NCBI GenBank assembly: GCA_963666985.2
Contig: CAXXIA010000001.1
Coordinates: forward strand, 1 to 64,000
DNA from: Spirochaetia bacterium
GTDB taxonomy: Bacteria > Spirochaetota > Spirochaetia > DSM-2461
Length of the DNA stretch: 64,000 nucleotides
Reading direction: 5' to 3'
A program made the translations under genes and the position numbers. Below, one piece after another: positions 1 through 64,000 of the stretch. How positions within the stretch are numbered: position 1 is the first letter of the stretch; the number at the start of each line of letters is the position of its first letter. Under the pieces are notes generated by a model. That model searched no databases. It was not told where the DNA came from and worked only from the letters and a program-made list of their open reading frames with translations.

Positions 1-244
1 AAGATTCGGTAAGGATGCGAGCCGGGAGATACAGCGCCTCTTCTTCCGATTTATTTTGACTGATGGAACAGAGAACCTCGTTTTGCCGGAAATCGACTTC
101 CCCCTGCAACCCGGTACCGCTTGAACCGGATGCGGCGGAAGATACACGTCCTGAAAGACTTGAAACCCCATTTGTAATATCAGAAAACGATTCACAGGAT
201 AAAAATAAGAGGGTGATTATCAGGATGACGGCTGTTTTTTTCAT
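1..244 (-). CDS. Putative lipoprotein, 5' part (runs off the window start)
   Basis: Read manually; absent from the ORF track. ATG at 244 gives MKKTAVILIITLLFLSCESFSDITNGVSS..., open to position 1. It has a basic N-terminus, a hydrophobic stretch, an LFLS-C lipobox and GGAGG upstream. Confidence 0.75.
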   Translation of the reverse strand, partial: MKKTAVILIITLLFLSCESFSDITNGVSSLSGRVSSAASGSSGTGLQGEVDFRQNEVLCSISQNKSEEEALYLPARILTES

Positions 245-304
245 TTCATAATCCTCCATCTATGGTATAGAGGAATGAATGGCGGTTGATTACACCCGAA
301 AGTA

Positions 305-1056
305 TTAGGTTGTGAACAATTGACTGCGTCTTGTTATATTGAGTTTTGTGTAGATATTCTGCAGGTGCATTTTTACGGTATTGATGGAGATTCCAATGTT
401 GTTTGCAATGTCTTTATTTGATTTGCTTAAGAGAACCTGCTGAACGACTTCCCGCTCTCGAAATGGTGAGCTTATCGAAGTACTCGGCATTATCCGGGAT
501 TCCTGGAGCAATGCAGGCTTTCAGCTTTATAAGCAGAGTCCGCTTTTCAAAGAGCCATCGCAGACGGTTCACCAGATGGGGATAAATTAATCGTAACGAA
601 AGAAGATCATCGTCGCTGAAATCTCCGAGGTTTTTTTCCCGGTGCAGGCAGATGGCTCCGTAGGCCAAGTAATCGTCCTTTAATATCAAAACCCAGAAGA
701 AAATGGATGGAGTTTTCTCTCAGAAAATCGTTATAGTATTCATTTTTGCGAATCCATATGCTGTAATTAAGTAAATCCGTACTTCGGGCAATCAACAGAT
801 CGTTTCGGTTATAAGCATGATGGAATTCATCTAAGTTTATGTAATGCTGTAAGTAATCATTCAGGCAGTTTTGGGGTATATCATATGGAAGAAGTGCATC
901 AAAAGATTGAGAGATGATAGGAGGATAGAGCCAGAAATTTGCCGTATCAAATAATACAATTCTTTGAAGCATTTGAAGAGTCGTGCGGCGAATCTCCAGG
1001 ATATTCTTCGCGGCACCTATTGCCGCTACCAAATCAAGGATTTTTCTTTCATTCAT
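305..1056 (-). pseudogene. LuxR-family (C-terminal HTH) transcriptional regulator split by two +1 frameshifts (pseudogene or sequence error)
   Basis: ORFs 607..1056, 414..689 and 305..511 join into a sensor-like domain followed by ...LTIREREVVQQVLLSKSNKDIANNIGISINTVKMHLQNIYTKL (LuxR HTH). Joining requires removing one A near 680 and one T near 462. Confidence 0.8.
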
Positions 1057-1202
1057 TTTAACTCCAATTTTTAAAATACGGAGTGTATGAATACTATTAC
1101 TTTTTCATGGCGGATAAGTCCAGTGCCGGACCATTTACTTGCGGCAAATAATCCGCTTCAAGATTCGTGAATTTCTTTTTCATTTGTGCTGCGAACACAT
1201 GC

Positions 1203-1235
1203 TACAATCGGTCCGGAAATCAAAACGTTTTGATT
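1203..1235 (+). promoter_or_regulatory. Extended -10 (TG-c-TACAAT) followed by a LacI-type operator palindrome
   Basis: TACAAT at 1203-1208. Perfect 18-bp palindrome AATCAAAACGTTTTGATT at 1218-1235 with the AAACGTTT core typical of LacI/GalR sites. Confidence 0.6.
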
Positions 1236-1257
1236 CAACAGGCGGCGCGGATAACAC

Positions 1258-2748
1258 ATGAAGAAAGAAAGGAGAAAGGGCTTCGTGAATCGGAAGAATA
1301 AGTTAAGTTTCGCAACACGGCTCGGCTACGGCATGGGCGATATCTACGGCGGCGGCAGTACAACACTGATCAACATGTACTATCTCTATTTCCTGGTTGA
1401 TGTTGTGGGCTTAAGTCCGACTCTGGCCGGAACGGCCTTTCTCATCAGTAAAATATGGGATGCGGTGACCGATCCCTTCATGGGACTCATCAGCGACAAT
1501 ACGCGCACGCGCTTCGGCCGGCGCCGTCCTTATTTTTTGGCGGGAATCGGACTGATTTTCATTACGTTCGCCCTGATGTGGATGCCGCCTCATTTCTCGC
1601 GGCAATGGGCGGACTTCGCCTGGTGTCTGGGAGCGTATATTCTCTATTCCACCGTCTATACCATGGTGTGGGTTCCCTATAACTCAATCGCTTCCGAACT
1701 GACCTCGGACTATGACGAGCGAACCAAGCTCGCCTTTTTCCGCATGATCTGCTCCAATCTGGCCGGTATTCTCGCGGCGACCCTGCCGAAAGATCTTTTT
1801 GAAAATGTCCTCTTCCGGGGCGACTCCGGACGTGCTTATACCGCCGTGGGTATCGCGTATGGCCTCTTCTTCGCCTTGCCGTATCTCGTGACGTTTTTTA
1901 CCTGCCGGGAGAACCCTGAGTTCATGGCGCTGCCGAGAAAACGTATCGGCTCGCTGAAGGAATTCGTCGTGGAAAATTTCGTCCGTCCCTTTGAAAACCG
2001 TCCCTTTCGTTTCGTGGTTTTTATGTACCTTTTCGGCTTTATGGCGCAGGACGCGGTTCTGGGAATGGCCGTCTATTTTCTCACCTATGCCCTCGGCATC
2101 GACTCCATGATGACCCTTCTGGTGCCCGTCTACGGAGGACTTCTTCTTTCCCTGGCTCTGGCGTCGAAATTGGGCCGACTGATCGGTAAGCGAAAAACGT
2201 TCCTTCTCGGCGGAGTTATGTGGCTGGCCGCTCTGGCTTTGGTTTTGATGATGCATCCGGGTATGCCCATGGCGATTATGTATGTTTTTGGAATCGCTTT
2301 CGGTATGGGATTGGCCGGCGTGCAGTCCATGGTTTTCGCTATTTTCCCCGATATTCCCGATGCGGACGAACTCATGTCCGGAACCCGACGGGAGGGACTC
2401 TACAGCGGTATTTTCGCTTTGCTGCGAAAGGGCGGAAGCGCTTTTATTCTTTTTCTGATCGGCTTCCTTATCGAACTTTCCGGATATCTGCCGCCTGTGG
2501 AGGGCGTGAAGCAGATTCAGAGCGAGGCTTTTGTACGGAACCTTACCATCGTTTTCGTAGGGCTGCCGGCGATTTGCATCGCTATGGCGCTTTTCGCCGC
2601 CTATCGCTATCCCCTGACTCGGGAGCGGCTTACCCGAATCCGTGAAATGAATGAAGTGCGCCGCCGGGGAGAGAAATTAAATCCGGAGCAGGGTGAGTGG
2701 GAGAAGGAACTTCTTCCGCTCATGGGAGGAAAAAAGCGCGAAGCATAA
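1258..2748 (+). CDS. GPH-family (MelB-like) MFS sugar:cation symporter
   Basis: Motifs GYGMGD and IWDAVTDPFMGLISDNTRTRFGRRRPY, plus DIPDADELMSGTRREG; about 12 TM segments. Confidence 0.9.
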   Translation: MKKERRKGFVNRKNKLSFATRLGYGMGDIYGGGSTTLINMYYLYFLVDVVGLSPTLAGTAFLISKIWDAVTDPFMGLISDNTRTRFGRRRPYFLAGIGLIFITFALMWMPPHFSRQWADFAWCLGAYILYSTVYTMVWVPYNSIASELTSDYDERTKLAFFRMICSNLAGILAATLPKDLFENVLFRGDSGRAYTAVGIAYGLFFALPYLVTFFTCRENPEFMALPRKRIGSLKEFVVENFVRPFENRPFRFVVFMYLFGFMAQDAVLGMAVYFLTYALGIDSMMTLLVPVYGGLLLSLALASKLGRLIGKRKTFLLGGVMWLAALALVLMMHPGMPMAIMYVFGIAFGMGLAGVQSMVFAIFPDIPDADELMSGTRREGLYSGIFALLRKGGSAFILFLIGFLIELSGYLPPVEGVKQIQSEAFVRNLTIVFVGLPAICIAMALFAAYRYPLTRERLTRIREMNEVRRRGEKLNPEQGEWEKELLPLMGGKKREA

Positions 2749-2899
2749 GGCCGAACGGGAACGGCCGGCAGCCTTTTCCACTTACGCCTGCTTGTTACAC
2801 AGTCTTCAAACGATGGCAGAGCTTTTCACTTTCGGAAGCTTGTTTAACCGCCTTCGGGCGATTGTCCCGGGATTGTCCCGAGGCGGATAAATAAGTCTT

Positions 2900-5062
2900 T
2901 CAGGCGTTCTCCATTTCCTTCATCGAAAAGCTTACGCGTTTGCGCTTCACATCCACCTCGATGACTTTCACCCGGACCTTGTCTCCCACCGAGACGATTT
3001 GTGAAGGATCTTTCACATAGCGGTCGGCCATTTGGCTGATATGCACCAGACCGTCCCGATGAGCGCCCACGTCCACGAAGGCACCGAATGCCGTTACATT
3101 GGTGATGATTCCCGGCAGAATCATTCCTTCTTCCACATCCGAGATATCGCGGATGCGCTCGTCGAATGAAAAAATCTCAAAAGTGCCCCGCGGATCGCGT
3201 CCGGGTTTGGTCAGTTCGGCCATGATGTCCCGAAGGGTCGGCAGACCCACCGCAGAGGGATTCCTTGAAGCGGCTTCGGGTGAGTCTTTCGCTTCTTTTG
3301 TAACGTATTTCTCCAATCGCACTTTTTTTCGGAGCTCTTCCGATTTGATAAGATCGGCCACCGACGCATCAAGGTCCGCGGCCATTTGTTCCACCAGAGC
3401 ATAGCGTTCGGGATGTACGGCACCGGCATCCAGGGGATTCTTCGCCCCGGCGATCCGCAGAAATCCCGCCGCCTGTTCAAAAGCCTTGGCGCCCAATCCG
3501 GCAACGTTCAGAAGTTCGCGGCGGCTTGTGAAGGGACCGTTTTTTTCCCGATGTTCCACCACGGATCGGGCGCGTTTCGGTCCCAGACCGGAGACACGGG
3601 AGAGAAGGGCGGCGCTGGCCGTATTCAGTTCCACTCCGACGGAGTTCACCGCGGAAATAACCGTATCGTCCAAAGAGGAGGCAAGAAGAGATGCGTCCAC
3701 ATCGTGCTGATACTGCCCCACGCCGATGGCCGCCGGATCAATCTTTACCAATTCTGCCAGAGGATCCTGAAGCCGCCGGCCAATGGAAACGGCTCCCCGG
3801 ACGGTTAAGTCCAAATCCCCGAATTCCTCCCGGGCCGCTTCCGATGCCGAATAGACGGAGGCCCCCCGCTCATCCACCGGGATAACGGTCGCATCCGGGA
3901 AGGCTTCCCGAACGAATTCTTCGGTCTCCCGGCCCGCCGTGCCGTTTCCCACCGCGAATATATGGGTGCCCACGCGTTCGGCCAGTTCCTTCAGAATGCT
4001 TTTTGCCGCATTTTTTGCACCGGATGAACCTTCGGGATGAATAACGTCGTGTCCCTTCAGGCTGCCTTGAGCGTCCAAAACGGCAACCTTCCCGCCGGTT
4101 CTGAAACCGGGATCTATGGCGACCAGGGGCTTCTGTCCGAGCGGCGGTGCCAGGAGCATCGTTTCCACGTTTCGGGCAAAAACGCGAACCGCTTCCTCAT
4201 CGGCCCGCGCTTTCAGCTCTTTGAGTACATCGGTTTCCAGCGAAGGAGCGGTCAGACGATTCCAGGCGTCTTTCACCGCCTCTCTCACATGTTCCGCATT
4301 TTCTCCGCGGCCCCGGACCAAACGGCGTTCCAGCCATTCGAGAGCACGCACTTCCCTCAGGCGGGCCTGAACTCGCAAATAACCTTCCCGGCCGCCGCGC
4401 AGGACGGCCAGAATACGGTGGGAGGGGATTCGGGCGACGGCCTCTTCGTAATCGAAATAATCCCGGTAGACAGCCGCGCCGTCCTCGTCTTTTTTCTTGG
4501 CGATGACTTTCGATGTGAGAAGGCCTTCCTCGGAGGTGAGGAGGCGCAGGGAGGCGCGGAGGCCTGAATCCTCGTTGAACCGTTCGGCCAGGATGTCCCG
4601 GGCTCCGGCCAGGGCGGCTTGGGGATTATCGAATGGAGTTGTCACGGGACGGCCGTCCTGATTCTTCAGAATCTCTTCGGCCAGGGGGCCGTATCCGGCT
4701 TCCCGGGCCGCATCGGCTCGAGTCCGGCGTCTGGGACGGTAGGGCAGATAGAGATCTTCCAGTTCCGTACGGGTCGCGGCTTTTCGGACGGCGTCTTCCA
4801 GTACGGGCGTCAAAAGATCACGTTCCGCCAAAGATCCCAAAACAGCCTCCCGGCGTTTTTCGAGTTCGCGGCGGGCGGTCAGAGCGTCTCGAAGAGCGAT
4901 AAGAGCCACTTCATCCAGTCCTCCGGTGACTTCCTTTCGATACCGGGCCACAAAGGGAATGGTGGCGCCTTCGTCAAGAAGGGCGGCGGCCGCTTCGGCC
5001 TGCCTGGGGGCGATGTTCAATTCAAGGGCGATGAGGCCGACTATGTCTTTTGTTTCGGGCAT
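2900..5062 (-). CDS. tex: Tex-family transcription accessory protein (YqgF-like, HhH and S1 domains)
   Basis: EGATIPFVARYRKEVTG, AIDPGFRTG, GRRLQDPLAELVKIDP and IGVGQYQHDV motifs; C-terminal S1 domain (NVTAFGAFVDVG). ATG at 5062 preferred over the 5089 start. Confidence 0.95.
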   Translation of the reverse strand: MPETKDIVGLIALELNIAPRQAEAAAALLDEGATIPFVARYRKEVTGGLDEVALIALRDALTARRELEKRREAVLGSLAERDLLTPVLEDAVRKAATRTELEDLYLPYRPRRRTRADAAREAGYGPLAEEILKNQDGRPVTTPFDNPQAALAGARDILAERFNEDSGLRASLRLLTSEEGLLTSKVIAKKKDEDGAAVYRDYFDYEEAVARIPSHRILAVLRGGREGYLRVQARLREVRALEWLERRLVRGRGENAEHVREAVKDAWNRLTAPSLETDVLKELKARADEEAVRVFARNVETMLLAPPLGQKPLVAIDPGFRTGGKVAVLDAQGSLKGHDVIHPEGSSGAKNAAKSILKELAERVGTHIFAVGNGTAGRETEEFVREAFPDATVIPVDERGASVYSASEAAREEFGDLDLTVRGAVSIGRRLQDPLAELVKIDPAAIGVGQYQHDVDASLLASSLDDTVISAVNSVGVELNTASAALLSRVSGLGPKRARSVVEHREKNGPFTSRRELLNVAGLGAKAFEQAAGFLRIAGAKNPLDAGAVHPERYALVEQMAADLDASVADLIKSEELRKKVRLEKYVTKEAKDSPEAASRNPSAVGLPTLRDIMAELTKPGRDPRGTFEIFSFDERIRDISDVEEGMILPGIITNVTAFGAFVDVGAHRDGLVHISQMADRYVKDPSQIVSVGDKVRVKVIEVDVKRKRVSFSMKEMENA

Positions 5063-5294
5063 GAGGCGATGGTATCGCGGAATCGGCAACGGGAAAAGCG
5101 CCGAGAGACAACGGATACCTTTTCATAGCGAGGTTATGTGCTGAATGAAAGCGCTCCAAAATTATTCCGCATCAGTCCGATATACCGGGAACACGGTATT
5201 TTAGGCTGCAGCTCGGCAATTCGATGGTTATTAATTAAGCTCATTGAGGACAACCTGAAATACATAAAAAAAATTATGAATATCAGGTTGATTA

Positions 5295-6032
5295 TCAGCG
5301 GCCGGTGTTGTCCATTTTTAAAACAACTCTGAAAATATCCGGTCTGACGATGGTTTCGGCATATTCGAAAATACCCGATTCGCAGGAAGCAATACGCTCG
5401 AAAAGATTTAATGGGGTGCCTATTTCGACGTTGAGTAATTGAGATTCAAGAAAACCGCATACAACTGCGGAGATTGATTCTTCGCTGGAAAGGTAGTGAA
5501 CATTATAATGTTCTTCGAGAAATTCGTAGAAATGAATAATCTTCATGCTGTGCTGTTCCAGATTTGGGAACAGATCGGTGTTGACATAATTGATCATGTA
5601 AGCAAAAGGGATATTGTTCACCGATTCAATATGCTGAAGCCTGTAAACGTTTGTTCCCGGCTTGATTTTTAATGAATCGGCTATTTTTTGTGTGGCGGCG
5701 ATTTTGTCCACGATTGATCCGGGTGAGCTTGTTTCATGTTCCGAATCAATCAGGAATCTTCCATGGACCTGTTTGACGTTACGGATTTTTCGAAAATCGG
5801 TTTGGTGCTGTGCCTTATAAAGGACTATTGTTCCGCTTCCCCGACGGGAGTCTATTAAGTTGTCATCTTTTAATAAATCGATGGATCGGCGTATGGTTGT
5901 TCTGCTTGATGAGTATATTTCTTCGAGTTTGGCTTCTGTCGGAAGATAGGATCCCGTATCATATTTCCCAGCGAGAATATCATTTTTTATTTGATTGTAA
6001 ACAAAGATGTATTTAGGTGAGTTATCGACCAT
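5295..6032 (-). CDS. GntR-family (HutC/UTRA) transcriptional regulator
   Basis: N-terminal wHTH (LPTEAKLEEIYSSSRTTIRRSI...RRGSGT) and a UTRA-like C-terminal domain; divergent from the ABC operon. Confidence 0.85.
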   Translation of the reverse strand: MVDNSPKYIFVYNQIKNDILAGKYDTGSYLPTEAKLEEIYSSSRTTIRRSIDLLKDDNLIDSRRGSGTIVLYKAQHQTDFRKIRNVKQVHGRFLIDSEHETSSPGSIVDKIAATQKIADSLKIKPGTNVYRLQHIESVNNIPFAYMINYVNTDLFPNLEQHSMKIIHFYEFLEEHYNVHYLSSEESISAVVCGFLESQLLNVEIGTPLNLFERIASCESGIFEYAETIVRPDIFRVVLKMDNTGR

Positions 6033-6430
6033 AGTGTCCTCTATAATACACCTAAACAATCAGATTCTTTTTCATCATATGAAAGGATATATACTACCCG
6101 ATTGATTCATTGTCAATATTTGTTTTGACGAATAGTATTGAATTATTAGTTATTTATTGATGAGTTAATAGATATTTAAAAGATACTAAATATATCGTTT
6201 GTAATTACATCTAGAGATGAGATCATAAAGAGATTTTTTTGTTTGACTGTTTAAATGCATGCAATACAAGTATATAAAATAAATTATATGATCGATGAAA
6301 AAAGCCTTGCTAATATGCTTATCCGTACTGTAATATAACAAATATATCGCAGCTGGATATCTAAAAGATATCTAATATGTATCTTAAGAAAAAATAAAAA
6401 AGATATCAATTAAGTTGCTGAAAGGAGAAA

Positions 6431-7429
6431 ATGCAAATGAAAAAAGTTGGCATTCCGTTCATTTATGCGGCCCTCTGGCTTGTGTTTGCCCTTGTTGCGC
6501 TGGCTGCATGCGGCGATAAGAGGAGCACCGATGAAGACAAAAAGGTTTCGGAAAACAGTAAAAAGGTCTTTGTTGTTGCTCCCAATGCCGGTGATTCCTG
6601 GGGACGTTTGGGAGACGGTGTAATCGCTGCTTGCGAAGAACTCGGTTGGGAGGGGCACTTCAATGCTCCTGTTACAGCCAGTAATGAAGCGAGTATCGAA
6701 ATGGTTGAACTCTGTGAGGTATCAATTGCCACGGGAGCTGATGTTCTGATGGTATTCGTTCAGGACGGAGAGTTGTTTGCGGATGTATTGCAGCGGGCCC
6801 GTGAAGAGGGAATATATCTTGTCGCATTGGCCAAACCTAGCCAAGACTGCGATCTTCGAGTGGGAGCCGATGATGCCGATTTGGGGCACAGTATTGCCGA
6901 AGCTTTGATTAAATCAATGGGTGATACACCTATAAACGTAGTAGAAATGATGACTGATGTTACCAGTTTCGGTCAATTGGGACAGATAAAGCCATTTGAG
7001 GAAAAACTGACTGAATTAGCTCCTAATGCAACTATTGTAGCACGGGATGATTGCGATTCTTCTGCAGATGCCGCTGATAAATTGTCGGCTCTGTATCTCG
7101 CTAATCCTGAACTCAACAGTATGATTACCGTTGCCAGCGAAGCTGTTTCCGGAGCAGCGGCGTTCGTTTCCGATTTTGGAATTCAGGATGAATTTACCAT
7201 AATCGGTTTTGATGATACGGCAGAAGTTCTTCATGCGGTAAAAGATGGTATTCTGGCATGTACCGTTTCAGCTCAGTGGTATGATATCGGCTACACCGCC
7301 GTTAAGGATGTCTATGACATCCTGGTCAATGGAGCTGAGTATGAATGGTCTCAGTCGATACCGGCACGCATTATTTACGCTGAAGATGTGGATACCTACG
7401 CTGATCAGTACGGCATCAATATGAATTAA
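6431..7429 (+). CDS. Sugar ABC transporter substrate-binding lipoprotein (RbsB-like)
   Basis: Lipobox ALAAC, IIGFDD motif, periplasmic-binding-protein size, AAAGGAG RBS. Confidence 0.85.
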   Translation: MQMKKVGIPFIYAALWLVFALVALAACGDKRSTDEDKKVSENSKKVFVVAPNAGDSWGRLGDGVIAACEELGWEGHFNAPVTASNEASIEMVELCEVSIATGADVLMVFVQDGELFADVLQRAREEGIYLVALAKPSQDCDLRVGADDADLGHSIAEALIKSMGDTPINVVEMMTDVTSFGQLGQIKPFEEKLTELAPNATIVARDDCDSSADAADKLSALYLANPELNSMITVASEAVSGAAAFVSDFGIQDEFTIIGFDDTAEVLHAVKDGILACTVSAQWYDIGYTAVKDVYDILVNGAEYEWSQSIPARIIYAEDVDTYADQYGINMN

Positions 7430-7568
7430 AATTTCTGGAATCCGTTACTCGTATAATCAAGCGCGCCAACCCGGAAACGGGGGCGCGTTATGTGTAGACG
7501 GTATTTAATCTTATCTTAAGCGACGGCCTTTAGTGAGTCCCGCAAGAATCCATTATCAAGGATCGAAA

Positions 7569-8549
7569 ATGGTAAATAAGAATTTAAGAGGATCAAGCAA
7601 TTCTTTATTCACGGCAATTCTGTCCAGAAAAGAAACGGGAGCGGCTATTCCTCTTCTGCTTCTTCTCATAATTGTTCTTTTCATTAATCCCGATTTTTAT
7701 GGTACCAGCAACGTTTTTAATATTTTGCGAACAGCGTCTTTTTCGTTCATCGTTGCCGTTCCTATTACATTTTTAATGGCATGCGGGGGCATCGACCTTT
7801 CCCTCGGAGCTGTAATCAGCATTGGAGGCGTGATTTGCGGAAGCGCCATTAAAGCCGGGATTCCCATCGGTTTGTCGATTCTTTTGACATTGGTATGTGG
7901 TCTGGTTATCGGTATTTTTAATGGAATTTCCATCGTGAAGTTTCACCTACCTGGCTTTATAGCCACGTTGGCCATGCAGTATGTGGTTAATGGTGTGAAC
8001 AATGTATGGACGGGAGGTGTAAATATTTCCCATCTTCCTGATGCTTTTAAAGCAATAGGACAATACCGCTTTTTTAATACCATTCCCATTACCATCCTTT
8101 ATGCAGTCATTTTTGGTGTTATTGGTTATGTCGTTTTGAATATGACGAAGTGGGGCCGCAAGGTTTTGGCTGTTGGAGGGAACGTTGAAGCCTCTTATCT
8201 TGCCGGAATTAATGTGAACATTACACAGATTATGGTTTATTCCATTACATCCATGGTGGCGGCTTTTGTCGGCATTCTCTATGGCGCTCGGTTGGGAACA
8301 GTCCAAACTTCTATCGGATTAGGGAGTGAACTTATCATTATTGCGGCGGTGATTGTCGGAGGAACCAGTATGTTCGGGGGGAGTGCGACCATTATCGGCG
8401 CCGCCATTGGCTGTATTCTGCTTGCGGCAATAACCAATGCTTTGGTCATGATCGGTGTATCCGCTTATTGGCAGAGTCTTATTTTTGGAATTATTTTGAT
8501 TGCTGCTTTGTTCATTGATCGATATCGCCAGCGGATTCTGAAGTCCTAG
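7569..8549 (+). CDS. Sugar ABC transporter permease (RbsC-like)
   Basis: GGIDLSLG, FIATLA, GRKVLAVGGN and IAAVIVGGTSMFGG motifs. Confidence 0.9.
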   Translation: MVNKNLRGSSNSLFTAILSRKETGAAIPLLLLLIIVLFINPDFYGTSNVFNILRTASFSFIVAVPITFLMACGGIDLSLGAVISIGGVICGSAIKAGIPIGLSILLTLVCGLVIGIFNGISIVKFHLPGFIATLAMQYVVNGVNNVWTGGVNISHLPDAFKAIGQYRFFNTIPITILYAVIFGVIGYVVLNMTKWGRKVLAVGGNVEASYLAGINVNITQIMVYSITSMVAAFVGILYGARLGTVQTSIGLGSELIIIAAVIVGGTSMFGGSATIIGAAIGCILLAAITNALVMIGVSAYWQSLIFGIILIAALFIDRYRQRILKS

Positions 8550-8565
8550 CGGAAATTGCTGATGG

Positions 8566-10113
8566 ATGAATGTTATGGATGAAGCATTAATTGAATTTCG
8601 AAATGTAACAAAGAGTTTCCCCGGTGTTATTGCCTTGAATGATTTTTCTCTGAGTATAAAAGCAGGAGAGGTTATGGCGATCTGCGGAGAGAATGGTGCC
8701 GGCAAGTCGACACTGATGAGAATACTTAGCGGCAGCTATACTCACCATGAATATCAAGGAGACCTTTTCTTCCAAGGAAAAAAAGTTCGGTTCAACAGTG
8801 TTCGGGACGCGAAAGCTCATGGAATCGAGATGGTTTACCAGGAATTGAATATGGTTCTTACGGCATCCATCGCGGAAAACCTTTTTTTAGATGATATACC
8901 ATCGCATGGTCCCTTTGTCCGTTGGAAAAAGCTATTCGATGAAACAGAGCAAGTATTAAATGAAATCGGACTCGATGTGTCTCCAAGGCAATTGGCGGGT
9001 ACACTAAACAGCGGTCAGCTCCAACTGCTTTCCGTGATGAGGGCCGTTTCGCATAATCCGCATGTTATTGTTCTTGATGAACCGACAAGCTCTCTAACGG
9101 ACAATGAGGCGGAAATTCTTTTTTCAAAAATCGAAGAACTCCGAGCCTCCGGAACGGCCGTGCTTTTTATTTCTCATAAGCTGGAAGAAGTGTTTCGGAT
9201 TGCCGATCAGGTAACAGTGCTTCGAGATGGAATGTTTATTTCCGTGGATTCCGGCGATTCCATTACTTACGATCAATTAGTGGAGAGAATGGTCGGCAGG
9301 CAGCTTGAAAATCAATATCCCAAGCAGAAAGCGGAAATTGGGGATGAAGTTTTTCGAGTTGAAAAACTTACGGTTCCCAATCCAAGTGTGAAAGGGAAAA
9401 ATATTGTCGAAAATATTGGATTTTCTGTTCGTAAAGGGGAAATTCTCGGTCTTGGCGGTCTTGTCGGAGCAGGACGAAGCGAGGCTCTGGGAGGTATCTT
9501 CGGCCAGTATGGAAAGGGCATTCAAAAGGAAATCTTTATCGAGGGGAAACAGGTTTTCATTGGGAATCCACGTCAGGCGAAGAAAAATGGTATCGGATTT
9601 GTAACCGAAGAACGGCGCCTAACAGGGTTTATTCCGAATTTTTCAATTTGCCGGAATCTTACTTTGTGCATCCTTAACAGTCTCCCAAAGGGGCCGTTCA
9701 TCTATAAACAAAACGAACATAGCATTGCTGAGAGAATGTTCAACCGATTGAAAATCAAAGCTCCTTCGATGAGTACGCCGATAACTAGTCTTTCCGGAGG
9801 AAATCAGCAGAAAGTTGTTCTTGGAAAGTGGCTTCTTGAAGATACCAAGGTTCTATTTATCGATGAGCCGACAAAAGGAATCGATGTTCAGGCAAAATCC
9901 GAAATTTACCGATTACTGAGTGAATTGGCAGCCCATGGTGTAGGTATAGTCATGGTTTCGTCTGAAATGCCTGAGTTAATCGCCATGAGTGATCGAAGTA
10001 TCGTACTGAGTAACGGGCGCATTACAGGAGAATTTATTGGAGAAGATATTACTCAGGAAAATCTTATGCGTGCGGCAATAAAGGGATATAGTGACACATC
10101 AGACAATTCATAA
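8566..10113 (+). CDS. Sugar ABC transporter ATP-binding protein (double ATPase, RbsA-like)
   Basis: GENGAGKST, LDEPTSSL, LSGGNQQKVVLGKWL and DEPTKGIDV motifs. Confidence 0.93.
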   Translation: MNVMDEALIEFRNVTKSFPGVIALNDFSLSIKAGEVMAICGENGAGKSTLMRILSGSYTHHEYQGDLFFQGKKVRFNSVRDAKAHGIEMVYQELNMVLTASIAENLFLDDIPSHGPFVRWKKLFDETEQVLNEIGLDVSPRQLAGTLNSGQLQLLSVMRAVSHNPHVIVLDEPTSSLTDNEAEILFSKIEELRASGTAVLFISHKLEEVFRIADQVTVLRDGMFISVDSGDSITYDQLVERMVGRQLENQYPKQKAEIGDEVFRVEKLTVPNPSVKGKNIVENIGFSVRKGEILGLGGLVGAGRSEALGGIFGQYGKGIQKEIFIEGKQVFIGNPRQAKKNGIGFVTEERRLTGFIPNFSICRNLTLCILNSLPKGPFIYKQNEHSIAERMFNRLKIKAPSMSTPITSLSGGNQQKVVLGKWLLEDTKVLFIDEPTKGIDVQAKSEIYRLLSELAAHGVGIVMVSSEMPELIAMSDRSIVLSNGRITGEFIGEDITQENLMRAAIKGYSDTSDNS

Positions 10114-10792
10114 TGACTTCAATTCCCTGCGGGATGCCTGGGGTAGACGAGTTTTTATCTATCTAGCCGGATTATTAACATTAGCGATTGGAGTTTCCCT
10201 TTCTACTGTTACCGGCTTGGGAATCTCCCCTCTTAATGTATTGGCCTATGTAATCAGTCACATATTCGAAATAAAGATGGGTTACGCCACTATGGCGATA
10301 TTTGCAGTTTATATCGTGATAGAAATGGCTGTAAAAGGAAAGCATTTTCGACCTTTCGATTTGCTTCAGTTCGTTTGTGCGATTCTTTTTGGTTATTTTG
10401 TAAACTGGACGAAAGCTTTGATTTCAGATATTGCCTTGAGTAGTTATTTAATGAAATTAATTTGTACTGGAATCAGTACTTTCTTCATTGCTCTCGGAAC
10501 CACTTTATATGTTTCGGCGAAAATTGTACCTCAGGCTCCTGAAGGTTTAATAATGGCTATCTGTGACCGGTGGAATGGAAAATTCGCCAATGTGAAACTG
10601 GCTTTCGATGTAGTAAGCGTTTCTATCTCGGCGGCTGTTGCGCTTGTTTTTACCGGATCAATAATCGGAATCCGGGAAGGCACATTGATTATGGCCGTTT
10701 TTGTTGGTGTTGTCGTGAAAATCCTTGAAAGGAGATTCAGACCAATGGTGGAAAGTTTTTGCCTCGGCTTTCATCCGGTCACTCCAGGATAA
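10091..10792 (+). CDS. YczE/YyaS-like membrane protein
   Basis: Multi-TM protein with GLGISP, PEGL and GIREGT motifs. Confidence 0.7.
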   Translation: MTHQTIHNDFNSLRDAWGRRVFIYLAGLLTLAIGVSLSTVTGLGISPLNVLAYVISHIFEIKMGYATMAIFAVYIVIEMAVKGKHFRPFDLLQFVCAILFGYFVNWTKALISDIALSSYLMKLICTGISTFFIALGTTLYVSAKIVPQAPEGLIMAICDRWNGKFANVKLAFDVVSVSISAAVALVFTGSIIGIREGTLIMAVFVGVVVKILERRFRPMVESFCLGFHPVTPG

Positions 10793-10860
10793 TGCCTTAG
10801 TTCGATATCGTATGTTTTTTTGAGTAATGTGGGAAAGCCTTTAATACAATTGGAGAGTTA

Positions 10861-11700
10861 ATGAACATTTATAGTCATAAAAAAATATCAGATCGAGTAT
10901 TCATTATACGGGAAGGGTATACCGAGAAGAATGGACTTACCATCGGTTTGATTGTTGGAGACGATAAAGCCGCTGTTGTCGACAGTGGAATGGGTGTTTT
11001 CGATGGACTTCGTGAATACATTGAAAAGCTTACGTGTAAAGAATTGATTTGTATCGTTACGCACGCTCATCCTGATCATGCGGGAGGTGCCGTTCAGTTT
11101 GATACCGTATACATGAACGAACGCGACAACTGGATTTTAGAGTGGGCACTCCCGATTGAAAAAAGGATGAACGATTTAGATGTTTTCAGCGAAAAGAACT
11201 TGGAACTGCGAAAATATGCACAAGAGCATTATGTGGACTGCAGTGATTACGGCTACATCAATCTTGAAGATGGTGACTCCCTCGATCTTGGAAATGTAAT
11301 CTTGGAAATAATTAAACTTCCGGGACATTCTCCGGGATCTCTGGCAGTTTATCACTCAGACGAGAAAATCGCCTTTACAAGTGACGCAATTATCCCAAAT
11401 ATCGTCCTTTCGGATGAGAATCATCAAGGTATTATCGACTGCCGTGATTCTTTGGATCGATTCCTTCAAATGATCGATCCTTCCACGACGTTGTACTGCG
11501 GTCATTTACAGGAACCCTTACCGATTTCCTTGGCATCTGATTTGAAGGCCGCATATACGGAAATTATTGAAGATCGAACGGAAAAAGATGAGATGACTTA
11601 TTTCCAATTCGCTGAAGAGGCTCATCCCGGCATACGACTTAAGCTTCATAAATATAAAAGTGTTTCGGTGACGTATAACGCGGATCTTTATAATAAATAG
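10861..11700 (+). CDS. MBL-fold metallo-hydrolase
   Basis: VDSG, THAHPDHAGG, PGHSPG, FTSD and CGH metal-binding motifs. Confidence 0.88.
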   Translation: MNIYSHKKISDRVFIIREGYTEKNGLTIGLIVGDDKAAVVDSGMGVFDGLREYIEKLTCKELICIVTHAHPDHAGGAVQFDTVYMNERDNWILEWALPIEKRMNDLDVFSEKNLELRKYAQEHYVDCSDYGYINLEDGDSLDLGNVILEIIKLPGHSPGSLAVYHSDEKIAFTSDAIIPNIVLSDENHQGIIDCRDSLDRFLQMIDPSTTLYCGHLQEPLPISLASDLKAAYTEIIEDRTEKDEMTYFQFAEEAHPGIRLKLHKYKSVSVTYNADLYNK

Positions 11701-11800
11701 ATCTGGAAAAAAATGTTTTCTTATATTGAAGTTCAATAGTCTCAAAGTCCTTTCTCCCCGAGACTATGAGTTCCGGTTCTGATGTATTAAACTGAACCTT

Positions 11801-12439
11801 GTGAAAATCGATAAGGCAACCAGCAGCAAGAATATTCAGATGCTGGCCAATCACGAGATTATCTTTCGAGAAGGCGAGACCGGGAAGCATATGTATGTGA
11901 TTCTCGACGGCCGGGTGGAAATCCGGAAGCGGACCGGTGAGAAAACCACCCGCACCATGATTACCCTGAAGCAGGGGGATATTTTCGGTGAAATGGCTGT
12001 TGTTGAGAAGAAAGGGCGATCGGCCACCGCCATCGCGGCTTCGGACTGCAGACTTCTTCGTCTGGACGAGGACGCTTTCTACGATTTGGTGCAGAAGAAT
12101 CCCGATTTCGCCGTCAAGATGATCAAAACCCTCTCCTCCCGGCTCCGCAATGCCGACACCCTTATCGAAGAGGTGATGGGATCGGATTTGGACAAGCAGG
12201 TTTTTTTAGGGGTGGGTGAGTATTTGAAGAGCCGCGGCGATATTCCTTCCGGTGATTTCGTTCCTTTCAGCGGACCGGAGATGTGCCGCTGGGCCTCGCG
12301 TCATCTGGGTATTCCTGAAAAACAGGCGGAGCAGGCCGTCGACAGGCTGATTCAAAAGAGGTTCCTTCATTCCAAGCCCGATTCGTTCGACGGAGATTTG
12401 TTGATGATCAGTAAGCGTATCCTTCTCCGGATGATTTAG
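11801..12439 (+). CDS. Cyclic-nucleotide-binding (Crp/Fnr-like) protein
   Basis: IFREGETG...GDIFGEMA...RSATAIA cNMP-binding signature, followed by a C-terminal helical/HTH-like region. Confidence 0.85.
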   Translation: MKIDKATSSKNIQMLANHEIIFREGETGKHMYVILDGRVEIRKRTGEKTTRTMITLKQGDIFGEMAVVEKKGRSATAIAASDCRLLRLDEDAFYDLVQKNPDFAVKMIKTLSSRLRNADTLIEEVMGSDLDKQVFLGVGEYLKSRGDIPSGDFVPFSGPEMCRWASRHLGIPEKQAEQAVDRLIQKRFLHSKPDSFDGDLLMISKRILLRMI

Positions 12440-12454
12440 AATCACACCGCGAAC

Positions 12455-14599
12455 ATGCATAATAAAATCGAAGACATCGTTGAACAACTGATCGAGGCCC
12501 GTAAAGCCTATTACGAGAGCGACACTCCCCTGATGACGGACGCGGATTTCGACGTTCTTGAGGACGATTTGCGCCGTCTTGATCCGGAGAATGAATATTT
12601 CGCCACCGTCGGCATCGCCGAGTCCGAAGGAAGCACGGCGAAAATCAGGCATGAGGTTCCCATGCTGTCCATGGGAAAGGCCAAGACTCTGGACGAGGTG
12701 GAGAAATGGCTGCGGCGTCTGGCGCTTTCGCCGGATGCCGCCCTGACGGTTCAGCCGAAGGTGGACGGACTTTCTGCCTCTCTGCGCTACGAAAGAGGAC
12801 ATCTTGTCTACGCGGCAACGCGCGGCGACGGCGAAACGGGTCAGGACATCAGCCACGTCGTTCCCTATATCGGTGATATTCCAAAGGCCGTTTCTTTTAC
12901 CGAAGAAACGGTTGAAATCCGCGGCGAGCTTCATCTGCCCAGGGATACGCCTTTCGACACCGGAGGAAAGCCCCTGCGGAACAACTGCGTGGGTCTTATC
13001 AACCGCAAGGAAGAGCGGGACGATTTGAAATACGTTCGGTTTCTGGCATACCAGATTCTCTGGCCGGGGGCCGGGCATCTCTCCTCGGGCGGCACCGCCG
13101 GAGGAGATTCCGCGGTATCGGCCGACGCCCGCTTCGCTTCCGAGGGCGGCAAAATCGATATCCTCGCCGAGAACGGTTTTTATACGTTCCGAACGTGGAA
13201 GATCGCGGCCGATCTTTCCGCCGAACACTCCGGTGTTCCGGAAGGCGGCGACCGGGGCAAGGGGGCGGGCGGCCTCTCCTCCGACCGAAACGCCGGCGCA
13301 CCGGCCGATACTTCCCGGACATCCTCGAAATCGGCGCAAGGAGAACTTTTCGGAGCGGATGAAGACTCCGGTGATGTATCGGCCGATCCGCCGGATGAAC
13401 CGGCATTCGATTATGCCGCCGAAATGATGATCGGCCTGGGCCGAATCTACGATGAGTATATCGGTGAACTCCGGGACGAGTGGAACTTCGAGACCGACGG
13501 TCTGATTATCATAGTCGACGACAACCGGCTTCATGACGGCATCGACGAACGCTGGGTTGTGGATCATCATCACCATTACGCCGTTGCTTTCAAGCCGCCC
13601 TCTCAGGCCGCGCAAACCGTTCTGAAGGATGTGGTTTGGCAGGTCAGCCGTCAGGGAAACCTGACGCCGGTGGCTGTTTTCGAACCGCTTCGCATGGGCG
13701 GCGCCACGCTGGAGAGGGCCAGTCTGCATAACGCGGCCAATGTTCGAAGACTCAAACTCGCTTTCGGCGATACCATCCTCGTGGAGCGGGCCAACGACGT
13801 TATTCCCTATGTGCGCGGCAATCTTTCGGCGGGAGATGTGGGGACGGGTGTTTTTCCCGCGGCCTGTCCGTCCTGCGGTTCGAAACCGGTGGAAATGGGC
13901 GTGAATCTGATCTGTCCGAATCCCGACTGCCGGGACAGGGTTCTTCAGTCCATTCTTTTCTGGGTGCGGCAGTCCGGTATGGAACAGATCGCGCTTCGTA
14001 CTTTGGAAGCACTTTATGACGCCGGAAAGCTGAGGAATATTCACGATCTTTACAATCTCGGTAAGGATGATTTCGAAGGTCTTGAAGGCTTCGGAGAAAA
14101 AAAGATTACCAATTTCTTAAATCAGGCGGCCGAAACCAAAACGATGAGCGCCGTGGAACTTATTTCCCGGCTGGGCATTCCCATGGTGCAGAAGAAATCC
14201 CTGACGCGGCTCGGCATAGCCGCGATGGATGACTTTTGGAATTTCAGCGATGAAAGTTATGTGATCGGCCGGCGCATCATCGAGTGGAAGGCCGAACCGG
14301 GGAATCGGGAATTTCTCGATGAGATTCTCAGTATCGTGACTTTACGTGATGATGAGATTCCGAAGGATCGCCGCGGAGTCATCTGTTTAACCGGCAAAGC
14401 CCCGGTGCCCCGCAAGCCTCTCGCCGCGGTTTTGGAAGCGCGGGGCTGGATCGTCGCCGATGCGGTTACAAACGATACGGTCAAAGTCGTCTGCGATAAT
14501 CCCGGCGGAACATCGACCAAACTGAAGAAGGCGCGGGAGAAAGGTTTGGAAATCGTTACGTATGAGGATTTCTTCAACGAAGAAAAATTGGAATTCTAA
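12455..14599 (+). CDS. ligA: NAD-dependent DNA ligase
   Basis: AYY...DADFD, PMLSMGK, KVDG (adenylated Lys), TRGDG and EIRGE motifs; OB fold (RASLHN); C4 zinc finger (CPSC...CPNPDC); HhH and a terminal BRCT domain. Confidence 0.92.
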   Translation: MHNKIEDIVEQLIEARKAYYESDTPLMTDADFDVLEDDLRRLDPENEYFATVGIAESEGSTAKIRHEVPMLSMGKAKTLDEVEKWLRRLALSPDAALTVQPKVDGLSASLRYERGHLVYAATRGDGETGQDISHVVPYIGDIPKAVSFTEETVEIRGELHLPRDTPFDTGGKPLRNNCVGLINRKEERDDLKYVRFLAYQILWPGAGHLSSGGTAGGDSAVSADARFASEGGKIDILAENGFYTFRTWKIAADLSAEHSGVPEGGDRGKGAGGLSSDRNAGAPADTSRTSSKSAQGELFGADEDSGDVSADPPDEPAFDYAAEMMIGLGRIYDEYIGELRDEWNFETDGLIIIVDDNRLHDGIDERWVVDHHHHYAVAFKPPSQAAQTVLKDVVWQVSRQGNLTPVAVFEPLRMGGATLERASLHNAANVRRLKLAFGDTILVERANDVIPYVRGNLSAGDVGTGVFPAACPSCGSKPVEMGVNLICPNPDCRDRVLQSILFWVRQSGMEQIALRTLEALYDAGKLRNIHDLYNLGKDDFEGLEGFGEKKITNFLNQAAETKTMSAVELISRLGIPMVQKKSLTRLGIAAMDDFWNFSDESYVIGRRIIEWKAEPGNREFLDEILSIVTLRDDEIPKDRRGVICLTGKAPVPRKPLAAVLEARGWIVADAVTNDTVKVVCDNPGGTSTKLKKAREKGLEIVTYEDFFNEEKLEF

Positions 14600-14630
14600 A
14601 AAACGGTCCGCCGCCGATAGACACTCTTAC

Positions 14631-15827
14631 TCAGAGGTTGAATCCTAAGGAAACAAACGGTTCCAAGCCTCCTTCCGAATAACCGTTATGAAACGTATGG
14701 AACCAGTCGCCTCCTACTTCGATGAACAATTTCTTCTTGATATAACCTTGAACGGAAATCCCTCCGGTTAAAAAGAAATCGGCGCTGGTCATTTCCGGCC
14801 CCGCGGTTCCTTCATAATCGAACGAGTAGTTATTAAGATCAACGCCTCCGCCGAGCCTTATTACGCCCTGAATCTTGGGAGTAAAGAGATACTTGTAAGC
14901 GCAGTTGAGTCCTGTTTTCATGGAGAACGAGGTGATGGTCGCGTCGCTGATTCCCCCCTTCATCAGGAGAATGTGAGTGAATATCTCCGGGCCCATATAT
15001 CCCCAGCGTCTTTTAACGACGAACAGCCCGACACGGGCCACGGCTCCGGCGGGGTAGAAGGTTTTGGGCCAGTTATTACGAACCCATTGGTCGTACAGCA
15101 GAATATTGGGAGAATATCCGGCGGATACGTAGAAATCCACCGGCTTTTGATAGCGGACCACGAATCCCGTGTCGGAGACATCGGTGAGTCCTCCGGGATT
15201 GATCACCCGGACGAGGTAATCGCCGAAATCAATTTTTCTTTCGGGAAGAAAGAGTTCGACGGTTTCGTTTCGGTCCACCGTTTTCTTCTCGACGGCAAGG
15301 ACTTCGTTTCCCGTTTTTTGATCGACCAGAGTGTATTCGGCATCGGGAAGAAGGTTGGTTCCCCGGAGCAAAACGCGGAATTTCGCTTCCTCCATATAGA
15401 TTGCCGAGGGCGAGAGATCTTCAATTTCGGGAATTTCCGCTTTTACGATAACGATGGGGAGCCAGTCGGTCTGTAATTCGGGTTTGTCCAGCAGATTATA
15501 AACGATGATGCTGTAGCGGTACTCGCCGGGACGAAGGCTGACGGTTACCGAGGTTTTTTCCGTTCGTTCCCTGACGATTTCCGTTCCTTCCGAATCTTCC
15601 AGAATCAGTTCGTAGTCCAGGCAGTTGGGAACCTCCCGCCAGGAAAGAACTTGGCTGAAAAGAGGCGTCCCGTCTTCCTGAACTTCGAAGAAATAGTCGG
15701 GGACGAATGTGATGCCTTCCTGCGATGATGATGTCTCAGTCGGAGTTTCCTGCGCAGGGAGAAAAGACCACGGCGCCGGGAGGAGCGCCAGGATAATCAG
15801 CGGAAGAAAAAGTCTTCTATCGGCCAT
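14631..15827 (-). CDS. Exported protein with Ig/Fn3-like region and probable C-terminal outer-membrane beta-barrel
   Basis: ATG at 15827 (MADRRLFLPLIILALL..., signal peptide) with a GGAGA RBS. C-terminal amphipathic, aromatic-rich strands end in ...FVSLGFNL. Confidence 0.65.
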   Translation of the reverse strand: MADRRLFLPLIILALLPAPWSFLPAQETPTETSSSQEGITFVPDYFFEVQEDGTPLFSQVLSWREVPNCLDYELILEDSEGTEIVRERTEKTSVTVSLRPGEYRYSIIVYNLLDKPELQTDWLPIVIVKAEIPEIEDLSPSAIYMEEAKFRVLLRGTNLLPDAEYTLVDQKTGNEVLAVEKKTVDRNETVELFLPERKIDFGDYLVRVINPGGLTDVSDTGFVVRYQKPVDFYVSAGYSPNILLYDQWVRNNWPKTFYPAGAVARVGLFVVKRRWGYMGPEIFTHILLMKGGISDATITSFSMKTGLNCAYKYLFTPKIQGVIRLGGGVDLNNYSFDYEGTAGPEMTSADFFLTGGISVQGYIKKKLFIEVGGDWFHTFHNGYSEGGLEPFVSLGFNL

Positions 15828-18573
15828 AGAATTTCTCTCCCGAATCAATGCTGGGAGTTCCGAGGGAGGGCAGGTTGATGGAGAACAGCCTTTGGGCTTC
15901 TTCGCCGGGCTGCTCAACGTATCCTTCCTGATCGCGGGATTCTCCGAAGACAATCCAGGCGAAATTCCCTTTATCCAGAATGCTTAAATCTTCAAGCAGA
16001 TAAGAGGTCTCCTTCAGAGGCCCGATGGTTAAAACAGGCTTTTCCCAGTTCTCATCGGGATAAATCGCGAGATAGTAATCCGTGGCACCGGCAATTTCCT
16101 CCCAGGAGAACAGGATTTGACGGCTTGCCCTTAATTGTTCGGGACCGTAAACGGCATCCTCGGGCGGATCGGTCAGCACGGGAGGAGGAAGCGGCGGTAC
16201 GGGATTGACGGTAAAGCGTCCGACGCTTCGGGAAGAAATGTCGAAATCTCCGAAAGTCCCGCTGACCGTCCAGTAATATTTCCCTTCGGAGAGACGGCGG
16301 ACCACTTCTGTTCTGGAACCGTTTTTGCTTTCGTACACCGATCGGGACATCCCCGGGTCCGAGTAAATGCCGAGCCTCGTCGTTTCCGGAATCACCTTGG
16401 AATCCCAAACCAGGGGAATGCCGTTTCTCAGGGCGTAGAGTCCTTCGAAGGTTTCTCCGTCCGTCGGAGCGACCAGCTCGATGGGAGTCAGTTTCCGCAG
16501 AGTGAAGGGATTCTCTTCGATAAGACCGATTTGCCTGGTGGAGAGGGGATTCTCCAAAGTAAATCCCTGAATCAGCGCCCTGTATTCTCCATCGGGGAAA
16601 TCATCGAAGGATAAATCGATTCTCTCATCGGGAATCAGCGACTTCTCATAGACCGCTTCGCCTCCGCCGGCCGCATAGATTCTCATGGTGTAATGGTCGG
16701 CTTCCGGAATGTCTTCCCATTCGATGTTCTGCATATCGCCGTCCCTGAAAGTGAAAAGGCGGCTCCTTGCGGGATGAAGCATCTTCGGGCCGGCGAAGGG
16801 TTCGACGACGCTGAAACGCCGCGCGGGCGTTTCCAGGAAAACCGTTCCGTCGACGTTGAAGGTCCGGATTCTCCAGAACCATTCGCCCTCTGTCCAGTTT
16901 TTTCCCAGGAGCGTTTCGGCTTGGACTTCTTCCTCGTAGAGTAAATCAGAGAATCCCTCATCGGAGGCAACCTGGAAGAGCGTTCTTCCAGGGACATTGG
17001 ATTTCCATGCGAAGCGGGTGTTCGTCATCAGGGAATCGGCGATGGTATAGCCGTCCGGAGGGTAGGAGAGCCGGACGGCGACGGTTCCGTCGATGCCCTG
17101 GATGCGTCTCGAAGGACTCCACGGAGAGAGGCCGCCTTCGAAATCCCGCCAGCGAACGGCCCAGTAATAAATCCCTTCCCGATACAGTGCTTCGGCATCC
17201 TTTCGAACGAGGAAGGCGTAAGGCGCTTCTGTACGGAAAATAACGCGGGGAGCGTTCATTTCGGGATTGTCGGCTACGGCCAGTTCATACTCCGCCGCTT
17301 CGGACTCGGGTTTCCAGGAAAAGGGAATCCCTCGGTTTTCCATAACCTGCAGCTGATAGAGAGCTCCATCGAGGGCGTAGTAGGGAACAGGCGGGTTCAT
17401 GGCGTTCTTCTTCGAAATCTCTATTCTGCGGACTTCCGGCTCCATTTCCCCGCCGAGAACTTCACCCGCCGGAACGGGAATAACACGCCAGTACCAAATC
17501 CCCTCGTCAAGCGCATTAACCGTCAGGGAGTTGAGAATTGTGCGTGAACGAATGATGGGCTTATGAAAATCCGGATCGGCGGCCACTTCGAAAAGATAAG
17601 CGGAGGCTTCGGCCATGTCGGTCCAGGAAAAAGCGATGTTCGGGGGGATTTTCCTGTAGCTGTAGCCGGTGCCGTCCGTGGGAAGAATGGGTTCGGGCGG
17701 AGCGGCCTCGGTCAGGGAAAACCGGCTGACGGCGGAGATAACCCCGTTTCCGTCGCGAAGCCTCCAATACCAGGTGCCCGGCTGCAAAGGGGCCTTTATC
17801 TCGGCGGCATCCGCCGTTACGGTGAGCGATTCGGACGATTCGAAGTCGAACGCCGCGGATAATTCCAGCTCGAGTGAACCGGCGAGGGATTCCGGAGAGG
17901 TTATTTCCCAGGAGAACGGGATTCTCGAAGCCTTTTCTCCGAGATTGAGCAGACGCGCGTTCGGCGACGGCCGAAGAAGAACGGCCGACCGGTCGATGAC
18001 GCGATAGTCTCCCGAGACCGCGTTCAGCAGAAGCTCCTGCGAGCTTCCGAGGGTTTCCCGGCGGCCGTCTTCGCCGGTGACGGTGGCGGTGCCGCCGGAT
18101 ACGCCGATGGAGATATCGTTGCCGGTTCGGGCGAAGGAGACCTTGGAATCGTCGGAAAAAGATACGGTTTTTGATCCGACGGTGATGGTTCGGCCTTCTC
18201 CTCCCGAAAGGGATACTTGTCCGTCGAGAAACTCCATGGCTTTTTCTTCGCCGATGAAGCTGAGTTTAATCATGCTGTTTTCAAAAAGATCCAGATTCGC
18301 GCCGTCTTCGAAGAACACGGCCGCTTCGGAAAAATCGGCCGTACGGATGGTATCGCCGCCGTAGACGGGGGATTGGCTTCGGAGTCTTTCCCAGTTCATG
18401 CCGGAGAGTGAACGGCGGGTGGCGCTTCCCTTGCGGAAGACAATATCTCCCAGGGCGGTTTCGTTGTTCCTGACGGCTATGGAATTCAGGTCTTTCCAAA
18501 AGAGGAAGAAAAGGAAAGACGAGAGGATAACGACCGCCGCCGTAACGGCGGCGTCACTTCTCGAGAATCTCAT
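15817..18573 (-). CDS. FecR-domain protein with repeated Fn3/Ig-like modules
   Basis: N-terminal TM, then a FecR-like segment (GDTIRTADFSEAAVFFEDGANLDLFENSMIKL), then about 7 repeats with FSW/..GxWYWRV signatures. Confidence 0.8.
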   Translation of the reverse strand: MRFSRSDAAVTAAVVILSSFLFFLFWKDLNSIAVRNNETALGDIVFRKGSATRRSLSGMNWERLRSQSPVYGGDTIRTADFSEAAVFFEDGANLDLFENSMIKLSFIGEEKAMEFLDGQVSLSGGEGRTITVGSKTVSFSDDSKVSFARTGNDISIGVSGGTATVTGEDGRRETLGSSQELLLNAVSGDYRVIDRSAVLLRPSPNARLLNLGEKASRIPFSWEITSPESLAGSLELELSAAFDFESSESLTVTADAAEIKAPLQPGTWYWRLRDGNGVISAVSRFSLTEAAPPEPILPTDGTGYSYRKIPPNIAFSWTDMAEASAYLFEVAADPDFHKPIIRSRTILNSLTVNALDEGIWYWRVIPVPAGEVLGGEMEPEVRRIEISKKNAMNPPVPYYALDGALYQLQVMENRGIPFSWKPESEAAEYELAVADNPEMNAPRVIFRTEAPYAFLVRKDAEALYREGIYYWAVRWRDFEGGLSPWSPSRRIQGIDGTVAVRLSYPPDGYTIADSLMTNTRFAWKSNVPGRTLFQVASDEGFSDLLYEEEVQAETLLGKNWTEGEWFWRIRTFNVDGTVFLETPARRFSVVEPFAGPKMLHPARSRLFTFRDGDMQNIEWEDIPEADHYTMRIYAAGGGEAVYEKSLIPDERIDLSFDDFPDGEYRALIQGFTLENPLSTRQIGLIEENPFTLRKLTPIELVAPTDGETFEGLYALRNGIPLVWDSKVIPETTRLGIYSDPGMSRSVYESKNGSRTEVVRRLSEGKYYWTVSGTFGDFDISSRSVGRFTVNPVPPLPPPVLTDPPEDAVYGPEQLRASRQILFSWEEIAGATDYYLAIYPDENWEKPVLTIGPLKETSYLLEDLSILDKGNFAWIVFGESRDQEGYVEQPGEEAQRLFSINLPSLGTPSIDSGEKFYGR

Positions 18574-20467
18574 ACTTCACTTCTTCCTTGTCCACGTCGA
18601 TATCGCCCGACGGGGGGACGATGCCCAGGATCTTACGGACTTCGGCGAGGGTTTTCGGTCCCTCCTGTCCTCTGATATTGACGACGGAGTAGATATTGAG
18701 AGGATCGGTCTTCCCCTTTACTTTAATGGGAGGCATCTTTTCGGCGAGGATTTCGTTTTTCACCAGTTCGTAGGTGTACTCTGATACAAGGATATCGCTG
18801 CCGAAGGGCTTGTTGAGGGCCTCGATGCGGCTGGCCAGGTTTACCGCGTCGCCGATGACGGTGTATTCCATCCGCTGGAGAGATCCGATCTGACCCGCGA
18901 GACAGGGGCCCGTATTCACTCCGCATCCGATTTTAATCAGCGGTTTTTCATCGCCGCCGCGGCCTTCGTTGAATTCCATCAGCGATCGGCGCATCATCAG
19001 CATCGCCGTGATGGCGTTCATCGCGTCGTCTTTCGGCGTTCCTCCGGATATCGGAGCTCCCCAGACGGCCATAATGGCGTCGCCGATGAATTTGTCCACC
19101 ACTCCGCCTGTTTTCTCGATACAGTCCACCATCCGGGTCATGTAGTCGTTGAGGAATTCCACCACGGCTTCCGGCGCCAATTTCTCGGAGATGGCGGTGA
19201 AAGAGCGAATGTCGGAAAAGAAAATCGTCGCCGTACGCCGCACACCGCCCAGCGCGATATCGCCCTTAAGCGCCTGCTCGGCGATCTGACGGTTGACGAA
19301 TTTCCCGAAGGTTTCCTTCACCCGTTCCCGCTCGGCGAGCCCTTTGCCCATTCGAACGAAGCTGTCGGTCAGAAGTCCCAGTTCATCCTCGGTGGAGGGA
19401 ACGATATCCAGTTCGAATCGGCCTTCTTCGATCAGGCGGGAGGCGTCGACCAGCTTCAGGACCGGACGGCTCACCGTCCGGGAGAAGAACCAGACGGCGA
19501 GAATCGAGAAGAGAAGAACGATGCCGGTAACATAGAGGTTCTGCCGGGCCACCCGGAGCGCGGCCTGATTCACTTTTGAAGCCGGGATGCTCGTGACGAC
19601 GCCGAACTGTCCCAGTGAGACTTTTCGGAAGGCCCCGAACATCTTCTTGCCGTTTTCGGTCCGGTAGAGGATTTGTCCGTTGTCCAAGGTGCTCGCCATC
19701 ATTTCCCGAACAACCGGATCGTCGGCAAGGCTTACTCCCAGGCGGACCAAGTCGAAATCGGAATGGACCAGGAGTTCACCGTCGAATCCCACCACTTGCG
19801 TGGTGGTCGCGGTATCGGCCTGAACCATGGTCTGGAGGTTCTCCGTTGAGAAGATGATCACCATCAGGTTCTCGGTACCGAGATCCCGATAGGGAACCAT
19901 GAGGGCGGCGGTGGGAACGCCGAAGATTGGGCCTGCGTTCACCAGGTGCGTTTCACCGAATCGGGAGCGTTCCATGATGTCGGCTTTCAGGCGGAGGAAA
20001 GTCGAAACCACGGAAGATTCCAATTCGTTGGCCAGGAAAAATTTAGGACTGTAGACTTCTTTTTCTCCGGGAACTCCGATGTAGGCCGTCAGGGCGTTGC
20101 GATCGAAGTAGTTGGAAACAGTCAATTGTTCCAAATAGCGGTTGCCGGCGCTCTCGCGGAGGGTATCGAACAGAGAAAGGGCCCCGGTATGGAGCGCCCT
20201 GATTTCGTTTTCCACCTGGATGGAGCCCAATTCGCTTAAGGTGAGATTGTTGTCTTCCGCACGGGATCGGGAATCATTGGTAAAAAAGTAGGAAGCCAGC
20301 CCTGTAACGGCGATCATGGAAATAATAACGATGACGGACGTGATGCCGATCAGCTTGACGACCAGGGGAACTTTAACCCTGAAGGTTTGCACGCCTTCGG
20401 TTTCTTGCGTGTTCCCGGCGTCTGTTTTTTCAGATGTGTTGCTTTCGGCTTTTTTTCTTCTAGGCAT
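18554..20467 (-). CDS. Membrane class III adenylate cyclase (TM-Cache-TM-HAMP-cyclase)
   Basis: FSDIRSFT, DKFIGDAIMA and YTVIGDAVNLASRIE catalytic motifs; HAMP (PVLKL...DELGLLTDSF); two TM helices flanking a periplasmic domain. Confidence 0.93.
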   Translation of the reverse strand: MPRRKKAESNTSEKTDAGNTQETEGVQTFRVKVPLVVKLIGITSVIVIISMIAVTGLASYFFTNDSRSRAEDNNLTLSELGSIQVENEIRALHTGALSLFDTLRESAGNRYLEQLTVSNYFDRNALTAYIGVPGEKEVYSPKFFLANELESSVVSTFLRLKADIMERSRFGETHLVNAGPIFGVPTAALMVPYRDLGTENLMVIIFSTENLQTMVQADTATTTQVVGFDGELLVHSDFDLVRLGVSLADDPVVREMMASTLDNGQILYRTENGKKMFGAFRKVSLGQFGVVTSIPASKVNQAALRVARQNLYVTGIVLLFSILAVWFFSRTVSRPVLKLVDASRLIEEGRFELDIVPSTEDELGLLTDSFVRMGKGLAERERVKETFGKFVNRQIAEQALKGDIALGGVRRTATIFFSDIRSFTAISEKLAPEAVVEFLNDYMTRMVDCIEKTGGVVDKFIGDAIMAVWGAPISGGTPKDDAMNAITAMLMMRRSLMEFNEGRGGDEKPLIKIGCGVNTGPCLAGQIGSLQRMEYTVIGDAVNLASRIEALNKPFGSDILVSEYTYELVKNEILAEKMPPIKVKGKTDPLNIYSVVNIRGQEGPKTLAEVRKILGIVPPSGDIDVDKEEVKYEILEK

Positions 20468-20489
20468 ATCGGTCCTTCACCTTCGAGGA

Positions 20490-23400
20490 TTATGGTTCAT
20501 AGACGATTCCATAGGTTTCGTAGAACCAGCGTAAGTAGGGATAGCCGCTGTTGATCGGCGTACCGGTGTCGATGTTCCAGATTGAAGTAAAATTCCAATT
20601 GGTGTCGTAATTCGCCGCGTCCTGCATTTCCACGGCCGTCATCGGATACCCCTCGGTTGAATTTCCGCCCGTAGAGGAATTACTGCGGTAGTAACAATTG
20701 GAAACAGCTGAGGTATTGGTGATAAACAGGCAGTTGTAGGTTAGGTCGCCGCCGACGACGCCCCCATAATAACAGGTTTCGACGGATCCGGTATTGTCGT
20801 AGACCAATCCGCCGTTCGCGGTAACGGTCCCGTCGACGTTCCCGACCGCGTAGCAGTCCAGGATCGCCCCGGAGTTTATGCCGATCAACCCGCCGACGGT
20901 GCCGTCGCCCCACAAATCCCCGGCCGCGTAGCACTCGTTGGATGAGCATTCCTCGCTGTACCCCACCAGGCCGCCGGTGACCGAGTTTCCGGAGACATCC
21001 CCGGCTGCGAAGCAGCGGTATAGGGTTGATGTTCCCGTGCCGGCATTCAGGTTGTATCCCACCAAACCGCCGTTGTAGTTCCAGCCGTTCACCTCGCCGA
21101 GGGCGTAACAGCTCGTGACGGACAGGTCTCCGCTGCTCGAATTCTCATTCGCGCCGATCAGTCCGCCGATGTACGACTTGTCGTTGACGGCGGTCACGTC
21201 GCCCGCGGCGGAACAGTTCTCGATGGTGAGGGAACCCGCGGTCAGGTTTTCGTTGGTTCCGATCAGCCCCCCGATTCCACTGTCCGTATTGTATCCGCCG
21301 ACTGTGACGGAGCCGGTGACGCTGCAGTCGCTGATGGTGGATGCCGAAGTGGTGTAGTTGTAGTAATAGCCCACCAGGCCGCCGACGCTGCTCGACTCGT
21401 CACAGATAACGCCGCCGGTCACCTCGCAGCCGGTTATGGGCACGCCCCGAGCGCACCCGATCAGTCCTCCGATATTGTTGCCGTCGCCGTAGACGACTCC
21501 GGCGACGGTGCAGTCCTCCACCGAGCCGCTGTAATGATTGAACAATCCGATCAGGCCGCCGACGTTGCCCGAGGTGCCGGTGACATTTCCATTCACCGTA
21601 CAGTTCGTGACATCGTCGCCGACATAGCACTGCCCGACGATGCCGCCGACGTAAGACGTGCCCGTTACGTTGCCGTTCACGGTGCATTGGTCGATGGCCG
21701 CCGCGTAGGAATGTCCCACGATTCCGCCGACGTTGCTTCCGCCCGTGATATCCCCGCTGCTTTCGCAATCGCTGAGGGTGCAATAGGGCGCGGCGTACCC
21801 GGTGATGCCGCCGACGTATGTCGCCGTACTGATGATTTCGACGTCCGTCTCGCAGTTTTCGTAAACGGTATCGTCGCTGTATCCGACCAGGCCGCCGATG
21901 CCGGTGCCCGTGCCCGCCGCCGTGATCGTTCCCGTGGCGCTGCAGTTCTCTATGGTGTTGATGTAGGAATATCCCGCGAGCATGCCGACGTAAGTGCCGC
22001 CGGAGCTCGAGATGGTCCCGTCGACATTAAGGTCGTAGATTTCTCCGCCGCTGCCCACGGCTCCGAAGAGTCCGATATAGTCATCGGCTGTGTTGATGTT
22101 GAGGCCGGATATTGTATATCCGTTCCCGAAGAACCGTCCTTCAAAGGGATCCGAGACCCCGCCGATGTAATCGGTCCACGCCCCGGTGAGGGTGATGTCG
22201 TTCAGGAGATAGTAATCGCCGCTCATGTCGGTGATTCCCGCAAGATCGGAGGAATCGGACATGCATTCGGCCCAGACCGCGTAGAGGGTTCTGTCGGCCG
22301 CCCCCATGGTGAAGGTATCGCCGACTTCATAAACGACGGTTGATGCCGAATTGACGGTATCCCATCCCAAGAGGTAATGATTGTCGACGATATTACCCGA
22401 GTAGCCCAGGCTGTCGTATCCCAGAACCGTAACCGTGTCTCCGGAGCCGTAGCCGACGGCGGCGGGAGGAGCCGCGGAGACATCGGTATTGGTGTTCATG
22501 TAGGTCAGCGTGTAGCTGAGCCACTTGGCGTAGAGCACCAGGTTCCCCGAATCCATGACGACCGATTGCCCCGGTGTGTAATCGGTTCCCGAGCCGTCGG
22601 CTTCGGTATTCCATCCGCCGAAGCCGTATCCGGATCGCGTCAGGTTTCCCGTATTGTCGGCGATAATGGCCGTCTCTCCGTATTCGACGATCTCGGAGGT
22701 CGGCACGGATCCGGAATCGGAGCCGTTCGCGTTATACGTAAGGCTGTATTCCACCAAGTCGCTGGCCGTTGAACGGGATTCGGATCGCCGACCGGATTCG
22801 TCGATAAGGGTGACTTTAAAGGTGTACACCGATCCTGTGATTGCCGAGGAGGGGTAGAAGTAACGGTTCTGCGAGGCTTCCGCGCCTAAAAGGTTCTCCC
22901 CGTCTGCCGGCGGGCTCGTCAGCGAGGAATCGTCGATATCGAAAGTGGCGGTCGTCGTGCTTCCAGAACCTTCGATTCCCCAGATAATCTCGATTGTCGC
23001 TATGTCTTCGTCGGTATCTTCCTGGGGAATCTGGAAGGCGATCATCGCTTTGTCGTTGTCCGTGGTTCCGCCGATCAAGGCTTCGGGCGGGTTGGGAGCG
23101 GTTTCGCAGGAAAATTCCAGCCTTTCATCGGGATAGGTACGGTTTATGGAGGCTACATAAATGCTTAAGGTGAAGCCCAAGGTTTGGTGTTCGGCTGCCA
23201 GAGTGGGATTTACGGGAAAGACCAGGGTTTTGTAATCGGAAATGGTCAGATTCGATTCCGGATCGTTTTCATAGAGGGTGCCGTCGTCGGCAGTGAGGGT
23301 GTAGGTTACGGCGAATTGCTGGGGATTGGCCATGTTCACCCGAATGATCGTTTCTTCGGCGGATGTCAGGTAATTAATGGCGCTTCCGTCGGAATCGAAG

Positions 23401-23543
23401 ACGGCTTCCCTCAGGCAGACATTGGACAGCCCGGTCTCCACGAATCCTTCCACATCGCCGTTCCAGGACGGATTTTCACAAGATGCCGCCAGAAGGAACA
23501 TCGAAATCAGGATTTCTAATCGATGATGGCAATGTTTTCCCAT
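20490..23543 (-). CDS. Large surface lipoprotein with InlB-B-like repeats and about 15 GLUG-like motifs
   Basis: Lipobox LLAASC. YNANG...GYGFGGWNTEADGSGT...LYAKW repeat. Many (V/I)GG(L/I)(V/I)G repeats; C-terminal INSGYPYL. Confidence 0.85.
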   Translation of the reverse strand: MGKHCHHRLEILISMFLLAASCENPSWNGDVEGFVETGLSNVCLREAVFDSDGSAINYLTSAEETIIRVNMANPQQFAVTYTLTADDGTLYENDPESNLTISDYKTLVFPVNPTLAAEHQTLGFTLSIYVASINRTYPDERLEFSCETAPNPPEALIGGTTDNDKAMIAFQIPQEDTDEDIATIEIIWGIEGSGSTTTATFDIDDSSLTSPPADGENLLGAEASQNRYFYPSSAITGSVYTFKVTLIDESGRRSESRSTASDLVEYSLTYNANGSDSGSVPTSEIVEYGETAIIADNTGNLTRSGYGFGGWNTEADGSGTDYTPGQSVVMDSGNLVLYAKWLSYTLTYMNTNTDVSAAPPAAVGYGSGDTVTVLGYDSLGYSGNIVDNHYLLGWDTVNSASTVVYEVGDTFTMGAADRTLYAVWAECMSDSSDLAGITDMSGDYYLLNDITLTGAWTDYIGGVSDPFEGRFFGNGYTISGLNINTADDYIGLFGAVGSGGEIYDLNVDGTISSSGGTYVGMLAGYSYINTIENCSATGTITAAGTGTGIGGLVGYSDDTVYENCETDVEIISTATYVGGITGYAAPYCTLSDCESSGDITGGSNVGGIVGHSYAAAIDQCTVNGNVTGTSYVGGIVGQCYVGDDVTNCTVNGNVTGTSGNVGGLIGLFNHYSGSVEDCTVAGVVYGDGNNIGGLIGCARGVPITGCEVTGGVICDESSSVGGLVGYYYNYTTSASTISDCSVTGSVTVGGYNTDSGIGGLIGTNENLTAGSLTIENCSAAGDVTAVNDKSYIGGLIGANENSSSGDLSVTSCYALGEVNGWNYNGGLVGYNLNAGTGTSTLYRCFAAGDVSGNSVTGGLVGYSEECSSNECYAAGDLWGDGTVGGLIGINSGAILDCYAVGNVDGTVTANGGLVYDNTGSVETCYYGGVVGGDLTYNCLFITNTSAVSNCYYRSNSSTGGNSTEGYPMTAVEMQDAANYDTNWNFTSIWNIDTGTPINSGYPYLRWFYETYGIVYEP

Positions 23544-23839
23544 AATATCCGCCCGAAAGATTATAGTTTTGCTTTTTATAATGGGACTATCAGCAGCCGG
23601 TCTCTCGGAATGAGCCTTTCATTAATCAGTTGAGGGACAGTTATTTACCGGCGTAAATATCATAAACTAATATATATCATGCTTACTTTTCCATATCCAG
23701 GTTTATTCTAAAAACCATGAAAAATATCCGCTGGTAGAAGAAGCGGGATGCGTTGCTTGGAAATCGGGGGAGAACACGTTCGGTGCCCGCTGCCGGACCG
23801 GAGCGACAGGAGGCCGGGGAATCTGTTTCCGAATCGGCC

Positions 23840-25066
23840 CTATTCCGTTATCGGCCGCATATTGTAGTTGATTTCATCGGAAGAGTCTTTTTGTACGAAG
23901 CACTCGGTAAATCTGTTTCTGCCGTTATGTTTTGATTTATAGAGAGCCTGATCGGCCAGATCGATCATGTGTTCTATCGTTTGGAAGGTTTTTTCCGATT
24001 TCGGCGGAATGGATATAACACCCCCGGAAACGGATGCCGAAATAACACTGGTTTTAAGGTTGAAATCTTTACCGGATATTTCTTTTTTTATCCTATCGGT
24101 AAGATTGCGTATGGCATTGTCATATGTATGCCGGAGTAAAAGAAGAAATTCTTCTCCTCCCCATCGGATGAAAACATCTTCGGATCGGATGATTTTTTTT
24201 ATTCTCTCGCTGAACTCCTGAAGAAAAAGATCGCCGATTTCATGTCCGTATTTATCATTTATTTTCTTAAAATAATCGATATCGAGCAGCATGAGACCGT
24301 ATCGATCATTCGGTTTTTTATCGGATGTCCGTCTATCGGACGAAACCTGCGACTCTTCGCATTCTTTAATGAAATCCCGCAATTCTTCTTTCATGATGCA
24401 GTCGAAATACAGACGGTTTTTAAGTCCCGTCAGAAAATCCGTCATGGAGAGTTCTTCGATTTTCCGCTGCTTCAAGAAATTGTTTCGTGAATTGAATTGA
24501 ATGATGCCCGCGGTAAAAACCCCGGCAATAATCATGAGGAACAGCAGGACTCCTTTGATGATAACAACATTCATATCCGCATCCACATACGCAGCTTCAA
24601 CCCAGATCGCCGGTATCAGGATAACGATGCTGACAATAGAGGAAAGGAGAACCGTGGCTTTCCCGGTTCCGTAAAAAAAGAGAAGAGCAATCATCAGGCC
24701 GTAAAAATAGGCGCTTGGGTATCGGCTCTCCCGGACTAAATAATTCATTGCAATAATGCCCGCGGAACCGACCACTTCAACGATTGCCAGGTAATAGTAA
24801 GCAAGCTTTTCATAATAATGCGTATACGACAAAGCCAGAAGAATGAGGATTACAGGTGCGAAAACCCCGCAGCGAATAAGAAGAAAAGAGGAATAATAAT
24901 CCCGAAACAGGATGGAATCGAGATATAAAAAATGTGTATAGAAGGCCAAGCCCATCAGAATCAATATTCTGATTTCTTTCGGGTTATGCGTGCTTAGGAT
25001 AAACTGCTTTTCCATCTCTTTATCGGGAAAGCCGAAAAGCGTGAACTTCAGTTCTTTGGATTTCAT
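23840..25066 (-). CDS. Membrane-anchored diguanylate cyclase (GGDEF)
   Basis: About 6 TM, then DFLTGLKNR, DIDYFKKIND, RWGGEEF and ADQALYKSKHNGRN motifs. Confidence 0.92.
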   Translation of the reverse strand: MKSKELKFTLFGFPDKEMEKQFILSTHNPKEIRILILMGLAFYTHFLYLDSILFRDYYSSFLLIRCGVFAPVILILLALSYTHYYEKLAYYYLAIVEVVGSAGIIAMNYLVRESRYPSAYFYGLMIALLFFYGTGKATVLLSSIVSIVILIPAIWVEAAYVDADMNVVIIKGVLLFLMIIAGVFTAGIIQFNSRNNFLKQRKIEELSMTDFLTGLKNRLYFDCIMKEELRDFIKECEESQVSSDRRTSDKKPNDRYGLMLLDIDYFKKINDKYGHEIGDLFLQEFSERIKKIIRSEDVFIRWGGEEFLLLLRHTYDNAIRNLTDRIKKEISGKDFNLKTSVISASVSGGVISIPPKSEKTFQTIEHMIDLADQALYKSKHNGRNRFTECFVQKDSSDEINYNMRPITE

Positions 25067-25177
25067 AATCAAACTGTAATTTGCCCTTTTGTGCTTTTCA
25101 AGAATGAGTTGCCGTCCGAGGGGGCGGTCTTAATCACAGTCTTGCGATGACTCGGGTGAAATCGTATGATCCGCTCC

Positions 25178-26086
25178 ATGTCTTCACTGAAAAGTCTCTC
25201 CCCCCTTACCGTCGCCCGTGTCCGTTCCGGCGTGGTAACCGCCCTTTGCTGCGCCGTTACCGATCTTGATTCTTCTTTTTGTGAAAAGATTCCTTCGGGA
25301 AAGTACGCTCTGACTCTTTCCGGACCCGGAGGAATCAGACGCCGGATGTCTTTTGTCGAAGGACGGGTGAGCGAGACCTCCTACGGTATCGGCGACGCGG
25401 TTCTTCGCTTTTTTTCCGCCGAGGGTATGGCGCTGACCTTCGGCGGCGGCAGGGGGGCCGTTTTGCCTCTTCCCGCGGGGCCCCGTTTCCCGAAAGCCGT
25501 GAAGGCTTTCATGACTGTTTCGAAACGCGTCGGCGAATTGAGTTCTCGGCGGGATTTCGCCGATGAATCGGAGAAGCGTCTGGTAACCGAAATCCTCATG
25601 ACCGCCGCGCTTCGAGGCGTGGCCGAGACGGCCATGGCCGATTCCTGGACGGCGGCGAAATCCGCGGCGATGATGGAAGGAACCGTTGAGGTAGCGGTGG
25701 AAGGCGGCGGCCCGTCGGGGTGGATAAGACGATGCGGCGATGTTTGGGAATCCGGCCGGGGAAGGGCGGAGGCGAAGGCGAACGCCCGGCTGGTGTTCGC
25801 CGATTTGGATACGGCTTACGGCCTTTTTACCGGAACCGTGGCGGCGTTGAAGGCTCTCGGCCGGGGAATGGTTTCCATTCGGGGGAAAGTGCCGATGGTG
25901 CAGATTCTCTTTCCGCTGATGGACCGTTTCTCGGAGATTATGGCCTGGAGAGCTGAAGGAAAGGCCGATCCAAAAGCTGCCGGCGGAGCGGGAGAAAAGG
26001 GTTCCGGTTCCGCGGAGAGCGCCGGCGGTGCGACCGGCGAAACAAATCCCCGCGCAGCGAAAAATCCCGGGGAGGCCGCGAAATGA
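25178..26086 (+). CDS. SCP2 (sterol-carrier-like) domain protein with low-complexity C-tail
   Basis: SCP2-like segment (ARLVFADLDTAYGLFTG...ALGRGMVSIRGK). Its stop overlaps the next ATG (ATGA). Confidence 0.55.
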   Translation: MSSLKSLSPLTVARVRSGVVTALCCAVTDLDSSFCEKIPSGKYALTLSGPGGIRRRMSFVEGRVSETSYGIGDAVLRFFSAEGMALTFGGGRGAVLPLPAGPRFPKAVKAFMTVSKRVGELSSRRDFADESEKRLVTEILMTAALRGVAETAMADSWTAAKSAAMMEGTVEVAVEGGGPSGWIRRCGDVWESGRGRAEAKANARLVFADLDTAYGLFTGTVAALKALGRGMVSIRGKVPMVQILFPLMDRFSEIMAWRAEGKADPKAAGGAGEKGSGSAESAGGATGETNPRAAKNPGEAAK

Positions 26087-27318
26087 ATACAAACCGCTTT
26101 GAATCAAGTCAGAATCTTTACGAACGCGCCGCGGCCGTAATCCCCGGAGGCATCTACGGTTCGAAATCTCCGGGGTTCACCGTTCCCGCCCGATTTCCGT
26201 ACTATTTCACCGAGGGTTCGGGCTGCCGCATTAAGGATGCCGACGGCCGGGAGTATATCGATTACCTTTGCGGTTTCGGCTCCATGATTCTCGGCTTCGG
26301 CAATCCCGCCGTCGACGATCCGGCCATAGAGCAGATTCGCAAAGGTGATCTCTTAAATCAGCCGGCCCCGGCCATGGTGGAACTGGCCGAACGGCTTGCC
26401 GGACTGATTGACCGAATGGATTGGAGTGTTTTCGTGAAGAACGGCACCGACGCCACGACGCTCGCCGTTTCACTGGCCCGGGTTCACACCGGCAAGCCGT
26501 ATATTCTGATGGCCCGGGGCGCCTACCACGGTTCGGCCAACTGGTGTTCTTCCAACGATTATCCGATTCTTCGCGATAAGGACGAGGTGAAAACCTTCGA
26601 CTACGGCGATATTGAAGGACTTACCGAACTTTTTAACGCACATAAGGGCGAGATTGCCGGGGTTATTCTTACCCCGTATCACCATCAAACCTGGGCCGAC
26701 CAGATTATGCCTCCGAAAGGCTGGCACGAAGATGTCCGTGCGCTGTGCGACAGGGAAGAAGCTCTGTTCATCATGGACGATATCCGGGCCAATTTTCGTT
26801 TGAATCTTCACGGCTCTCATGTTCAGATGGGCGCGAAGCCCGATTTCGTCACGATGGGCAAATCATTGGCCAACGGCTATCCCATCGGGGTGCTTATGGG
26901 AAGTGAAGAGGTGAAGAAAACCGCTTCGGGATTTTTTATCACGGGTACTTTTTGGACTTCCACCGTGCCTTTCGTTGCAGCTTTGGCCTGTTTGGATGAA
27001 ATGGAACGGCTGGATGTCGTCTCCCACGTGAACGCCATGGGCCGGCGGCTTAAAGACGGGCTGATTTCGGCCGCCGCCGCTTCGGGATACCGGGTGAACT
27101 GTACGGGGCCCGACGCCATTCCCTTCATGACTTTTGCCGATGATTTCGATCTGTATCACAACCAGGAATTCAGCGCCCGTATGGCCGATAAGGGTGTGTA
27201 TCTGCACCCGCATCACAACTGGTTTCTTTCTTATGCTCATAAGGAAGCGGACGTGGATGAAACGACGCAAAAGGCCGCCGAAGCGTTCCGGGAAGTCAAA
27301 GAGACCTTCGGGGACTGA
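26083..27318 (+). CDS. Class III PLP-dependent aminotransferase (GSA-aminomutase-like)
   Basis: DADGREYIDYLCGFG, KNGTDAT, AYHG, FIMDDIR and MGKSLANGYPIG motifs. Confidence 0.88.
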   Translation: MNTNRFESSQNLYERAAAVIPGGIYGSKSPGFTVPARFPYYFTEGSGCRIKDADGREYIDYLCGFGSMILGFGNPAVDDPAIEQIRKGDLLNQPAPAMVELAERLAGLIDRMDWSVFVKNGTDATTLAVSLARVHTGKPYILMARGAYHGSANWCSSNDYPILRDKDEVKTFDYGDIEGLTELFNAHKGEIAGVILTPYHHQTWADQIMPPKGWHEDVRALCDREEALFIMDDIRANFRLNLHGSHVQMGAKPDFVTMGKSLANGYPIGVLMGSEEVKKTASGFFITGTFWTSTVPFVAALACLDEMERLDVVSHVNAMGRRLKDGLISAAAASGYRVNCTGPDAIPFMTFADDFDLYHNQEFSARMADKGVYLHPHHNWFLSYAHKEADVDETTQKAAEAFREVKETFGD

Positions 27319-27436
27319 TTTCGGATTTACTCCGGGAGAATCCCGCGCTCTTGCAGGATAAGGGTTATATCCGGTCGATCCCCGCCGGGGTTATCTCCGA
27401 CGCGGATCGAGCGCGGGGTGTCGGCTTTTAAGAAGT

Positions 27437-27757
27437 TCAGCCTTCTTCGGCCAGTTTGCGGGACTCTCTGAGAATGTCTTTCCAGAGGTTTTCATTAAAA
27501 TCGGTCATGGCCGCCCATTGTTTAAAGAGTTGACCGGCAGGCTCGAACGGTTTGGCCTGTCCCGAACTGATGAGATTTTTCACCCTTTTTTCCGTAAGTT
27601 TTACGATAAGGGCCCCGGTGGACTTATCCTTGCAGGCAATATAGGTATTGCGAACCCTTAAGCATGGAAAACCCATCATCGTGCCCGGTTGGGCTTCGCC
27701 CGAATCGATGAACTCGTCGGCGATTTTATCGAAAAGAGCTTTATCACTTTCCCCCAT
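27437..27757 (-). CDS. Small hypothetical protein (TfoX/YjbR-like)
   Basis: 106 aa with a GGAGGA RBS; MMGFPCLR...LIVKL...FKQW pattern. Confidence 0.6.
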   Translation of the reverse strand: MGESDKALFDKIADEFIDSGEAQPGTMMGFPCLRVRNTYIACKDKSTGALIVKLTEKRVKNLISSGQAKPFEPAGQLFKQWAAMTDFNENLWKDILRESRKLAEEG

Positions 27758-27887
27758 ACTGTTCCTCCGATAGAATCCCTTGCTCTGCGATTACTTTATT
27801 TCCCCCTTACGGCCGATTTCAAGCATAAAAAGGAAATAAGGTTGCAAATGCTTATTCTGTGCTACACTTGTTTTCGGAAGAGATTCG

Positions 27888-29249
27888 ATGAAAAGTGAAT
27901 CGAATTGTTCGGAACAGCTTGAAAAAGCCCTCCTGGACTTATCGCGGGAGCGTGATAGGTGCGGCAGGCTTCAGAATCTCATTGACCATGACTCCGAAAC
28001 GGGTCTGCTTCGCCGTCATATGATTATGAAGAGGATGAATATCCTTATCCAGGAAAGCACCGAACGATTCGCTTTCGGAATAATTCGCCTCGATAGAAAT
28101 TACCAGCGAATTCGTCATTCCCGCGACAGGCTGAAAGTTCTGCTTTATGTAACCGCCGAACGGATTAAGAGGGTTATCGGTGAAGATAATCTTTACCAAT
28201 CCGACCGTTCGGATGAGTTTTTGTTTATTCTGCCTTTGTCGAACACGCAAATCCCCATGGAAAGAACGATTACCGACATGATGGACGCGGTTCGGGAATA
28301 CCATAATCCGCCGGCCTCGGATATCTGCTTCGGATGCAATGTCGGTGTGGCGTTATACCCGGATCATGCCGAGACGCTGAACGAACTTGAGGAGAACGCC
28401 GAGATTGCTTTGGGCATCCATGAGGAAGTCCGATGGGGCGGTTTCTTGTATTCTCCGGAAATCGGCAGAACCTATCATGAAAACAACATGCTGGAATCCA
28501 TCCTGCGCAACGGTATTTTGGAAGGATTCCACGGATTTCATGTGGCTTATCAGCCGCTGGTGGATACACAAAAGAAAATCATCGGCTGTGAGGCTCTGAT
28601 GCGGTGGGAGGCGCCGGGGCATGGTTCTATACCGCCGACAAGGTTTATCCCTCTGGCCGAAAAGAGCGGTCCTATTGTTTATCTCGGGAAATGGATTCTC
28701 TACCAAGTGCTGGGACAGGTAAGAACTTGGAGGGAAACTCTTAATCCCGATCTTTTCGCATCGGTCAATATGTCTCTGGTGGAATTGGAGCAGCCGGACT
28801 GCGTTGAGACGATAGCCATTGCCATGAAATCTCAAAGGCTTCCCGGCAGCGCTCTTCAAATCGAAGTTACCGAGAGCGTCCTGATGGAAAATCCGGAAAC
28901 CGTCCGGAAAAATCTGCTGGCTTTCCAGGATATCGGGATTCGCGTGATGCTCGATGATTTCGGCACCGGCTATTCCAGTTTGGCCATTCTCAATACTCTT
29001 CCGGTGAATACTTTGAAAATCGCCAAGGAAATTATCGATAATTTTCCTTTCGATAAAAGAAGCGTGGAAATCGTTAAGGCCATCATGAGCATTTCGGAAA
29101 GCTTCGGATTCACCACATTGGCCGAAGGAATTGAGAAGGTGGAACAATACCACGGTCTTGTCGAAGCGGGCTGTAATGTCCTGCAGGGTTTCCTTTTCAG
29201 TCCGCCTTTATCGGCCGCCGGTTTCCGGGAATGCTATCTGGCGAATTGA
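27888..29249 (+). CDS. EAL phosphodiesterase with degenerate GGDEF domain
   Basis: YQPLV, EALMRW, EVTES, LDDFGTGYSSL, LAEGIE and QGFLFS motifs. The GGDEF position reads DRSDEF. Confidence 0.9.
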   Translation: MKSESNCSEQLEKALLDLSRERDRCGRLQNLIDHDSETGLLRRHMIMKRMNILIQESTERFAFGIIRLDRNYQRIRHSRDRLKVLLYVTAERIKRVIGEDNLYQSDRSDEFLFILPLSNTQIPMERTITDMMDAVREYHNPPASDICFGCNVGVALYPDHAETLNELEENAEIALGIHEEVRWGGFLYSPEIGRTYHENNMLESILRNGILEGFHGFHVAYQPLVDTQKKIIGCEALMRWEAPGHGSIPPTRFIPLAEKSGPIVYLGKWILYQVLGQVRTWRETLNPDLFASVNMSLVELEQPDCVETIAIAMKSQRLPGSALQIEVTESVLMENPETVRKNLLAFQDIGIRVMLDDFGTGYSSLAILNTLPVNTLKIAKEIIDNFPFDKRSVEIVKAIMSISESFGFTTLAEGIEKVEQYHGLVEAGCNVLQGFLFSPPLSAAGFRECYLAN

Positions 29250-29283
29250 TTTTTACGGCGATTCCGCCGAATCGTTTAATAAA

Positions 29284-29470
29284 TTGGCCGAATGTCGATT
29301 TTTTCTCTTTTTCAACAGCCTGTTGGAGGAAACTTATTCGACGTTCAGCTTAAACAACCTTTATATACTCGGCTTTTTCGACTTTACTCGGCCGCTTCGA
29401 CGAACCTAACGGGATCCGAATCGTTACAATACCGGCTGTAAGCAAACTAAAAAACTCGACATTCGGCCGA
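29284..29470. repeat. About 190-bp intergenic element bounded by imperfect terminal inverted repeats
   Basis: GGCCGAATGTCGA (29286-29298) is the exact reverse complement of TCGACATTCGGCC (29456-29468). Similarity extends inward for about 40 bp. Confidence 0.5.
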
Positions 29471-29511
29471 AATCATATCTGCCTTCGGAATACCGCGGCC
29501 GTTTCGGAAAA

Positions 29512-30294
29512 TTAGGAGAGGAGTGTGTCTCGTGCCTCTTTGAGCCTTCGAAAGCATTCGGCGTCTCCTCCCCGATCGGGATGGAACTCTTTTGAAAGCG
29601 TTCGGAAATTTTCCGAAACTTCCCGTCTGTCCACGCGTTTGCAGCGCAGGATAAGAGTCGAGAGAATCCTTGCCGTGTAGGTAGGCCGTCCGTCCGAGTC
29701 TTCAAGGGGCGGAATATCCCGATATTTAAGCGACAGGAGATTCAGATATTCACGCCAGGTTCGAAACCATTCGGTTTCTCCGTACGCGGCGTACATGCGT
29801 GCCTGCTTGAGTGTTTTCGGGTAAAGCCTGTTTTCCCAGAGAGGATTATCTCCGATTCTGTGGTGCTTCCGTTCGTATTCGGCGAGGATGCGGAGCGCAC
29901 GCCGGCGATGCTCGGGGAGGTTCCTCATTATGTCCATAATGGCTTTCTGCCGCTCTTCACGTCGATGTTCCATTTCTTTCAGCCATTCGGATTTCACCGA
30001 GAGAAAAAGCGGGAAGAATGGATCTTCGGGGAGGCCGTATGTTTTATAAAAGTCCGTCAGGTTTTCCGGCGGGATTTTCGCATCGTTGAGCAGCCGCCAG
30101 CAGCGGGGACTTATGCGGATTTTTTGAAGTTTCTCCGACGCAATGAATCGATCCCAAAGGAGTCGGTGAGAAGGGTTGCGCGTGAGCCCTTTCGGCTGGG
30201 AATCCAGGAGTGAGGCGAGAGTTCTGAATTTCCGCCGTTCATGCGCTGTCGGCCGTTTTGAATAGGATCCGGTTCGATTCGAGATGCGGTACAT
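29512..30294 (-). CDS. Protein with C-terminal J-domain (DnaJ-like)
   Basis: Ends ...FRTLSKEFHPDRGGDAECFRRLKEARDTLL (HPD motif). Confidence 0.75.
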   Translation of the reverse strand: MYRISNRTGSYSKRPTAHERRKFRTLASLLDSQPKGLTRNPSHRLLWDRFIASEKLQKIRISPRCWRLLNDAKIPPENLTDFYKTYGLPEDPFFPLFLSVKSEWLKEMEHRREERQKAIMDIMRNLPEHRRRALRILAEYERKHHRIGDNPLWENRLYPKTLKQARMYAAYGETEWFRTWREYLNLLSLKYRDIPPLEDSDGRPTYTARILSTLILRCKRVDRREVSENFRTLSKEFHPDRGGDAECFRRLKEARDTLLS

Positions 30295-30547
30295 TCCTAC
30301 ACCTATGGTGAACGTTCTGTGTTTTGGGAAGAATAATACACCGATGCGCAAATCCAAATAGGGATTAGGAGGAATGAGCCCGACTCCGCCCGGCGGCCGG
30401 GAAGAAGCCGGGGCTGAAAAAGAGTGGAAAAAGGGCTCTTGCGGCGGAATACAGGAGGGTGATTCGGCAAATCTTCCATTTTACCGCGGCCGATGATTCT
30501 TGCCCGCCCGTCGGCGCTCCCTTAGAATAGTGATGCGGGGGATGATT

Positions 30548-30817
30548 ATGGCTGAAAAGGACTGGATTGAGGAAATTAAGGTCCGCGGCGCCGAAGCGGT
30601 CGACAGGATTAAAGAACTTGTTGCCGAGGGGAATGTTAAGCGAATCGTGCTGAAGAAGGAGAATGGTGATGTTCTTTTCGAACTTCCCATGACGGCGGGG
30701 GTTCTCGCGGGAGGAGCCGTTACTCTCATCGCTCCTGTTGTTGCGGCCATCGGCGCGGCTGTGGCGTTTTTGGCTCATGTGAAAATTGAAGTCCACCGTT
30801 CGGAAGACGAGGAATAG
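30548..30817 (+). CDS. DUF4342-like small protein
   Basis: EEIKVRG...VDRIKELVAEGNVKRIVLK...ELPMTAG followed by a hydrophobic Gly/Ala stretch. Confidence 0.75.
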   Translation: MAEKDWIEEIKVRGAEAVDRIKELVAEGNVKRIVLKKENGDVLFELPMTAGVLAGGAVTLIAPVVAAIGAAVAFLAHVKIEVHRSEDEE

Positions 30818-30822
30818 GTTTT

Positions 30823-31350
30823 ATGTCTCAAGGGTATGTTGCCGTATCGGCCATGGGAGCGGACAGAGTCGGTCTGGCCGATGATATCGCCGCTTGGATT
30901 GAAGAGACCGGCGGCAATGTCGAGGAGAGCAAGATGGCGGTTCTCGGCGGCGAATTCGCGGTTATCATGCTTGTCAGCGGTTCCGATATCGCCGCGGATG
31001 CTCTGGTTTCAAGCGCTGAAAGCAGGGGAGGGGAGCTCGGTATCCGGCTGGAGGCGAAACGGACCACGCCGCCGAGTTCTTCGGGCGGCGGAATGCCTTA
31101 TTTCGTGGAGACCGTGTCTTTGGATACACCGGGAATCGTTCACGCGGTTACACGGGAAATTCGAGCTTTGGGTATCAGTATCGAGGATTTGGAAACGACT
31201 TCTTCCTCCGCGCCATGGACCGGTGCTCCGGTGTTTCGGATGAAAGCCCGTGTTATCCTTCCGAGCGGTATCGGTTTAGCCGATTTTAAGGAACATATGG
31301 ACGAGCTGGCCCATCGGCGGAATCTGGATTTACGACTTGAACCTGTATGA
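30823..31350 (+). CDS. Double-ACT protein, GcvR-like
   Basis: MGADRVGL...GGNVEESKMAVLGGEFA and a second ACT domain, SLDTPGIVHAVT. Confidence 0.8.
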   Translation: MSQGYVAVSAMGADRVGLADDIAAWIEETGGNVEESKMAVLGGEFAVIMLVSGSDIAADALVSSAESRGGELGIRLEAKRTTPPSSSGGGMPYFVETVSLDTPGIVHAVTREIRALGISIEDLETTSSSAPWTGAPVFRMKARVILPSGIGLADFKEHMDELAHRRNLDLRLEPV

Positions 31351-34300
31351 TCTCTGGCGCTATTTCGGTCCTCTGCCGCCGCCGCCCGAGATAGTCTATC
31401 AAGCCGATTCAAACGAAGCGTTCTCACGTTTATCGGAGGCTTATCGCCGCAATCCTGAAGATGCTCAGGCTCTGGCGGAGATTATTTCCTTCGCGCTGCG
31501 TTTTGCACGGCTGGACGGACTTAAAGATGTTATCTCCGAGGATGACTGGGAACACAATCCTTCCGGTCCGCTTTTTCGAGCGCGTCTGCGTTTTTTTCAT
31601 GCCTTTGCCGAACGTCCCGAGGGACCCGATTCGGATGAAATGGATAACGCGGCGAATGATTTTCTTCAGGCTGTAAAAAAAACTCCCTCCGACGCAAAAG
31701 CGGGCTTGGTGCGTCTTTTGGCGCTGAAGGGAGATCTTCATGAGGCCGAGCGAACCTTGCGGCGATTGATTTTCTTTGGCGGAAAAGCAGCGCGGCCCGC
31801 GGCGGCCGGGGCCTGCTTGTTTCTGGCCGAATCGCCGGCGGTGCCGATGGGACGCCGCCGGAGGTACCTGAAATCGGCTCGATTGCTTTTGCTCTGTTCC
31901 CGAGGAACTGAAGAGAGGGGTACCTCCGGAGAGGACGGGACCGATTTGATTACGGCTCTCGTTGAGTGGCGGCTGGGCCGCGGAGAGGCTTCTTTGCGAA
32001 GGCTGGAAGGAGCGGCGGCGAAAGGCGGCGAAGAAGCTTATTTTCTTCATCTGAGGGAACAATGCGAGCTGTATTCGGGAAACCCGTCTCCGGAGTATCG
32101 GAAAAGGCTGTTCGAATTGATTTCCCGATACAAGAAACTCCGTCCTTCGGATGCGAGAGCCTTTGTTCTTGAGGGGGACTTGCTTCGTCATGAGGATCCG
32201 GCGACGGCGAATATCGCATGGCGGAGCGCTTTGGTTTTGAACGAACGTCATGCGGACTCCTGGAACCGTTTGGGGATTCTTTATCGGGATTTATGGGAAC
32301 GGGGAGATGATGAGTTCCGGGAAAATTGGCTCGAGAACTCCCGCGATGCGCTCACGAAAGCCGTATTCTTGAATCCTCTGGATTCTTACAACCGGATGCT
32401 CTTGGGGATGGTGGAGCGGGAATCGGGCCGTTCGGTGAATGCGGTCGCCGTTCTTCGGGGAAGTTTGGCTCTGAACGATACCGATGAGACGGCACGCAGG
32501 TGGCTGGCGATGAGCTGGCTGGATTTGTGTTATTCGGAAGATTTGGATGCATCGGCAAGAAGGGCGGCGGCCGAACGGGCCGCCGAGGAATGGAAACGTC
32601 TGCTTAAAGACGAAGCTTCAACTTTTGACGTTTTGGGTTATGCGCGTTCTTTAGTGCTTTCGCGTGATGGAATCGAGGAATTGAAGGATCTTCTGAACGA
32701 AATAGAAGACAATCTCGATCAATACAATCCGGCCGATCTTGTGATTTTGGCCGAGGACTGCATCGGCATGGAAGAAAGGGATCTCGGTTCTTATCTTCTG
32801 GATCTTATTGAAGCGGTCTTGCCGCAGGAGCCGCGCATTCATGCTCTCAGAGGTGCCTTGGCGGAAGAAGAAGATCCGGCCGAATCGGTCCGCAGGTATT
32901 TGACGGCCGCGAGCTCGGTTGATTCGGAGAATGAATTCTTTTGTGATTGGCTTTTGGGAGCGGCCTCGGCCGCACGAGCCGCGGCGGGAGCTGCGGATGC
33001 CGAGGCGATTCTGCGCGACGGTTTGAAGAGGAAAAAAGCCGACAGGACTCTTTTAAGGGCTTTGGCGTCGCTTCTGCTGGAAACCGGGCGCGCCCGCGAT
33101 GCCTTTGAAGAGTACCGGAAAGCGGTTGAGAGAACTCCGGAAGATTCGGATCTTTTGGAGGACGCCGTTTGGTTCGGCCGGGAGGCGGATTTGCCCGGGG
33201 ATGCCGAGACTCTGCTGCGGAAAATTCTGAAACTGCGCCCGGAAGATTCCCGTCTTTGGAATCAGCTTGGAATCCATCTGATGGAAAGCGGCTGGGATGA
33301 ATCGGCCGATTCGATGCGAAAGGAGATTCTTGAGGACGCCGTCGAAGCGTATGGAAAGGCCGTGGCTCTGTTTCCTGAAAATAAAGTGTACCTCGGTAAT
33401 CTCGGCGACGCATTAAGGCAGGCCGGCCGATGGATGGAATCGGCCGAACTGCTGCACCGAGCGGTGGCGGACACGGATGATGACGGGCCGGGTGCGTTCG
33501 CCGTGAATGCTTTGGCACGTTTGGAGGATGAAACTTCTTATGCGTTCGAAGGCAGTGATGAAGCGGCGGAGGATTGGATTTCCGCGGGGAACCATTATAG
33601 AAGAGCCGTAGAGCTCGATGGAGAAAATGTCGATTTCATCAAGGATTACGCATGGTGGCTGTACCGGGAGCGCCGTGTTGAAGATGCTCTTGATGTGTAT
33701 ATGCGTGCCGAAGAAATGGATCCTTCGGACGAAAGCATCCCCTACGGTATTTTTTCCTGCCGCCGCGATTTGGGCGATGAGGTTCGTGCCGCGAACGATT
33801 TGGATCGGGCCTTGGCCATAAGACCTGACGATCCTTTTTTTCTTGCGGACAAGGCTGATTTAACGGCGTCTTTGGGAGATTTCGAAAAAGCCGATGCGCT
33901 TTTCGATTCCATTATTGCGATTACGGAAAATGCTTCTTGGGCCTGGGAACGGCGGGCTCAGCTTCGGGAACGGTGCGCGGCGGAAGCCTCTGAAGCCGTT
34001 GTTCCTCCTCGTCTTTCTTCCGACTCGACCGGCGGTTTCGAATGGGATTTCGTTTCCCTTCCCGGACGAACCGCCGAAGGCGACCGGCGTCGTCGTGCCG
34101 CTTTGGAGGCATGGGGGCGGGTTTATTCGGCAAATCCGGATAATTCAAGAGTTGAAGGGCGTCTCGGCGCGGTTCTGATGGATTTGGGGAGGACTGAAGA
34201 AGCGCGAAAGCTGCTGGAAGCCTCCCTGGCACGGGGCGTTCATCCCTGGGATGCCGAATCGTTAAATCGTTTGGGACGGCTGGATATGTCCGACGCCTTG

Positions 34301-34750
34301 GCAACGGATGATGGAAGCAAATGGAGTTCCTCCGGGGAGCGGTTTGCCGCCGCCGTGCTTTCCGATCCTCTTACGGCTTCTTATTATGCGGATGCCGGGT
34401 ACAGGTATTGGCTGAAGAGGGAATTCGATGCGGCGGCGGATTCTTTTCTTAAAGCCCATGAACGTGAGTCTCAAATTCCCGAATACGCCGCGAACGCGGG
34501 TATCTGCGCCTCGGCGGCCGGACGTTACGAAGAGGCGGAAGTATTGCTTCGCCGGGCCTTGGCCCTCGGAGGGGAAAACGGTGAATGGGAGAATTCCCTC
34601 GGTTTGGTTCTTATGGCTTTGGGGGAAACGATCGGCGCGATAGAAGTGTTTCGAACAGCCTGTTTGAGCAATCCTGAAAACGATGTTTTCACCGCGAATC
34701 TTACAATGGCTCAGAGTTCTCTTTATATTCCTCATGGGCCTCTTCAGTAA
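31337..34750 (+). CDS. Large TPR-repeat protein
   Basis: 1137 aa with many TPR-like helical repeats (e.g. WNRLGILY, LWNQLGIHL, YLGNLGDAL). Confidence 0.8.
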   Translation: MNLYDLWRYFGPLPPPPEIVYQADSNEAFSRLSEAYRRNPEDAQALAEIISFALRFARLDGLKDVISEDDWEHNPSGPLFRARLRFFHAFAERPEGPDSDEMDNAANDFLQAVKKTPSDAKAGLVRLLALKGDLHEAERTLRRLIFFGGKAARPAAAGACLFLAESPAVPMGRRRRYLKSARLLLLCSRGTEERGTSGEDGTDLITALVEWRLGRGEASLRRLEGAAAKGGEEAYFLHLREQCELYSGNPSPEYRKRLFELISRYKKLRPSDARAFVLEGDLLRHEDPATANIAWRSALVLNERHADSWNRLGILYRDLWERGDDEFRENWLENSRDALTKAVFLNPLDSYNRMLLGMVERESGRSVNAVAVLRGSLALNDTDETARRWLAMSWLDLCYSEDLDASARRAAAERAAEEWKRLLKDEASTFDVLGYARSLVLSRDGIEELKDLLNEIEDNLDQYNPADLVILAEDCIGMEERDLGSYLLDLIEAVLPQEPRIHALRGALAEEEDPAESVRRYLTAASSVDSENEFFCDWLLGAASAARAAAGAADAEAILRDGLKRKKADRTLLRALASLLLETGRARDAFEEYRKAVERTPEDSDLLEDAVWFGREADLPGDAETLLRKILKLRPEDSRLWNQLGIHLMESGWDESADSMRKEILEDAVEAYGKAVALFPENKVYLGNLGDALRQAGRWMESAELLHRAVADTDDDGPGAFAVNALARLEDETSYAFEGSDEAAEDWISAGNHYRRAVELDGENVDFIKDYAWWLYRERRVEDALDVYMRAEEMDPSDESIPYGIFSCRRDLGDEVRAANDLDRALAIRPDDPFFLADKADLTASLGDFEKADALFDSIIAITENASWAWERRAQLRERCAAEASEAVVPPRLSSDSTGGFEWDFVSLPGRTAEGDRRRRAALEAWGRVYSANPDNSRVEGRLGAVLMDLGRTEEARKLLEASLARGVHPWDAESLNRLGRLDMSDALATDDGSKWSSSGERFAAAVLSDPLTASYYADAGYRYWLKREFDAAADSFLKAHERESQIPEYAANAGICASAAGRYEEAEVLLRRALALGGENGEWENSLGLVLMALGETIGAIEVFRTACLSNPENDVFTANLTMAQSSLYIPHGPLQ

Positions 34751-34753
34751 TTT

Positions 34754-35677
34754 TTAGAACTTCCGACTCCGATCTTTTTTCTTTTGGCTCAAGAGAACAC
34801 CTAAGAGAACAACGGCGCTTCCGGTGATTTGAATCGGTGTAAGCCGTTCGTCCAGGAGCAGCCAGGCTCCGCAGGCGCTGACTACGGGAACCAAGTTGAT
34901 GAAAGATGAAGCCCTTGCGGCCGGGATGCGTCCCATGCTCCAGTTGTAGAGCCCGAAAGCGATGAGGGACGAAGCTGTTCCAAGGTAGAGGATGGGAAGA
35001 ATCGGCAGAGCGGAGAGTTCCATCCCGGATCGGATAATGCCGAACAGACCCGGGAGGAAGAAGAGTGCTCCCGCGGCCGTTTGAAGCGCCGTGAGCACCC
35101 ATGTACTGTATCGCCGGCATAATCCCCGTACGGCCACAAGATTTCCCGCGGCACAGATCATGGCAAGAAACTCCAGGGTATTTCCCAGAAACGGCCGGGA
35201 TGCCTTGCCGCCGGGATTCCCGCCGAACGTGATAATGGCGATTCCCGCGACGGCCAGAACCATGCCGAGGACCAGACGCTTGCCGAAAGGTTCCTTCAGA
35301 ACGGCCCATGCGCCCAATGCCGTTAAAATGGGTACCGTCGCCGATACCATTCCCGCCTGTGATGCCGTTGTAAATCGCAGGGCGTTGGATTCAAATAGAA
35401 AATAGATACAAGGCTGAAGCAAAACTGTCGGAAGCAGCAGTTTCCAATCGTTCTTTTTGTATGAGGATTGGAAGCTGAGGATGAATTTGGGCGTCAGAGG
35501 AAGAATGATGATGAAGGCGGTGAGTGATCTGAGGGACATCAGCCCGAAAGCACCGATTTCGGCAATCCCGCTTCTCATCGCCGCGAATGAGCCTCCCCAG
35601 AGGATAACCGCGGTAATGATGGCGGTATAGGGCAAAAGGGAAGATGAAGAGTTGGAAGTCGGTGCCTGTTTGTTCAT
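34754..35677 (-). CDS. DMT/EamA-family transporter
   Basis: ILWGGSF, LKEPF and FINLVPV...LLDERL motifs; about 10 TM. Confidence 0.88.
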   Translation of the reverse strand: MNKQAPTSNSSSSLLPYTAIITAVILWGGSFAAMRSGIAEIGAFGLMSLRSLTAFIIILPLTPKFILSFQSSYKKNDWKLLLPTVLLQPCIYFLFESNALRFTTASQAGMVSATVPILTALGAWAVLKEPFGKRLVLGMVLAVAGIAIITFGGNPGGKASRPFLGNTLEFLAMICAAGNLVAVRGLCRRYSTWVLTALQTAAGALFFLPGLFGIIRSGMELSALPILPILYLGTASSLIAFGLYNWSMGRIPAARASSFINLVPVVSACGAWLLLDERLTPIQITGSAVVLLGVLLSQKKKDRSRKF

Positions 35678-35781
35678 ATGGATTCGATTATGGCCTGAAA
35701 GCCTTGAGTCGGCCATCCCCGTATTCCGGAGAAGATTCCATGTTTATTATTCGAAGAAGCCAAAAGGGATTTGACAATACA

Positions 35782-35818
35782 GGTTTTCTATAAGAAACTG
35801 AGTTTCTTATAGAAAACC
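35782..35818. promoter_or_regulatory. Perfect 18-bp inverted repeat (tandem IclR-type operator) over the iclR promoter
   Basis: GGTTTTCTATAAGAAACT-g-AGTTTCTTATAGAAAACC, directly downstream of TTGACA (35771-35776). Confidence 0.7.
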
Positions 35819-35851
35819 GTCCTGTACGGTTTTCTTCCGATGGAGTTTTTT

Positions 35852-36619
35852 ATGCCCTCATATATCATCCCCGCTTTGGTTCAGAGTTTTTCCGTTATTC
35901 AATGCATCTCCGAAAATTCGGACGGGATTACTTTTTCCGACATCGTAGCGGAAACCGAAGTGCCGAAGTCCACGGTTTTCAGAATCCTTCATACTTTCGA
36001 GAATAATTCGTGGGTTGAAAAACGGGGGGATCGCTACCATCTCGGGTATATGTTTATCCACTACGGGCTTACAACGCTTTCGGGCCGTAGAATCGTCGAT
36101 ATAGCCGTACCGGTGTTGGATACTTTGGTGGAAAAGGTAGGGGAAACCGCGCATTTAGCCGTTTTGTCCGGTAAAAATTCCATGATTCTCGAAGTCCGTG
36201 AATCGAACAAACACATCAAATTAACCTCTTCGGCCGGCCAATTGCTCCCCTTATACTGCACTTCTCACGGAAAAATCTTTCTCGCGTACATCATTGGAAA
36301 CGATCTGGAAGGATTCTATTTCGGTGAAACCCTCGAAAAGCGTACTGAGCATACAATTACGGATTTATCGTCACTCAGAACCGAACTCCGGAAGATCAGG
36401 GTTCAAGGGTATTCGGTGGACAATCAGGAATATCACGAGAACGTCCGATGCTGCGCGGCTCCGATTTTCGACCGCAGCGGCGGCTGTATCGGGGCCATAG
36501 GAGTAACGGGAACAACGATGACGTGTACGAGTGAACGGATGGAGGAGATTTCCGTTTTGGTAAAGGATGCCGCCGCGGGAATCTCCAAACAGATGGGTTT
36601 AATAAAAAATCAACATTGA
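35852..36619 (+). CDS. IclR-family transcriptional regulator
   Basis: HTH (PKSTVFRILHT); GETAHL, PLYCTSHGK and GYSVDNQE...CCAAPIFD motifs. Confidence 0.93.
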   Translation: MPSYIIPALVQSFSVIQCISENSDGITFSDIVAETEVPKSTVFRILHTFENNSWVEKRGDRYHLGYMFIHYGLTTLSGRRIVDIAVPVLDTLVEKVGETAHLAVLSGKNSMILEVRESNKHIKLTSSAGQLLPLYCTSHGKIFLAYIIGNDLEGFYFGETLEKRTEHTITDLSSLRTELRKIRVQGYSVDNQEYHENVRCCAAPIFDRSGGCIGAIGVTGTTMTCTSERMEEISVLVKDAAAGISKQMGLIKNQH

Positions 36620-36644
36620 CATCCTGTTTCTATGGAATTACGAT
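36616..36644 (+). promoter_or_regulatory. Sigma70-type promoter of the TRAP operon
   Basis: TTGACA-17 nt-TACGAT. The -35 box overlaps the iclR stop codon. Confidence 0.65.
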
Positions 36645-36699
36645 GGTGTATCCCACATATGAAACATGGTTTTATATATGAAACCAAAAGGAGCGTTTT

Positions 36700-37719
36700 A
36701 TGAAAAAATCGGTACTCGGGCTGTTCGTTCTTTTTGCCTTGGCCGGGTTCGCTTTCGCCGGCGGCAGCGAAGATGCGGCATCCTCATCCGAGGCTCAAAG
36801 TTATGTTTTTAAGTATGCTCATACCCAATCACCGGAGCATCCTCGAAGCAAATCAATGGAATTCTTCAAAGAACAGCTGGAGAAGGCCTCCGGCGGCCGA
36901 ATCCAAGTGGAACTCTACTTCGGCGGTGTTTTGGGAAAGGAAGCCGAAGTCCTCGATATGGTCAAACTCGGTAATGTTCAGGGATGCCGGGGCGGTCTGT
37001 TTGAACGCGCCAACAAAAAGTTTCTCATCTACACGCTTCCCTTTATTTTTGAGAATACCGATCAGGTCCTGAGAGTCATGGACAGTGAGTTCGGCGATAA
37101 AGTGAATGCCGGAGCACGGGAAAACGGTCTTTACATTCCCGCGACCGGGGTTGCCGGCGGCTTCCGCAATATCACCAACAACGTTCGTCCCGTTGTTACG
37201 GTTGCCGACATTAAAGGTCTTAAGATGCGCACTCCGCCTATCGACATGACCATCAAGACCTTTGCCGCTCTCGGCGCCAATCCTCAGCAGGTTGCTTATA
37301 CCGAAACCTACATGGCGTTGAAAAACGGCGTTGTGGACGGCCAGGAGAATCCTTTTTCCAACACCGTCGATATGAAGTTCTATGAAGCGCAGAAATATCT
37401 TTCGGTTGTGAATTGGCAGGTTCATCCGGATCCGCTGTATGTATCGCCCGATTGGTACGACGCACTCCCCGAAGATTTAAAGAATATTTTCGACTCGGTA
37501 GCCGATGCTACGATGAAGTATTCCAATCAGATCTGGCTCGGTTCGGAAAAAGATTACTTCTACGTTCTTAAGGATCACCTGGCGGTCAACGAATTGACTT
37601 CCGCGGCCCGCGCCGGATTCGTCGAAGCGGTCAAGCCCGTTTGGCAGGGCTATGTCGATGATGACTATTTCACCTGGGATGAAATCAACGAAGTGATCGC
37701 CATCGCCTCCGGAAAATAA
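36700..37719 (+). CDS. dctP: TRAP transporter substrate-binding protein
   Basis: GFRNITN, KGLKMRTP and ALKNGVVDGQENP motifs; signal peptide. Confidence 0.92.
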   Translation: MKKSVLGLFVLFALAGFAFAGGSEDAASSSEAQSYVFKYAHTQSPEHPRSKSMEFFKEQLEKASGGRIQVELYFGGVLGKEAEVLDMVKLGNVQGCRGGLFERANKKFLIYTLPFIFENTDQVLRVMDSEFGDKVNAGARENGLYIPATGVAGGFRNITNNVRPVVTVADIKGLKMRTPPIDMTIKTFAALGANPQQVAYTETYMALKNGVVDGQENPFSNTVDMKFYEAQKYLSVVNWQVHPDPLYVSPDWYDALPEDLKNIFDSVADATMKYSNQIWLGSEKDYFYVLKDHLAVNELTSAARAGFVEAVKPVWQGYVDDDYFTWDEINEVIAIASGK

Positions 37720-37796
37720 CCTGATTTTTTAATCTTCTTCGGCCGGGAGCAAAAATCCCGGCCGAAGCCGGCACTCTCAAGGAAGCGGTTCAGCTC

Positions 37797-38282
37797 ATGC
37801 AAAGTCCGAAAAAAATTCTTACCCGTATTCTGCATACAATCGTCACGGTGTTTTTCGGCGGGATTATCCTGCTCACCATTCTGCTTGTGATACTGCGGTA
37901 TCTCTTCAATTCGTCCATCATCGGCGGCAACGAGCTTATGGAGTACCTGTTCATCTATACCACGGCTTTAGGGGCCGCTGTCGCCATAGGGGAGCGGGAA
38001 CATATTTCCATATCTTATTTTCTGAACAAGATGCCCGAACCGCTCAGGACGATTGTCGATATTCTGGGATTGCTTCTTGTCGCGGCAATCAACATTCTGA
38101 TCGCCGTACTCAGCCGTCATTGGATATCAAAGGTGGGAACGGCCGAATCGCCGGTAATGCGTATCCCGATGTGGAGTGTTCAAATCAGTGTTCCGACCGG
38201 ATGTCTGCTTGCCGGTCTCTATTGTTTCTTCGTTATCATCGAGGAAATCCGAAACTATCGCGACGGAGGATCCGCCCGATGA
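37797..38282 (+). CDS. dctQ: TRAP small permease
   Basis: 4 TM; VILRYLFN...ELMEYL...HISI. Confidence 0.88.
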   Translation: MQSPKKILTRILHTIVTVFFGGIILLTILLVILRYLFNSSIIGGNELMEYLFIYTTALGAAVAIGEREHISISYFLNKMPEPLRTIVDILGLLLVAAINILIAVLSRHWISKVGTAESPVMRIPMWSVQISVPTGCLLAGLYCFFVIIEEIRNYRDGGSAR

Positions 38283-39556
38283 CTATCCTGCTCTTAAGTC
38301 TGATTCTGCTTGTTATGATCGGTGTTCCCATCGCTTATTCTCTGGGTATTTCCGGATTTCTTTATTTCGCGCTTATACATCCGGAATTAATTTCCATTTT
38401 GCCGCAGAGATTGTTTTCGGGAATGGAATCCTATTCCATGATTGCTTTGCCCCTGTTTATCCTGATGGGGCTCCTTATGAATGCCGGAGGGATAACGGCG
38501 AGGCTGATTGATTTTTCATTGCTTTTCGTCGGCAGGTTTCGCGGCGGACTTGGACTGGTTAATGTTCTTGCCAGCATGATTTTCGGGGGGATTTCCGGAT
38601 CGTCGGTCGCGGATACCGCTTCGGTGGGTGCCGTCCTTATCCCCGAGATGAAGAGAAAAGGATATACGGTCGAGTATGCCAGCGGTATTACCGTCGCTTC
38701 CTCGACGATGGGGATGATTATTCCGCCCAGTGTGCCTGTTGTTATCTATGCCTTGGCCGCCGAGGAATCTGTGGGACGACTCTTTTTGGGAAGCGCCATT
38801 CCCGGCCTTCTCATTGGGGTGGTTATGCTGTCGATTACACTCGTGATTTCTTATGCAAAAAAGCATCCGAGGGAAGAGATAAAGCTGAGTCGGCGTGAAA
38901 CGATGATTTGTATCCGCAGGGCCTTTTTGGCCGTCATCATGCCGATTTTTGTTATCGGTTCGGTGGTGCTGGGCATCGCCACGGCCACCGAATCCGCCGG
39001 TATCGGCGTTTTTTACGCGCTGATCCTCGGCCTTGTGGTTTTCAGATCGATGAAGCTGCGCGACGTTCCGCCTTTAATGAAGAACGCCATCATGACCAGC
39101 GCGCAGGTGATGATTATTATCGCGTTATCGAAGCTCTACATTTGGATACTGGCGATTGAGCGTGTACCCGAGGCCGTTGCCTCCGGTGTTCTGGCTTTAA
39201 GTCTGCCGCCTTTCCTCGTTTTACTTCTCGTGGATGTGATCATTCTGATCGCGGGAACCTTTATTGATGTGAGTCCCGCCATATTGCTGCTGACTCCCGT
39301 GTTTCTGCCTTTGGTGAACGCTCTTGGAGTTGACGGCGTACAGTTCGGAGTCATTCTTATTTCCGGCTTGGCTGTCGGTCTTGTTACGCCGCCGGTCGGT
39401 ATGTGCCTGAATGTCGCTTCGGCGATATCCAGATTGGAAATCGGTACCATATTTAAAGCCGCGCTTCCCTTCCTTGCGGCGAATCTGATTGTTCTCTTGG
39501 CTATTACGTATATTCCTTCCCTTACCCTCTGGCTTCCTGGCGTCTTAATGAAATAG
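38279..39556 (+). CDS. dctM: TRAP large permease
   Basis: ALPLFILMG, FGGISGSSVAD, IIPPS, ATATES and TPPVG motifs. ATG at 38279 overlaps the dctQ stop. Confidence 0.93.
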   Translation: MTILLLSLILLVMIGVPIAYSLGISGFLYFALIHPELISILPQRLFSGMESYSMIALPLFILMGLLMNAGGITARLIDFSLLFVGRFRGGLGLVNVLASMIFGGISGSSVADTASVGAVLIPEMKRKGYTVEYASGITVASSTMGMIIPPSVPVVIYALAAEESVGRLFLGSAIPGLLIGVVMLSITLVISYAKKHPREEIKLSRRETMICIRRAFLAVIMPIFVIGSVVLGIATATESAGIGVFYALILGLVVFRSMKLRDVPPLMKNAIMTSAQVMIIIALSKLYIWILAIERVPEAVASGVLALSLPPFLVLLLVDVIILIAGTFIDVSPAILLLTPVFLPLVNALGVDGVQFGVILISGLAVGLVTPPVGMCLNVASAISRLEIGTIFKAALPFLAANLIVLLAITYIPSLTLWLPGVLMK

Positions 39557-39566
39557 AATCTGCCGG

Positions 39567-40448
39567 ATGACTCAAACGTTTCAGAACCGGCCGCGTCTGA
39601 TGGTTTTTATCGTTGCCCTTCTTTTCAGTACGGCGGCCCCCGTTACGAAATTCGTCACCATGCCGGCCATAAGTGTTTCATTCTACAGGAGTCTCGTAGG
39701 CATTCCGTCCCTTCTGCTTTTAACTCTTCCCCGGTACGGACGTTCCCTTTTTCGCTTTTCTCCGCCGGACCTTTTTCAGGGGATTTTTTATGCGATGACC
39801 TCCCTGAGCTTTTTTTTGGCCCTGGGACGTACGAGTGCCGCCAACGCGACGATTTTATTTCAAACGACTCCGGTTTTCCTGATTCCCATGGGGTATCTGT
39901 TTCTGAAAGAAAAGACCGACATTTGGGATCTTGTAACCATCATTTTAATGATGATCGGCATCATTTTATGTTTCCAGGGTGATGTGGATACGCACGGGCA
40001 TTCCGGGGATCTTATCGCTCTGGGAGGTGCCGTTTCTTTCGCGTTTATGAATATCTTGATGAGAAAAACCGATTTTGTCGGCAGCATCAGGGGATTGCTG
40101 ATTGGAAACATTCTCATCGTTCTCATCGCCCTGCCGATGCAATTCGGAACGGCTCCCGTTCCTCGGGACCTTATCTTGGCGGGCTCCCTGGGCTTTATCC
40201 ATATGGCGCTGCCTTTTGTGATCTACAGCAGAGCCATATTGAGTTTACGGGCTTTGGAGGCTTCCATTTATAAGAATCTTGAAACCGTTACCGCGCCTTT
40301 GTGGGTGGCGCTTGTCGTTGGAGAAGTTCCGGGACTTTGGACGATTGCGGGATTCTTGTGCGTATTCTGCGCCCTGATCTTAAGAGCGCGGATGCATTCG
40401 TCCGTAGGGCTAAAAGCAAGGCTGAAAAGCAGCGCCGGTCAGAAATAG
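39567..40448 (+). CDS. DMT/EamA-family transporter
   Basis: About 10 TM; TSAANATIL, LFLKEK and ETVTAPLW motifs. Confidence 0.85.
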   Translation: MTQTFQNRPRLMVFIVALLFSTAAPVTKFVTMPAISVSFYRSLVGIPSLLLLTLPRYGRSLFRFSPPDLFQGIFYAMTSLSFFLALGRTSAANATILFQTTPVFLIPMGYLFLKEKTDIWDLVTIILMMIGIILCFQGDVDTHGHSGDLIALGGAVSFAFMNILMRKTDFVGSIRGLLIGNILIVLIALPMQFGTAPVPRDLILAGSLGFIHMALPFVIYSRAILSLRALEASIYKNLETVTAPLWVALVVGEVPGLWTIAGFLCVFCALILRARMHSSVGLKARLKSSAGQK

Positions 40449-41344
40449 AGCTTCAGCACGATATCCTGGTCGAAGTTGCCGAAACCGCGTCCGAAAATAT
40501 TAATGCCTCCGACATGCTCCGCATCTTCACGAACACCGATTGAAACACGAATGGAGTGATGGCTTTCCAATCTCAGATCGGTAAGTGAAATGTCGGACGT
40601 CTTTTTTCCGTTGATGAACGAACCTTCCGAAGTAACCGACCAAGTGGTTAAAAGTCCGTATTGCGAACCTTTGAGCTTCCACCAGTCCGGTGTGTATTTA
40701 CCGCGTTTGTCGCCGAAATCCCCCGGTGACGTCCAGGTACCGATTTCATCATCATTAATCGTCATAGTAATGTCCGAGGGCCATTTCGGATCGGTCCCAG
40801 GAGTCTCCGAAGAGAGCTCCAGGGAAATCTCCAGCCGTTTGAGAGGTCTCTCGACATTCAGAGAGTTGTTCGGGAATTGGTATTTAACCGAACCTTTTTC
40901 AAACCACAGAAGGCCCGCTTTCACGCGGTCCGGCTCCAGAAAAGATTCGGGAGCGTCCAGAAATCCGATGATTTTTCGGGGACTGCAGAGACCGCAGGGG
41001 GGAGAGATGGAGCAGTTGATGTAAAGGCCGATGGGCATTTCCACGGTAATCACATCATCGCTTCGTATCGGATCGTCATGGAAGCGGACGATAAACTCGG
41101 TGAACGGCGCCCGGCAGATTTTCTGCATGCCTTTTGTGGCCTTCTGAACTTCCGTTTCGATCAATCCGCATTTTTCCAGAGTCAGAACGTTGGTGGCCAC
41201 CGTCGATTGGGGAAGTCCCAGTTTCTGGGCTATGTCGTTAATATTGAGAGGGCCGTCCTGCAGTGAATTGAGGATATTGATTCGTATTTCCGATGCCAGA
41301 CCTTTGAGAATATGGACATCCTGCTTGGGATTCAGAATCAGCAT
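40439..41344 (-). CDS. ArsR-type HTH regulator with C-terminal sensor domain, divergent from the arabinan operon
   Basis: LASEIRINIL...LNINDIAQKLGLPQSTVATNVLTLEKCGLI (wHTH). C-terminal domain with PPCGL, ELSSETPG, WTSPGDFG and QYGLL. Confidence 0.8.
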   Translation of the reverse strand: MLILNPKQDVHILKGLASEIRINILNSLQDGPLNINDIAQKLGLPQSTVATNVLTLEKCGLIETEVQKATKGMQKICRAPFTEFIVRFHDDPIRSDDVITVEMPIGLYINCSISPPCGLCSPRKIIGFLDAPESFLEPDRVKAGLLWFEKGSVKYQFPNNSLNVERPLKRLEISLELSSETPGTDPKWPSDITMTINDDEIGTWTSPGDFGDKRGKYTPDWWKLKGSQYGLLTTWSVTSEGSFINGKKTSDISLTDLRLESHHSIRVSIGVREDAEHVGGINIFGRGFGNFDQDIVLKLYF

Positions 41345-41581
41345 GTTGTTGTTATAGTATTCCATAAGTAATGAAACAAATTGTATCATGATTTGTGATA
41401 TAATCAAGAGGGGAGGGGCCGCAATCGTCTTCATTCCTCTTTCTTCAGCGGACCTTAATGCCGGGAAACCTTGTAACTATTTCTATTTAAAGAATATAAG
41501 ATAAAAATCCGGAATCTCAGTTTGATTTGGAATAAGGATTGTTGCGGTTCCATAGTCGGTGATAATGGCTGTATTCTTTTC

Positions 41582-41610
41582 TTGACATCAGGGAATTGGG
41601 AAAGTATGAT
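41582..41610 (+). promoter_or_regulatory. Sigma70-type promoter of the arabinan operon
   Basis: TTGACA-17 nt-TATGAT; GAGGAGG RBS before the 41661 start. Confidence 0.75.
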
Positions 41611-41660
41611 GAAATACAATATGAATCACATAACGTGATACAAATAGAGGAGGCATAATT

Positions 41661-42956
41661 ATGAAAAGATTTCTTTATGGGATTGCGGCTCTCTTTCTTC
41701 TGATTGCCGTTGTCGGCTGCGGCAATAAGGAAAAAGAGGCGGCCGCTGAAGAAAAAGGGCCTGTAACCTTGTCGCTTTGGTCGTTCCAGGAGATTCATGT
41801 TAAGTATTTTCAGGATGCCGTAGGAAGATGGAACGCGGAGAATCCGGATCGTCAGATTACACTGGATGCTCAAGTGTATCCCTATGACGATATGCATAAT
41901 AAGCTGCTTCTGGCTCTTCAGTCCGGTTCGGGCGCACCCGATATCGTCGATATCGAATTGGGTAAGTACCCGCTGTTCTTAAAAGGAACACCGCAGCTTG
42001 TTCCCATGAACGAGTATGTGGAACCCGAAGCGTCGCAGTTCATTATGAGCCGCTTCGATATTTACAGTAAAGACGGCAAGTACTACGGCGTTCCTTTCCA
42101 TGTGGGCGCGAGTGTTATTTACTACAACACGGAAATCCTGAATGCGGCGGGTGTGGATTACAAGAGCATTAAAACCTGGGACGATTATGTAAAGGCGGGG
42201 AAGAAAGTCAAAGCGGCCACGGGAAAACCCATGGTTACCGTTGAATCCACCGACGTTTGGTCCGTTTGGCCCATCCTCTCGCAGTCCGGCGGTGATTTCT
42301 TTGATGAAAACGGAAAATGCGTCGTGGACAATGCGCATAACACCGAAGTGTTCCAGTTCCTTTACGACATGGTATGGGATTCTAAAATCGCCATCGCTTC
42401 ACCAGGGGGATTTCATCATTCCGAGGAATACTATGGTTTCATGAACGGCGGCGGCGCCGCTTCCATCTGGATGCCGATGTGGTACATGGGACGGTTCACC
42501 GACTATATGCCGGATTTGAAAGGAAAAATCGTCGTGGCTCCGATGCCCGAATGGCCGGGCGGATTTAAGTCGGCCGGTATGGGCGGAACCGGTACCAGCA
42601 TTACCAACCAGTGCAAAAACCTCAAACTTGCCCAGGACTTCCTGTACTCTGCCAAGATGTCCAAGGAAGCCAATGTTAAGCTTTGGGAAGAATTGGGATT
42701 CGATCCTCCGCGCTGGGATGTCTGGGACGATCCGCGAATGAATGCGCCCAACAAGTTTACCGACTACTTTGAGAATGAGAATATCTTCGGAATGCTCCTT
42801 GCGGTAAAGGACAGCATGAACGGCGTCCGCATCACCGAGAACCTGCCTCGTATTCATGAGCAGATTAAAACCACGATTAATCCTCAGCTGATTCTTGAAG
42901 GTAATCCCGATGTCCATGGCGTTCTTGCCACTGCGGCGGCGGACGTAAACCGTTAG
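41661..42956 (+). CDS. Arabino-oligosaccharide ABC substrate-binding lipoprotein (AraN-like)
   Basis: Lipobox VVGC; YDDMHNKLLLALQSGSGAPDIVDIE and SAGMGGTGT motifs; adjacent to GH51 and GH43 genes. Confidence 0.85.
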   Translation: MKRFLYGIAALFLLIAVVGCGNKEKEAAAEEKGPVTLSLWSFQEIHVKYFQDAVGRWNAENPDRQITLDAQVYPYDDMHNKLLLALQSGSGAPDIVDIELGKYPLFLKGTPQLVPMNEYVEPEASQFIMSRFDIYSKDGKYYGVPFHVGASVIYYNTEILNAAGVDYKSIKTWDDYVKAGKKVKAATGKPMVTVESTDVWSVWPILSQSGGDFFDENGKCVVDNAHNTEVFQFLYDMVWDSKIAIASPGGFHHSEEYYGFMNGGGAASIWMPMWYMGRFTDYMPDLKGKIVVAPMPEWPGGFKSAGMGGTGTSITNQCKNLKLAQDFLYSAKMSKEANVKLWEELGFDPPRWDVWDDPRMNAPNKFTDYFENENIFGMLLAVKDSMNGVRITENLPRIHEQIKTTINPQLILEGNPDVHGVLATAAADVNR

Positions 42957-43024
42957 AATCTTTTTTAGAACGACCAATCCGCGGGGTGCAATTTCGCGCC
43001 CCGCGGATTTATCTGGAGCAGACC

Positions 43025-43906
43025 ATGAACCGGTATTTTTTTCGGGTCAGGATGGTTCCCTATCTTTTCATCCTGCCTTTTATCCTCACATTCCTGGTGA
43101 TTTACTCGTATCCGATTATTCATTCGGTTGTGATGAGTTTTCAGGAAATCGTTCCGGGAGAAACCCGGTTCATCGGACTCAATAACTACTTGCTTCTGAA
43201 AGATCCGCGGTTTCACAAAGCCCTCTGGAACAGTCTGAGGTACACCTTCTGGACACTGGCGATTCTTATTCCGTTTCCCATACTTCTGGCCGTTATGCTC
43301 AATGCTCCCGATCAGAAGGGGCGGACGGCTTTTCGGTCGATTTTCTTTGTTCCGTCTTTGGTTTCGGTTGTGGTGGCCGGTACGGTTCTTCGGCTGATTT
43401 TCGCCGGAAGCGAGAGGGGCATGGCCAATCAAATCGTGGCGGCCTTGGGGCTGCCCATCCATGATTGGCGCCTGGAAGGACCGGGACTCGCCATGTTCCT
43501 TTTGGTTCTTCTGGCCACGTGGCGATGGCTTGGAGTCAATATTGTTTATTTTCTCGCGGGCCTGCAGAACATTCCTATGGAACTCTATGAGGCCTCGCGA
43601 ATCGACGGAGCCAATCGTTTCCAGCAGTTCCGGCGTATTACACTGCCGCTTCTGAAGCCGACCATCGTTTTCGTGGTAACCATCAGCATCTTCGGCGGAT
43701 TCGCCATGTTTGAAGAGAGCTATATCTTCTGGCAGGCCAATTCTCCCAATTCCATCGGTCTGACCATTGTCGGTTATCTCTGGCGCAAGGGATTCCAGCA
43801 GGGAGAACTCGGGGCGGCAGCGGCCATCGGAGTGGTCCTTTTGTTTATTATCCTGGCGTTCAACATGACCAGTCTGAAGCTTTTCGGATTCGGTAAGGAG
43901 GACTGA
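43025..43906 (+). CDS. Carbohydrate ABC permease (AraP-like)
   Basis: EAA loop LAGLQNIPMELYEASRIDGA. Confidence 0.9.
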   Translation: MNRYFFRVRMVPYLFILPFILTFLVIYSYPIIHSVVMSFQEIVPGETRFIGLNNYLLLKDPRFHKALWNSLRYTFWTLAILIPFPILLAVMLNAPDQKGRTAFRSIFFVPSLVSVVVAGTVLRLIFAGSERGMANQIVAALGLPIHDWRLEGPGLAMFLLVLLATWRWLGVNIVYFLAGLQNIPMELYEASRIDGANRFQQFRRITLPLLKPTIVFVVTISIFGGFAMFEESYIFWQANSPNSIGLTIVGYLWRKGFQQGELGAAAAIGVVLLFIILAFNMTSLKLFGFGKED

Positions 43907-43909
43907 CGA

Positions 43910-44752
43910 ATGCTCCGACGTCCTTTCATTGAAAGAATCCTGCGAACGCTCTTTCTCCTTATCATTGCGGTTATTATCCTTATTCCCCTGTATTCTCTGT
44001 TATTGGCTTCCTTAAGGCCGAGCCGTGATCTTCTGCGGTTCGGAATTACGCTTCAAACCTTAAGTCCGAAAGGACTGGAACTATCGAATTTTATCTATCT
44101 CTTTACCGGAGAACGGGTTTATTACGGATACTGGTTTCGAAACAGTGTTTATATAACGGCACTGCAGACGGTTGTCTCCTGTTTTCTCTCTTCCGCGGTT
44201 GCTTATGGACTTTCGGTCTACCGGTTTAAGGGACGGAAAACCGCTCTGGGCGCGGTGCTTTTTCTCTTGATGGTTCCCCTGCAGATCCTGATTCTGCCGC
44301 TCTATAAACTCATGATCGGCCTGCATTTCATGAACACGGTTTTCGGAGTGATACTGCCGTTCGCGGTTTCTCCGTTCGCCGTATTTTTCTTTTATCAGTA
44401 TCTTCGCGGAGTCAGTCGGGATTTTATCGATGCCGGCCGTGTGGATGGAGTCGGGGAGTTCGGAATTTTCCTGCGGATTATTATGCCCATTATGAAACCC
44501 GCATTGGGCGCTATGGTGATTTTTCAGTCGCTTCAGGCCTGGAACAGCTATCTTTGGCCTCTGATTGTTCTTCGGGATAATTTGAAATTTACGATACCCA
44601 TAGGGCTGAACAGCCTGCTGACGCCTTATGGAAATAATTACGATGTTTTAATCTCCGGAGCGGTTGTTGCGACCGTTCCCATCATCATCGTTTTTGTCTT
44701 CTTTCAGAAGTATTTTATTGCCGGTCTTTCCGCCGGCGGCGTGAAAGGTTGA
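43910..44752 (+). CDS. Carbohydrate ABC permease (AraQ-like)
   Basis: FIDAGRVDG, WNSYLWPL and QKYFIAGL motifs. Confidence 0.9.
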   Translation: MLRRPFIERILRTLFLLIIAVIILIPLYSLLLASLRPSRDLLRFGITLQTLSPKGLELSNFIYLFTGERVYYGYWFRNSVYITALQTVVSCFLSSAVAYGLSVYRFKGRKTALGAVLFLLMVPLQILILPLYKLMIGLHFMNTVFGVILPFAVSPFAVFFFYQYLRGVSRDFIDAGRVDGVGEFGIFLRIIMPIMKPALGAMVIFQSLQAWNSYLWPLIVLRDNLKFTIPIGLNSLLTPYGNNYDVLISGAVVATVPIIIVFVFFQKYFIAGLSAGGVKG

Positions 44753-44765
44753 ACGAGAGGAAAGA

Positions 44766-46262
44766 ATGAAAGCAAAACTGCTTCTTGATAAAATGCACCG
44801 AATCGGTTCGATTGATAAAAGACTGTATGGTTCTTTTATCGAACATTTGGGCCGAGCCGTGTACGGCGGAATCTATCAGCCCGGTCATCCGGCCTCCGAT
44901 TCGGAAGGATGGCGTGAAGACGTTTTATCGCTCATTAAAGATTTGAACGTTCCGATTATCCGTTATCCCGGAGGTAATTTCGTTTCCGCGTATAACTGGG
45001 AGGACGGCGTCGGCCCAAGGGAAGATCGTCCTACCCGGCTGGATTTGGCTTGGAAGACCGTTGAAACGAACGAGGTGGGGCTTAACGAATTCGCCCGATG
45101 GGCGGATAAATCCGGGAGCGAGGTGATGATGGCCGTGAACCTCGGAACACGGGGAATCAACGCGGCGCGGAACCTCGTTGAGTACTGTAATCATCCCGGA
45201 GGTTCCTATTGGAGCGATTTGCGGCGCGAACACGGCAGAAATAATCCCTACGGTTTTAAGGTCTGGTGTCTGGGCAACGAGATGGACGGTCCCTGGCAGA
45301 CCGGCCATAAAACCGCCGACGAATACGGCCGGCTGGCAGCCGAATGCGCCCGTGCTCTCAGGCAGTTTGATGATTCTTTGGAACTGGTGGCCTGCGGCAG
45401 TTCCACGGGCGAAATGCCCACCTTCCCCGATTGGGAGGCGACGGTTCTTGAACATACTTATGAGTTCGTGGATTACATTTCGTTGCATACGTATTTTAAA
45501 AATCACTCCGATAATCTTTCTTCCTTTCTGGCCAAGTCCGTCGGTATGGATCGCTTCATAAAGACCGTGGTCAGTACGGCGGATTACATCAAGGCCAGAA
45601 AACGCAGCAGGAAAACCATGATGCTTTCCTTCGATGAGTGGAACGTTTGGTACCATTCGGAGGAAGCCGACAGCAAGCAGACTCCCTGGACCACGGCGCC
45701 TCCGCTTCTTGAAGATATCTATAATTTCGAGGACGCCCTGGTTGTGGGCTGCATGATCAACTCTCTGATTCGGAACGCGGACAGGGTGAAGATGGCCTGT
45801 CTGGCTCAGCTGGTGAACGTTATTGCGCCGATTATGACTTCCGATTCCGGCTGCTGGCCTCAAACAACCTACTGGCCTTTTTACTATGCCTCGAAGTACG
45901 GACGCGGTATTTCCCTCGGCGTGGAAATCGACGTGAACGTCTATGAAGATTCGGATATGGGTTCGGTTGACTATTTGGACGCGACGGCAACGTATGATGA
46001 AGAAGCCGGTGAAATTTCCGTATTTTTAGTAAACCGCTCCCAATCGGAAGCGGTTGATCTGGATGCGCGTTTGGGCGGATTTTTGCCCGCAGGAATCGCC
46101 GAGCAGGTTGTTATGATTTCCGATAATCCCAAGGCGGTGAACGATGAGGAGCATCCGGATCGAGTGAAGGCCGTTCCGACAAAAGCGTTCGGCATTGAAG
46201 GCGACCGCCTGAAGGGCCGCATTCCTCCGCTTTCCTGGATGATGGTGAGGATTTCTCTTTGA
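44766..46262 (+). CDS. abfA: GH51 alpha-L-arabinofuranosidase
   Basis: GSFIEHLGRAVYGG, RYPGGNF, WCLGNEMDG, SFDEWNVW and ACLAQLVN motifs. Confidence 0.95.
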   Translation: MKAKLLLDKMHRIGSIDKRLYGSFIEHLGRAVYGGIYQPGHPASDSEGWREDVLSLIKDLNVPIIRYPGGNFVSAYNWEDGVGPREDRPTRLDLAWKTVETNEVGLNEFARWADKSGSEVMMAVNLGTRGINAARNLVEYCNHPGGSYWSDLRREHGRNNPYGFKVWCLGNEMDGPWQTGHKTADEYGRLAAECARALRQFDDSLELVACGSSTGEMPTFPDWEATVLEHTYEFVDYISLHTYFKNHSDNLSSFLAKSVGMDRFIKTVVSTADYIKARKRSRKTMMLSFDEWNVWYHSEEADSKQTPWTTAPPLLEDIYNFEDALVVGCMINSLIRNADRVKMACLAQLVNVIAPIMTSDSGCWPQTTYWPFYYASKYGRGISLGVEIDVNVYEDSDMGSVDYLDATATYDEEAGEISVFLVNRSQSEAVDLDARLGGFLPAGIAEQVVMISDNPKAVNDEEHPDRVKAVPTKAFGIEGDRLKGRIPPLSWMMVRISL

Positions 46263-47227
46263 AAAAGGCCTTCGTCCTGATGTTTTGCATCGGGGCGACG
46301 CTGCCGTTCTCTTCACTTCTGGCGGCCATGCCTCCGTACGTGCACGATCCTGTTATAATCGAGTCGGACGGCCTGTACTATCTTTATGCATCAGGGACGG
46401 GGATTGCCTGCTACCGTTCGGCGGATTTGGCCGAATGGGAGAGACTCGGCGCCGTATTGGAGATCCAGCCTTCCTGGCTTTTCGAGACTGTTCCCGGGTA
46501 TGCGGGAAAGGCCTGGGCTCCGGATATTACTTACGGAGATGGTCTTTACCGACTTTACTACAGCGCCTCCACATTCGGTTCCAATAATTCGGCCATCGGA
46601 TTGGCCGTATCGCCGACTCTGAATCCCGATGATGCCGACTATGGGTGGAAAGATTTGGGGCCGGTGCTGATTTCCAAAGACGGAGAGGATGATTGGAATG
46701 CCATTGATCCCGCCGCATTCGAAGATGCGGACGGTGGCGCCTGGCTTGCTTGGGGATCGTTCTGGAGCGGGATTTGGACGGCGAGGATCGATCCTGTGAC
46801 GGGGAAGCTTTCGGAAGGAACCGAGCCGGTGCTGTTGGCCGCCCGCCCGGACTCGCCGGATAACGCCGTCGAAGCGCCTTTTATTTTTAGGCGCGGGAAG
46901 TTCTACTATCTCTTTGTCTCTTGGGATTACTGCTGCCGCGGATCGTTCAGTGATTACAAGGCGGTCGTGGGACGTTCCCGGCATCCGGATGGGCCCTATC
47001 GCGATCACCGCGGCCGCCGCATGACCCGCGGAGGCGGTATGCCCCTCTTGACCGGCGATGAGAGATATCCGGGGAAAGGGCATATCGCCGTGTTTTCATC
47101 GGAAGGCCGCGAGAGGATTGTTTATCATGCCTATGATTCACAGCGCAGCGGAATCTCCGTTCTTCAAATTGACGAACTCGAATGGGATTTTTGGGGCTGG
47201 CCGCATGCGGTTGAGACCCTTGAATAG
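46259..47227 (+). CDS. GH43 endo-1,5-alpha-L-arabinanase (secreted)
   Basis: HDP, WAPD, NAIDP, WGSFWSGI, VEAPF and WDYCC motifs; signal peptide. Confidence 0.9.
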   Translation: MKKAFVLMFCIGATLPFSSLLAAMPPYVHDPVIIESDGLYYLYASGTGIACYRSADLAEWERLGAVLEIQPSWLFETVPGYAGKAWAPDITYGDGLYRLYYSASTFGSNNSAIGLAVSPTLNPDDADYGWKDLGPVLISKDGEDDWNAIDPAAFEDADGGAWLAWGSFWSGIWTARIDPVTGKLSEGTEPVLLAARPDSPDNAVEAPFIFRRGKFYYLFVSWDYCCRGSFSDYKAVVGRSRHPDGPYRDHRGRRMTRGGGMPLLTGDERYPGKGHIAVFSSEGRERIVYHAYDSQRSGISVLQIDELEWDFWGWPHAVETLE

Positions 47228-47257
47228 AAAACGCAAGGGGAATCCCGCTTGAGTTTC

Positions 47258-47342
47258 ACCCCCCGGCGCCTATGGCGCCGGGGGGTCACTTAAAACAAAG
47301 CCCCTCCGAAGCGAATCCGGAGGGGCGTAGGGCATTGTTTTC
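47258..47342. terminator. Paired hairpins between convergent GH43 and peroxiredoxin genes
   Basis: ACCCCCCGGCGCC-tat-GGCGCCGGGGGGT (47258-47286), and GCCCCTCCG...CGGAGGGGC flanked by A/T tracts. Confidence 0.65.
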
Positions 47343-47348
47343 TCGAAA

Positions 47349-48062
47349 TTATTTCTTAAGGACTTTGCTTAAGACTTCTTCCTTGGGAATGGGCCTCTGG
47401 CAGAAGAACCAATCCTGGCACTTCATGTCTTCTTTGCCGTCCATGCGGTTCTTGGCCGTTCCGCAGGATCCGGCGGGACCGATAATCACATCATCACCGG
47501 GTCTCCAGTCGGCCGGAGTGGCGATGTTGAAGGCATCGGCCGCCTGCATGGCGATAAGGGCCCGATAAATTTCGTCGAAGTTCCGGCCGAGACTCAACGG
47601 GTAATAAATAATGGCGCGGATAACGCCTTTGGGGTCGATAAAGAATACGGCGCGGACGGCTTTGGTGGAATCCTCGCCGGGCTGAATCATTCCGTATTTC
47701 TTCGCCACATTCATGGTGATGTCTTCGATGAGCGGAAACTTCACTTCGACGTTTTTATGGCCTTTGTACTCGATTTTTTCCTGTATGGTCCGAAGCCATG
47801 CGATGTGGCTGTAAAGACCATCCACGGAAAGTCCGACAAGCTTGCAGTTGGCCTCGGCGAATTGTTTTTCCAAAGAGGCGAATGTGATGAATTCCGAAGT
47901 GCATACCGGTGTGAAGTCGGCCGGATGGCTGAAGAGGATCACCCATTCTCCGGCGTAATCTTTCGGAAAATTGATTTCTCCCTGGGTTGTAACCGCTTTG
48001 AACTCCGGAGCTTTATCACCGATGCGGGGCATCGCCGTAACTTCTTCCTGAACGTTTTCCAT
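47349..48062 (-). CDS. Peroxiredoxin (Prx6 subfamily)
   Basis: HPADFTPVCTSEF, GRNFDEI and ATPADW motifs; C-terminal CQDWFFC; AAGGAAGGAG RBS. Confidence 0.93.
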   Translation of the reverse strand: MENVQEEVTAMPRIGDKAPEFKAVTTQGEINFPKDYAGEWVILFSHPADFTPVCTSEFITFASLEKQFAEANCKLVGLSVDGLYSHIAWLRTIQEKIEYKGHKNVEVKFPLIEDITMNVAKKYGMIQPGEDSTKAVRAVFFIDPKGVIRAIIYYPLSLGRNFDEIYRALIAMQAADAFNIATPADWRPGDDVIIGPAGSCGTAKNRMDGKEDMKCQDWFFCQRPIPKEEVLSKVLKK

Positions 48063-48227
48063 AGTGTTCTCTCCTTCCTTAATATTGGAAACCAAATGTA
48101 AGAGAAGTGTAATAAAATTAGCTTTTCTTGGCAAGTTAATAGGAATGGTTCCTATTAAGAAGTGTCTGAAATTCGTATTCGGCAACTTTTGGGTGCATTA
48201 ATATGGAAAGAATTATATATTTATTTA

Positions 48228-49241
48228 ATGATTGACTTCTTCCAAGGTAAACGCCCCTTCCCTTATGACGAAGGATATTCGGGACCGGCCAAACAGGTTC
48301 GTTATTTCGAAGGCTGGTATCAGCGTCAGGTAACCGCGGACAAATCCCGTTCTCTGGCGGTTATCCTCGGCTTGTCTTTATCGCCCGATCCGCATGCTTT
48401 TATTCAGATTCTCGCCGGTCCGGAGAGCCGTGTGCTCAAAATCCGTTACGAGCTGGAGGATCTTCGGGCCAGGCGGGATCGGTATGAGGTAACTTTGGGG
48501 CCGAACCGCTTTTCCGCTTCCGGATTTGAATTGGATATCGAGCATGAAGGAAATCGGATTGCCGGCCGCGTTGAGTTCGACAACAGGGCGGTATATCCGG
48601 TGAATTTTTTTTCTCCGAGTATCATGGGCCCCTTCGCCTGGGTTCCCGGGATGGAATGCATCCACGGCGTGGTATCGATGGATCACGGAGTTCGCGGAAG
48701 CGTCCGCTGGAATGATGAGGCGATCGATTTCACCGGCGGGCGGGGGTACATCGAGAAAGACCGGGGCCGTTCCATGCCGAAGCAGTGGATTTGGGTTCAT
48801 ACGAATCAGTTTGAGACGGCCGGCGACAGTTTGATGATTTCGGTTGCCCGCATACCATGGATGGGATTTTCTTTTACCGGTCATCTGGGCTTCCTGCGGT
48901 TTGACGAACGCCTTTACCGAATCGGAACATATGCCGGAACTCATTTAACCGGAAGGGTGGAGGAGAACGGCCTGGAGCTGTGTTTCTCGCGGAGGCGATT
49001 TGAGTTGGACGTGGAAATGGAGTGGGAAGGCCGCGGCGGTCCTTTGGATGCCCCCGTGAAGGGATCCATGTCCAGAGAAATCCTCGAGGCGCCCTCATCC
49101 CGGATTAGGGCGTCCCTTCGTGATTCGGGCACCTTACTCTGGGAGGGAGAGGCTTCTCCCGCAGCCGTTGAAGTCGTCGGCGATGCGGCGGCGCTGTTTA
49201 AGTCCTGCGCTAAAAAACCGGGCGATGGAAATCCTCGATAG
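48228..49241 (+). CDS. Tocopherol-cyclase-family protein
   Basis: YFEGWY, IMGPFAWVPGMECIHGVVSM and GRGYIEKDRGRSMP motifs. Confidence 0.8.
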   Translation: MIDFFQGKRPFPYDEGYSGPAKQVRYFEGWYQRQVTADKSRSLAVILGLSLSPDPHAFIQILAGPESRVLKIRYELEDLRARRDRYEVTLGPNRFSASGFELDIEHEGNRIAGRVEFDNRAVYPVNFFSPSIMGPFAWVPGMECIHGVVSMDHGVRGSVRWNDEAIDFTGGRGYIEKDRGRSMPKQWIWVHTNQFETAGDSLMISVARIPWMGFSFTGHLGFLRFDERLYRIGTYAGTHLTGRVEENGLELCFSRRRFELDVEMEWEGRGGPLDAPVKGSMSREILEAPSSRIRASLRDSGTLLWEGEASPAAVEVVGDAAALFKSCAKKPGDGNPR

Positions 49242-49437
49242 GCCAATGTGAAATCCTCCGGATGAACCCCGAGCATTGGAGCATTGGAAATGAGGAGACG
49301 GCACAGGCCGTTGAGGGGGATTTTCGGATCGGAGATGAGAAGAACCTTATTTCTTTTCATGCATAAATAAGGCGTTTCTCAAAAAGATAAAAAGATTGGA
49401 CGGAGACCCTCGATCCGCTATATTGATAACAAACAAT

Positions 49438-51354
49438 ATGAGAAACAATCCCAACGGTTCTTGGTTCATTATTATTGCTATTTCCGTATTCATTCTTGCC
49501 GGATGCGCCGGAAAACCGGAAGTTCCCGTTCCTCATGCTTGGAATGGAGTATTGGATCTTCGAAATTGGGATTTTGATGATGATCGTATTGTGGAACTGC
49601 GGGGGCAATGGATGTTTCTTTGGAAGCAATTCGCCGATCCTTCGGAATTTCCCCCCGAAGCAGGATCGTCCGGAACCATCACGGTTCCCGGGTATTGGGA
49701 TGATTATCCTATAGGAGGAGAAAACGCGGGATCCATCGGATGGGCTACTTACGGATTGGTGATTCTCCTTCCCGAAACCGAAGAATCACTGGCCGTACGG
49801 ATGAAGGGCATCCAGTCGGCTTGGACGCTTTATGTAAACGGTAAGCGGGCGGATTCCGTGGGGGCCGTCGGAACATCTTCGCGGGATTCGATACCCCGGG
49901 ATGCCGTTCGAATCGTTCCCGTTGTTCCGGATAACGGTATTGTTCGCCTTACCCTTCATGTTTCGAATTATCATCATCGAAACGGCGGTATGTGGGAAAT
50001 CGCAAAAATCGGCCGAGAGAATTCTCTTCGGTCTTATCATGAGCTGCTGCTCGTTGTTGATGTTTTCCTTTTCGGTTTCATCATAACAATGGGGCTGCAT
50101 TATTTGATTTCTTTCTTTATGCGCCGTACCGACATGATTTCTCTTTTTTTCGGATCGTTTTGCATCTTAATTGCTCTGAGGGCGGCGGCCATCAGCAATC
50201 TGGATCATGAAGCACTGGTTTCGTTTCTGAATTGGACTCTTTTAAGAAAAATTGAATATACGTGTTTTTATGCCGCAACCGCTTGTTTCTTGAGTTATCT
50301 TCATGCCGTTTTCCCGGACGAATTTTCCCGCAAGGTACTGCGTGTTTTTCAGGTTGTCGGGATTGTTTTCGCCCTGTTCGTTCTTGTCACTCCGCCGTTG
50401 ATTTTTGAGAGGACATTACAGATTTATCAAACCATTACTCTCATCGGCGGGCTTTATTCGGTAGCGGTGCTTATTCTCGCGGTCGGTCACAAGCGGGACG
50501 GAGCCGTTATGCTTCTTTGCGGTTTTATTTTCTTGTTTATCTTGGTTATCAATGATGTCCTCTACGCCGATCAGATTCTCCATACGGGACATTGGCTTCC
50601 CTGGGGACAGCTTGTTTTCCTGATGTCCCAGGCTTATTTAATCAATCATATCTCCAACAAAATGTTCCACACGGTGGAAGAGCAGAATATCCAATTGAAG
50701 GTGAACGCGGAACTTCTCGCCGAATCCCGGCTGGGCATTATCCTTGGACTTGCCAAACTCGCCGAATATCGTGATGAGGACACCGGAGCCCATCTGGAAC
50801 GGATTCGGGAATACTGCAGATTATTGGCGAATCACCTTGCCGGTAAGGAAGAGTATCACGATTATATTACTTCCGATTATATCGACGATCTTTTCGACTC
50901 CTCGATTCTTCACGATATCGGAAAAGTCGGAGTTCCCGATGCCGTTCTCTTGAAGCCCGGTTCTCTGAGCAAGGACGAATTCCTTGTAATTCAGAAACAT
51001 ACAACGCTTGGAGGAGATGCCATCAAGAATGTTGAGGCGACCATGCGAAAGCAGTCTTTTCTGACTTTGGGTAAGGAGATCGCCTACAATCATCATGAAA
51101 AATGGGACGGCAGCGGTTATCCCAGAGGCTTGAAAAAATCTGAGATTCCCCTTTCCGCGCGGATCGTGGCTTTGGCGGACGTGTATGACGCCCTGACTTC
51201 CAAACGGCCCTATAAAGAGGCTTTCAGTCATGAAAAAACCGTGGAAATTATTATCGAAGGTCGGGGATGTCATTTCGATCCCGTCGTGGTTGATGCTTTC
51301 TTGGAAGTTGAGGATGAGTTCAGAAAAATACGCGCCGGATGGAACGAAGAGTAG
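49438..51354 (+). CDS. 7TM-DISM sensor fused to HD-GYP phosphodiesterase
   Basis: GVLDLRNW...ELRGQW...VPGYW ectodomain, 7 TM, then RDEDTGAH, LHDIGK, HHEKWDGSGYP and ADVYDAL motifs. Confidence 0.9.
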   Translation: MRNNPNGSWFIIIAISVFILAGCAGKPEVPVPHAWNGVLDLRNWDFDDDRIVELRGQWMFLWKQFADPSEFPPEAGSSGTITVPGYWDDYPIGGENAGSIGWATYGLVILLPETEESLAVRMKGIQSAWTLYVNGKRADSVGAVGTSSRDSIPRDAVRIVPVVPDNGIVRLTLHVSNYHHRNGGMWEIAKIGRENSLRSYHELLLVVDVFLFGFIITMGLHYLISFFMRRTDMISLFFGSFCILIALRAAAISNLDHEALVSFLNWTLLRKIEYTCFYAATACFLSYLHAVFPDEFSRKVLRVFQVVGIVFALFVLVTPPLIFERTLQIYQTITLIGGLYSVAVLILAVGHKRDGAVMLLCGFIFLFILVINDVLYADQILHTGHWLPWGQLVFLMSQAYLINHISNKMFHTVEEQNIQLKVNAELLAESRLGIILGLAKLAEYRDEDTGAHLERIREYCRLLANHLAGKEEYHDYITSDYIDDLFDSSILHDIGKVGVPDAVLLKPGSLSKDEFLVIQKHTTLGGDAIKNVEATMRKQSFLTLGKEIAYNHHEKWDGSGYPRGLKKSEIPLSARIVALADVYDALTSKRPYKEAFSHEKTVEIIIEGRGCHFDPVVVDAFLEVEDEFRKIRAGWNEE

Positions 51355-51480
51355 GGGATAAGACCGAGGCGAATCATCCTTGGCCGCAGGAGAATCTCGC
51401 AGCGGCCGATTACCGAAGGGAATTAGCGAGCATCCCGTGAGAGTCCGGTGAATAAAAAAAAGGCTTTGCGACCTGCGCAA

Positions 51481-51506
51481 AGGCTCTTCTCCCCCGGACA
51501 GACTCG
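51481..51506 (-). repeat. 26-bp direct copy of the tRNA-Asn 3' end plus trailer
   Basis: AGGCTCTTCTCCCCCGGACAGACTCG occurs at 51481-51506 and at 51683-51708. Confidence 0.85.
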
Positions 51507-51651
51507 CCCTTCACTTCGGGAACATCGTGTTCCCTCGTTTAGGGACGCCTCGTCATCTTTCGCCGCATCCTGCGGGCTCAGCGCTCCAAGTATTCGCGCC
51601 CGACTCCTCACTTCGAGTCTTTCAGAGAGGTCCGTTACATACGAATTGTTA

Positions 51652-51688
51652 TAAAAAAAAATAAGCCTGACACTGCTGTGTCAGGCTC
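51652..51688 (-). terminator. Rho-independent terminator of tRNA-Asn
   Basis: AGCCTGACAC-tgct-GTGTCAGGCT stem followed by a T-tract on the minus strand. Confidence 0.8.
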
Positions 51689-51690
51689 TT

Positions 51691-51763
51691 CTCCCCCGGA
51701 CAGACTCGAACTGCCGACCTAGTGGTTAACAGCCACCCGCTCTACCAACTGAGCTACAGGGGA
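51691..51763 (-). tRNA. tRNA-Asn (GTT), CCA not encoded
   Basis: TCCCCTGTAGCTCAGTTGGTAGAGCGGGTGGCTGTTAACCACTAGGTCGGCAGTTCGAGTCTGTCCGGGGGAG folds into a cloverleaf with anticodon GTT and a GTTCGA T-loop. Confidence 0.96.
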
Positions 51764-51959
51764 ATGACGTGATGCCGAATATATCGAAATCCCGAATTCG
51801 TGTCAACACAATCATGTTCAATAGCTCGATTTCCCTTGCAGGGAAGGATTAAGCCCCCCTGCATGCGAGCCGTTTCGTCCTATATCCGGCCGGTATTTCC
51901 GGAGAAGCGCAAAAGCGGTTAACCGCGGACGCTTTCCGCCGGATCATCTTTTTTTTCGG

Positions 51960-52316
51960 TTAAGAAACTCCAAGCTCTTCTTTGATAATTTTCTCAAATG
52001 TCGCCTTTGGAAGAGCTCCCGCAGCCATTTGAGGCTGCCCCTCAACGGGAATAAACAGAATGGAGGGAATGCTTTGGATACCGAAGGCTCCCGCGAGTTC
52101 CTGCTGTTCCTCGGTATTGACTTTCCAGACATTCAGTTTACCGGCATATTCTTCGGAAAGCTGTTCGATAATGGGCGCCACCATTTTACAGGGCCCGCAC
52201 CAGTCGGCGTAGAAGTCGATGATTCCGGGGATATCGCCTTTATAGTTCCATTCCTTTTCCGCTGTATAGTCGAAAACCTTTTCTTTGAACGTTTCGACGG
52301 TCAGATGTTCGGCCAT
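51960..52316 (-). CDS. trxA: Thioredoxin
   Basis: DFYADWCGPCK active site; cis-Pro IPS motif. Confidence 0.93.
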   Translation of the reverse strand: MAEHLTVETFKEKVFDYTAEKEWNYKGDIPGIIDFYADWCGPCKMVAPIIEQLSEEYAGKLNVWKVNTEEQQELAGAFGIQSIPSILFIPVEGQPQMAAGALPKATFEKIIKEELGVS

Positions 52317-52444
52317 CCTAATCTCCTTCGGCGGTCATGCCGCGGTTTGTATATATAAAAATATATATAACGGATCGATTCGGCAAGACAAAGATCAACG
52401 GTTCTGCCGAAACCTGCCGCAATCCGACCGGCCGATAACGTTTT

Positions 52445-53743
52445 TCAAGAACCGAGAAAGGTTTTAATCGCCTCGGCCAGCGTTCGGTAGGTTCGGCGCC
52501 TTTTTTCGTCATCGTTCTCCAGCAGCGTCATGCGGAATCCGTGAAGTTCGCTGCAGAATCCGCTTAAAGGAACCGCGCAGATGCCGGTGGCGCCAAGAAG
52601 CCAGTAGACGAACCGTTTGTCGGGGGCGACTCCGGCGGCGATTTCCGCAACCTTTTTTTCCACGGCCGGAATGGGACAGGGCGGAAGCGGATGATTCACC
52701 GGAAGTTCCTTGTCGAATACGACCGTCAGGTAGAAGGCTCCGCTGGGTTTGATGCAGGTGATTCCCTGAACGCCTTTGAGGATGGAAATCACTTCATCCG
52801 CCCTGTCGGAGAACATGGCGGCGCGGCGTTCCAGATGCTTCGGATAACGGGGATCGGAATAAACCCGGGGAATGGCCAGTTGAGGCAATGTGGTGGAACA
52901 GACTTCCAGACGTTTGGCGTCCAGAAGACTGGTTATATAGCGCCGGAAGATATCGTCCTTGTTCTGATTGAAGATTTCCATCCAGCCGCAGCGGGCGCCC
53001 GGCCACGGAAATTCCTTGGAAATGCTTCTCATGGCTATTCCCGGGACATCTCCGATGACTTCGCTGAGCGCCGCGGTGTTGATTCCCGGATAAACAATGT
53101 TCGCATAGGTTTCGTCCGCCAGGACGAAAAGGTCGAACTTTCGGGCTATATCGACGATGCCTTCAAGGATGGGACGGGGATAAACCGCTCCGGTGGGATT
53201 GTCCGGGTTGATCAAAAGGATGCCCGCTATCGAGTCGTTATAGCGCGCTTTCATCCTGATGTCGTCCAAATCCGGAAGCCAGCCGTTGTTCGGGTCCAGC
53301 CGGTAGGTTAAATGCTCATAACCCGAATGAGAGGCCTCGGCCGAGGAAAGCGTGGAATAAGCGGGGGATGGGCCCAGAACGCGCGCCTCTCTTCTCAGAT
53401 GAGCGAACAGGGTGGATACGGCGTCTCCCAATCCGTTGAAGAACAGAATGTCGTCCTCGCCGATGGCGGTTCCTCCGCGCTTGTTGACAACCTCGGCCAG
53501 AAAAGAGCGGGTTTCGGCATCGCCCGCCGAAGCCGTGTAGCCGTATGTTATATCTTCGTTAACCAGTCCGGTCACGATTTCTTTAATCCAATCCGGCATC
53601 GGCTCGCCTTTATGGATGGGATCGCCGATATTCTCCAGGATGATTTCCGTGCCCATGGCCGCGAAAGTCTGCGCCGTTTTTACGATTTCCCGGATTTCAT
53701 AGCGGAGCTGACCCGCCCCCTCGTGCACGATGTCTCGTCTCAT
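52445..53743 (-). CDS. Class I/II PLP-dependent aminotransferase, AlaA/AlaT-like
   Basis: N-terminal YEIR...ENIGDP, resembling AlaA YDIR...LNIGNP. INPDNPTG, LADETY and SISKEFPWPGARCGW motifs. ATG at 53743 with AAGGAAGGA RBS. Confidence 0.85.
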   Translation of the reverse strand: MRRDIVHEGAGQLRYEIREIVKTAQTFAAMGTEIILENIGDPIHKGEPMPDWIKEIVTGLVNEDITYGYTASAGDAETRSFLAEVVNKRGGTAIGEDDILFFNGLGDAVSTLFAHLRREARVLGPSPAYSTLSSAEASHSGYEHLTYRLDPNNGWLPDLDDIRMKARYNDSIAGILLINPDNPTGAVYPRPILEGIVDIARKFDLFVLADETYANIVYPGINTAALSEVIGDVPGIAMRSISKEFPWPGARCGWMEIFNQNKDDIFRRYITSLLDAKRLEVCSTTLPQLAIPRVYSDPRYPKHLERRAAMFSDRADEVISILKGVQGITCIKPSGAFYLTVVFDKELPVNHPLPPCPIPAVEKKVAEIAAGVAPDKRFVYWLLGATGICAVPLSGFCSELHGFRMTLLENDDEKRRRTYRTLAEAIKTFLGS

Positions 53744-53800
53744 GTTTCCTTCCTTAAGATCCATGACCGCGGCCGTCCGATGCTTGCTTCGGCCGGGCAT

Positions 53801-53882
53801 AAAAAAAGACCGCGGCCGTCGGAACGTCGGCTACGGTCTGAATTTCTTAAAACTCACCGCAGCCCTATATGGCGGCCGCGGC
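53801..53882 (-). promoter_or_regulatory. Transcription attenuator (segments 1-4 plus U-tract)
   Basis: Mutually exclusive pairings GCCGCGGCC:GGCUGCGGU (1:2), GGCUGCGGU:ACCGUAGCC (2:3) and AGACCGUAGCCG:CGGCCGCGGUCU plus U-tract (3:4). Confidence 0.8.
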
Positions 53883-53924
53883 GGCGGCGAATAGAGATCT
53901 TATAGATCGTTGATTCTCCGTCAT
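53865..53924 (-). CDS. Poly-Ala leader peptide MTENQRSIRSLFAAAAAAI
   Basis: Read manually: ATG 53924 to TAG 53865, with GCC GCC GCC GCG GCC GCC just before ATA TAG. Confidence 0.8.
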   Translation of the reverse strand: MTENQRSIRSLFAAAAAAI

Positions 53925-53930
53925 GTGCAC

Positions 53931-53959
53931 ACCATACAGGCGGGCGGCCTATGGGTCAA
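53931..53959 (-). promoter_or_regulatory. Sigma70-type promoter for the leader/aminotransferase (leaderless start)
   Basis: TTGACC-17 nt-TATGGT, then 6 nt (GTGCAC) and the leader ATG. Confidence 0.65.
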
Positions 53960-54100
53960 GAGAAAGGTGTGCCGGCCGATCCGATATTATTCAGATCCTC
54001 ATTTTCCGAATGAAACGGGAAATTGCGGGAATCGCCGCGTAAATCCGTAAAGCCGGGAATCGCGCGAAGCTCAAAGGAATCGGCTCAATGGGAAATAAAT

Positions 54101-54194
54101 AATGCAATCCCGCATTAAACGGTGATGCGGCAATGCATTAAAAATCTCTTTTACCGCCTTTAAACGGCTCTTTTGCTCAGGCACGTTTTTTGCA
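54101..54194 (+). promoter_or_regulatory. Sigma54 (-24/-12) promoter with upstream activator sites
   Basis: aGGCACGttttTTGCa (GG at 54180, N10, GC at 54192). Upstream inverted pair AATGCAATCCCGCATT / GATGCGGCAATGCATT at 54101-54139. Confidence 0.75.
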
Positions 54195-54222
54195 TTATGC
54201 GGCATGACCATAGGAGGAATCC

Positions 54223-55065
54223 ATGAGCGATCTGAAGACAAAGACGATTATCACTGTGGCGCCGACCGGTGCATGGCCCGGTAAAAAAGACAATCCGGCG
54301 ATTCCGTTGACTCCCGCGGAAATCGCCGATGATGTTGTTGCCTGCCGGAAATCCGGAGCGGCCGTTGCCCATCTGCATATGCGAAACGATGAGGGAAAGG
54401 GCAGTATGGACAAGGGCAAGTTCATCGAAACGGTAAAGCGAATCCGTGATCGGTGCGATATTGTACTGAATCTCACCACATCCGGCGATTTGGATGCCAC
54501 CGATGAAACACGTATGGCTCACTTCATCGAATTGAAGCCGGAATTCGCGTCATACGACTGCGGTTCAATGAACTGGCTGCACAGCAGTTTGTTCCTGAAT
54601 CATCCGAAATTTCTGGAAAACCTTGCCGTCGCGATGAAAGAGAACGGCGTAAAACCCGAAATAGAAGTTTTCGACGCGAGTTTTCTGTATAACGCCCTGT
54701 ATTACGAGAAGAAAGGATTTTTGCAGGCTCCGCTGCACTTTCAGTTTGTGCTCGGAGCGGCGGGCGGAATCGCCGCCACGGTAGAGAATCTGGTTTTCTT
54801 AAAGAGCCTGCTGCCTCCGGGGGCCACATGGTCCGCGTTCGGGATAGGACGCGGGCATCTGCCCATTTTGCTGACCACGATTGCCTTGGGCGGGCATGTC
54901 CGCGTGGGGATGGAAGATAACGTTCTTTACGCCAAAGACCGCTTGGCCTCATCCAACAGCGAATTTGTCGAACGAACGGTCCGAATCCTGGCCGAAGCGA
55001 ACAGAGAGCCCGCTACACCCGAGGAAGCCCGGGAAATCCTGGGCGTGAAGCGGAGAGCCTCATGA
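54223..55065 (+). CDS. Beta-keto acid cleavage enzyme (BKACE/Kce, DUF849 family)
   Basis: IITVAPTGA, PLTPAEIA, AHLHMR, KPEIEVFD, GGHVRVGMEDN and ATPEEAREIL motifs. Confidence 0.92.
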   Translation: MSDLKTKTIITVAPTGAWPGKKDNPAIPLTPAEIADDVVACRKSGAAVAHLHMRNDEGKGSMDKGKFIETVKRIRDRCDIVLNLTTSGDLDATDETRMAHFIELKPEFASYDCGSMNWLHSSLFLNHPKFLENLAVAMKENGVKPEIEVFDASFLYNALYYEKKGFLQAPLHFQFVLGAAGGIAATVENLVFLKSLLPPGATWSAFGIGRGHLPILLTTIALGGHVRVGMEDNVLYAKDRLASSNSEFVERTVRILAEANREPATPEEAREILGVKRRAS

Positions 55066-56033
55066 TTCGCACGGTGGGTGTTCTCGGTGCGGGAACCATG
55101 GGGCACGGCATCGCCGAAGCCTTCGCGATTCACGGATATCCGGTCAATCTTTATGAACCGAATTCGGCGATTCTCGGGAGCGTGAAAGATGTTATCGGCG
55201 ACGAGCTCCGGCTTCTGGCCCGCGAAGAGGTGATTGAGGAATCGGCCGTTTCCGATATTTTGGATCGAATCACTCTCTTCGATAATCTTGAAGATGCACT
55301 CCGGGACAGGGATTACGTTATCGAAGCGGCGCCGGAACGCATCGAAATAAAGAAAGAACTTTTTAAGCGAATGGACGATGCTTGTCCGGCCGAATGCATT
55401 CTGGCCAGCAACACATCCAGTTTGAAGCTGATGGATATGGCCGAGGATCTTCCGGAAGAACGGAAGAAGAGAATGATGGTTTGTCATTGGTACAATCCCG
55501 GCCATATCATGCCCATCGCCGAGCTGTCGTTTTTCGGCAACATGCCGGAATCACTCTATAACGAAGTTCGGGATCTCTACCGTTCCATCGGAAAACAGCC
55601 GGTGAAGGTTCTGAAGGATATTCCCGGTCTTTTGGCCAACCGCATTCAGCAGGCCGTGGCTCGGGAAGTGTTCTCTCTGATTGAGATGGGAGCGGCATCT
55701 CCTGAAGACATCGACAAGGCTCTTATTTTCGGACCGGCATTTCGATATGCAACGTCCGGCCAGCTTGAAATCGCGGATTTCGGCGGTTTGGATATTTGGG
55801 CCGTTGTCGGCGACAACCTTCTGGCGGTTATGGACAACAGCCGCCGGGCGAATCAGCTCATTAAACGACAGGTAGAGGAGGGCAAACTCGGACTGAAAAG
55901 CGGAGAAGGTTTTTTCACCTATCCCGAGGATCGTAAAGCGGACATCCGGGAGCGTTATATGCTGAGACTTATCCATCAGCTTAAGGCTTCGGATTATTAT
56001 GTAACTTCTCATAATGAAAAGGAGAAATCATGA
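55062..56033 (+). CDS. 3-hydroxyacyl(-CoA) dehydrogenase family protein
   Basis: GAGTMGHG, EAAPERIEIK, ASNTSS, HWYNP and GKLGLKSGEGFF motifs. Confidence 0.9.
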   Translation: MIRTVGVLGAGTMGHGIAEAFAIHGYPVNLYEPNSAILGSVKDVIGDELRLLAREEVIEESAVSDILDRITLFDNLEDALRDRDYVIEAAPERIEIKKELFKRMDDACPAECILASNTSSLKLMDMAEDLPEERKKRMMVCHWYNPGHIMPIAELSFFGNMPESLYNEVRDLYRSIGKQPVKVLKDIPGLLANRIQQAVAREVFSLIEMGAASPEDIDKALIFGPAFRYATSGQLEIADFGGLDIWAVVGDNLLAVMDNSRRANQLIKRQVEEGKLGLKSGEGFFTYPEDRKADIRERYMLRLIHQLKASDYYVTSHNEKEKS

Positions 56034-57403
56034 CAGCTGCTGCAGCAAAAAAGGAGAAGACGGGAACACCGTTGTGGCGCCTTTCGAAAAAATTCAATTT
56101 CGCGGCGGACAAGGTTATTCCGGAGTCCTTCGTCTTCTGTATCATCCTGACGTTTATTGTCTTTATCTTGGCTTTGATTTTCACCAAGTCGGGACCGATG
56201 AATCTCATTACCTTCTGGTTCAATGGTTTGTGGTCCATGATCGGTTTCGCTTTCCAGATGACCATCATGGTTGTTCTGACCAGCATGGCCGCCAAGTCGC
56301 CCCAATTGGAGAAGATCCTTTCGAAAGTGGCCGCCGCGCCGAAGACTCCCGCCGCCGCTTATGCGGTTCTTATCATCTTCGCCACCGTCGCCAGCTGGAT
56401 TAACTGGGCTTTCGGAACCATCCTTTCTCCCGTTCTTGCCATGTACCTCTCCAAGAACATCAAGAAGGTCCATTTCCCTCTGATGATCGCCGCGGGATAC
56501 GCCTGTATGGTAATGATTCAGCCGATCTGTCCGAGCATCTCCGCCGTGGCGCTGCTGGCCTCTCCGGATCATTTCATGGTGGATAAGATCGGTGTTCTGC
56601 CCGTTTCATCGACCGCGTTCAATCCCCTGGGCCTTATCATGGTCGGCGTTCTTTTCGTCGTAACCCTTATCGTCACCATTCGTACGATACCGCCGGACGA
56701 TGAGCTGGTGGAATTCACCGGTGATATTCGAACCGGAAATGATGTATTCAATGAAAAGGGAGAAATTATTACTCTCGCCGACAGGATGAACAGCAGCCGC
56801 ATCATCATGCTGATTACGGCCCTCATCGGAACCGCCTATATCGTTTTCCATGCCGTAAAAGGTCAAAGCTTGTCGCTGAACTTCATCATTTTCCTGTTTC
56901 TCATTTTGGATCTCTACCTTTACAAAACTCCCAAAGGTTTCATAGACGGTGTGAAGGAAAACATGCACCTGGCCACAAACGTTATGATTCAGTTCCCCTT
57001 CTACGGAGGCATTATGGGCGTTATGGCTTCCTCCGGACTGACCATGGTGCTGGCCAACGGTCTTGTGTTCCTTTCTTCCGAGAAAACCATCTACTGGGCG
57101 TCTTATGTCTCGGCTTCCATCGTCAACCTGTTTGTACCTTCCCAGGGCGGTCAGTGGATTGTACAGGGGCCCATCCTCGTGGAAGCGGCCAAATCCTTCA
57201 ACGCCCATATGCCCTCCATCGTTACGGCTTTCATGCTGGGAGATGAGGCCACCAACCTTATTCAGCCTCTCTACATTATTCCCGCTTTGGCTCTGGTGGA
57301 TATGAAGCTGAAAACGGCCTGGGGATTTATGGCCTTCATCTGGTTTATCTGGTTTATCGTAACCACCATCGGACTTCTCGTTCTGCCCATGATTCTTCTT
57401 TGA
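56030..57403 (+). CDS. Short-chain fatty acid transporter (AtoE-like)
   Basis: IPESFVF, FAFQM, QFPFYGGIMG, NLFVPSQGGQW and NLIQP motifs. Confidence 0.85.
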   Translation: MTAAAAKKEKTGTPLWRLSKKFNFAADKVIPESFVFCIILTFIVFILALIFTKSGPMNLITFWFNGLWSMIGFAFQMTIMVVLTSMAAKSPQLEKILSKVAAAPKTPAAAYAVLIIFATVASWINWAFGTILSPVLAMYLSKNIKKVHFPLMIAAGYACMVMIQPICPSISAVALLASPDHFMVDKIGVLPVSSTAFNPLGLIMVGVLFVVTLIVTIRTIPPDDELVEFTGDIRTGNDVFNEKGEIITLADRMNSSRIIMLITALIGTAYIVFHAVKGQSLSLNFIIFLFLILDLYLYKTPKGFIDGVKENMHLATNVMIQFPFYGGIMGVMASSGLTMVLANGLVFLSSEKTIYWASYVSASIVNLFVPSQGGQWIVQGPILVEAAKSFNAHMPSIVTAFMLGDEATNLIQPLYIIPALALVDMKLKTAWGFMAFIWFIWFIVTTIGLLVLPMILL

Positions 57404-57418
57404 TTCCAAGATCAATCG

Positions 57419-57475
57419 AACCTTCCGATTTTCGTCCCCCTTTCATTAAGGGGACGGAACGGAAGGTTTTTCTTT
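57419..57475 (+). terminator. Terminator after the BKACE operon
   Basis: AACCTTCCG...CGTCCCC...GGGGACG...CGGAAGGTT followed by a T-rich tail. Confidence 0.65.
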
Positions 57476-57509
57476 TGTCCGCCGCAGGCTTATCGTACAA
57501 TAGGGTGTT

Positions 57510-58970
57510 ATGAATTCAATCCGTGTATCGGACATTGCTCTTTCTGAGGCCGAATCTTTTGCCCGCTGGAGTACCTCCGACAGCCGAAGGATGCTCGGAA
57601 TCGATTCTTTCGCCATTGCCGATGCCGTCGGATACGGAATCTATGTTATCAACGATCAGTCCGTTATTACCGATGCAAACCGCACCTACCGGGAACTTAC
57701 CGGAATGTGGCCCAAGGAGTTTCTGGGGAAAAGCGTTCGGCAGGTTCTGGACGGATTTTTCGTCAACAGCCGGGCGGTGGCGGTGCAGGCGCTGGAAACC
57801 GGCCGTAAGGCCACCGGACTGGGGCGGCCGAAGAGGGTGGATAAGGATCTGCTGGTTACCGCCATTCCGGTTTTCGACGAACAGGAACACGTGGTAAGTG
57901 TCGTAACGGTCCTTCGTGATGTTACCGAAGAACTTCGGTTGCAGCGCCAACTCGATAAGAATTTGGAAATTACCGAAATCTATCAGCAGGAATTGGATTA
58001 TTACCGATCCCGCGAGCGCGGAACACGGCTTCTGATGGGAATCACCGAGGGGATGGAACAGATTAAAACCCTCATCACTCAAGTGGCGCCGGTGGATACC
58101 ACCGTTCTTATTTCCGGAGAAACGGGAGTGGGAAAGGAGGTTGTTTCTCATGAGATTCATAACCGCAGTCACCGGAAGGATTATCCGTATATCAAAGTGA
58201 ACTGCGCGGCCATCCCCGCGTCGCTCATGGAAAGTGAACTTTTCGGCTACGAGAGGGGAGCCTTCACGGGAGCCGACAGCAAACGGAAGCTCGGATATTT
58301 CGAAACGGCCAACCATGGGACCATTCTTCTGGATGAAATCGGGGAAATCCCCTGCCTCTTCAGGCCAAGCTGCTGCGCGTTCTTCAGGAGAGGGAGCTCA
58401 GACGACTGGGAGGTTCTTCTCCGATAAAAGTGGATGTCAGGATTATCGCGTCCACCAATAAGAACCTAAAAAAAGAAGTGGCGGACGGCCTTTTCCGAAG
58501 GGATCTGTATTATCGTCTCTGCGTTATTCCCATTGAGATTCCGCCCCTTCGGGAACGAACCGGCGACATCCCTATCTTGGCCGAGCATTTCCTGAATGAG
58601 TTCAACAGCCGTTACGCGGCGACCAAGAAGATTTCCCTGAAAGCCTTTGAAGTTTTTAATAGGTATGAGTGGCCGGGGAACGTCCGGGAACTGGAAAATA
58701 TCATTGAGCGTTTGGTGGTAGTGACAAAATCTGATATTATCGATGAAAATGATGTATGTGGTGTTCTTTTCGGAATGGCCGGCGGAACCGCCCCCGGTGA
58801 GGCCGGTTCGACGTCTTTCCAAGACACGGTAAACCATCTGGAGAAGACCCTTATAGAGAAACGCCTTAATGGAAACCGGGAGTTCCTATAAAGCCGCCGA
58901 AAGATTGGGGATGAATCAATCCACCGTCATTCGTAAGGCTCAAAAGTATGGAATTGCACGATGGCGATAA
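57510..58970 (+). pseudogene. PAS-AAA+-HTH sigma54-dependent activator with two frameshifts (pseudogene or sequence error)
   Basis: GETGVGKE, GAFTGA and LDEIG motifs. A missing C near 58350 restores PLPLQAKLLRVLQ. After WPGNVREL, an extra A near 58860 precedes a Fis-type HTH (SYKAAERLGMNQSTVIRK) ending at TAA 58970. Confidence 0.85.
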
Positions 58971-59082
58971 AATCGTCGTCTTGATATATATCTTATTTTT
59001 TTGTCCCAGGTTGGGCGAATAAACAAAATGAAGACAACTCATCCCGGATAAAATCCCGGGAATTAGGAAATGGAGTACATTC

Positions 59083-61148
59083 ATGTTAAAACTGACTATT
59101 TTTTGCCGGTATTGCCGCCGGCACGGGAGCCCTTGCGTATGCGGCTTTCAGGTCTCTCTGGATACGGAAGAAACCGGTTGAGAACGATCGTCTGGAGCAG
59201 ATTTCAGGCTTTATCAGCTCCGGTTCCATGACATTCCTGAAAAAGGAATATCAGTCGCTTTTGCCTTTTGTTTTGGTCGTGGCCGGATTCCTTTACATAG
59301 GGAATGACGGTCCCATTCGGTATCAATCGATATCGTTCCTGAGCCGGTGCCTTTACCAGCGCTTTGGCCGGTTTTATCGGTATGCGGGTGGCGACGATGT
59401 CCAACAGCAGAACCACGCATGCGGCTCTTGGAGGAATCGACTCCGCGCTTTCTGTTTCTTTTGCGGGAGGATCGGTTATCGGTATGAGTGTCGTGGGGCT
59501 GGTTCTTTTCGGGATGGCGGCGACTCTCTGGGCATCCACCGCCGCATTCGGAATATCCGAAGTGGTTATGGGTGAGGTTGTGATGCCGATTTTGAGCGGA
59601 TTCAGCCTGGGCGCCTCCCTCCATCGCCCTTTTTGCACGTCTCGGCGGTGGAATTTTCACCAAGGCCGCGGATGTCGGAGCCGATCTGGTTGGTAAGGTG
59701 GAAGCCGGCATTCCGGAAGACGACCCGCGGAATCCCGCTACCATCGCGGATAACGTCGGTGATAATGTTGGGGATGTTGCAGGCATGGGGGCCGACCTTT
59801 TTGAATCCTTCGTGGGTTCTCTTCTGGGAGCCATGATTCTTGCCTTTTGCCGTCGGCTCGTCTCTTGAAGAAAAGTTCAAGCTGATGGCTATTCCGATCA
59901 TTCTTGGAGCCGTCGGAGCCGTCGCTTCTATTATTGGAACATTTTTTGTTCGTACCCGCGGGAAACGTTCGCCTCAGGCCGCTTTGAATATCGGAACATT
60001 CGGGGCCGCCATCCTTTCCGCCGCTATTGCTTTGCCTATTCTGCTGGCACTTTTCGGCCGGGAAGAAACGGCCGGAGGTATAAGTGCTTACCGCATCTAT
60101 TTCTCTATACTTGCCGGTATGATTACCGGAACGGGAATCGGACTGACAACCGAATGGTTCACAGGAACCGGAACAACGGCCGGTAAAGAGTATCGTTAAA
60201 TCATCGGAAACGGGTCCGGCCACAACCATTATCACCGGTATCGGAATGGGAATGCTCTCCACGTTTTTCCCCATTATTCTTATTGCCGCCGCGGTCATTC
60301 TGGGGAATGTGTTTGCCGGATTGTACGGCGTGGCCATCGCGGCGGTCGGTATGCTGATAACCTTGGGAATCCAGCTGGCGGTTGACGCCTACGGTCCCAT
60401 CGCCGATAACGCCGGAGGTTTGGCGGTGATGTGCGATTACCCGGCCGATGTCCGGGAGATTACCGATAAGCTTGATGCCGTGGGAAATACAACCGCCGCT
60501 GTGGGAAAAGGATTCGCCATCGGTTCGGCCGCACTGACGGGTATTATTCTCCTCAACAGCTTTCGGGCCACTCTGGGCATGGGAGCCATCGATCTTTCTT
60601 CGGCTCCCGTTCTTATCGGCGTTATTCTCGGTGCGATGCTGCCGTATGTTTTCAGTGCTTTGGCCATGAATTCCATCGGAACCGCCGCCTTTGAAATGAT
60701 TGAGGAAGTCCGCCGGCAGTTCAAGGAAAACCCTGAAATCCTTGACGGAGAAAAGCTGCCCGATTACGACCGATGTATCGGTATTTCCACGCAGAGCGCG
60801 CTGAAACAGATGCGGCTTCCGGGTTTGATTGCCCTTGCCGCCCCCCTCCTTGTCGGCTTTCTCGGCGGGGCTTCCATGCTTGTCGGACTTTTAGTGGGTG
60901 TAACGGCCAGCGGCGTTGTCTTAGCGGTATTCCTGGCCAATTCCGGCGGCGCATGGGACAATGCCAAGAAGATGATTGAAGCCGGTGAAGGCGGCGGCCG
61001 GGGAAGCGATGCTCATAAAGCGGCGGTTATCGGCGATACCGTCGGAGATCCGTTTAAGGATACCGCCGGTCCGGCATTGAATATCTTGATCAAGCTGATG
61101 TCGGTTGTTTCCCTGGTGATTGCCCCGATGCTCACCCGGGGTTTGTAA
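59083..61148 (+). pseudogene. hppA: Membrane-bound K+-dependent (probably Na+-translocating) pyrophosphatase with about 5 frameshifts
   Basis: Across frames: [81 protein letters not shown] and [11 protein letters not shown]. Confidence 0.9.
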
Positions 61149-61161
61149 AAAGGAGTCCTCC

Positions 61162-61953
61162 ATGAATGATAGTTATGAAAAGCGTCTGTATGCCATTTTT
61201 CATCCGAGTCCGTCGCTTATCGGTTCGCAGCTGAATCCCCAGGCCTTCGCCCGGCATTATCTGGCCGGTTCTGTGCGGCATTACACGGGAAAAATCATCT
61301 TCGCTGAAATTGATGCGAATTTCCGGAATGCTTATTTTCCGATTGACGAATATCTGGATCAGATTGTCCCCCATGAAGACGGACGTCCCAAGGCCACCAA
61401 ATTTATTTCCGTTTACCGTGTCCTTGAGCATCTGGATCTTTCGGCCATAAAAAATCTGTACTTAACCAGTGCCGAAGGTGCCGTTCTGGAACTCGAAGCC
61501 GGCGAGGATGTTCACACCAGGGATTCGGATATTCTGCGGATTTTCGCGCAGATAAATCCGACCAAAATGCTGGTTCTCACCCGGATGAATTTTCTTGAGT
61601 TCGGCGAAGACGCCACCAGCGGACTGCATGCGAAAAGCGTTCCCTCTTTGCTGTATACCCAACTGGCGTTCGACGCGGAGCAGTTCCTGGAAGATTTCGA
61701 AATGAATCCGATGCTGGCTCTTCCCATTACCAAACTGCACCCGTCCAAACTGCGGGATGCCATTCTGGAACTCACCACATCCCGATCGAAAGGTTCCAAA
61801 GGACTGATGCTGAATTCTTCTTTTGACGAGATTCCCTATCGGATGATCCGGCATGGATTCATGTTCGCAAGACCCGGAGAAAGCAAGTTCTTCCCCATGC
61901 CGGATTGGCGTGAAGTGGAGAAAACCAATTATCGGTTCTGGCGGGCGATGTAG
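61162..61953 (+). CDS. Hypothetical cytoplasmic protein
   Basis: ATG at 61162 with AAGGAG RBS; long open frame directly after hppA. Confidence 0.7.
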
Positions 61954-62045
61954 AGACTCCGCATAGGATTCCATAACACGCTGAGCGATTCGGCTGTTTT
62001 GCCCTTTGTGCGTCTTAAAGTCGTTTGCTCAAACAGCCGGATGGA

Positions 62046-62082
62046 AAAGACACCGGCCGGTTCATTCCCGGCCGGTGTCTTT
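62046..62082. terminator. Bidirectional terminator hairpin
   Basis: AAAGACACCGGCCGG-ttcattc-CCGGCCGGTGTCTTT between convergent genes. Confidence 0.75.
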
Positions 62083-62944
62083 ATCTGACCAGAGATACGG
62101 AGGCATCGGCATCCCATTCAAGTCCGCCGGGTTTGAATGCCGGAGTGTCGAAATCCACGTCCATGTTTCCCGTCATGGAAACATCCAATTTAGAGTTCCC
62201 CGTTAAAAGATTCCAGGCCGAGCGTCCGATTTCACCGAAGTCGAGGCTGATGCCGAACGCCACAGACTTTTGATTTTTGGCCGAAACCTCGACGGCTTGA
62301 AGTGTTTCGATTTGTCCCCAGGATTGTCCGGCCACCGAGAGTTCGCCGATCAAGCTGCTGACGACCATACCGAATCCGTTCGGATTTTTTATATCGGCGA
62401 GTACCGTGATGGACGCACCGCTGAGCTTGATGCTTTCCACGCGAATCCCCGAAGGAAGGAGAATCGGCGGTTTGATTACGGGGACCTCTATGGAACCGGA
62501 GACATCAAGACGGACCGTTCCGACATACGGAAGTGCAACTTCAAGTCCCAATGCCGCGGTGACGGGCAGGGAATCATCATTGAGCGGAGATGATCCTGCG
62601 GCCGCCAAATCGCCGAACTTGAGTTCTATGGGGATGGGCAGAATCGATTTTCCATTGGCTTTCAAGGAAACCGACTCTTCCCGGCGTCCGGTAACGATAT
62701 TCTTTTCTTCCACGATCAGGGAGTAATCGTAAGCGTCCAGAGTCAGTCCGACGGAATTCGGATTGTCGATTTCGACGTTTACCGTTATCTCAACGCCGTT
62801 CATGCTTACACCGATGATTTCCACCGAATCCACGCGGGCCGTGGGTTTGGAGATGATGTCTCCGAGTACTTCGCAAGAGGTTATTCCAAGAAGTATGACC
62901 GCCGCGGCCGCAGCAATCAGGATGAGTATTTTGGGCTGTTTCAT
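62081..62944 (-). CDS. LEA_2/WHy double-domain lipoprotein
   Basis: Lipobox ITSC; two NPN motifs (IDNPNSV, IKNPNGF). Confidence 0.85.
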   Translation of the reverse strand: MKQPKILILIAAAAAVILLGITSCEVLGDIISKPTARVDSVEIIGVSMNGVEITVNVEIDNPNSVGLTLDAYDYSLIVEEKNIVTGRREESVSLKANGKSILPIPIELKFGDLAAAGSSPLNDDSLPVTAALGLEVALPYVGTVRLDVSGSIEVPVIKPPILLPSGIRVESIKLSGASITVLADIKNPNGFGMVVSSLIGELSVAGQSWGQIETLQAVEVSAKNQKSVAFGISLDFGEIGRSAWNLLTGNSKLDVSMTGNMDVDFDTPAFKPGGLEWDADASVSLVR

Positions 62945-63324
62945 CCTCTTATTATAACACCAATAACACCGAAAGCCGCCTCATGGAGACGGCTTTCGGC
63001 TTGAAGACTTTTTTAAATACGGGAAGCGGAACGAAAACTTCGCCCGCTTCCTCCAACCAAAACGCGGAAAAGGAGGTCTCATGAAACGGCACGATCAACG
63101 AAGCGCGCCATCCAAAAGGTCTTGGAACTTTCCTTTCCGGAGAGTCCCTCCCGTCCGGCGCCGATTTCTTATATAAAAAATCTTTCACCGGACCGGAGGA
63201 ACCGCCGTAAACTTAATCTTACGGCCGTCCCGTATGCTCTTTATTCGGGGCATCTCCGGCTCCATTCCGCCGGCCTCCTTACGACTCGGCCTCGGCCGGA
63301 TAATGATTTCCCCGATATTTATTT

Positions 63325-63666
63325 TTAACCGATGGCCGCATCTCCGGTTTCACCGGATCGAATCCTGATGGCCTGTTCAATGGGCAGTATGAAGATCTTT
63401 CCGTCTCCGATTTCTCCCGAACGGGCACCCGCAATAATCGCATCCACGGTTTTCTGAACAAACGGTTCGGTAACCGCGATTTCGATACGGACTTTTTTCA
63501 GAAGATTCACCTCAACCTCAACACCGCGATACGTTTCCGTATAGCCTTTCTGCTGGCCGCATCCCATGGCGTTGGTAACCGAAATCTTGAAAATCTCCTG
63601 TTTGTACAGTTCCTGCTTAACGCTGTTCAGCTTATCGGGCTGAATGTAGGCAATAACAAGTTTCAT
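63325..63666 (-). CDS. glnK: PII nitrogen regulatory protein
   Basis: GCGQQKG...YRG T-loop; GEIGDGKIF and IRIRSGE motifs; adjacent to amtB. Confidence 0.92.
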   Translation of the reverse strand: MKLVIAYIQPDKLNSVKQELYKQEIFKISVTNAMGCGQQKGYTETYRGVEVEVNLLKKVRIEIAVTEPFVQKTVDAIIAGARSGEIGDGKIFILPIEQAIRIRSGETGDAAIG

Positions 63667-63680
63667 CTCTTTCTTCCTCC

Positions 63681-64000
63681 TTACATGTTCTGGAAGATCT
63701 GGAAACCGGCGTAGGCTTCGGTTCCATGCTCATCAATATCCAAGCCGGCGAGTTCTTCTTTCTCGGTAACACGGAGACCGACGGTTTTCTTCACGATGAA
63801 GAAGAGAATCATGCCGAGTCCGAAAGCCCAAGCGAAGACCGAAATGGCGCCGAGTGCCTGGATGCCGATCTGACCGCCGCGGGTCAGTTCCACACCCGTG
63901 AAACCGGCGAGGGAATCAAGGTTGCCGAAGATTCCGGTCGCCAGAGTACCCCAAACGCCGCAAACGCCATGAACGGAAACCGCACCGACCGGATCGTCGA
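63681..64000 (-). CDS. amtB: Ammonium transporter, 3' part (5' end outside the window)
   Basis: DDPVGAVSVHGVCGVWG...GLRVTEKEELAGLDIDEHG. Confidence 0.92.
   Translation of the reverse strand, partial: DDPVGAVSVHGVCGVWGTLATGIFGNLDSLAGFTGVELTRGGQIGIQALGAISVFAWAFGLGMILFFIVKKTVGLRVTEKEELAGLDIDEHGTEAYAGFQIFQNM

Follow-up and report, generated by a model that had tools for sequence, protein, structure and literature searches.

A candidate alanine-sensing transcription attenuator upstream of a predicted alanine transaminase in Spirochaetia

The aminotransferase gene and its leader

The window considered here is a stretch of 64,000 nucleotides from a Spirochaetia bacterium of the DSM-2461 lineage (assembly GCA_963666985.2, contig CAXXIA010000001.1, positions 1-64,000), and the features of interest all lie on its minus strand (Table 1). 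The gene at the centre of this account encodes a PLP-dependent class I aminotransferase. Ahead of it are a promoter-like pair of hexamers, a short ORF containing a run of Ala codons, and four RNA segments whose pairing could generate either an antiterminator or an intrinsic terminator. The original prediction had placed the promoter, the 19-codon ORF, segments 1-4 and the U-tract at these positions, and each was found there on checking the sequence. Transcription is predicted to start at, or next to, the leader ATG at 53924, such that the message would be leaderless.

Table 1. Features of the aminotransferase gene and its putative leader in the window.
Feature	Position	Strand	Remarks
-35 hexamer TTGACC	53954..53959	-	exact TTGAC 35-37 nt before an ATG in 56/69 orthologous regions having TTGAC
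-10 hexamer TATGGT	53931..53936	-	17 nt behind TTGACC, 6 nt before ATG
leader ORF, 19 codons, MTENQRSIRSLFAAAAAAI and stop	53865..53924	-	ATG 53924, stop 53867-65
six Ala control codons, GCC GCC GCC GCG GCC GCC (codons 13-18)	53871..53888	-	
segment 1, 3' part of the Ala codons	53882-53874	-	
segment 2, antiterminator 5' arm, immediately after the stop codon	53856..53864	-	
small inner hairpin extending the 2:3 helix	53840..53855	-	
segment 3, arm common to antiterminator (2:3) and terminator (3:4)	53828..53839	-	
segment 4, terminator 3' arm	53807..53818	-	
U7 tract of the intrinsic terminator	53801..53807	-	58 nt before the enzyme ATG; U-tract conserved in the alignment of 42 leaders
repeat of segment 4 (GACGGCCGCGGTC), lacking a U-tract	53765..53777	-	
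Shine-Dalgarno-like AAGGAAGGA of the aminotransferase gene	53747..53755	-	
PLP-dependent class I aminotransferase, 432 aa, predicted alanine transaminase	52445..53743	-	NCBIfam NF005334 (PRK06855)

The calculated energies of the three helices are similar, with 1:2 at -17.3 kcal/mol (-19.5 when extended), 2:3 at -17.7 (-19.3) and 3:4 at -18.5, and the 130-nt leader is more stable than all 200 of 200 shuffled sequences (z -4.0). A simple scan for terminators missed the 3:4 hairpin, the stem of which contains mismatches. Folding also allows segment 4 to pair with its downstream copy in the read-through RNA (-24.5 kcal/mol), and the read-through fold so predicted leaves the Shine-Dalgarno site of the enzyme gene with little pairing. 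The TTGACC/TATGGT combination is the sole promoter-like match between 53500 and 54500, but shuffled sequences average 1.2 such matches, which is the level of chance, and so the match is by itself no evidence of a promoter. Comparison of the window with the leader and T-box families of Rfam returned chance hits only (E 3.8 or worse), and four other loci gave no match at the family threshold. In the window's genome no Ala leader was found upstream of ald, alaS or ilvB. A second poly-Ala ORF (G000:C1:1450030) was rejected, as it runs antisense within a long ORF.

Conservation of the leader and its RNA switch in Spirochaetia

In two genome sets the enzyme was found in 22 of 41 genomes and in 61 of 401, and 129 loci, less 6 that are truncated and 13 duplicates, provided 87 spirochaete and 23 other upstream regions for comparison. 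Ala-run upstream ORFs, which had been anticipated ahead of the orthologous genes, are indeed found in 66 of the 87 distinct Spirochaetia regions and in none of the 23 non-spirochaete regions. The background for this rule is 38 of the 2415 long ORFs of the window's genome, within 400 nt, and with the addition of the -35 spacing it falls to 2 of 2415, one of which is the window's own element. Anchoring the regions on the promoter gives 69 with TTGAC; an ATG follows at +35..37 in 56 of them, and from 52 of these ATGs an Ala run opens in frame. The run begins at codon 11-17 in the relatives, with the frame kept from a fixed AUG across whole-codon changes in length (52/56). All four Ala codons are employed (GCC 115, GCA 107, GCG 101, GCT 30) and the third positions vary along the run, which suggests decoding and not pairing. 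The codons ahead of the run vary freely; it is the Ala run alone that is conserved. Of the 21 regions lacking an Ala run, five show this promoter spacing immediately ahead of the ATG of the enzyme, and in three (L018, L020, L021) the entire switch is preserved around just 2-3 scattered Ala codons. Leaderless mRNAs have been reported in the spirochaete Borrelia (PMC5314773).

No Ala leader turned up in 50 loci taken from the other classes of the spirochaete phylum, and 19 Planctomycetota- or Bacteroidota-centred loci, two of them repeats, contain none that is convincing, the 2 that pass a looser rule having to be read against a background of 85/2415. When a covariance model (R1) was run against 151 genomes its strong matches preceded the NF005334 aminotransferase only, save for one at a contig end (L152), and the weaker matches fell on ilv leaders, ordinary terminators and coding Ala runs. 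Leaderless ORFs rich in Ile, Leu and Val, with the same terminator layout, lie upstream of ilvB in three loci (L167, L169, L170), and a similar leader lies upstream of ilvD in another (L184). Judged by sequence, codon content tracks the pathway in this spirochaete clade.

What part of the RNA is conserved along with the ORF? A terminator-like hairpin with a U-tract is present in 64 of 66 spirochaete leaders, and segment 2 begins a few bases past the Ala run irrespective of whether the stop codon precedes or follows it. The helices were compared in an alignment of 42 of 64 leaders, from which leaders carrying long inserts or having six segments were excluded. The terminator helix pairs in 93.5% of 462 cells, with 49 two-sided changes where shuffles give 18.3, and the antiterminator helix in 71.9% of 502 cells, with 61 against 19.3; these counts are inflated by the relatedness of the sequences, although the controls in slid registers pair at much lower levels (36-50% and 36-56%, respectively). 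For the terminator the number of pairs with a two-sided change is not above shuffles (259/500), and one subfamily is out of register in the antiterminator, via a bulge. The compensatory changes nevertheless agree with the trp/his-type attenuator geometry that had been proposed from the window alone. The native helix beats the cross-species median in 40/42 leaders for 3:4, in 39/42 for 2:3 and in 25/42 for 1:2. Of the pairings first drawn for the window, 2:3 and 3:4 covary and can be retained, and 1:2, which is present here, is weak across species and the least conserved part of the element.

Folding of nascent RNA with a modelled ribosome points in the same direction. With the ribosome on the first Ala codon the antiterminator forms in 42/42 nascent RNAs, and with the ribosome at the stop codon in 4/42, the terminator having a mean probability of 0.96 in the full leader; in this folding model, then, stalling on the Ala codons does free segment 2, as had been suggested. 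With no ribosome the nascent RNA forms 2:3 in 33/42 cases, and the 1:2 protector is therefore regarded as weak. In the full-length leader at equilibrium, with the ribosome on the first Ala codon, the antiterminator exceeds a probability of 0.5 in 15/42, with values of 0.25 vs 0.58 for the window's leader. The terminator is thus favoured at equilibrium in most species even when a ribosome is stalled, and so the model would need kinetic control. Among the six-segment leaders, the simple folding model gives a clean switch for L053, a partial one for L019, L037 and L051, and none for L032, L050 and L054; in two others, L035 and L036, the terminator was misassigned. Sequence comparison and folding together establish the ORF and the frame in which it is read, as well as the two mutually exclusive helices and how they are arranged, and on these comparisons the conserved switch is the covering or freeing of segment 2 by the ribosome and not the 1:2 hairpin.

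Could the GCN repeats have been kept for RNA pairing only, with the ORF a by-product and the terminator either constitutive or under the control of a ligand or protein? Segment 1 does resemble segment 3, and in the window it pairs with segment 2. Against this, the frame is maintained from the fixed AUG while the third positions drift, 1:2 is the weakest-covarying of the helices, and no Rfam family matches the element, all of which leaves such an origin of the repeats barely credible. The preferred reading is that the element is an alanine-sensing, ribosome-stalling transcription attenuator, which reads charged tRNA-Ala and is placed on an alanine transaminase, and we give this a probability of about 0.83.

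We infer the start site, translation of the ORF, termination in vivo, the response to alanine and the substrate of the enzyme, and the mechanism may be pictured as follows. The RNA would start at the leader AUG, where a ribosome would load without a Shine-Dalgarno site and reach the Ala run after 12 codons. When alanine is plentiful the ribosome would run on to the stop codon and cover segment 2, allowing 3:4 to form and causing the polymerase to halt at the U-tract near 53801. When alanyl-tRNA is scarce the ribosome would wait on the Ala codons, and the free segment 2 would capture segment 3 before segment 4 had been made, leading to transcription of the enzyme gene. In the read-through RNA of the window, segment 4 could additionally be held by its downstream copy. 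Leaderless initiation would serve a transcription attenuator.

A second design in the Geobacter class

An Ala-rich leader of a different structure, though with the same switch logic, precedes the orthologous gene in another phylum, in the Geobacter class, which we take to be Desulfuromonadia. In the phylum of genome G621, 10 of 30 orthologues have an Ala-rich upstream ORF together with a terminator, and the proteins behind those leaders belong to Geobacter, Geotalea, Trichlorobacter and Geoalkalibacter, the one at L268 being identical to G. sulfurreducens AAR33452.1. The enzyme is present in 91/91 genomes of the class. The rule for an Ala-rich leader is passed by 39 of 48 newly fetched loci, including G. 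sulfurreducens, against a background of 85/2415 in the window's genome; these 48 comprise the 28 loci of the 91 with the highest scores and 20 chosen by hand, and a total of 49/59 for the class is reached by adding 10 earlier positives and one negative. In these leaders segment 2 is at the end of the ORF and many are leaderless by their spacing. Folding gives the antiterminator in 46/50 with the ribosome on Ala and in 5/50 with it at the stop codon, where the terminator forms in 50/50, and covariation of 2:3 is weaker than in the spirochaetes (38/50). There is no NCBIfam model for the Geobacter leader peptide.

The coding part of these leaders carries its own motif, Arg(CGA)-Ala-x-x-Ala-Ala-Ala, in which the Arg codon is CGA in 35/36 Arg-Ala cases; in the enzyme genes CGA accounts for 42 of the 1242 Arg codons. 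A preference of this kind is what might be expected of a more general sensor of translation stress, in which any slowing of the ribosome, whether through antibiotics, starvation for another amino acid, or a nascent-peptide or rare-codon pause, would open the gene. Such behaviour is described for the whiB7 leader, whose Ala-enriched upstream ORF answers to many amino acids and drugs (10.1101/2023.06.02.543512), and the three spirochaete leaders that retain the switch with scattered Ala codons might be accommodated in the same way. Opposed to this, conservation in the spirochaetes is confined to the Ala run, positioned just before segment 2, and the gene under control encodes an enzyme of metabolism as opposed to a regulator of resistance, so that a general stress sensor appears quite improbable.

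The second design alone is addressed by four raw RNA-seq runs, which come from two studies, and as paired 150-nt reads they are expected to lose an RNA of 145 nt. The G. sulfurreducens leader is covered on the right strand but at a shallower depth than the gene (X24: 27-62 vs 230-316 over the gene's first 270 nt), and read-through from the upstream gene is also seen. In none of the four runs do 3' ends pile up at the terminator, and no terminated leader species is therefore visible. Just past the terminator the depth increases by about 4- to 10-fold, and in one run 9/37 fragment ends fall at 2910, near the end of the upstream ORF. The evidence is weak, given the size selection of the libraries, the unspecified media and the bias that hairpins cause. 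As they stand, the data give termination no support, and they count against an attenuator to an extent that ranges from uninformative to mildly contrary.

The rise in depth and the clustered ends may instead reflect a leader that acts post-transcriptionally, through mRNA processing, stability or translation, or a second start for the enzyme past the terminator. The repeat of segment 4 near the Shine-Dalgarno site of the window would suit such a role. Structured 5' leaders are, though, often under-covered in RNA-seq, the read-through fold shows little pairing at the Shine-Dalgarno site, and the hairpin with its U-tract is a covarying and near-constant feature of the spirochaete leaders. There is also a precedent for control of translation in a mycobacterial leaderless poly-Cys leader (10.1101/834739), but on balance a post-transcriptional role or a second start is judged highly unlikely.

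How the two designs are related can be approached through the enzyme. In a FastTree tree of 124 enzymes they are separated by a branch whose local support is 100, with leader-free lineages on both sides, a topology that fits two separate origins of the Ala leaders but does not prove them. A broader reading may be put forward tentatively, as possible and somewhat short of probable. Dedicated alanine-counting attenuators would have arisen twice on one enzyme family, as the leaderless poly-Ala form in Spirochaetia and as the CGA-Ala design in the Geobacter class. The rare CGA would be a built-in ribosome pause or a second input, and the leaderless scaffold of the spirochaetes would have been reused with swapped codons for alanine and for the branched-chain amino acids. 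If this were true, alanine would join the amino acids that classical attenuation reads directly, and a substrate could be named for a widespread enzyme family. G. sulfurreducens is harmless and genetically tractable, and the presence of the second design there therefore makes reporter, Term-seq and ribosome-profiling tests practical.

The enzyme and comparison with known systems

What reaction does the controlled enzyme catalyse? Its score against NF005334 is 631 bits, above the curated cut-off of 443, and the second-best NCBIfam model, alanine aminotransferase NF006230, gives 169 bits, below a cut-off of 534. The nearest solved structures are E. coli AlaA (PDB 4cvq; 132 bits, distant) and 1xi9. 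The alanine pocket of AlaA is described as being shaped by Tyr15, Ile17, Arg18, Ile40, Gly41, Tyr129 and a branched residue at 276 (PMC4094517), and the N-terminal plug Tyr15-x-Ile17-Arg18, the Ile40-Gly41 pair, Tyr129, the branched residue and the catalytic Lys are shared with the window's enzyme. The equivalent plug and pocket residues, Y15, I17, R18, I39, G40, Y129 and V281 in the window's enzyme, are each invariant among the 189/189 homologues collected. AlaA differs in belonging to a separate NCBIfam family. To our knowledge there is no attenuator on E. coli alaA. Several database records title homologues 'alanine transaminase' or 'alanine-synthesizing transaminase', although these names are automatic. 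Taken together, alanine/pyruvate is a well-supported prediction for the substrate, and it would give a function to a generically named aminotransferase family that is known from bacteria and Methanocaldococcus.

It is conceivable that the attenuator is real and alanine only a proxy, with the enzyme mainly engaged in another reaction, involving another small amino acid, valine:pyruvate transamination or the shuttling of nitrogen, and with the Ala run reporting on pyruvate or nitrogen status. The generic name of NF005334 and the low score against the alanine aminotransferase model are in keeping with this, and so is the presence in the same genome of an alanine dehydrogenase and 11 other class I/II aminotransferase matches; a search of the literature found no enzyme assay for the NF005334 family. 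The invariance of the AlaA selectivity residues, the records carrying alanine-transaminase names and the occurrence of Ala codons in both leader designs all speak against a proxy role, which we consider unlikely. Direct sensing of alanine for an alanine transaminase accordingly remains the preferred reading.

Among systems that read the supply of alanine, the alanine T-box of Firmicutes (alaRT, alaS) recognises uncharged tRNA, no ribosome being involved, and the E. coli ilvB leader reportedly contains Ala codons (Hauser and Hatfield, 1984) but is said mainly to read Leu and Val. Both resemble the window's leader in sensing alanine through tRNA-Ala, and the window itself has no T-box match in Rfam. 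No direct Ala attenuator is named in the available text of PMC11550727 and PMC3783181, and the main text of PMC2700814 makes no mention of alanine, attenuation or a leader. A search of mostly open literature, with the main comparative attenuator surveys outside its scope, found no description of the element.

The Geobacter terminators do seem to have been listed before. Supplementary tables S0 and S8 of Naville and Gautheret (2010) contain terminators 37 nt before GSU0117 and Gmet_3325, in aminotransferase family HBG502043, with the attenuator entry blank (PMC2965389). These are very probably the Geobacter leaders of the present analysis, the locus tag having been deduced from the accession and the distance measured here being 40-49 nt. 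In those tables the terminators are assigned no upstream ORF, ligand or mechanism, and the word 'Spirochaeta' is absent from the supplement (PMC2965389). The Geobacter design would thus offer a ligand for terminators that were listed unexplained in 2010.

With the classical attenuators (trpL, hisL, leuL, thrL, pheL, ilvL, ivbL) the window's leader shares a short ORF with tandem end-product codons, an antiterminator that excludes the U-tract terminator, and read-through into the biosynthetic gene on stalling (10.1101/834739, PMC3783181). It is unlike them in its Ala codons, its predicted leaderless initiation, its weakly conserved 1:2 helix and its lack of a match to an Rfam leader, and in distribution too, the classical leaders being enterobacterial whereas the alanine leaders occur in spirochaetes and the Geobacter class. 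The leaderless poly-Cys attenuators of mycobacteria (Canestrari et al., 10.1101/834739) resemble it in having a short ORF, leaderless as is predicted for the window, with a homopolymeric run of the sensed amino acid, yet they read Cys and control translation by hiding the Shine-Dalgarno site, as opposed to an Ala run joined to an intrinsic terminator.

The closest precedent is the Ala-enriched upstream ORF of mycobacterial whiB7, an attenuator reported to sense alanine starvation and to raise the alanine aminotransferase aspC (Poulton et al., 10.1101/2023.06.02.543512). The original prediction had known of no described Ala-codon attenuator, a statement overtaken by this published 'Ala leader' (10.1101/2023.06.02.543512), and the window's element is therefore not the first of its kind. 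What may be new, going by the comparisons above, is a compact trp/his-type alanine attenuator placed directly on the enzyme gene, which would extend textbook trp/his attenuation to alanine in a direct form, and in a phylum whose cis-regulatory RNAs have been little studied. Why 'Ala leaders' should be built at all is a question left standing in the whiB7 paper (10.1101/2023.06.02.543512), and compact alanine leaders may represent simpler cases on which to address it. The two have in common an Ala-enriched upstream ORF with an intrinsic terminator, antitermination on stalling and, as the outcome, more alanine aminotransferase. They differ in that the whiB7 ORF has a greater length and responds to many amino acids and drugs, the target of its control being a transcription factor, whereas the leader of the window is a compact Ala run directly before a gene that encodes an aminotransferase and not the WhiB7 transcription factor.

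Variants of the spirochaete Ala leader

The spirochaete Ala leader, in which a run of Ala codons within a short uORF precedes an antiterminator and a U-tract terminator upstream of the aminotransferase gene, is found in several variant forms. In the AT-rich relatives L018, L020 and L021 there are just two or three Ala codons, which are scattered (SAKAS, SAEAT, SASAKA), and the promoter, the uORF and the switch between mutually exclusive hairpins are all retained. At nine loci (L019, L032, L035, L036, L037, L050, L051, L053 and L054) an extra complementary segment pair lies between the Ala run and the terminator to give a six-segment cascade, the outcome of which in a simple folding model was mixed. 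A second Ala leader (L152) is present in genome G158 at the end of contig C130; it is near-identical to the L025 leader from a different genome and may represent either a paralogue or bin contamination.

Other arrangements upstream of the aminotransferase

Where orthologues are leader-free (L002, L003, L005, L006 and L015), TTGACC is positioned around 35-36 nt upstream of the enzyme's own ATG, and because of this spacing the enzyme mRNA itself looks to be leaderless. A second Ala-rich design, that of the Geobacter class, is represented by L268 of G. sulfurreducens and by L235-L312, where a CGA-GCT (Arg-Ala) pair is near-invariant some 75-105 nt upstream of the terminator; no fixed pairing partner for CGA-GCT was seen within these leaders. 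The control genome of Methanocaldococcus jannaschii also contains a same-family member scoring above the cut-off.

Neighbouring genes and other leader ORFs

The divergent cluster in the window encodes a 3-keto-5-aminohexanoate-cleavage-like enzyme, a 3-hydroxyacyl-CoA dehydrogenase and a TIGR00366 transporter. Also encoded in this cluster is a PAS sigma-54 activator, which appears to be split at 58427/58430.

Features and their coordinates
Feature	Location	Strand	Context
Divergent gene cluster	window 54223-58891	plus	
Geobacter-class Ala leader	L268:2992-2852	minus	same type in L235-L312
Leaderless-type leader L131	G000:C2:3023607	minus	upstream of ABC-transporter ATPase gene, window's own genome
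uORF MTNLRYFEVAVSADIKSKGDLS* with terminator, L161	G133:C1:1787832-1787941	minus	precedes small protein gene (~67 aa)

Within the Spirochaetia, leaderless Ile/Leu/Val-rich leader ORFs, of which MTFNGIVGSLIIILLIIGLGNGHPRVGG* is one example, are found together with terminators before ilvB (L167, L169, L170) and ilvD (L184). In the L131 leader, TTGACA lies 37 nt upstream of MKTAYYTDKMFSLVIVPFRGGT*, which is followed by a hairpin with a U-tract, a layout that is possibly that of a drug- or amino-acid-responsive attenuator.
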